DNA of 46,429 bases, filler included, from Jimgerdemannia flammicorona (lineage: Eukaryota), in the NCBI GenBank assembly GCA_003990765.1. It is 2 parts of 2 records of this genome, joined end to end, with 100 filler letters (N's around TTAATTAATTAA, not from the genome) between each part and the next. Parts side by side here need not be neighbours in the genome. Positions count along the whole stretch, not along the records: positions 23,268 to 46,429 come from RBNJ01001143.1; 1 more part is not named here. One strand, 5' to 3'. The translations under genes were made by a program, and so were the position numbers. This document shows, piece after piece, positions 1 to 46,429 of this stretch (position 1 is its first letter; every line of letters starts with the position of its first letter). The notes under the pieces were generated by a model. It was not told the origin of the DNA. It searched no databases and was given only the letters and a program-made list of their open reading frames with translations.

Positions 1-3000
1 CTACCAAACTGCGATGTCGACCCCCTTGAGGACCCCAACCCACCCACCATCTAGTCAGCAGATCCCCAAACAGCCCCTCCCACCTTAATACCTTCTCTCG
101 CAGCCCCAACTGCTGCCCCTCCTCAAATACAAAAAACCAATGTCCCGCCAGTCCCACCCATACTGCTAATACCCACCCTACAGTGAGCCAACTATCCCCC
201 GCTCCACCCATAAGCTGAGATCTCAAGTCCACCCAGTGACCCCCCTCCCCCCCCAGCCTCTTCCCCACACCCAGTCTATCTCCTATTTCAGCCCAAAATT
301 CCCCCAAAACCTCACACTCTCCCAGCCAATATTCTGGCATCTGTACATGACCCTCAGCTCACCCAACATCATAACACTCCTCACAGTCAAATTGTCCACC
401 CTCGACCAAATGCCCCATATGGAAATTCAGCATGACATTCCTCCACAACATTCTCCACCATACCACCCAGTACTTGGGAGGAAGCCACCTCCATACCTCT
501 GCACTCCAAGACCAGATACCTGCCCAGTCCCACTCCTCGCCGATCCCTGCTGCCTGTCAGCCACTCGGCCAAAGATCCTGGCCAAACCCCTGCTGATACT
601 CAATATCGAACATAGCCAGTGGAGCACCCCCCTGGAGCAGTCTATCCCAATGCCACATATTAGGCCCCCACACCACCTCCCCCTCATTGCCTTGCCAGCA
701 CAGACCAATTCGGTGTGCTCTATCAGCCACTCCCCACCAAAATCCCTTAAACCACAGTCTCTGAATTCCATTCAATCCCACCAAAGAGAGCAGATCACCA
801 GAGGACTCTTGAGGAGATGTTCGCATCTCCCACACCTTCTGTAGCAGAGGCACCCAACCTCCTCCCTGCAGTTCTACTGCTCTCTTCAACCACCACACTT
901 GCAAGCAGTGTAGCCTCTTAGAGAAGTCCACCAGGCCAAGACCTCCCCTGACTACTGGTCTTGTAAGAGTATCCCAACTGACCTGGGATCTCCTCCCCAC
1001 CCAAATCCAATCCCTAGCAATCTTCGTCAGCTTCTTCACTATCCATACTAGGAAGTCGAGGTGATATGCCACATACCACAACTTGTGGAACCAATATACA
1101 TTCAGGATTGACACCTGCCCTGCTAGAGAGATATGGTGGCCTCCCCAACATCGAAGGGCCTCCCCCCAAATATTCACCCTAGTCTCCCACCACACTCATG
1201 GCAAGACAGAACCATATACAGAGAGGAAGATGTCCAGATACTGCACTACCTCACCAGTAGGGACAATTGTTCCAATGATGTCCCCACCTACTAACCCATT
1301 TCCTAAAACCATTGTCTCATACTTATGCTAGTTGAGCTTTGCCCCTGAGTGAGCCTCATACCATTCTACAGTCTCCTGAAGTGCCTCTACATCTGCCACA
1401 GACCCAAGGACAACCACCATATTATCTGCAAAGGCCCCCACCTTCCACACTATACCATATAAAGAGAGCCCTGCCATCTTCTAGCGAATCCAATCCATCA
1501 ACGGCTCCAGTGAAAGGGCATAGAGAATAGGGGACAGAGGGTCCCCCTGAGGAACTCCTCTTCCCAAGGGAAATGCCCTCTCACAGTGACCATTACACAT
1601 CAGAGCTGCCCGACTGCCAGCCAGCAGACTTAACATAGAGGTCCTAAATCTTATGGGCACACCAATTCGGTCCAATACCTTGCCCAGCCACACCCACTGT
1701 ACATGGTCGTAGGCCTTCTCCTGGTCCAAAAAGACCAATCTTCCATCCAGTCCACAGGCCTGGGCCCCTTCAATGACACCATGAACCCAGGCAGTCCTAT
1801 CTCTAATAAGTCTGCCCCCAATAAAGCCCTGCTGCTCCTCTCCCAGCACCTGTTGGGCAACTTTCTGCAGCCTTGCAACAATCACCTTAGTCACCATCTT
1901 CCTGTCTATATCCAGAAGCATGATCGGTCTCCAGTTCTTCCAATCTTCCCTCCTCCCCTTGTCTTTGTACAACAAGGCCACCAGCCCTAGATCCTGCTCT
2001 CCAACCCACTCACCACTCTGAAGGACATGGTCACAGAGAGCAGTCATCTCACCCACTACCCTGGGGACATTTACCATCTTCTTCCAGAAGTCCCATGGTA
2101 ATCCATCCTCCCCTGGTGCTGTCCCAAGTTTAGTTGCTGCCAGGATACTCTGGATCTCCTCTCTCTGCACCAGTAAGACCAAGTCTCCCAGACCAGCTAC
2201 TTGCAGCAGCTCCCACTCTTTAAGTGTATCTGCAATTCCTGCCTCATCAGCACCCCCTTCTCCCTCACTCCACAAACCCTGCCATCTCTCCTTCAGAACC
2301 CTTAAGATTCATTGTGTGCTATGTACTATGTCCCCATCATCATCCAGGACCCTATTCCACCAATGTCGCACCCTCTTAGCTTTGAGAAGTCTTGATAGGT
2401 ACCGAGTAGGCCACTCCCCCTCCTCAAGCCCCTGCCACCATAGCCTGGCAGCCATACCCTGCATTCATACCTCCTCCTCTTCCCTCAGCACCTGTTGTAG
2501 TTCCACTATCTCCAATTTCGCCCTCTCTATCCTCTAATCCTCCACCTCCACAATAGTGAGCAAATCTGCCCACTCCATTTGTAGTCTCCTCAGCCTGCTG
2601 GAAGCACACCTCGTGTGCCTCCTCCTCTGCCTCCCGGCCTCTCTTCCAGCCCCTCCCCAATAAACCCTCACAGCCTCTTTCAATCTCATCCAGTAGACTG
2701 CTACAGGCAAACCCTCACACCTCCAGATCAAAACTTTTGCCTGAATGTCCTCCTCCCACAATTCCCACAACCCCTTCTCAGCCAGCAGAGAGGAGTTAAG
2801 GCACCAATGTCTGGGTCCATCTCCACTCCCCCCAAACTGCCCCTGCCCCAATCGTCCCCAGTAATCAGACCATGGGCACCACTCTACTTCCAATGCCTTC
2901 CAAACATCCGAACCCCAGCACTCTGCCATCAGAATCCAGTCAATCCTTGTGCCCAAGCCATTCATCCAATGTGTGTAAACCCTGGCATCACCCCATCTTG

Positions 3001-3541
3001 TTCTGCCCATATCCCCCAAGGAGCTCAATGTCTCCACCTCCTCCTATGTATCCAGACCTTCACTTCTACCCCCAGCATTCCTTCCTCCATCAGTTCTGTC
3101 CAGATGCTGATCCCGAACCATATTGAAGTCCCCACTGAGAACATCAACCCCTTCCTCCAAGAGAATACCCTCCTCCAGCAGCCCCCTAATCCATGCAGTC
3201 CTCTCACCCCTAACTGCAGGGCAGTAGCAAGAGCCCACCCTCACCGATTCCCACCCTGGTCGATGCCACTCTCCCCAGACCAAGCGATCGCCCCAGCTCC
3301 TGATACCCCCCAAGTCTCCTCGGCCCCTCCTCACCAGAATCGCTACCTTTCCAAACCAAGCAGTAGCCCCACCCCATTCCCTAGTCCACTCAACCCGATT
3401 GTCCTCATCCTCACACTGAACATCCTGTAGTAAAAAGAGATCAGCCTCCAATCCCTTGAGCCAAGTAAAAATGTTCTTATGCTGCTCAGAGCCCCTTAAC
3501 CCATTCACATTCAAGGAGAAAATATTGGTTGTACTGTTCAT
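1..3541 (-). pseudogene. LINE A ORF2 (APE endonuclease, reverse transcriptase, C-terminal zinc knuckle), broken by stops and frameshifts
   Basis: SLNVNGL, LLQDV, GDFN, RIDW, SD(H>Y) for EN; APGEDG, NWRPIMLL, QQGF, FLDQEKAYD, GVPQGDPLSPILY, AFAD(D>N), YLDI, GGLGL for RT; CEEC...PEYWLGEC near 320-390. Confidence 0.93.
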
Positions 3542-3572
3542 AAAGAATAAGATTATATCATGGCCCCATCCT

Positions 3573-5609
3573 CTACAAGTCTGCATTCTGCTCCTCCTGC
3601 ACCAAGTCCAAGTCCCGTTCAGCAGCTAGTTCCCTCTCCCCAGCTTCCCTTGCTGCCAATACTCCAAGAAGTTCTACTATTGCCCCATCTTCACGCTCCT
3701 CAAAGTCCTCCTGATACTCCAGACAGGCCTCCTGCCAGAGCCTCAGGCCATGACACTCTGCCCAACAGTATGTCGCCCGCTCACCAGCAACCACCCCCAA
3801 CTCTGCCTTCCTCATCTCATCAACCTCATATCCCTCCTCCTCCAGGAAAATTGCCAAAATCTCCACCTTCAGTGCCTCCACCATTCCATCTCTGTACAGA
3901 ATCCATGCCTAATGCTCCTCAGGCATTGCCTGCAGGTCCACTTCCCCCAAAGCCTCTGCTGCAAGATTATCCATCACCTTATGCATCCACAACAAGTTCC
4001 CCACCTCCTTCCCTCCTGGAGTCCCTGGCCACCCTGCATCCAACATCATGGTGTCTGCTCCTATGCTAGTAGCCTCATCCCACTCCTCCTCAGGGACATC
4101 CACCAGCTCATCCTCACCAACTGCCACTACCTGACCCCCTTGCGCCACATCAGGGACCCCAAAGCACACCTGCTAGGCCCCCTGCATCCATGTATCCTCC
4201 ATCACCCCTCTCTTTCCAATTGGGCCCCTCCTGATAAGAGAGGGGAGGGTGGCATCCAACTCTGGCTCCCATACTTCGAAGGTACCATCAGTAAATGGGT
4301 CCTTGTCCAGCTTCTTCCCAGCCTCTGCCTCCTTCGTCTCTACCTCCTCTCCTTCTGTACCAGCCCAGACACTGGCCTTAATGCCTCCAGACTCCTCAGC
4401 TCCAACTGATGTCTTCTTCACCCCTCTCGTCATACTGGCCAACAGCTCCCTCTGCCTCTTGCATCTCTAGGCCCGCTCCCACTGCTTCTTGTCCATATGA
4501 ATACGCTTCCCGCCCACAACCTCCAGATGCGTCAACTCCTCATACAGTTTCCAGGCCTTCACCCTCCTCTCCACAGCACCACACAACTCCTCCAGCACCT
4601 CCAACAAGTCCTCCTCCTCCTCCTCACTCCCTTTCACCCTCAATACCTTGCAGACAATGGCCCCCCACATCAGCACCGAAGGCCAGTCACTTGTTTTCCC
4701 TGTGGCCTCCTTCTCTGCCAACCGAATCCTGACATCGACATCACCTGTCCTGATTGTGGTCCCCTCCTACACCTGAAAGCCTATGTCCACCACATCACCA
4801 TACTCTACCATCACCTCCTCTACCCTCCTCCTAGTCTCCTCCTTAGTCACCATGGGCACTCCCCTCACCAGCAGCTGCACCACCCTGGGGTCCCACCTCA
4901 AACATCGCATCATGGGGACCACCACCTCCCCAACTGCCACTCCAGCCCTCAGCATCTCTTCCAGTGGACCTGCTTCCTCAAAACCCACCTCAACCCCCTC
5001 CAAGCCCTTCAAGAACTTCACTGAGGCTGCCCCCACCACTTGCTTTGAAATCAGCCCCAGAACCATCCTTGCCATTACTGCCAAGCCTCGGAAGTACAAG
5101 GTAGCCACAAACTCCAAAATTGACTTCTTGAGTAATGGAGCCACTGCCAGTCCCATTACACCATCTGCCAGGTCCCCCTTCCACATCGGGAACCCCTGCC
5201 CCCCCTGGCCATCAGCTGTCACATCTCTTTTTTTTTCCTCCTGATTCACCATCACGCTACCATCAGCAGTCCCACCACCACCCTCAGCAGCTACTCCACT
5301 TCCCCCCCCTCCCACCGATGAAGGCCTAGCTCCCCCAGCATTCCCAGTCTTCTTCTTCCCCTTCCCTCCCATCTGTCCATTATGATCTCCCATCGGCCAG
5401 CCTCCTGTCCTCAGCGTGTCCACAAAGCTCCTTCCCTGCTGCCCTCCAGCCCTCCCCCCAATGCTACTTCCACTACCTGAGCTGCTCTGCCCACCTGAGC
5501 TACTGAAAGACCTCATCCCCAGTCCATACCCTCTTCCAACATGCTGCCAGTTGAAGGCCCCAGGTCCACCTGACCTAGTACATGCGTCGGCTTGCTTGCT
5601 AGTCAACAT
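3573..5609 (-). pseudogene. LINE A ORF1 (about 680 codons, Gly-rich N-terminus, acidic C-terminus), disrupted
   Basis: ORF-track fragments 4767-5720, 4467-4721, 4173-4442, 3909-4169 and 3573-3884 are collinear and homologous to ORF1 of copies C and D (for example LKKS..EF, WDPRVVQL, EYGD/E.VD.GF). Confidence 0.85.
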
Positions 5610-5694
5610 TGCCTTAGTATCTTTCTCCAATAAACACCTTGAAAGTGTGTTGTAAAAGTGTGTATAATGCGAATTGTAGCAGAGAAAGATATCA

Positions 5695-8600
5695 CATCTC
5701 ATCTGTTCACGCTCTTTCATTCTATTACATTTATCTTCTTCTCTCCAACCTCTACTCTCTTAAATATAACTATACTATTAATCACTATAGTCTATCTATA
5801 ACTCTTCTTACAAATTCTTCTCACTAGATACTAATAGTAATTACTCAGAGGGCTCCACCCCCTCTACCAACTAGATAGAATATTCACTATCAGTCTCTTT
5901 CTATCTCACTACTTTTCCCCCCAAAGCCATCTATTTTCTATTTTTAAATATATATAGTCAATATTAAGTCAATCTTATTTATATTGCTAATATTCACTTA
6001 ATAGTAAGCTATTTATTACTAATATATCCTATCAATTTCTCTTTTAAATCTCTCTATCTACTTTCTACTTCAACAATATTCTATCTCACTCTTAGATAGT
6101 CTCTAACCTTTCTCTAAAAGTCACTAAGTACCTTGTACTCTTCAAGCTAATATTTAGATATTTGTATAAACTCTTCTTTCTGCTCTATATTAAAGCAGTT
6201 CTCATACTCAAAACTTCTATCTATTATTAAATATTTTGACTAAAAGTTCAATATAATATTTCTCCTCAAGATATACTATCATATTACTCAGAACTTAGAA
6301 GGAAGTCATCACTATATCTCAGTACTCTAGCTTAGTCTCAAGTCTTATTAACTCTCACTAACTACTAATCTACTGACTACAAATTCTGATCTACTCTCTG
6401 CTGGTACTTGATATCTTCACTAATATTAAAGTCTACTAGCAGTATATTACTCAATAGGAGTCTATCCTACCTTCATATTTCAGAACTCTATTGGACCTTA
6501 TCCTCATCACTATAATAGTGTAAGCTAATATAGTGAGCACCTTTTACTACTCTTTACTAGAATCTCTAGTATTATGAGTACTTACTACTTCTCAATCCAA
6601 CTATAAATAGTAAGTTACCAGAGAAGTCTCTAGGGAAAAACCTTACCTTCTAGATCCTTTACATTAATAGTATCTATCTATCTCTCTGTAGCTCAATAGC
6701 TCTCTTCAATCACTAAGTCCTAAGGCTATATAATCTCTTTAGAAAGTCTACCAGACTGATCCCTCTCCTGCCCATCAGAGTTGCTAAGATCTCCTAGATT
6801 ATCTGACTCCTTCTCCTGATCCAAATTCAGTCCTTAGCTATCTTTAACAATCTCTTCACCACCTATATAGAAAAATTCAAGTAGTATACTAGATATCAGA
6901 GCTTTAGCAGCCAGTAGATATGTATTCAGAATCAATATCTATCTAGTAAGAGAAATATAGTATCTCTTCTAACTCTGAAGAATATTCCCCCATTCTACTA
7001 TCTTTCTTTTCTACTATATATCAATAGAAAGATACTCAGATAATATATATATCATCTCTTCTATAGGGACAATAGTTTCAAAAATATCTCCACCTACCAA
7101 ACCATTCTCTAGCACTATTGTCTCATACCAATCTATAGTCTCTCTTAGTATACCCACATTAGTAACAAAGCTAAGTCTAACTATTATATTATCTACAAAG
7201 ATCCCAATTTTTCAGACTACTCTTAGGACTGAAAGCTCTAATATCTTATAGTGAATCCTATCTATAAATAACTCCAATGACAGAATATATAAGATAGGAG
7301 ACAGGGGGTCTCTTTAGAGAACTTCTCTCTTTAATGAAAATATAGTATCTCATGATATTATATAAAATTACCACCTTACTATCCTCTAATAGACTAACTA
7401 TTAATACTTAGAACTAGTAAGAGATACTAATTCTCGTAAGTACTTTTTTTAGTCAGACTTATCAAATCTGATCATAGGCCTTTTTCTAATCTATAAAGAC
7501 CAATCTCTCATTCAGCCCACTAGCTCTTGCTTCCTCAATTATACTATATATCTAGACTGTCTCATCTCTAATCAGCTTACTACTAACAAAGCTCTATTTC
7601 TCAACTCCTAATATTTGTTAGGTCACTCTCTACAGCCTTATAATAATCACCTTAGTGACTAACTTCCTGTCTATATCTAGAAGTATAATCAGTCTCTAAT
7701 TCTTTCAATTTTCTCATCTGCTCTTATCTTTATATAATAGTGCTATCAGACTAAGGTTCTGCCCCCTGACCTACTCTCCAGTTATGAGAACAAAGCTGTA
7801 AAGTGCTATCATCTTCTTCAATACTCTCAGAACTCTTACTATCTTCTTCCAAAAGTCTTAGTATAGGTCATCCTCATCAGAAGTCATACTCAATTTTATA
7901 GTTAATAAGATATACTAAATTTCATTCTCTTGGACCAGCAAAATTAGATTCTCAAGATTATCAATCTATAGAGGATACCAATTCTTTAGAGAATGCTCAA
8001 TAGCTTTCTTATCTATACTCCCATCCTTCTTAATTTACAGATCTCTCTACTGATTCTTTAAAGAATCTAATATTTACTATGTTCTATTCACCAGAACACC
8101 TTTCTCATCCAATACTCTGTCTTACTGCTATCTCACTCTCTATATCTGAAGAAGTCTAGATAGATATCTAGTAGGCCTCTCATCCTTTTCAAGCCTCTAT
8201 CACTATAATTAAGCTATCATACTCTGAAACTCAAGCCTTCTCCTTCTCTCTCAATACTCTCTTTAACTCCTTTACCTCTATCTGAGCTTATTTCAATCTC
8301 TAATCAACTACTATCTCCTGGTCTAATATACTAGTCTATTTCAGTTGTAATCTCTCTAACTAATGAAAAGTCCACCTTATTCTCTATCTCTACTATATCT
8401 CTTAGAACCTGCCAGCCTCACTCTAGTATATCCTAGTAACCTTCTTCAACTTTATTTAATAGATCTCTACAGAGAACCTCTTATAATTCTAGTAGATAAT
8501 CTTTTATCCAATATCTCTCAAGCCTCCTATAACTCTAACTCTACTAGTAAAGAGAAATTGAAATACTAATATCCAGACCTATCTCTACTCTCTCTAAACT

Positions 8601-11074
8601 AACTATATCTCTTTAGCCCCTAATGATCTGACTATAGATACCACTCAATCTCCAGATCTATTCAGATATCTATTCTCCAGTAGTCAGCAGTCAATATCTA
8701 GTCAATTCTCATTTTAAGTTTATTTACTCAGTAGGTGTAAACCTATCTGTTCCCCCACAATACCCTGCTAGTATCCATCAAAGAACTTAGATACTCTACC
8801 TTTTCCCAGATATCCAGACTGCTATTTCTGCTTCCAGCACTTCTCCCTCTATTAGTTCTATCTAATAGTATATTTTATACTATATTAAAATCTCTACTAA
8901 GTATATCAACATCAGTCTCATCAAGTATACTATACTTACAAAGACCATCTATCTACTCTACTTATTTCTCTCTAATTGTAAAGTAATAACAAAAGCTAAT
9001 AACTACTGACTCTCACTCAGACTTCTGTCACTCTCTCCAAACTAAGTATTTCTCCCAATTTCTAATCTTACAAAGATCTCCTCTGCTCTTCCACATTAGC
9101 ATTTCCACCTTATCTCTCTAAACTGCCATACTGTCTCATTCTTTTACTCACTCTTGACTATCTAAGTCTCTCTTATAACACATATTCTATAATAGAAAAA
9201 GATTCATATCCAATCTTCTCAGCTAAGCAAAAATATTTCTATATCTTCCAGAGCCTCTCAGACTATTTATATAAAGATAATATTATAAAGCATTTCTAAT
9301 TCTCTTACAGTTCTATACTCATCTTCTTCTGAGCCAAGTCCAGACTACACTCTGCAATAGCCTCCTTCTCTTTAATCTTTCTAGCTTCCAATCTAGCCAG
9401 TATCTCAGCTATTGTCTTATTATTCTTTTTCTCTATCTTTTTCTGATATTCTTTATATATTATCTACTAAAGCTACAGTCGATACTATTGTTTCCACTAG
9501 AAGGTGGCTTATTCTCTAGCAGTTACTATCAATTTAGCTTTCTTATTATATCAATCTTATAATTCTTCTTCTCTAAGAATATAGCCAATATCTCTATTAT
9601 TAGCTTCTCTATTAGTCTATTATCTTACAGTACTCTTGCTTAGTAATCCTTACTGATAATTCTTAAGTCTAATTCCCCCAGCTTCTCTATAGTTATATTA
9701 TTTATCATTATACTTATTTAGTATAAGTTACTAATATTCTTCCCCTTAGGGGTTTTAGGTCTCTTCTCTTCTCTTATTATGACATCAGTACTGATACTTA
9801 CAGACTTATTCCACTTCTTATTCTGAATATTCTATAGCTTATTCTCTATGATTCCAACTATCTACCCTCTCTTTACTATATCAGACACTCTAAACTAGAT
9901 CCTGAATATATCTCTCATCTTTATATTCTTCATACTCTCTCTATTCTGAGTACTAGTCCTCATCTCTTGCTCCTTCTTCTCCTTCCAGACTTCAAGCACA
10001 CTATTATCATAGAGCTGCTGATTTCTGCTCTCTGTTATACTTCTCAATATCTCCTCTACTCTATCTTCAGTCTAAGTACTTGTCTTCACTCCTCTCAAGT
10101 CCTCCTCAGTTATAGTTACAGACCTTTTCTTCAAACCCATCAACAGATTCTTCTGTCTTCTCCTCTTCTGAGCCTTCTTCTATCATATCTTATCTATATA
10201 TATCCTCTTTTTATTTACTATCTCTAAGTATATTGATATCTTATAAGCTTATCATATTACTATCCTATACTCTACCACTCTATCAAGTTTCTCTAGAGCC
10301 TCTAGCAGATTCTTTTTCTCTTTCTCACTTCTCTTTACTTATAAATAAAAGCACTCTATATTATTACTAAAGATCAGTTATGAACCTTCCTAGTAGTCTT
10401 TCTCTCAGTAAGCTAGAGCTAGATATCTATATCTCTAGTTCTAAATAAAGTTCTCTTCCAGACCCTAAATCTAATGTCTACTATATTGCTATATTCTACT
10501 ATTACCTCCTCTATTCTTCTCCTTATCTTAACTACTATTACTATAGATATCTCTTTTACTAAAAGCTAAACAACTCTCAGATTCTATCTTAAGTATTATA
10601 TCATTAGTACTACTATCTTATCAAAAGCCAACCCAGTCTTCAAGGTCACCTTCAATGGCTTTACCTTTTTAAAACTCATCTCAACTCTCTCTAACTCTTA
10701 TAGAAACTTCACTGAAGCTACTCTAGTCATCTGCTTTATAATTAATCTCAAAACTATCTTAGTTATCACTACTAGCCCCTAAAAGTATAATATGATAGCA
10801 AATTTTGAGATCAACTTTTTGAGTAACAGAACTACTGCCAGATCTATCATATCTCTATTAGTTATCATATCTCTATCTCTAGCAGTAATTCTACTAGTCT
10901 CTATACTTATACTATCAGCCATTAGTCTACTAGACTCTTCAGTACTTATCTTATTCCTTATCTCAGCTCTACTATTTTATATATCTTTAGGCCAACTCTT
11001 TGTCTTTATCTTATTAATAAAACTCAATAAACTCTGCTCTCCTCTATCTATGCCCAGTAGCTAACTCTCACTCA

Positions 11075-11078
<4 letters not shown>
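5695..11078 (-). mobile_element. LINE copy B, main part (oldest, heavily AT-shifted); interrupted at 11078 by copy C
   Basis: Collinear with copy A (5821 to ~1, 6301 to ~481, 7290-7330 to the QGDPLS region) but saturated with C>T/G>A changes; no long minus-strand ORF survives; no poly(A) at its left end. Confidence 0.88.
11067..11078 (+). repeat. Target-site duplication of LINE C, left copy (CTCACTCAGCTC)
   Basis: Identical 12-mer at 22752-22763; may extend by up to 5 T into the poly(T). Confidence 0.9.
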
Positions 11079-11112
<34 letters not shown>

Positions 11113-14100
11113 GTCACTTAGACTTCCTTCCTTTATTATACCCATCTATCCTATATAAATACAGTGATCCCACCCCCTATCTGATCCCCCTAGGGGGACC
11201 CCCCCCCTTAACCCTTCTCAATAAAAGACCACTTTGTCTAATACAATCTCTACCCTCCCACCACTCTGCTCACAGATCCTTGCTACCAAACTGTGACAGC
11301 GCCCCCTCTGAGGACCCACCATCCAGTCAGCAGATCCCCCAACAGCTCCTCCTACCTTAATATCTTCTTCTGCAGTCCCATCTGCCACCTCTCCTCAAAT
11401 ATAAAAAGCCAATGTCCTGCTAGTCTCACCCACAATGCTAACACCCATCCTATAGTGAGCCAACTATCATCCACCCCACTTACTAGCTGAGATCTCAAGT
11501 CCTCCCAGCAGTCCCCCTCACCTGCCAGCCTTTGCTCCACACCCAGACTATTCCCTATTTCTACCCAAAAGTTCCCCAAAACCTCACACTCTCCCAATCA
11601 ATGTTCTGGTATCTGCATAAGACCCCCAGCTTGCCCTACATTGTAACACTCCTCACAATTGAAATGGCCACTATCCACCAGATGCCCAGTATGGAAATTT
11701 AACATGATATTCCTCTGCAGCATTTGCCACCATACCACCCAGAACTTGGGAGGAAGCTACCTCTATACCTCAGCACTCCAAGACTAGATACCTGCCCAGT
11801 TCCACTCCTCACTGATCCCTGCCACCTGCCAGCCACTTAGCAAAAGATCCTGGCCAAGACCCTACTGATACTCTACTTTATCCCCAATATCAAACATAGT
11901 AAGTAGAGCATCCCCCAGGAGCAGTCTATCCCATTGCTACATATCAGGCCCCCACATCACCTTCCTCTCATTACCTTGCCAGTGCAGACCAATTCAGTGT
12001 GCTCTATCTATCACTCTCTACCAAAAGCCCTTAAACCACAGCCACCAATTTCCATTCAGCCCTACCAAAGAGAGCAGATCTCCTGAGAACCCTCAAGGGG
12101 AGGTTCTCATCTCCCACACCTTCTGCAGCAGAGGCACCCAACCCCTTCCCTGCAGTTCAGTAGCTCTCTTCAACCACCAGGCTCACAAGCAGTGCAACCT
12201 CTTAGAGAAATCCACAAGACCAAGACCTTCCCTGACCACCAGTGTTGCAAGAGTATCCCAACTGATCTGGGACCTCCTCCCTGCCCAAATCCAATCTCTA
12301 GCCATCTTTGTCAGCCTCTTTACCATCCAAGCTGGGAAGTCTAGGTGATAGGCCACATACCACAGCTTAGGGAACCAGTATATATTCAGAATTGACACCC
12401 ACCCTACTAGAGAGATATGGCGGCCTCCCCAACCTCGAAGGGCCTCCCCCCAAATGGTCACCCTGCTCTCCCACCACCTTGTAGTAAGACAGAACCATAT
12501 ACAGAAAGGAAGATGCCCAGATACTGCACTATCTCACCAGTAGGGACAATTGTTCTAATGATGTCCCCACCCACTAGCCCATTCTCTAGTATCATTGTCT
12601 CACACTTATGCCAGTTGAGCTTTGCCCCAGAGTGAGTCTCATACCATTCCACTATCTCCTTAAGTGCCTTGACATCTGCCACAGACCCAAATCCAACTAC
12701 TATGTCATCAGCAAAGGCCCCCACCTTCTACACTATACTATATATAGAGAGCCCTGCCACCTTCTGGTGAATTCTATCCATCAATAGCTCTAATGAAAGG
12801 GCATAGAGAATAGGAGACAGAGGGTCCCCCTGAGGAACTCCTCTTTCCAAGGAAAACACCAGATCTCAGTGACCATTATACATTAGTGCTGCCTGACTGC
12901 TCTCTAGCAGATTCACTATAGAAGCTCGAAATCTTAAGGGAACACCAATTCGATCCAATACCTTGTCCAGCCAAACTCACTATACATGGTCATAAGCCTT
13001 CTCCTGGTCCAAAAAGACCAACCTTCTATCTAGTCCACAAGCCCAGGTCCCTTCAATGACACCATGCACCCATGCAGTTCTATTCCTTATAAGTCTGCCC
13101 CCAACAAAGCCCCACTGCTCCTCCCCCAGCACCTGTTGGGTAACTTTTTGCAGCCTTGTGACAATCACCTTAGTCACCATCTTCCTGTCCATATCCAGAA
13201 GCATGATTGATCTCTAGTTTTCCAGTCTTCCCTCCTTCCCTTGTCTTTGTACAATAAGACCACCAGCCCGAGGTCCTGCTCTCCAACCCACTCACCACTC
13301 TGAAGAACATGGTTGCAGAGAGCAGCCATCTCACCCAAAACTCCAGGGACCTTTACCATCTTCTTCCAGAAGTTCCATGGTAACCCATCCTCCCCTGGTG
13401 CTGTTCTAAGTTTAGTTGCTACAAGGACACTCTGGATCTCCTCTCTTTGCACTAGTAATATCAAGTCACTCAGTCCCTTGTGGCAGCCCCCACTCCTCTA
13501 GTATATCTGCAATCACCATCTCATCAGCACCCCCTTCTCCCTCACTCTACAAACCCTACCATCTCTCCTTCAAAACCCCTAAGATTTGTTGTGTGCCATG
13601 CACCATATCCCCATTGGCATCTAGGATCTCATCCCACCAATGTCGCACCCTCCTAGCTTTGAGGAGTCTTGATAAGTACCTAGTAGGCCACTCTCCCTCC
13701 TCAAGCTCCTGCTACTGTAGTCTAGCAGCCATACCTCGCATATGAGTCTTCTCCTTTTCTCTCAACATCTGTTGCAGTTTCACTATCTCCAATTTTGTCC
13801 ACTCTATCCTCCAATCCTCCACCCCATCAAAAGTAAGCAACTCTGCCCAATCCATTTGCAGTCTCCTTAGCCTGCTGGAAGTACACCCTGTGCACTTCCT
13901 CCTCTATCTCCCAGCTTCTCTACCAGCCCCTCCCCAATAGACCCTTGCAGCCTCTTTCAATCTCATCCAATGGACACCTACAGATAAACCCTCATGCCTC
14001 TAGATAGAAACCTTTACCTGAATGTCCTCCATCCATGAGTCTCACAACTCCTTCTCAGCCAGCAGAGAGGAGTTAAGGCACCAATGTCCAGGTCCATCTC

Positions 14101-14954
14101 TACTCCCCCCAAACTGCCTCTGCCCCAACAGTCCCCAGTGATTAGACTATGGGCACCACTCTATCTCCAATGCCTTCCAAATATCTGAACTCCAGCACTC
14201 TACCATCAGAATCCAGTCAATCCTTGTACCCAAGCCATTCACCTAATATATGTAGACCCTGGTAATGCCCCACCATGTTCTGCCTATATTCTCTAAGGAG
14301 CTCAACTTCTCTACCTCCTCCCATGCATCCAGACCTCCACTTCTCCCCCCTGCACTCCTCTCTCCATCAGTTCTGTCTAGATGCTGATCCCAAACCATAT
14401 TAAAGTCCCCACTGAGAACATTGACTCCTTCCTCTAAGAGAATACTCTCCTCTAGCAGCTCTTTAATCCATGCAGTCCTCTCACCCCTAACTGCAGGGCA
14501 ATAGCAAGAGCCAACCTTTACTGACTCCCACCCTGCCCAATGCCAATCTCCCCAGACCAAGTGATCACCCCAGCTCCTGATTCCCCCCAAGTCTCCTCTA
14601 CCCTTTCTCACCAGAATTGCCACTTTTTCAAACCAAGCAGTAGCCTCACCCCATTCTTTAGTCCACTTCACCCAATCATCCTCATCCTCACACTGAACAT
14701 CCTATAGTAAAAAGAGATCAGCCTCCAATTCCTTGAGCTAAGCAAAAATGTTCTTATATCACTCAGATCTCCTTAACCCATTTACATTCAAAGAGAAAAT
14801 GTTGGTTATACCATTTATAAGAAATAATGATATATAGTGAACCCATCCTCTATAAGTCCACATTTGGCTCCTTCTGCACTAAGTCCAAGTCATATTCAGT
14901 AGCTAGTTCTCTTTCTCCAGCTTTCTGTACCTCCAACCCTCCCAGAAGTTCTAC
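11079..14954 (-). mobile_element. LINE copy C, 3' part (poly(A), ORF2, end of ORF1)
   Basis: T31 at 11079-11109 is the poly(A) tail; RT motifs AFADDI, DQEKAYD, QGDPLS; EN GDFN; ORF2 start decayed to ATA at 14818. Confidence 0.93.
14941..14954 (+). repeat. Target-site duplication of LINE D, left copy (CCCAGAAGTTCTAC)
   Basis: Identical 14-mer at 20731-20744; removing D restores C ORF1 collinear with copy A 3660-3710. Confidence 0.95.
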
Positions 14955-15036
14955 TTTTTTTTTTTTTTTATAGTTACTTGGACTGCCCTTTATTACTGAA
15001 TTCTATAGTTCTAACAATACAATATCATCCCCACCC

Positions 15037-18000
15037 TCAACCAATGCCCCATGGACTCAACCCTCCCCCCTCAACCCTCCTCTGCCCGAGCACCACCCAA
15101 TCACCCACTACCCAAATCCACCCACCACTCTTCTGAGAGATGCACTGCACCAAACCCTGACGGTGTCCCCCACCCAGCCCCCAATCTTGCCACCAGCTAT
15201 TCAAAATGTCCAATAGCAACCACTCCCAATGTGCTACCTTGTCCACAACCCCAACTCTGCACCCTCCCTCAAAGACATAAACCCAATGCCCAGCCAACCC
15301 AACCCACATGGCCAAAGCCCAACCAAGGGTCAGCCATTTATCTCCAACTCCACCCACCAGTTGCTGGTAGAGCACACCCCATCTCCCCCCTCCCTTGCCC
15401 TCCAAGGCACCCATCCCTACCCTGTCCATAATATATCTCCAAAACTCCTCCAAAACCTTACACTCGCCAAGCCAATGTTCAGGTATTTGTACCACTCTCC
15501 CCTCCTGGTCAACATTGACACAATCCTCATACTCGAATATACCACTGTCTACTAAGTGTCCAGACCAATAGTTCAGCATCACATTCTGCCATAAGACCTA
15601 TCACCACACCACCCAGAACTTGGGGGGCAGCCACTGCCTCACCCTTTTGCTCCAAAGCCAGAGCCCATGCCAGTCCCACTCCTCACCAATTCCAACCCTC
15701 TGCCAGGCTTCAGGCCACAGGTCTCCACCTAGGCCTCACAGACACTCCAGACCCTCACCAAGCTGAAAGCTCTCCACCAGAACACCACCCAGCAGAAGCC
15801 TGTCCCACTGCCACATCCACGGTCCCCAATTCTCCTCAGCCTCATCACCTTGCCACCAAAGTCCAATTTTCTTAGCACCATCCACCACCCCCCACCAGAA
15901 GCCAGTAAACCGCATCCTCCTGCTCCCCTCCATGGCCACCATTGCTAACAGGTCACCTGAGTCACCATGTGGGGAGTACTGAACCTCCCACAACCTCTGC
16001 ATGAGTGGTACCCACTTCCGACCCTGAAGCTCACTTGCCCTTCGCAACCACTAAGCTCTCAGACATAGAAGCTGCTTAGTGAAGTCCACTAAGCCCAGCC
16101 CACCTCTTTCTAAGGGCAGTGTGAGAACCTCCCAACCAACCTGGCTGCACTGCCCTCCCCAGATCTATGATTGAGCCATCTTCAACAACCTCCTGACCAT
16201 CCAAGTTGGGAAATCCAAATGGTATCCCACATACTACAGCTTCGGCATCCAATACACATTCAGCACTATCACTCTTCTGACTAGGGACATAGGCCAGCCT
16301 CCCCAATGCAGCAGAACATTTCCCCACTCCAGAAGCTGACAGTCCCATCATGCCTGGGGAAGAAGAGACCTGAATACCGAGAAGTAGATCCCCAGATAAC
16401 GTACTGGTTCACCAGCCAGTACTACTGTCTCCATGACCTCGCCACCAACAATACCAGTGCCAAGCACCAGGGTCTTGCATTTGTGCCAGTTTAGCCTAGC
16501 ACCAGAACCCTGCTCATACCATTCCACAGACCTCTGTAACTCCCCCACATCCACCAAGGAGCCCAGCCTGACCACCATATCATCAGCAAAGGCCCCCACC
16601 TTCCAATTAATCTCTAAGATGTCCAAACCTCCAATCTGCCGCCAAATCCTGTCCAGTAGAGGCTCCAGGGAAAGGGCATACAATATGGGTGACAATAGGT
16701 CCCCTTGCGGTACCCCATGCCCCAGGGGAAAGGTCCTCCCCCTATGGCTATTGATGACCAATGCTGCCTGACTGTCCTCCAGGAGGCCGATCAAAGCTCT
16801 GCGAAACCCTGGGGAAATACCAATCCGTTTCAGCACTCCCTCCAACCATATCCTCCACACCCGATCATAAGCCTTCTCTTGAACCAGAAACACCAATCTA
16901 CCATCCACCTCTGTCACCCAGACACCTTCAATCATACCATGAACCCAAGCTGTCTCATCTTGAATCAATCAACCACTGACAAAACCATGCTGCTCCACAC
17001 CAAGCACCTGCTGAGCAATACCTTGCAGCCTCATCACCAAGATCTTTGTCACTAGTTTGTGGTCCATATCGAGAAGCATAATGGGCCGCTAGTTCTTCCA
17101 GTTCTCCCGCCACCCCTTATTCTTGTAGAGTAAGGATACTAGCCTTAATCGCTGTCCCCCAATCCAAGCACCAGACTGAAGAACTCCATTGCACATAGCA
17201 GCTATTTCCTCCAGCACCTCACCCACTCCAGCCATCTTCTGCCAAAAATTCCAGGGAAGGCCATCCTCTCCCAGGGCTGTCCCCTTACTCATTGAAGCCA
17301 CAACCCTGCAAATTTCCTTGCCAATCACCAGGTCCTCCAATGCCCCAAGTCCCAAGGCAGGGTTTGGGTGCCAATCCTCCAGCTGCCTTTCAACATCCAG
17401 AGCATCCATTCTGCCTTCCTTCTTACTCCATAGGTTCTCCTACCGAGTTCGCAATATGCCCAGAATTGCCGGAGTCCCCACCACCAGCTCACCATCCTCA
17501 TCCAGAACTCCCTCCCACTGCTGTTTCATATGTCATGCTTGTAACAACCATGACAAAAATTGAGTAGGCCTCTCCCCCTCCTCAAGCCCCTGCCACCATA
17601 GTTGGACCACTATTCCCTACATTGCCATCTCCTCCTCTCTTCACAACACTCCTTTAAGCTCCTCGACCTCCTGCCAGATTCTCACAATATGCCAATCAGA
17701 CACATCTCCATCATCCAGCACACCTGCCCATCTCTTCATGAGTGCAACCAGATGCTGTGAGGCCCACAGCACCCTCTGCCTCCACTGAGCACCCTTCCCT
17801 TTCCCTGCCTCCCTCCAATACCTCTGAGCATTCACCTTCAGACATCTCCAGCAGTTCTCAATCCCAAGGCCTCATTCCCACCACCTACTGATATTTCCCA
17901 CCACCTCCGTCTCCCAATCCTCCCATAACACCCTGTCCTCCAACAAGGAAGAATTTAGCCACCAATGTCCAGGCCCATCCTCCTTTCCCCTAAATCTCCC

Positions 18001-18699
18001 CCCTCCAAGCAGCCCCCAGTGATCAGACCACAGACACCATACCACTTCTAGCACCGACCAGACATCTACTCCCCAACACACTGCCATCAGAACCCAGTCA
18101 ATTCTGGAGCCCAGCCCTGCTGCCCAGTGAGTGTACACCCACCTCTCAGCCCAAAAATGTCTATCTGAGTCCACTAAAGAACACAACCTCTCAGTCTCCA
18201 GCCAATCTCCCAACCCACCACTTTTGCCCCACATGCCTCTCCCACTATCCATTCTATCTACCTTTTTATCCCATACCATGTTGAAGTCCCCCCCCATACA
18301 GTCCAACCCAATGCCTCCCAATACACCAGCCTTTTTCAACCCATGAATCCAATCAACTCACTCCCCTCTCTCAGCTGGGCAGTAACAAGACCCAACCATC
18401 AATGAGCCCCATCCAGGCCTCTTCTACCTTCCCCACACCACCCGAGACCTCCAATGTCCAATGTCCTCAATGTTCCCTATCCCTTTCCAAATAAGAATAC
18501 ACACTTTCCCCCTCCATACTGCTACACCCCCCCATTCCTTAGTTCAATCCTGGAAGTCCACATCTGCCTCATAATGAACATCCTGTAATAAGAAGAGGTC
18601 TGCATCCAGTCCCTTAAGCCATCCAAATATATACTTCCTCCTAGCTACCCCCTGTAACCCATTAATGTTCAACGAGAATATCTTAGTTGTATTGTTCAT
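15037..18699 (-). pseudogene. LINE D ORF2 (endonuclease and reverse transcriptase), disrupted
   Basis: Collinear fragments 18544-18729, 17872-18339, 17089-17409, 16348-16968, 15736-16047 and 15037-15582. Confidence 0.92.
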
Positions 18700-18730
18700 A
18701 TTAAAAAAATGTTGCAATAGAGGCCCCAAC

Positions 18731-20646
18731 CTAGAATTCCATGCTCATCTCATCCCCAGCCAGATCCAAGCACCACTCAGCTTCCAAGTCACTCTCCGCA
18801 ATAGTCTGAGCATCCAGTGCCTCTAAAATTTCCTGACACTCCACCCTATCCACTACCTCCATATCTGACTGGTAGTTCAAGCAGACTGTGTGCCACTTCT
18901 CCAGTCCCTTCCTCGTATTCCACAGGAAAAGCACCCTGTCACTTACAATCTTCCTAAGTTCCTCTTCCCGCTGATCATCAATCTGATATTCGACTGACTC
19001 CAGAAGGATAGCCAGGATCTCATTCCTCATCTTCCTTGGCACCTCCTCCCCCTGTAGGATCTCCTCCCAATACCTCTCTTCCATCACCCTGAAATCCTCA
19101 CCCCCCAGCTCCTCAGCTGCAACCTCTTCCAGGGTCTTCCACATCCACTTCTCCTCATCCACCACCTCTGCCGCACCCTGAGCGATTTGACCCTCATCCA
19201 CCTCAGGGTCCACCAGTATGCTCCTCCTCACTAACTCATCCCACTCCTCATCCAGTACATCCAGTAGCTCCTCTTCCCCCTCAGCTCTACCCGGGACACT
19301 ATACTAGGGCACACACCCTCACCCATTTCGGCATCCACCTCCAAATCACCTTCCCTTTCCTCCCCCACTCCAATCGGTGCCACTCCCTGGACCATTCCTC
19401 CCTCCTCAGCCCAAGCACTCTCCCACAGCCCTGCCACTCTCTCTCCTGAGCTACCATCAGCCCTATCCCCACCCAACTTCACCAGCAGCTCCTTCTGAAT
19501 TCTCCTCCCCTGCATCTTCTCCTAGGTCCCCTTCTCTATCTGGACCCTCTTCCCATCCACCTCCCCCACCACTGTCCTGGTCTCAAACTCCTTCCAGGTT
19601 AATCTCCTCCTCGCAACTGCCCCTTCTAGATCCTCCAGAGCCTCCAACAGGTCCTCCTCCTCCTCCTGGGTCCCCTTCACCCTTGTGACCTTACACTCCA
19701 CTGGTCCCCACCTCAGTATCACTGGCCAGTCCCTCGACCTCCCCGTATTCTCCTTCCCAGCCAGCTGTACCCTGACATCGATGTCACCTATCCTAAGCTC
19801 CATGTCCTCCCAGACCTTGAACCCAACATCGACAATCTCTCCATACTCCTTGATTGCCTCTACCACCAACTCCCTGGTCCTCTCCTTTGATACCATGGGG
19901 AGATCCAACACCATCAACTGCACCACTCTGGGGTCCCAGCACATGCACCGGGCCATAGAGACCACAACCTCACCCACCATCACCCCCTTCTCCATGGTGG
20001 CCAACATGGCGCCTTCTTCCTCAAACCCCACCTCAACCCCTTCCTTTCTCCTTAGAAACTTCACAGATGCCACTCCCTTAGCCTCCTGCACTACCAGCCC
20101 CAAAATCATCCTCGCCATCACCACCAAGCCCCAGAAGCACATCATGACTGCGAATTCCGACCTTGATTTCTTGAGTAACAGGGCTGACACCATGTCTGTC
20201 ACCCCATCCACCAGGTCCCTGGGCCTCATGCCCACTCCCAGTTCTGAATTGCCAATGGCTGTCACATCTGGATTTTTTGCCAGATCCCCAGTCACAGTCA
20301 CATCAACAGTCACATTTCCAGCCCCTACTCTGGCTCCTACCCTATCACCAGAAGCTCCCCTGGGTATACCTCTCTGTTCTCTAGTAGCAGCTATCAACAC
20401 CTTCCCCAGGCCCAGCCAACCATCTAGCCCAGAAGCCATCTTCCCCCTTCTGACCTTGTCAGCAAAGGTTGACCTCTCTCCTCCTCTCTGCCTCAGACTG
20501 CCTCTTCCTCCACCACCAGGGCCTCGGCTGGCCATTGAGGCCCCTGGCATCCCCAAACCATCACTCCTCCTCCCCACCTGCTGCCAGCCAAAGGCATTAT
20601 TACCCCCCTGGCCAGTATGCTCACTAGTTTGATCATTGCCATCCAT
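18731..20646 (-). pseudogene. LINE D ORF1, disrupted
   Basis: 374-aa ORF 19522-20646 plus 19231-19515 and 18731-19231; homologous to copy A ORF1. Confidence 0.85.
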
Positions 20647-20730
20647 GTTGTTAGTTGTTGGTCACCAAAAACATTGTAAAAAGTATTGTCTGAATCTTGT
20701 GTCACCCAAATGTTACTAAGTAAAGTGTTG

Positions 20731-22751
20731 CCCAGAAGTTCTACCATCGCCTCATCTTCTCGCTCTTCAAAGTCCTCATAATACTCCAGACAGGCCTCCT
20801 GCCAGAGCTGCAAACCATGATGCTCTGCCCAACAGTAGGCTGCCTGCTTACCAGTGACCACCATCAGCTCCACCTTCCTCACCTCATCAACCTCATATCC
20901 CTCCTCCTCCAGGAAGATTACAAGAATCTCCACCTTTAGTGCCTCCATCACTCTATTACTATATAGAATCTATGTCCAATGCTCCTCAGGCATTATCTAC
21001 AGGTCCACTTCTTCCAATACCTCTGCCATGAGGTTATCCATCATCTTACTCATCCACAATAAGTTCCCCACCTCCTTCCCTCCTGGAGTCCCTGGCCACC
21101 CTGCATTCAACATCATGGTGTCAGCTCCTACACTGGCAGCCTCATCCCCTCCTCCTCAGGGACATCCACTAGCTTGTCCTCGCCAACCACCACCACCTAG
21201 TCCCCTTTCACCACTTCGGGAACCCCAAGTGCACTCACTGAGCCCCTTGTATCAGTACATCCTCTATTGTCCCTCTCTTTACAGCTGGGCCCCTCCTGAT
21301 AAGAGGAGGGGGGGTGGCATCCAATTCCTGCTCCCAGATCTTGAATGTACCATCAGTATAGGGGTCCTTGCTCAGTACCTTCCCAGCTCCTTCCTTGCCT
21401 ACCTCTACCTCTCCTTCTCCTTTACTAGTCCAGATACTGGCTTTGATGCCCCCAGATATCTCAGTTCCATCTACTTTCTTCTTAGCCCCACTGCTCATAC
21501 TCATCAACAACTCTCTCTGCTGCTTGCACCCCTGGGCCTGCTTCTACTGCCCCTTGTCAGTTTGAATCCTCTTTCTATCAACAATCTCCAGATGTATCGA
21601 CTCCTCATATAACTTCCAGGCCTTTACCCTCCTCTCAACAGCACCACTCAACTCTTCCAGTGCCTCCAACAAGTCCTTCTCTTCCTCTTCATTCCCTCAC
21701 ACCCTTGACACCTTACAGATAAAAGCCCCCCACATCAACACTGAGAGCTAGTCACTTATCTTCCCTATGACCTCTCTTTCTGCCAGTCTAATCCTCACCT
21801 CTATGTCACCAGTCCTAATAGAGGTCCCCTCTCACACCTGGAAACTGATATCCACTATATCGCCATACTCTACTATCACCTCCTCCACTCTCCTCCTAGT
21901 CTCCTCCTTCATTACAGTAGGCACCTCCTTCATCAGCAGCTGCACCACCCTGGGGTCCCACTTCAGGCAGTATATCATGGGGACTACTATCTCACCAACT
22001 ACTACTCTAGACTTCAGTACCTCTTCCAGTGGGCCTGCTTCCTCAAAGCCTACCTCAACTCTCTCCAGGCTCTTCAGAAACTTCATCAAGACAGCCCCAG
22101 CCACCTGCTTTGAGACAAGCCCCAAGACCATCCTTGCCATCACTGCCAAGCCTCAGAAGCACAATATTACTACAAACTCTAAGATTGACTTTCTGAGTAA
22201 TGATGCTACCACCAGCTCTATCATACCATTGGCCAGGTCCCTCTTCTATATCAGAAACTCCTGCTCCACACTACCATCAGCTGTCATATCTCTTTTTTTT
22301 TTCCTAATTATCCATCACACTGCCATCAGTAGTCCCATCCCCAGCCACCACACCTCCAGTACCTATGCTTACATTCTCTCCCTGAGTAACTCCCCCCCTC
22401 CCTAGGCTCACCTTGCCCTTCTCTACCATAGTACCAGCCCTAGTCCCAGCTGGTCACCCACTTCTCTTCATCTTATCCACAAAACTTAGGGAGTCAGGCC
22501 TCTCTCTATAGCTACTGGACACTGATCTATCTCCAGAGCCCCCGCCACCCTTTGACCCTCCAAAGGCCCCTATCCCCAGACCATAACCTCTTCCTACATA
22601 CTGTTAGCTAAAAGCCCCAGATCCACCTGACCCAGCATATCTGGCAGAACTCTTACTCAATGATATTGTTATAATACCTTTCTTCTGAGTTGTGTTGAAA
22701 AATTGTTACTTGAAGTTGGTGTAATGTGAATTATATCAGAGAAAGGTATTG
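20731..22751 (-). mobile_element. LINE copy C, 5' part (5'UTR and most of ORF1)
   Basis: Continues C ORF1 beyond the D insertion; starts CAATACCTTTCTC at 22751 next to the right-hand TSD; ORF1 ATG decayed to ATA near 22667. Confidence 0.92.
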
Positions 22752-22973
22752 CTCACTCAGCTCTTTTTATTTACTTATATTGCTGAAAAACTCCATCTTT
22801 ATACTATAATCTTTTCTAACATATTACTAATTAAAGGCCCTAGATCTATCTGACTCAGCATACTTATCAGATTATCTGTTTATTATTATATTACTAATAT
22901 CTTTCTTTAATAAACTACTCAAGAGTATATTGTGAAGTTTATATTATATAAATATTAGTAAAAAAAGTTATAA
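22752..22973 (-). mobile_element. LINE copy B, 5' remnant (5'UTR and ORF1 N-terminus)
   Basis: 22821-22854 aligns without gaps to copy A 5541-5574; similarity continues to about 22973. Confidence 0.82.
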
Positions 22974-23167
22974 AATTATATTTACTTATAAATAGTTAAT
23001 TAAAAGTTTATACTAATATTTAATATATATTCTTTACTTTATAATATAGCTAAATTTAGCAAATATATATATAATAACTTATTATATTATATAATTTTAA
23101 AAAGTTTCTTTTATTAATAATTTTTATATATTTAGTCAAAATTTTATAAATTTTTTTTTTTTTTTTT

Positions 23168-23267
23168 NNNNNNNNNNNNNNNNNNNNNNNNNNNNNNNNN
23201 NNNNNNNNNNNTTAATTAATTAANNNNNNNNNNNNNNNNNNNNNNNNNNNNNNNNNNNNNNNNNNNN
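23168..23267. other. Assembly gap linker: N44 + TTAATTAATTAA + N44
   Basis: Exactly 100 bp with a central six-frame stop cassette; artificial, so true adjacency and distance of the flanks are unverified. Confidence 0.97.
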
Positions 23268-24470
23268 TTTTAATAGACTCATAGTCCCATAGATTTTTAT
23301 TGGAAGGAAACCTAGACTATATAGGCCAAAACCCTCCCCCACCACTCACTGAATAATATCCCCCCATTAACTTAGGCTACTAAATTGTTCAGCAGTCTCA
23401 CTGCTCCAACTATGCCTGTCGAACATCAGCTATGTTGACCCCTACAATATAGACTAGACTTGTCTACTCACCAGGGCTAGATCATCATTTACACGCGAGA
23501 GCACACCTATACATCAGATCTAGCAGCACTGGAACTAAATAAAGAATAGCCCCCTAAACCCCAAAAGAAAGCCTAAGGCAAAGAAAAAACCCTCTAACTA
23601 ATTAACAGAGAGCAAAGTAGATTCAAAGTAGGTGAGTAAAAGACTTATATGCAGCACCTTCCTCAAAGGACTTACATATGGGCTAGGGCCTAAAGAGACC
23701 CCACTCCCACTCCCCGAGCCTGCGGACCTTGATCATATTGCTGTGTCAGCTCCTGGTTCTAGTTGAGTACTGCCAAATGAAGAAGGCCCCACTCCCCAAG
23801 CCTGTGGGCCTTGATCGCGTTGCCGTGTCAGCTCCTGGTTTCAGTTGGATATAGCCAGGATGCCAGCCCCTGCACCACCCCACCCCCCACCAGCCAATCG
23901 AAAGGCCCCACTGAAATATTATCTGCCCCAGCTCCAATGACTACCCCCAGCCTAGTATTCTACTGGTTCACTGTAATTGCTCTTCCTCCTATTTGTGATG
24001 GCCATCTCTCCTCCCAACCTGATATCATCTGAAAAACAGTCACCTATGCCAGAACTGTGCTTGCCAGGAAGCTCGCCAAAGCCAGAGGGCCCCACCACAG
24101 GCACCGAGGACCTACAGGTAACCTATACTGAATACTTGATACCTAAGGTCGGCCAACTTCCTATATAGCTCGAGACATACTGAGACAGTATCTTGTTGGT
24201 GATGACAAAAGGAAGAAGGTGCCGCACCAAAATGGATACACTCCAGACACAGTCGAAGACACCAGAAACTGTGAAAAAGTGGAAAAGACACCAATCTGAT
24301 ACTGATAAAGGGGCAACTCATCACCATTACTCTCCTTCCACCATGCTCATGTAGGCACAATAAACCAACCCGAGGTAGAGGGGGTAATAATAGGGGAAAG
24401 GGGACTTGGAAGGTTGCCTACCAAACCTTGTGACTGGTAAGGTAGCAGAGAAAGGTCCAACTTTTGGTAT
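23268..24470. repeat. Unclassified CpG-poor, probably TE-derived segment with a ~59-bp direct repeat (23706-23764 and 23788-23846)
   Basis: CCCACTCCCCRAGCCTGYGGRCCTTGATC...GTGTCAGCTCCTGGTT occurs twice; composition resembles the TE zones; no recognisable protein motif. Confidence 0.45.
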
Positions 24471-25001
24471 TGCAACATATGCTAAAGAGAAAGTTTTGAT
24501 GACGTTATATTTTTCATGACGACGTCATCAAGCCGAGGGTCGGCAGTCACAAAGCGCAATCCATCAACCCTAATCAAGCAGTGCATTATGCATGTACGAC
24601 TGTGGTAATCTTTGTGGCAGAGCTCTGAGGACCCTTATGCAAATTCTATATCGCTTTTACTGCCTTTTGTAAGGGCGGCGTATACCATTATGGGAGCGTG
24701 GATATGCAATGTCAAAACGGCCCTTGGAATCGTTATTTATGCGGATTGAGACCAGGCCGGGAACGATGTCAACAAACATTTGATCAGAGGATCAGTACTT
24801 AATTACGTTGCATAAGGGAGTGCAATCGGGCAGATGATCTGGGGTTGTGGGAAAATTGGCCGTTCATTTTTCATTTTTGACGCCAGTGGTTGACGTGTCC
24901 TGCGTGACCCTCGCGTATGTATTTGTTCTCGGGTATCTTCGCCCATCCGCTCGTTCTTTCCCTTCTCTCAACGGAACAAGCAAATAGCAACGCCTTCACA
25001 C

Positions 25002-27021
25002 ATGACCTCCTCCTTTTCCGAAGAAGTACGCAAGCAGGTTGAGACCCAGCTCCATGGTGGTATTACAATCGTTGGTAGGTGCTCTTTTCTGACAACTGGC
25101 TCCTCTCCGTTGACCTGGAAGGAGTTATTGCTGTAAAGCATAGCATAGACTTTTGTGTCTCTCGTTGCATTTTAGTATCGTTTATCTGGCGTATGTTAAC
25201 GAATTTCGATTTGTGACTGCCTCCCTGCATACAGTCCTGGGAGCGTCGGGCGATCTAGCCAAGAAAAAAACCTTCCCCGCCCTGTTTGGTCTCTACCGCA
25301 ATGGCTTCTTCCCTCCCAAGACCCACATTGTCGGCTACGCCCGCACGAAGATGACCCACGAGGAGTATCACAAGCGGGTTTCGCAGTACATCAAGGTCCC
25401 CGAGGTCTTCCGCAAGCAGCTCAACGAGTTTCTCGCTATCAGCACCTATGTTGATGGACAGTACGACGAGGATGCTTCCTATCAGAACCTGAACAAGCAC
25501 ATCGAGAAGATCGAAAACGACTCCCATATTGCCGATGGCCACAAAAACAGATTGTTCTATATGGCACTGCCACCCTCCGTCTTCATCCCTGTCGCAAAAG
25601 GGCTCAAGAAGAACGTATACTCGAGGGGCTCCATCAATCGCGTGGTGGTCGAGAAGCCGTTTGGTATGGATCTTGATAGCTCTAGGCGTCTGGACAAAGA
25701 GCTCGGTGCCTTGTTCTCGGAGGACGAGGTGGGTATACAAAATATATTTGGCAATACGTAAATCTTGGGAATAGATATGATTCATATATTTCAATCTTAT
25801 TTACGCATCCGTACTTTTCAAATAGATCTATCGTATCGACCACTATCTCGGCAAGGAAATGGTCAAGAACATTATGACTCTGCGCTTCGCCAACGTCTTC
25901 TTCGGCTCCATTTGGAATGCGCAGCACATCGAAAACGTGCAGATTACCTTTAAGGAGCCTTTTGGTACCGAGGGTCGTGGCGGGTACTTTGACGAATTTG
26001 GCATCATCAGGGATGTCATCCAGAATCGTGAGTATCGGTCATGTTTGCAACTGGAATGAAACTCAAAATGGTCATCACAACTGGTGGATGAGCAAATATG
26101 CGGTATAATGTGTAACACAAATATTGTTCTGTCTTCATGAATCCTAGATTTGTTCCAAGTATTATCGTTGCTTGCCATGGAACGCCCAATCTCGATGAGC
26201 GCCGAGGCTATCCGCGACGAGAAGGTCAAAGTTCTGAGATGCATACCACCAATTGTTGTCAGTGATGCGTTGGTGGGACAGTATGGCAAGTCGGTGGACG
26301 GAACAAAGCCCGGTTACTTGGAGGATGATACATTAAAGAACAAGCAAAGTGTCACGCCAACATTTGCTACTTTGGTTGCTTGGATCAATAATGAGCGCTG
26401 GCAAGGTTAGTGTGACTTGTGGCCCTGATCGCGTTCATATTGCATGAGATGCGTCTGGTGTGAATTCAACCAAATCAAATTTCTGCACTTGTACAATAAA
26501 ACCTAGGCGTTCCCTTCATCCTCAAGGCTGGAAAAGCCCTCAACGAATCGAAGGTGGACGTTCGTATCCAATTCAAGAACGTCGCCGGTCAACTTTTCAA
26601 GGAGGTACCCCGCAATGAGCTCGTCATCCGCGTCCAGCCCAACGAGGCCGTCTACATGAAGTTCAACAACAAGCTTCCAGGCTTGTCCTTCCAGACAACC
26701 ATCTCCGAGCTTGACCTCAGCTACCACCGCCGCTACTCAGACCTGAGGATTCCCGACGCGTATGAGGCCCTGATCCTGGACGTCCTCCGCGGAGACCACT
26801 CCAACTTCGTCCGCAATGACGAGCTCGATGTTGCCTGGACTATTTTCACGCCCTTACTCCACGAACTCGAGACGTCAAAGGTCAAGCCCATCGAGTATGC
26901 ATACGGCTCCCGCGGCCCCAAGCAACTGGACGAGTTTGTGAAGCGGTACGGGTTCCGAAGGCATCAGGAACAGTACATTTGGCCAATTCAGAACGTCGAC
27001 GGGACTGGATCCCGGAAGTAA
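25002..27021 (+). CDS. G6PD: Glucose-6-phosphate 1-dehydrogenase, 5 exons (25002-25074, 25235-25728, 25826-26027, 26148-26405, 26507-27021)
   Basis: [62 protein letters not shown] introns join in frame. Confidence 0.98.
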
Positions 27022-28137
27022 ACCATCTGGATGGTGACGTATTATCAAGTCGAGGCTCTTCACATGTACCAGCATGCAATAGTCCGACCATCACAAAGGC
27101 TCCGTGCTTGACGAGAAACGAAACTTGTCGATGTAAAAATAAAAATAAAAAATGACACTTCGATTCGTTCACTTGTCAACTTATTATACCTTTTTAAATA
27201 CATATATTATTACTTCCTTTTTTTTTTTTTTTTTTTTGCTGTTCATGGAATTGGGTTGGTATTGGTGGTATGTTACCAGAAATCCCAATGGCACCGAGGG
27301 TTTAGATCCCCCACAATAAACAAGCGTAACTCACTAGGACCCCCACTGTTGCCCCTATGTTTGCACCGATGTCCCATGTTTTGGAGAAAATCCCCCCCTC
27401 CCGGAGAACCGAGGCAAAAAATCCTAAATAAACCTTTCATTACTTTACTGACCTAATCCTTACCATCCCGCCTTGTGCTTTCTCGCTCTCCTCACCATTG
27501 GCTACTCTGACCAAGCTGCCGTGGACGCCGACCGCGCTTTTGAAATGCAATGATCGTGAAGCCTTCAACACCTCAGCATCCTACCGAAACCCATTTTGGT
27601 AACGAGATAATACAAGACATGTTGAAGATCACCGCTGAGGCGAAGTACATCCACGCACGAGCGCGGCCTCGGGAGTGATCACCTCAGGATTGCTCTGATA
27701 TCTCTGAAGGTCGTTCAATAGGCCTGGGATGCGCGACGGACGGTATCCATGGGACGCGATGCGCGCCAGAGCCAAGGCTGCCAGCACCGAGGAAGGATTG
27801 GAGACGTTGGGGACGTCAGAGGTGGAGGTCAGGCTTACAAACAGTCAGTGCACCACGAGCGGGGCCGACAAAGACCTGACAATATTGGCCATGCTCAGCG
27901 TAATGCCGACGCGTCGTCCCCGGGCGCTACGATCGGTTCCAGTGGCTATTCGACATTATCGAGAATTGGAAACCGGGTACGACCTTATTCACGTTATACA
28001 TTGTAAAGTTCGCCATGTCGCTTCAGACCTCGATCCCGGTCTTCGAGCTTCCTGCTGTGTGTATTGACCCCACTGTCTGAGGACGGCAACACGTACTTGG
28101 TCTTGCCGATAGCCAGCAATTTACCCCTGATCTTGGA

Positions 28138-28186
28138 GTTATTCAGGTAGGTGATTTTTTGTTATTCAGGTAGGTGATTTTTTGTT
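28138..28186 (+). repeat. Perfect 23-bp tandem duplication (GTTATTCAGGTAGGTGATTTTTT x2)
   Basis: Read directly from the sequence. Confidence 0.9.
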
Positions 28187-29291
28187 TAAATAAGCCTAAC
28201 TTAAGATATCTCTTTCCGCACTGAAAATGTGAACGCATTTTATCTTGTTATATTGATATGAGCATCTTAATAAATATTCAGAGGATTTTCGGTTTCGTAA
28301 CTAGTGATTGTTTTTCGTGAGCAGCACAATGATAGACGTCGCCATGTAATATGGCATCGACTTGGAGCTTGCAAACAGTGATGATAGTTGATTAGTTTCG
28401 CTGATAGATGTTATATAAGCTTTTGAAAATAAAGGCTACCTGGGACATAGTTTAACTCTCGATATGAATATATTGTTTCTTCACTTGTTGATGCAGGAGG
28501 AAACCAAGCTGCCGAGCTGTTGTGATGGTTCAGTAGAGCCGAAAACTGGTCAATTGCGTGACGTGCCACGGACAATTTCATCTCATATAACTAGCTTCCT
28601 CAAACTAGTGATTCTAATGAATCAAGTTGGTCATATTCTGCTCTCTACTTCTTCAGCACTTGACATCGGTTGGCATTTGTATACAATGAGTAGATCCATA
28701 TCAGTTATGAAATAATGTCTATACTTATTATCCCAGCGTCCGGGGTTTGAGCGCGAATTGGAGGAAATCCCTACAATTCGAGGTACAATCTTTAACCACG
28801 ATTTGCTTTTTAGAGTTATTCTATACATATACCTTCAATTCCAGCCGGCCTTCGGTTGATAAATTATTTCGTGGATTCACATTCCCAATAACATTAGCCC
28901 ATACGTATTAGTCCTAGTTGTTTGTCCTCACCCGCAGCGCTGCGCTGTGTTTGTTTTTCGGATAAGGTTGATAAATCGCATCGTTATTAATGCGAGAGCT
29001 AACTAACATACTACAATCGCATCCCGTCGCGTTCCTTCTCCTATATAATGCACATGTATGCATTGGTATTTACAAATAGGATGAAGGCTGTGAAGGTTAG
29101 AATCCATAGTTGACATCCACTGCGAAGCTAAAAATGAGTTCCAAGCCGACTCCGAGCATACCGTTCATGAATGTAGCTAGCTACCTGGGTCGCAATTACA
29201 AACATGGTTTCTTCCTCCCGTTAACACCATCATCCTTATATTCTGCCCGTGCCTCAACCCAATCTCGACCGTCCAAGCTCACAACAGCAAA

Positions 29292-30515
29292 TTATGCGCT
29301 CTGGTCGGTGACCATGGCAGTGGCCGCTGAGGAGACGGTATTCGTGGTCAGTCCGCGCAGCGAGATATCATACACGACCTCCTCAATCTTCTTGATGTCG
29401 TATTTGATGCCGTCAAACCTGGATTTCGAGAAGGTAGTGTTGAGGGATAATGAGGTCAATGCGCATGTAATGAATGCGCTAGAAATATCTCCATGGGCGG
29501 AGTACGTCTTACCGCTTCCTGAGCAAATCGTTCTTGAGATTCAGGAGTTGGAACCCGGAGCCCAGATCTTTGACAAATTTCGAGATGCGTAGAGGACGGG
29601 AATAGTCACCGGCGGTGACGGAGTTGACAGCCAAGCGGGACTGAGGGCAGTATCGAAGACGGTGGGGGGAGTTAGATCTACAAACAAGGTTCTGATGTGA
29701 AATGTTGGTAGAGGACAGACGTACCAGCTCGTTCGTCATACTGACGAAGCTGTGCAGCACATCCTCGATCGAGATGTGGAAATATTGAAGGTCATTGTTG
29801 ATGTTGACTTTGACTGCAAAAGGGTAAGGTATTGGTTAGGTTGGACGTTTTCCCAGTAGAAAATGTGTCGCTCATGTGGCATTTTCCAGTGACATCATGC
29901 CCACCTCCCAATATCTCCTCCAACTCGGCAATGGTTATGAGCCGTTCATATTGCAAGTAGGTGGTGAAGGTCGCGAGGAAACAGGCCTGCTGCACGGTTC
30001 GGTTCCAGAGGTCATTGTATCTAGTGGGGTAGAAAGGGGTAAGCAAACGCGCTGGGTAGGAAGTAGTAGTTAGCAAAATTTGGGAGACAAGACGGGCTCA
30101 TACTTATAAAACTGCTTTTCTGGTACAAGCGAGGCCAGTTTCGTCAAGTGGCCACGAGCGTCGACGAAATAGTGGAGTGCGTTGTCGCAGATAGCCGGCG
30201 CTGTGGCAGAACGTCAGGTTGACGAATTAGTGCCGAGCTTCCGCAAGGGCGGTGTATCCATTAAATTGCAAGATAATCATACTTTCAGACGAGGAGCTGG
30301 CGTGGACTTGGTTGAGAACGGCAGTGATAGCGCGACAGGTTCGGTCGAAATCTCGCACGGCTTGGCGGATCTCCTGTGGGGTTTGAAGCGGGTGGGTAAC
30401 AGGATAGGACACCATTGGCAAGTCAAGGGCAGAGGGAACTTACGTCTTTTATTTTTGCTTCGGAGTCCATGGATGTCTGTATTTTGTCGAAAAAGTTGAG
30501 ATCGACGGTGGTCAT
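29292..30515 (-). CDS. TSN: Translin, 7 exons
   Basis: Spliced translation MTTVDLNFF...EIRQAVRDFDRTCRAITAVLNQVH...ELSRLAVNSVTAGDYSRPLRISKFV...FQLLNLKNDLLRKRFDGIKYDIKKIEEVVYDISLRGL is the translin signature. Confidence 0.96.
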
Positions 30516-30613
30516 GTTTGTGGGGTGGAGGTAAAGAGAGACGAAGACGCGCCAGGCAATTTATTTGGATACAAAAATCCCCAGTCCCTTTGTCCCAACC
30601 CAACATTGAAATA
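30516..30613. promoter_or_regulatory. Putative bidirectional promoter region between translin and the TERB2-like gene (98 bp between start codons)
   Basis: Head-to-head ATGs at 30515 (-) and 30614 (+). Confidence 0.6.
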
Positions 30614-32204
30614 ATGTTCGCAAACCAACGCGCCTGGTTCAGCTCCTCTGTCCCAGACCTTCACAAGCTACTTTGGAGTATGCACCGTTTCCTTGATAGA
30701 AGCCTGAAGAATCGTTACAGCCTCAGATCCTAACCTCTCGGTCCACTCCGTCCGCCAAACTCAGCAAAGGAACAGGGTCAGCCGTCGGCGGACGCCCTCG
30801 ATCCGCAAGTCGATCCGCAAGTGAGATACTTCTTCAGTAATGACGTGAACGAACCTCATACTAAAAGGTTCGTGCAGAGAAAAGGCACTGGCGTATTTTG
30901 TTTCCAACTGTTCAAGTCATTGAGCTATGATACACAGACTCCTAGACAATACCAACAAGGTCGTCTTCATTTCGCAATGGATCCCCGATTCCGCCAAAGA
31001 CAAATTCCGGAAGCCACTCGGTCCTTACGTGTTGCAGGATCACAATACCCGTACGTTTTGATAATTTAACGTACGGTGCATAGAGTATTGGTTTTCTACT
31101 TGTGCGACGCCTTACGTGTCTATTCGCTAACAACTGATTTTTTTGTCTCTCATACCATCCTAATCTTTATCCCAGAGCCCTACAATCCACCTCTTTACAC
31201 CCCGCCTGCCACCGCTCTCTCGTCTCGCCGCACCAGAATGTCTCCTCCCGTCAATACCCCGTCACCTCGCCTCCCACACCACCAGTCCGTCGACCCAACC
31301 ACCGACCAATCACCTCCACCCACGGACAAGCTTAGCCACCACAATCGTGACGCCTTCGCCTCGCGGCTCCAAGGATCTACATCCACGTCCCCGATCGACA
31401 TCGGCGAGGCCATGGAAAGTTCTTCGCGCGGCGAACGCAGGACAAGAGAGGAAGTGGATGCGGGTGCGAACGAGCCGAGCGACGGAAATGAATGGCCGCC
31501 AACTCCGTCCAAGAGGGCCAGGAAGCTGCCGAGGAGTTTCGAGGGGCAGAATATCGAGAGCCGGCAGAGGTGAGCCACGTTTGGGGTGGAAGCCGCTCCA
31601 ATCAGAGTGGCTTCCCTAGGCTATTGTAGTAATTTACAGAGTAACTCAATCGAACTATTCTCTTTTGCTTGCACATTTTGCCTTAGACTTCTAGATGCGC
31701 TAACGTTGCAATACCAATGCATTGGCTTTCGGTTCTAGAATTCTAGGCACGACCGTAGCAACCGAGGATGAGGGATACTTCCAGGACGTCCAATCTCCGA
31801 GGTACGCTTTTCGGTTTCGTAACTCTTCTCAACTTTAGGGAAGATGTATGGTAAAGTCGCGGGCCTTCTTTCCTTTCATCCGTTGAAAATTGAGATGTGA
31901 TTTCTGATACTTCTGCCCTTCGTTAAACGAAACTCGCAGTCCCGAACTCGCCGATCCGGCCCCTATCTGCGACACGGACCACGATCTCTTACTACCGGAC
32001 CTCTCGCCTGACGACACCCGTGAGACCATCACAGTCGCCGAGCTGTTCTCGCGCGTACGTGCCATCGCCGGCGAGGACCTGCGGACCGACGAGGAGGTGC
32101 ACGAGTGGCTGCTGCGCGACGTGCGGGACTTCACTCCCGGGAAGAACGGGTGCATCGTGACGTTGAATCCGGCGTGGAAAGCGAAGAGGCGGCAATGCTC
32201 ATGA
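30614..32204 (+). CDS. TERB2: TERB2-like meiotic telomere bouquet protein, 6 exons (30614-30677, 30765-30867, 30938-31050, 31176-31569, 31739-31801, 31940-32204), 333 aa
   Basis: All introns GT-AG and phase-compatible; exons total 1002 nt. N-terminus MFANQRAWFSSSVPDLHKLLWTKEQG...RYFFSNDVNEPHTKRLL...KVVFISQWI...PLGPYVL and C-terminal LRDVRDFTPGKNGCIV match human TERB2 as I recall it (MFQGQRGWFCGSV...FW..EGG...FLFSCDASHPDTLR...VF...LGHFIL; LGELHDFIPGTSGY). Confidence 0.8.
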
Positions 32205-32675
32205 GGAAGATTGGAAGCCGAGATGATGAGCAAGAGTATGTGATCTGTAAGCAGACTGGTGGTCGGACTGGAGATGTTGATTAAGAGATGGTATGGTTGG
32301 TTGCGGCGATAGATAGGTACAAACTTAATGCCGATTTCTTGCTTCGCTTTTGTATAGGTCGTTGCGTTCGCTTGCATCACATTATCGATTTATCTATATA
32401 CTCTACTTGATATTGTGTCTTTGTCCGCCTCATTTTCGGCGTTAATCTCACATAGCTACAGTATTTGAAATACTACTACTCACCGATATCTACTTGTACA
32501 TTCTGTATTTTCGTCATCTTTGAGTTCGATAGGCAATTCGCATGTACATACTTTGCATAGTTTCATCGCATGGCTATACCACTTGCGCTAAGCTTCTTTC
32601 CATTGATGGTCGCTTCAGCATGTATTGATGGATTGATAATTATAACTGGATTTTGCGTCGGGGTATTCGGCCCCA

Positions 32676-34591
32676 TCACCGTTCGCCCTTCCCGTTATCC
32701 TCGTCCTCCAACAAGAAACCCTCGATCTGTTTCCTCAACCCCTCCACTCTCTCCTCTCTAGTCGCCACTCGCTCCGCCACGTACGGCGGAAACGCCGCCC
32801 CTGTACACTCCACACGTCGCATATCCCGCAGGCCCACCTGGCAGCCGTAGCAGAAGTGGTCGGTCAGATCTGGGGTCATACGTGGTTCGATCGGTAGGGC
32901 GGCCGACCGGGGAGGTGAGGAGGTGGAGGAGGAAGGGACGGTGACGACGGTGATGCGGTGGCGCCATTCTTTGGTGGAGAGTTGGATGGGTCTATGAAGA
33001 AAGGGTGCGAGGGTTGAGACACACCGACAGAAAACCGAACCGTCCCCTTGGAAAAGCATCCCACGGCGAAAGTCCGAGAGTGGTCGCGCGCGCGCCGACG
33101 AACGAGACTCACTTCAGGCACAATGCACATGCCTGCTCGAGGTTCATGCTCTCCGCGTGGGTTAGCTTGGACGCCGTGCGGGTGATAGTGCTGACGGTCG
33201 AGGGGAAGTCGCGGTCGAGGCCGACAATGAACTCTGCGGTAGGGAGGGAGAGCCATGAGACCAAAAGCGAGCGAGGTTGAACATGACTGAGCGTGGCGGG
33301 TCATTTTCGAATCTCGCGTCTAAACTTCGCAGTCTTCCCAACCCAGTTTTCATTCCGTTCCACCCTTCTCCGGTAAACCCACCTTCCGTCAGCCTCTCGA
33401 TACTTCCCCTCCCCCCGACGCCGGTCGCGAAATTCTTCGCGACGACAACCGAAGCTTCCAGCCCACGGAACCGATTGTACACGCCGACCTCTTTGCTCAG
33501 CATGTCCTTCATGGGCCGCAGTACAATCATGCCCGGGACCGACACAGCGTCTTCGGTGGCCACGTCGAGCGGAAGACTATACCCGCGGCCCTTAGCCGTG
33601 AGCGAGATGGTCTTGATGGCCAGGCGGGTCGACGTATCGCCGAGGAAGAGGCGCGTGCAGCTGGAGGAAGGGTGGGTAAGTCAGATGACAAAAGGGAAGC
33701 GACAAAAGGGAAGCGAAATGAAAGGAGGGAGGAAAATACGTACCCCTCACGACGGGCAACGTGAATGAGGATGGTAAGTTTGAGATGGGAGTAGAGATCC
33801 TCCTTTGCGGTGCCAGTGGTGAGAGAGTCAAAGAGGGCAGTGAGGCGGGTGGCGTTGGAGGGCGTGAGGTCGGGGCTTGGTGATACGGCGTTGAGGGGAG
33901 TGAGGCGAATTGGGAATTCTATGATCGAGGATGAAGGGGAATTCAGTCACGACGTCACCTATCCATCGGGACATCATTGTCCATTGAAATCTCACCATCC
34001 GCGCCGACCGGACCACCAACCGCCTCCACCACGCGATCGAATGCTCCCGAATCCGTGTAATTGGGGTCAAACACGTCCTCCATCCGCACGCCAACGAAAG
34101 GAAGATCAGGGTACTGCCCACGCACGATAGCCTCGATGTGCGCAAGAGTGCCCTGCTCCTCCTGTCCAAAGAGCGCGCTCTCGTCGATGTGGCAGATAGT
34201 GACGCCACTGAAAAGCTGGCGCTTGGAGGTCTCGTGTGGGACGATATACTGGAAGTCACTAAGGAGGTGAAGCATGGCGCTGTGAAGAAAAGGGGTTTGT
34301 AAGGGAGAGAGATGAAGAAGGGTGGATGGAAATAGCGACACGGTTTATAGATTACCGAGATGAGGGACCGCCGGAGAAGGCGAGGAGGACACGCTCGCCT
34401 TCCTTTTGGCTGACGACCTTAGATTTCATGATGATGGTGCGGAATTTGCCAACGAAGGTGAAAAGAAAGCAGGATTTACAGTATGTCGCGTGGCGGACAA
34501 CGACGACAGAGGGGCTTGTCTTGCACTTGATGCATGTCTTTTGAGTGGGTTTCGGGCCAGCAACCATAACGGGGTCATCCACGTCGCACAT
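32676..34591 (-). CDS. CTU2: Cytoplasmic tRNA 2-thiolation protein 2 (CTU2/Ncs2), multi-exon
   Basis: N-terminal CIKC...YCKSCF...KFR, degenerate PP-loop VLLAFSGGPSS, CHIDES, LRPMKDMLSKEV, C-terminal FCYGC. Confidence 0.9.
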
Positions 34592-34719
34592 TTTAGAATA
34601 TTTGTATTATGAACCGAACATGCGGCGCAGCAAACCTTTCCAGTTGTTTATATAAGTTCAATGTGTATGATTAGCAGTCACGCACTATTGCGCACTGTAG
34701 TTGTAATTATGAAAACATC

Positions 34720-35849
34720 TCAGAACTTCACCACCCGCTTCTTCTTGCCCACTGCCTTCCTCACCCTCGACACTGCAACCTTCTCCTCCTCCCCGGCCCT
34801 CATCTTCTCCGACACGAAGATATGGAAATCATCGTCATCGGCCCCCTGCACGAGATCGATCTTGCCCAAAACAATTGTCCCCACCTCCTCCTTTGTCGCC
34901 CTGCAGTCCTTAGCCAGATGGTCAACCTTGCCGCAGAATCGACAGGAACCGCCCTTGGGGTAAAGGCCCTTCTCGTTCTGCGGGCACGCGGAAGAGAGGT
35001 GGCCCTGCGTGTTGCAGATGAAGCATTTGGCGAATTGATATTGGTTGCCTGTGTGATTCGAATGAATGAATGGAAGGATGTGAGCATTGATGGCGCCAGA
35101 TGGCAATGGTGACGACGACAATGAAGATTGAAACCCTACCGCCTTTGGAAAGTTTCTTGCACTCTTTCAGGGTGTGTTCTGTGGAGCCACAATTGAAGCA
35201 GATACCAACACCTTTTCCCTTGGCCTCGGGACATTCGTTGACACTATGGCCTGATTTGCGGCACGAGAAACATATCTGAGAGAGATACGTCCAATCTTAG
35301 TTAATGCAATTGATACAAGTGTCGAAATGCTGCAAAAGAAAACACATATGTTTACTTGAGACAACAAGCGCTTACCGTGCTGTTCTTCTTCAATTTCACG
35401 CGCTTTTCACGCCGCTTGGCAGCCTTTTCTTCTTGGGAAATCTTTTTTGCGGTTTCTGACACTGATTTTGTGCCTACATTGAGAATTCTTTGCAATCAAG
35501 ACTGCTGTTTATGAACTTTTTGCTGTACCTAAAAGGGAGGAGGCTGCCCACCTTTCGTTTCGCTTGCGTCAGAATTCTCGTTATTAGCATCGCTGAGCAA
35601 CATTTGCTTCTTCTTTTGAGCGGCAATGTTTTTCCTCTGCCGCTTGCTCAGTTTGGTTCGCTCGCCCTCTGCTGTTGCGTTGTTCTCGCCGTCTTTGGCG
35701 GGAGTTTGTTCGGTCGTTTCTTCGCGGTGGCGTTTCTTGCCGTTGAGGGTTGGTTTTGAGTCAGCATCATTCAACTTGTTCAGAGGGGTGACTTGGAAGC
35801 CTACTGGGTCCTCGTGGGTCTTTCTGGAGAGCTTTGTGTAGCGAGTCAT
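34720..35849 (-). CDS. ZCCHC9: ZCCHC9-like protein with four CCHC zinc knuckles, 4 exons
   Basis: MTRYTK start; CFSCRKSGHSVNEC, CFNCGSTEHTLKEC, CFICNTQGHLSSAC, GLYPKGGSCRFCGKVDHLAKDC; ends KKKRVVKF. Confidence 0.82.
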
Positions 35850-35977
35850 TGTTTGTTGAGTTGAGTATTGTTGAAAGGGAATTGACAAACAAAGGATGAC
35901 GTCATCTAGTTCAGATTTTGATAATTGTTGCATACATTACTTCGTCTTTGTTCGTTCGCTCGCCCATTCACCTTCCC

Positions 35978-37741
35978 ATGGACTATCAGAGGCAACTCAT
36001 GGCTGAGCTAATGGCTCAGTACGATCTGGATGATACCAAGAACTTTTGGGACGACGACGTAAGTATTTCTTTCCCAACATGCGATCCCAAACTCGTTCAC
36101 GGACCCTGACTTGTCGCGTGAATCCATATAGGTGTGCAAAAACTATCTTGTCGCATATTGCCCGAGTCAGCTTTTCACAAACACAAAGTCGGACCTTGGT
36201 AAGCTTATATATAATATAATGTGAAGGTCTGCATGACCATGTGATGAATGTCGCTTATATAACCTATGGCCTATTTCTCGTCAACATTCAAAGGTCCCTG
36301 CACCAAGATACACAACGACAAACTACGAGACAAGTACCGCAATACCCCAGACAAGGAGTCTCGCTATCCGTATGAGGTCGCCTTTGTCGACTATATCACT
36401 TCGTTGGTCACCGATCTGGATCACAAAATAAGGAGAAACAAAGAGAGGTTGGATATTCAACCCGATGCGAAGGTAGTACTTTTTTGCGATGTGATGGTGG
36501 GTGTTATGATGCTTTGGAACCTTGTGTATTTTGACGTATAGTGTTTTTTCTGCTTGATGCAGACACTGAATCCTGGAAGGGACGAGAGAGAAGAGAGCAT
36601 AGTGTTGCTGGACGAGAGAATAAAGGAAATGCTCGCCAAGGTGAGTGAAACTTAACTATGCATTCCGGAAATCATGTATTCCGGAAATCATGCATTCCGG
36701 AAGTTATTGGTATCAAGCGCATAATCTGAACTTTGCCATGTCCATTCGCGTACTTCTTTCAGATTGAGGGTGCTGGGGAGGAAGGTCGCGTACAAGAAGC
36801 TGCCGAGCTAACGGAGAAGGTCGAAAGGCTGCAGCACGAACTAACTCTCATGAAAAATGTAAGTACACTCCGCTCAATATGCTTGGCAGTGATCTATCCG
36901 ACCCCCCAAAAACCCCCATCTCCTTCATTCATACCCTGAGAAAGACAGACGTACAGAGATAGGTGGTAGAATATTGTTTGATAGCGCCGTGAGGATAATA
37001 GCATCACCAAGCTTGCTATGCTCCTGAAGACGGACTTATGGATGGTGTCAAAAGTGGTTCAACGTTTTGAGCATGATACGCAATTAGAGCCGATCCAGTC
37101 GTCTACAAACACCGCAGTTGTCCATCGCCTTCGCCGGTACCTACATTTCCCCAGACTTCTTCAGTTATCCCTCTTACTAACCGTCCATCTTCCGAATCGT
37201 CATATCAACCATTGGTGCCGTCTCCTCATATTCGTTCGTGACACTTTACAGAATGACGGCATAAACCCGATACTCAAGCAGGATAAAAAAATGGAGGTGA
37301 GTTTATTCACTCTTTTTGTTCGGATACGCTCTTTCAAGAATCAGAATATGCCCTGGTGTTTTTAGTATCATGTACCCGATTTCGATTGACTCAGACCTAT
37401 TATTATTTTTCTCTGAATGCAGGTGTGCCAAACGTGCAGCGCCTTCCTGGTGACCAACGACACCTCTAACCGTCTGGACGCCCACTTGCAGGGTAAGCTG
37501 CACACAGGATACGAGAAGATCCGCGAGAGTTTGCAGGATTACAGGGTGGGTAAATCCAATCTTTGACGTTTTGTTATGTTAGATCGCTATAGAACCCATA
37601 TACTCATACCATTTTATCCTAAAGAAAAAACGCGCTGAACGTGGCGAATGGCGCGACCACCGCCAACATAGGGACAGACGTGAACACTTTGGATCTCGCC
37701 GTGACCGTGAGCGTGAGCGAGACCGTGAGCGAGATCGTGAG

Positions 37742-37779
<38 letters not shown>

Positions 37780-37990
37780 TGAGCGAGACCGTGAACGAGA
37801 CCGACGTGACTACGACCGCAGTGTGGATAGGGACCGACGCAGTGGATACCACGATCGCGACGCACGTGGGTCAAGGTCCCCCGGTGGCTACGATGAGCGT
37901 CATCGTGACCGTGAGCCCGACCGCCGATTTCACCATGGCTACATAGATCGTGATCGCCACCGCTCGAGGTCGGTGTCGCCGAAGCAGTGA
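35978..37990 (+). CDS. LUC7: LUC7-family U1 snRNP splicing factor, 8 exons
   Basis: MDYQRQLMAELM...VCKNYLVAYCPSQLFTNTKSDLGPCTKIH (ZnF1), GEEGRVQEA, KMEVCQTCSAFL...RLDAHLQGKLHTGY (ZnF2), RD/RE/RS-rich tail. Confidence 0.95.
36658..36703 (+). repeat. Intronic 16-bp tandem repeat, about 3 copies (ATGYATTCCGGAAATC)
   Basis: Units start at 36658, 36674 and 36690, each with the palindrome TTCCGGAA. Confidence 0.9.
37698..37808 (+). repeat. Coding hexamer repeat (CGAGAC/CGTGAG)n encoding the LUC7 Arg-Asp/Arg-Glu tract
   Basis: Lies in the last LUC7 exon, in frame as RDRERERDR... Confidence 0.9.
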
Positions 37991-38859
37991 TTTGCTTGCT
38001 TCGCTCGCGTTTATGAAGTACATTCTGGCCTTGTCGATCGCTTGGGCAGAAAGTCAATGCACGCCTGATTATGATTGTTCTCGGGCAGTACACGTACAAT
38101 TTTCTCTCTTTCTTCCTTGAACTCTGTCGTGTCATCACATTTTAATTTGGTAGTACGTACATTCTTTTCGTCGACTCTTTTATCTTTGGACATTCTTTGT
38201 TGCTTCCTGCCTCATCGTAAAATGTGTATGCGCTAGCTGGTAATAAAAATGTACTGTGAGAGTCCATAGCATCGAAGACTATGTAGATAGTTCCCTCTCA
38301 GGTCTGGAAGATCTCTTTAAGACCTTGATCGCTATTCTAAAAAATATCCACCAGTGACTTCACTGAATTCGATGCAGACCGTGATTAAGCCCAAAGCATC
38401 GGGTGCCACTTGGTACCACTAAAGGGTTTCTGACTAAGATCTCTGTTGGCTATTGATGACCGATGCGCAAGTCCTTGTGGTCATTCATATTGTCTGGCGC
38501 TGCGCTTGTTTGGTGTCGCGCAATCTCCCACACCTCTTTTGTCTAGAGCATTAATGCTCCGAGCAGAGAGCGAACAGTGGGACGGCGGTGAGCGGCGAGC
38601 AGCGGTGAGCTGATATATATAATAACAAAACAAGGATCTTCCTCCGGGCTTTGCTGTCTTTAAGGCCTTGGGGTCCGAGATAGCTTTATTCCGTTGAAGG
38701 ATTCGAGACTAAATGTACACGAGACCTTAGCACATTGGGTCATGCGCTCACATCTTCGCATGTGCACTATGCTACACAAAGCCGCGCCACATAAGAGAGA
38801 TATTGCATAAGAGAGCATAAAGATGTGTAAGAGTATAAGAAAATATTTCGCTTATAAAT

Positions 38860-39700
38860 ACTGTAATACATTTATCTATATACTGGTATTAATAATAATT
38901 TATTTAAGTATATAAAATAGAATATACTTATAATAGGTTTTACTATTTCTATTTTTATTTTAGTTTTAGTTTTAATATGAGTAATAAATAATAAATAATT
39001 TTTATATGTAATTAGTTATAAAATATACTTTATTTTTCTATTTAAATAATTATAAAGAGAAAAAAATAAAAAATAAAAAATACAATATTTTATTTATAGA
39101 TATATTTTTTATAAAAGATAAATAATAATAAATTTTTATAAATTATTAGAAATTTTTAGATTTTTTATTTTTATAATTAAATTTAGTAATAATATAAAAT
39201 AAAGTTATATTTAAGAATTCTTATTATATTTATTTTTATATTAAATTATTCTTTATTATTAATAAATTTATTTAAAATATATTATTTATATATTTAAATT
39301 TTTAAATTTTATAAGTAGATTTTTTATTTTTATTTTTAAAAATATATATTATTTAAAGTTATATTATTAACTATTTAAATTATTTATAAAGTTAAATATA
39401 ATATTATATATTAAAAAAATAAACTTATATTTATTATTATTATAAGTATTGTAAATAAAATATAACTAAAACAATTATATAAAATAAACTAATAGTATAA
39501 AAAAAAAAATCTTAAAAAAGTTTTATTATTTATTTTTATAAATTTAAATTTAAAATTATAAATATAAATTTTATTATTAATCAATATAATAATTATATAA
39601 TATATAGTAATTGTAATAAATTATTATATATCTATAAACTACTAAAATTCTAAAAAAAAAAATTCTATAGAATTTTTAACTAATAGTATATATAGATACT
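38860..39700. other. Extreme AT-rich tract (roughly 90% AT or more by eye), probably terminally decayed repeat
   Basis: Very few C or G and abundant TpA; borders the gene island and the LTR zone. Confidence 0.7.
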
Positions 39701-40226
39701 AAATATAAATATACAATCTCCAAGTCACTGAAATTATACATCATCTTTAGAACAAATCTGAAAATTATATATAAGATTATGAAGCTGAGTCAAACTGAAG
39801 TTACAGAGCACAAAGCTGAGTCAACTTGAAGTTACAAAATATAAAATTTACACAAATAGAATCTTATCAATCAGAACTGAATATATGTATATACTAAGTA
39901 CTTAGATATATTGAAATAGAGAATTACAACAAACTAAATAAATAACCACAACTCTTTAGCATATATACAAATATAACTACTGAGATCTACAACTGTATCT
40001 ATATTGATATTTGGAATATTATTATTAACTGAGCTATATCTTTCCTATTCCTTATAAATATCTATAGTCTAGCACCTCTCTACTTTATAGAAGCCTAATA
40101 GAATACCCTGAATATACTCAGTAAAGTCTACCAAATCAGATAAATCTCAAGCTACTATTAGATTGACTATCTTCTAGAAGATATGGTTAAATATCATTAT
40201 AATATAGATATTACTCAGATATCTCA

Positions 40227-41364
40227 TATAAGTACACAACCTTCAAGCCACTGAAATCACATATCACTCTCCAAACAAGCCACCAAAATCACATGTTATC
40301 CTCAGAACCAATTTGGAAACCATATGTAAGACTACAAAACAAGTTACTGAGGAGATCAGCAAGTACAAGAACCTATCACTAAGATACAAGAATATCAGAA
40401 GAAGTACTACATACAACCATAAGACTAACTCTGAACCTCTATAACTAGTTTGATATACTATATTATTACAAAAGGAAACCAAAAGTACCAAACTCAAACT
40501 GAGACAAAAAGAACCCTATCTCATCCATTAAAGGTTTATAAATTACACTTATCAACTCAAGACCAAGATATACCATAACTATATAAGATCTCATTACTTA
40601 GCAGAAGTAAAACATATTTAAATAACTCTGTTCACTCTATCTGTGTCACCTCTATTAGAGAATGACAGATACTTCATCTAAACTCAAGAAAGCCAACATT
40701 GTTAAAACCAATCTCAAGCTATCCACATGACAGATATTACTACTAGAAATTGCCTTAGATTATAGAAAATATCATTTCCAAGAGGTTTGAACCCCCAGCC
40801 ATGACATTAGAAGCCCTTACTCTAGACAAGGATGGCCAGTCCTCACAAATGTGCCAGCAGTCTAAAAAAAAAAGAACCAAGACCTGTTATCCTTATATAA
40901 CTACTACTACTAAGGACAGTCTTAATCTTACAAGAGATAGAAGTGATGATATCTTTGAAACTGATGATATCAGAAGTCAGAAAACTGCTCAAACTTTACC
41001 AGAGATAATATCATCAATAGTAATATCATCAAAGACTAATCAGACAGTATCTAAATCTATAGATAGCTTAGTAGTCATATTATAGTTAGATTAGCCTTAT
41101 ATGACATAACTGTGAACTGACTCAGCAGTCAGATGATCTCTTGATATATCAGATTATACTTATACTATATGACTGCATTTCAACTCAGCAAAGCACTAAG
41201 TACTATATCCATATTCAGCATAGCTCAGATAGCCTCTCACTAGTATAAATATCCCCTCTCCCAGACTTTAGAATCTCAGACTTGAAGACTTGAACAATCC
41301 AAACACAACTCCTGAGCACTTTCCCACAATACTCCTTTATACAACTACTCCTAGTATAGCAATA
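40227..41364 (+). mobile_element. Probable solo LTR (about 1.14 kb) of the neighbouring gypsy family, opposite orientation
   Basis: Collinear with the reverse complement of 41742-42856; starts TATAAG (from TGTAAG) and ends GCAATA; no PBS, PPT or clean TSD seen next to it. Confidence 0.85.
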
Positions 41365-41741
41365 ATATAAGAGGGTTGCTTATTAGAGTAACTGTTACAT
41401 AGTTCTGGAAGGGTTTTCTGGAAGTTCTGGATATTCTGGAAGACTGTTTTCTTATGATCAAGATCAATTTCATATAGAGTACATCCTCTATACTTATTGA
41501 TTTCAAGATCAGATTAATGTCTCAACTAAAGTCCTTTTTCGGACTAGTTCTGGATGTTCAGGATTTTCTGTATTTCAGGAAGTTCAAGAAACTAAGACCA
41601 GCTTAGTTGAATTGGCATATCACTGCAGACAATACCCAATTAGGAAATTTCGTGATGGGGTTAGGAGTGGGACCTAACAGGGAGTGGTTTTACTTAAGAG
41701 TGGTTTGTGGGTTATTAAATAGATTTATTCACTATTCATGA

Positions 41742-42856
41742 TATTGCTATACTAGGAGTAGTTGTGTGAAGAGATATTGTGGAGAAGTGTTCAGAAATGT
41801 TCTTGTATATTCAAGTCTGAGATTCTGAGGTCTGGGGGAGAGGGTATTTATACTAGTGAGGGGCTATCTGAACTATGCTGAATATGAATGTAGTACTAAG
41901 TGCCTTACTGAGTCGGAATGTAGTCATATAGTATAAGTATGATTTGACATATCAAGGGATTGCCTGACTGCTGAGTCAGTTCACAATCACATCATATAAG
42001 GCTAATCTAACTATACTATGACTACTAAGCTATTTATAGATTTAGGTACTGTCTGGTTAGTCTTTGATGATATCACTATTGATGACATTATCGCTGGCAA
42101 AGTCTGAGCAGTTTTCTGACTTCTGACATCATTAGTTTTAAGGTGTCATCACTTCTATCTCTTGCAAGATTAAGGCTGTCCTTGGTGGCAGTGGTTGTAT
42201 AAGGATAATAGGTCTTGGTTTTCTTTTTTTTTAGTCTGCTGGTGCATTTGCAAGAACTGGCCATTCTCGTCTAGAGTGAGGGCTCCCAATGTCGCAGCTG
42301 GGGGTTCGAACCTCTTGGAAATGATATTTTCTATAATCCAAGACAATTTCTAGTAGTAATATCTGTCACATAGATGACTTGAGATTGGTTTCAATGATGT
42401 CAGCTTTCTTGAGTTCAGATGAAGCATTTGTCACTCTCCAACAGAGGTGACATAGATAGAGCAAATAGAGTTATTCAAATGCATTTTACTTCTGCTAAGT
42501 AATGAGGTCTTGTATAGTCATAGTGTATCTTGGTCTTGAGTTGATAAGTGCAGTTCGTAAACCTTTTGGTAGATGAGATAGGGTTCTTCTCATCTCGATT
42601 TGAGTTTGGTACTTTTAGTTTCCTTTTGTAATAGTACAGTATACCAAATTAGTTATAGCAGTTCAGAGTTAGTCTTATGGTTATTGTACTTCTTCTAGTA
42701 TTCTTATATCTTGGTGGTGGGTTCTTGTACTTGCTGGCATATTTCGTATAACCAGATGATCTCTTCAGTAACTTGTTTTGTAGTCTCACATATGGTTTTC
42801 AAATTAGTTCTGAGGATGCCATGCAATTTTGGTGGCTTGGAGGTTATGCACTTACA
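41742..42856 (-). repeat. 3' LTR (about 1.12 kb) of the gypsy element
   Basis: Begins TGTAAG just after the polypurine tract AAGAAGGGAAGAG (42858-42870); end defined by loss of similarity to the other LTR. Confidence 0.88.
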
Positions 42857-43289
42857 ACTCTTCCCTTCTTAGCTTTTGACATCCTCGTCAGGGCCTTCTA
42901 ATTTGTTCTGGTGTTATTGTACCATTTGGATGGTTCTTGTGGCTGTATTTGTTGAGGATTTGTTCAACTTTGTATTCTTCTTAGTCATTAATAATAACAG
43001 GTACAGGTGGTTCTGTGGTTCAGTTCAGAAATGTATCTCAGACCTTCTGGAGTAGTGGTCTGACATAGCTGTCAACTTTGGAAAAGTCTTCTTCAGAGTT
43101 CTCGGGTTCTTCTTTAGATAGGCGGATAGAGATAGCAAAGAGAGGGCATTTCTTGATCAATTTCTTGAGTTGTAGTTTGTTGATATGGGTGATCTTTAGT
43201 CCAGGGTCACTAGAGTTGAGTGGGACCTTTTTGTCTTGTAGTTTGAAGTTGTGACATCCTTTCTTAATGGTCAGAGAATGGTTTACCCA

Positions 43290-43600
43290 ATCGATCATAG
43301 GGTTCTCTTGTTTTAACCATGGAGTTCCAAGGATGATTTCATTGTCAGGGAGTGGTATGATCTGGAGGGTAATATGTACTTGATAGTCACCAATTCAGAA
43401 GGGCAGATTGCAGACTTTCTTACTAATGATATGTGAGGTTCTATCAGCTGTAGCAACTGCTTGTATTTGTTGTACCAGAGATGTGAAGACCTTGAGTCTG
43501 TTGGCTGTTTCTTCATTGATGAAGTTGCCTGAGGCACTACTGTCTATCATAATCTTGACAGGTGCTTGGTTGATAAAAGCTTTGAGTGTAAGCAGTTTGT
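43290..43600 (-). pseudogene. Retropepsin aspartic protease domain of the gypsy element
   Basis: IMIDSSASGNFI (DSGA with a G>A change) and ILGTPWL...NPMIDW. Confidence 0.88.
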
Positions 43601-43811
43601 CTGATCCAATGGTAGTGATTTCAGTTATAGAAGTTTTCCTTCTATTGGTTCTTCATTGGGCCAGTTCATTGACACAAGAGAAGTAATCATTGATCATTTG
43701 GAAAGAGTATATTCCAATGCCATGAGGGCATTGGCCACTTGGTACATATCCATCTTCGATTTTCTTATAGAATTGTTCTTCTTTATTCATAGTAGGTTGG
43801 GCTGGAGCCTT

Positions 43812-44222
43812 GTTTGATGAACCAAATCCTTTGGATCCTTGGATGGTAAGTAGTAGTTCAGGGACTTCCTTGACTGTCAGAGTTGACTTGATTTTTTCGA
43901 ATAGTATCTGGGCAATACAGAATCCAATAGGGATCTTGAAGGGTGTCCAACTGTGGTTTCAGATGAGGACAATAATTTTGCCTGTGTAATCTTCATCAAT
44001 GACTCCTCCTTCTACTGAGAGTCCTTTCAGTGCTAGGCTGCTGCGACAGTATATTCTTCCAATATATCCTTCAGGGATTTGGATGCTGATTTCTGTATAG
44101 ACTTGCTTGACTTCTCAGTTGGAAACTGTAGCTTCTTCAGCTGCATACAGGTCATATCCAGCTGCTTTTTGACTTCCTTTGGTTGGGGTCTTGGCAGTTT
44201 GCCTTAACTTGACAAAGTCTAG
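43812..44222 (-). pseudogene. Retroelement-encoded trimeric-type dUTPase domain (two TGA stops)
   Basis: Manual translation: KAAGYDLYA, GRIYCRSSLA, GGVIDEDYTGKI, IAQILF, QGSKGFGSS, matching motifs 1-5. Confidence 0.93.
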
Positions 44223-45100
44223 TGTTCTGGTGGTCAGGTTGTTGAGGTGGTACAGAGTGGTAACAGTTACTCATATTGCTGTTCAGGGTTTTCAGTTAGG
44301 GCAGGCACTGGCCATGTGTTCTGTTTTTTGGCAATAGAAGTATGCTCTGCTTTTTCGAAGTTTGTTCCTTTCTCCTTCAGTGAGTTTCTTGAAGATACTT
44401 GGCTGGGTGGGTTCATGATTTCTGGGTGTCCATGAGGTGGATGTGGAGGGAGCTTGGGATGTTTCATGCTTGGGTTCTTCTTTCTTGGTCCAAGTCTTTT
44501 CCTTATTGTTGAACTGTCTTTGGGGCAGAATTGGTCCAGCTGTTAGGATTTGCTTGACCATAGTCTTGATTCTTGCCAGATACCATTGTTGGTGATCACA
44601 ACCAACTAGGTGGCCTTGTTCTTAGATTTTTCTAGTAAGCCATTCAGACAGTACATCAAATAAATGGTCTGCTCTTGTACCATTTCATGCTTCATCATTG
44701 GCAATATATCCTAGGCCAACAGTGTTCAGGAGTGACTCGAGTTTTGTATAGAAGGTTTTGAATTCTTCTTTGCTATGTACATCAAATTTGAGATTGCAGA
44801 GTTTTACTCAAGATTCAGCGATCATAGTTTTACTGTGGTATTGAGCAATTATGAGTTGTTTGAGTTCAGGGGCTATAGGATAGGCTCTATATCCTGGGGC
44901 ATTATTTGCTATATTCTGAGTAACTACTACAGGTCGGGTGTCTCATATGAGGAGTTTTCAGGAAGGGTTCGCCACCATTCTTTGGCAGGTCCTTGGAAGA
45001 ATATAACAACTTGGCAGACATAGGCTATGGTGATAGCAAAGAGTTGTTCTAGAGTGTGGTCTTGATTGTTTGTCAGAATGTGGTCAGCAACTCACTCATT

Positions 45101-46429
45101 GGCATTCTCCTTGGAGAGAGGAGTCCCTCAAGGGGACCTGCTGTCCTCTATCCTTTATGCACTCTCCTTGGAACCTTTGATGAACAGGATCCATAAGAGG
45201 GTGACTAGACTTTCTGTATATGATGTGGGGTGGAAGGTAGGGGCCTTTGCAGATGATATGGTAGTTGGACTTGGATCAGTAGCAGATATAGAGACTCTTC
45301 AGGAAACAGTAGAGTGGTATGAGGCACACTCTGGAGCAAAGCTCAACTGGCATAAGTGTGAGATGATGGTGCTGGGGAATGGGCTAGTGGGAGGAGATGT
45401 CATTGGAACAATTGTCCCCACAGGAGAGGTGGTGCAGTACCTAGAAATCTTCCTCTCTGTAAATGGATCAGTCCTACCACAGATATGGTGGGAGAGGAGG
45501 GTGGACATTTGGGGAGAGGCTCTAAAAGGTTGGGGGGGTCGTCACATCTCCCTGGCAGAGAGGGTGGCAATTCTGAATATATACTGGTTCCTCAAGCTGT
45601 GGTATATGGTATATCATTTAGACTTTCCCGCTTGGGTGGTGAAGAGGCTGATGAAACTGGCTAGGGATTGGATTTAGGCTGGTAGAAGGGCCCAGATCAG
45701 TTAGGATACCCTTGTCAAGCCAGTGCTTAGGGGAGGCCTGGGCCTTGTTGATTTCCCTAAGTGTCTATACTGTCTGCAAGCTTGGTGGTTGAGAAGGGCT
45801 GTTGATCTACAGGGTGGAGGTTGGGTGCCATTGATGAAGAAGGTGTGGGAGATGAGAGTCTCCCCCCGGGGGTCCACAGGGGATCTACTCTCTTTGGTGG
45901 GTCTGAATGGAAGCCGACAGCTATGGTATAAGGGCTTCTGGTGGAGAGTGGTCGATAGAGCATACCGGATAGGCCTGTACTGGCATGGAAATGAGGGGGA
46001 GGAGGTATGGGGTCCAGCTATATGGCAATGGGACTGTCTGCTTCTAGGGGGGGACTTTTGGATAGCTGTAGGGGACCGACTTGGGGTTGAAAGGAGACCA
46101 GATGGAGAGAGAGGTCGCTGGGAAGATCTGGAATCTAGACTTGTGAGAGGTGTCAGCAATAGGTGGCTTACTGTAGGGTGGGTTGTGGCAGTGTGGGTGG
46201 GGTTGGCTGGACATTGACTCTTTGTTTTTGAGGAGGGGTGACAGATAGGAATATAAGAGAAGTTATTGAGATGGAAGGAGTTGGTGGCAGATTTGCTGAC
46301 AGGGTGGTGGATTGGGTGGGGACCACAAGGTAGGCAACATCGCTGTCTGGTAGAAGGGATCTGTGAGCAGAGTGGTGGGCAGGTGGAGATAGTGTTTGAT
46401 AAAGTGGTCTTTCATCATAAGAAGATAGG
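45101..46429 (+). mobile_element. LINE copy E, 5'-truncated within RT, interrupting gypsy gag; runs off the window
   Basis: GVPQGDLLSSILY, AFADDM, KLNWHK, GGLGL; closely similar to copies A and C; gypsy gag sequence stops at about 45100. Confidence 0.9.

Follow-up and report, generated by a model that had tools for sequence, protein, structure and literature searches.

A spliced gene of the fungus Jimgerdemannia flammicorona encodes a probable member of the TERB2 family

The analysis of a 46,429-nucleotide stretch of the genome of Jimgerdemannia flammicorona (hereafter, the window) identified a six-exon gene on the plus strand, at positions 30614-32204, whose 333-residue product is most probably a member of the TERB2 family. 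We assign a probability of about 0.8 to the reading that this gene is the TERB2 family member of J. flammicorona (Endogonales, Mucoromycota), and that its product docks its partners in the manner of mouse and human TERB2. Profile comparison showed the predicted protein to be homologous to a family of proteins in the Kickxellales that Pfam places in TERB2.

The gene is assembled from six in-phase exons totaling 1002 nt, and its start codon at 30614 is the first ATG to occur in frame after a stop codon at 30497-30499. Exon 1 (30614-30677, residues 1-22) supplies the start codon and an N-terminus of the form M-F-x-x-Q-R-x-W-F, exon 2 (30765-30867, residues 22-56) contains a Y-F-F-S-N block, and exon 3 (30938-31050) aligns with two blocks of the Kickxellales proteins, W-I-x-D-S and P-L-G-x-Y. 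Exon 4 (31176-31569, residues 94-225) encodes a probably disordered linker rich in Pro, Ser, Thr and Arg, exon 5 (31739-31801, residues 225-246) an acidic stretch of that linker, and exon 6 (31940-32204, residues 246-333 and the stop codon) the C-terminal module. All six exons lie on the plus strand, and the five introns between them, of 87, 70, 125, 169 and 138 nt, all have GT..AG ends.

Three sequencing runs (X1, X2 and X3) contain part of the window. The labeling of X1 and X2 as RNA was a guess, and we concluded that their contigs derive from spliced RNA because they contain joints from which the introns have been removed. Across positions 30300-32600, all five intron joints were found at the predicted coordinates in both X1 and X2, including the joint between exons 1 and 2 (30677>30765), the joints on either side of exon 2 and those of exon 5. 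A single X1 contig of 294 nt crosses exons 1, 2 and 3. The joint of intron 3 was additionally found in X3, a run that covers a small share of the window at 95-99% likeness and that served solely as a third witness for this intron. Minor alternative joints were present at low depth in X2 (30863>30996, and 31569>31698 with 13 extra letters). These data confirmed that the six-exon gene is real, spliced and expressed. The preliminary description of this DNA, which was made from the sequence alone, had proposed six phase-compatible exons and a protein of 333 residues; the contigs show the five introns exactly as it had drawn them, each junction being supported in two runs, and the translated protein contains the features that it listed, namely the N-terminal strings, a linker and the D-V-R-D-F-T-P-G-K-N-G motif.

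At this locus, the 5' end is wrong in each of the two public gene models. The public J. flammicorona 90% cluster contains two records from two assemblies, P0001 and P0002, neither of which carries a tag for the Pfam TERB2 family (PF15101). P0001 (281 aa) has its start inside exon 3, while in P0002 (296 aa) exon 1 is joined to a site within exon 3 and exon 2 is skipped, such that exon 2 is missing from both annotations. Both records agree with the six-exon model in introns 3 to 5, and the translation of exon 6 is 100% identical with the end of P0001, but the 5' end of the six-exon model is matched by neither. A skip of exon 2 as in P0002 was not backed by any contig joint in X1-X3. In addition, exon 2 is validated independently of the RNA because its inclusion adds about 38 bits to the score of the protein against the profile of the Kickxellales family.

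Variation among the runs showed that the gene is under purifying selection. The 32 listed substitutions comprise 15 synonymous and 17 non-synonymous changes at 236 synonymous and 763 non-synonymous sites, giving a pN/pS of approximately 0.35, a ratio that is only indicative as the variants pool alleles, strains or close species across the three runs. Most of the amino-acid-changing variants (13 of 17) fall in the exon 4 linker. All three indels in coding sequence (12, 3 and 33 nt) keep the reading frame, and none of the three in non-coding sequence (1, 11 and 4 nt) has a length that would. Exon 2 also contains a 12-nt tandem duplication (30800-30823, plus strand) that encodes DPQV-DPQV and forms a four-residue insertion in the profile alignment; one DPQV copy is absent from an X2 contig, in which 12 nt are left out at 30798.

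The direct evidence linking the window protein to TERB2 was weak but specific at the level of sequence. The Pfam TERB2 profile has a length of 207 positions and a gathering cut-off of 27 bits. Exon 1 alone matched positions 1-20 of this profile (E 0.13), and the translations of the other five exons, exon 6 included, had no Pfam match at E<=10. For P0002, which is without exon 2, TERB2 was the sole Pfam match at E<=10, with residues 2-25 aligned to positions 1-24 (E 0.017, 15.5 bits, below the cut-off). P0001, whose start lies in exon 3, had no Pfam match. Sequence searches of solved structures with P0001, exon 1, P0002 and the Kickxellales profile identified no TERB2 chain. Apart from a low-complexity match, they returned only a Forkhead protein, which aligned through a Pro-rich stretch (E 0.06). 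No usable feature match came from a language-model search with P0002 either.

The TERB2 likeness of the window protein is detectable only via a fungal intermediate family. A phmmer search with P0002 against 1,835,955,588 proteins gave four matches at E<=0.001, one of which was its own cluster and three of which were Coemansia proteins of 180-225 aa (E 1.6e-5 to 2.8e-4). The closest relatives of the window protein are fungal, with identities of approximately 33-37%. A profile of the Coemansia matches identified 30 proteins, all of them from Kickxellales (27 Coemansia, 1 Martensiomyces, 1 Linderina and 1 Kickxella), and 22 of these already carry a precomputed PF15101 tag, in keeping with the earlier caveat that fungal members of the family may be in databases. 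These proteins, which are annotated as “hypothetical” or “BRCT domain-containing” (e.g., P0004 and P0039), are the nearest relatives of the window protein and have the same two modules, although Kickxellales belong to another fungal phylum than J. flammicorona. Word-based protein searches with exon 6 and P0001 found only their own cluster, and a second Mucoromycota relative was found neither in those searches nor in the phmmer search of the full protein set.

An alignment of the Kickxellales proteins (A3) was made from 27 of the 30, the three records marked as partial being left out. Against the Pfam TERB2 profile, 26 of the 27 matched at E<=0.01 and 21 reached 27 bits, with a best score of 37.1 bits (E 4.1e-9), and ten aligned unbroken to profile positions 1-205 of 207. 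Two N-terminally truncated records, P0045 and P0047, matched only positions 141-205 (E 0.0073 and 0.072, respectively), and the best TERB2 stretch of P0029, which is without its N-terminus, was to positions 123-205. These truncated records match the C-terminal part alone, and the metazoan-derived profile therefore recognizes each of the two modules, the N-terminal domain and the C-terminal region, on its own. When P0004 was the query of a language-model feature search, the two leading matches were chordate TERB2 clusters (0.93, with 192 and 191 of 256 features in common). Third in the same search was an unnamed Basidiomycota cluster (0.92), which we regard as a lead only. The AlphaFold model of P0004 made from the 27-sequence alignment had a mean pLDDT of 43.5, which was too poor for a fold search. 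Metagenome scans with A3 and with a further alignment, A4, matched 47 and 90 pattern stretches, respectively, none of which was confirmed.

An HMM was made from A3 and used to score the spliced protein computed from the window coordinates. The 333-residue protein scored 90.7 bits (E 9e-30 for one comparison), compared to 52.7 bits for P0002, with no exon 2, and 46.5 bits for P0001. Most of this score came from residues 1-118, which matched colinearly with a domain score of 80.6 bits, and residues 294-318, containing the C-terminal motif, added a second match of 8.0 bits (E 1.8e-4, again for one comparison). Among 2001 decoys (2000 shuffles and the reversed sequence), the highest score was 7.5 bits, such that the likeness between the spliced protein and the Kickxellales family exceeds what chance would give. 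Invariant blocks common to the Kickxellales proteins and the window protein are A-W-F, W-I-x-D-S, P-x-G-x-Y and D-F-T-P. The preliminary description had made conservation of the D-F-x-P-G motif in relatives one of its checks; the D, F and P were found to be invariant in all 27 Kickxellales proteins of A3, and the same was seen in A4. Its broader claim, of homology to TERB2 with both modules in the same order, is supported by way of the Kickxellales family, through the score of the spliced protein against that family and the 21 of 27 members that pass the TERB2 cut-off; in the direct comparison P0002, which is without exon 2, reached 15.5 bits. The Kickxellales proteins are shorter than the window protein (180-266 aa) and end in F-V-A-Y-K-I-P-K, without its terminal K-A-K-R-R patch.

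Mammalian TERB2 (PF15101; human and mouse) has been studied structurally (6GNX/6GNY), and TERB1-TERB2 and TERB2-MAJIN complexes are described in PMC6361898. It is a small protein, and the window protein has a comparable layout, with an N-terminal domain of approximately 95 residues from residue 1, a fast-evolving and probably disordered linker, a D-F-x-P-G peptide and a short basic patch; the order of these parts in mammalian TERB2 is kept. According to Dunce et al. 2018 (PMC6297230), D191 of human TERB2 forms a salt bridge to R14 of MAJIN, while F192, P194 and Y199 form a wedge, and in Wang et al. 2019 (PMC6361898) both MAJIN binding and fertility are lost with the substitution F192R (mouse F188R). 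The human MAJIN-binding motif given in the preliminary description fits the printed numbering of D191, F192 and P194. In the window protein, the D-F-T-P-G peptide (residues 309-313; 32127-32141, plus strand) aligns with the D-F-T-P of the Kickxellales proteins, and its D309, F310 and P312 correspond to D191, F192 and P194, the residues contacting MAJIN, in a mapping to the human protein that rests on these printed numbers and on the coverage of the Pfam profile, not on an alignment to the human sequence.

Other features of mammalian TERB2 are kept in part. An [F/Y]xLxP motif at residues 86-90 of human and mouse TERB2 is described as present in all taxa by da Cruz et al. 2020 (PMC7227075). At the same place the window protein has Y-V-L-Q-D (residues 86-90; 31026-31040, plus strand), such that the aromatic-x-Leu is found in the same numbering, as Y-V-L at residues 86-88, whereas the final Pro of the metazoan motif is replaced by Asp. 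The position of human Y199 is occupied by Phe in the Kickxellales proteins and by Cys in the window protein. A basic patch at residues 214-220 of human TERB2 is required for DNA binding (PMC6297230), and K-A-K-R-R near the C-terminus of the window protein (residues 326-330; 32178-32192, plus strand) resembles this patch, a resemblance that is not based on alignment. The window protein, with 333 residues and a linker of about 180, is longer than the 220-residue TERB2 constructs. Neither mammalian TERB2 nor the window protein has a membrane segment.

Taking mouse and human TERB2 as a guide, we propose that a telomere-bound protein such as TERB1 is the docking partner of the N-terminal domain, and that the C-terminal D-F-x-P peptide inserts into and wraps around a partner in the inner nuclear membrane such as MAJIN, extending the sheet of that partner by a strand. 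The basic tail may touch DNA. Since no membrane segment was found in the 333-residue protein, a membrane-anchored partner would be needed for tethering to the envelope, and a MAJIN-like partner is expected mainly because the MAJIN-contact residues are invariant. The linker (residues 96-275) consists of 14% Pro, 12% Ser, 9% Thr and 9% Arg, and holds 10 of the 11 Ser/Thr-Pro sites of the protein as well as a T-P-S-K site and, within exon 4, a K-R-A-R-K basic patch (31511-31525, plus strand). The linker may be regulated by phosphorylation and may carry a nuclear import function. Neither MAJIN nor TERB1 family members were seen among the window ORFs of at least 90 aa.

A true TERB2 homologue need not have kept the partners of the mammalian protein. 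It could act with other proteins, for example Rap1/Taz1-type telomere proteins and Bqt4/SUN-type membrane proteins, in fungi without MAJIN or TERB1, or it could have a non-meiotic role, and we consider this to have an appreciable chance of being correct, if below even. The Cys at the place of human Y199 is in line with such a change of partners, as is the published description of the yeast tethers as unrelated proteins. Counting against it, the MAJIN-contact residues D, F and P are invariant in the window protein and all 27 Kickxellales proteins, a degree of conservation that would hardly be expected unless a binding pocket were conserved as well.

It is much less probable that the protein is a generic BRCT-domain adaptor, with for example a role in the DNA-damage response, and that its resemblance to TERB2 is at the level of the fold only. 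Eleven of 24 Kickxellales proteins gave BRCT_2 (PF16589) alignments across nearly the whole 86-position model, albeit below threshold (E 0.006-0.09, at most 17.3 bits, with a gathering cut-off of 27.3 bits), one source labels some of these proteins as BRCT domain-containing, and the structure rows returned in the feature search with P0002 were BRCT-type clusters, at a TM of about 0.2 and at most 0.25. The alignments extend over the whole N-terminal domain, which may be BRCT-like. Such a fold in the N-terminal domain of TERB2 would not contradict membership of the TERB2 family, and in every Kickxellales protein scanned the TERB2 score was above that of BRCT_2 by 10 to 20 bits. In addition, the match begins at residue 1 of both the protein and the TERB2 profile, the C-terminal part matches that profile independently in P0045, P0047 and P0029, and the top two feature clusters for P0004 are chordate TERB2. 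At E<=10, neither P0001 nor P0002 nor any of the exons had a BRCT match (PF16589 BRCT_2 or PF00533). A recent horizontal transfer from an animal, or contaminating animal DNA, would fit the published family range of Metazoa, but is highly improbable given the fungal nearest relatives at 33-37% identity, the five short fungal-type introns of the gene, the promoter region of about 100 bp that it has in common with a Translin-family gene, the G6PD and LUC7 genes within the same window and the annotation of the gene in two J. flammicorona assemblies.

Membership of the TERB2 family, our preferred reading of the gene, bears on the range of a complex that has been regarded as animal. In da Cruz et al. 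2020 (PMC7227075), the one evolutionary study that we identified, TERB1-TERB2-MAJIN is dated to the metazoan ancestor, with homologues “mainly in metazoans”, and reviews of 2022 and 2026 describe a complex that is conserved across metazoans and has no relationship to the adaptors of yeasts. As far as titles and the starts of abstracts show, the literature searched contains no description of TERB2 or MAJIN in a fungus. Our comparisons support a range of the TERB2 family that extends to two fungal phyla and is wider than published. The automatic PF15101 tags on Kickxellales proteins had already hinted at this; the member in J. flammicorona, untagged and mis-modeled in the public annotations, is new. 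The presence of the family in two fungal phyla makes it plausible that it arose before animals and fungi separated.

The job that we propose for the window protein is carried out in yeasts by the meiosis-specific adaptors between telomere proteins and SUN complexes of the nuclear envelope, Bqt1/Bqt2 of Schizosaccharomyces pombe and Ndj1 of Saccharomyces cerevisiae, which have little sequence similarity to TERB1/2-MAJIN according to published descriptions. The Pfam scan of P0002 gave no match to a Bqt or Ndj1 family at E<=10. We tentatively suggest, as a possibility that we would not yet back over its opposite, that a complete meiotic telomere tether of the TERB1-TERB2-MAJIN type has been retained in zygomycete fungi, namely Endogonales and Kickxellales, and perhaps also in some Basidiomycota. 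If this suggestion is correct, the animal complex would predate the animal-fungal split, and Bqt1/2 and Ndj1 would be later replacements in the model yeasts. The finding points to where MAJIN-like and TERB1-like partners could be sought in fungi, and it opens to direct testing the question of whether the bouquet proteins of yeasts took the place of an older system.

Head-to-head with the TERB2-like gene lies a Translin-family gene (29512–30511, minus strand), which was identified by matches to Pfam PF01997 in two exon ORFs (E-values of 7.5e-20 and 5.3e-8) and whose transcript contig revealed an intron at 30373–30442 on the minus strand. This contig ended at position 30511 and the contigs of the TERB2-like gene started at 30584–30600, and therefore the two genes have a common promoter region of about 70–100 bp. 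Ordinary neighbours in the window included a glucose-6-phosphate dehydrogenase gene with both domains (25144–27018, plus strand), a zinc-knuckle protein gene (34723–35296, minus strand), a LUC7 N-terminus (36263–36538, plus strand) and a dUTPase fragment (43656–43958, minus strand). Three stretches (1484–5759, 16351–18357 and 45066–45674) held pieces of LINE-type retroelements, including multiple copies of ORFs for reverse transcriptase (RVT_1) and endonuclease (Exo_endo_phos), which fits the repeat-rich nature of the J. flammicorona genome as described in PMC10386755.

Contigs of the sequencing run X2 contained two alternative joints in TERB2-like transcripts, both at low depth. The first (30863>30996, the last position before and the first after the skipped stretch) omits the last bases of exon 2 together with the initial part of exon 3, and the second (31569>31698) has a GT..TG skip and 13 extra letters in place of intron 4. 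These joints may reflect isoforms of minor abundance, noise from the assembly or the presence of a paralogue. The same run yielded two 281-nt contigs of the exon 4 linker (31276–31556), one matching the window sequence exactly and the other carrying 16 differences (5.7%). The X2 sample therefore probably contained another allele, another nucleus or a paralogue.

The N-terminal domain of related Kickxellales proteins (P0023–P0038) aligned end to end, with sub-threshold scores, to positions 1–85 of the 86 in Pfam BRCT_2. This alignment points to a divergent BRCT-type fold for the N-terminal domain of TERB2. The main text of PMC6361898 makes no mention of BRCT. A language-model feature search with another Kickxellales relative, P0004, placed at rank 3 a cluster of 52 Basidiomycota proteins of ~260 aa, labelled “BRCT domain-containing protein”, just below chordate TERB2 (0.92 against P0004, with 186 shared features). 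This cluster may represent a TERB2-like family in Dikarya.
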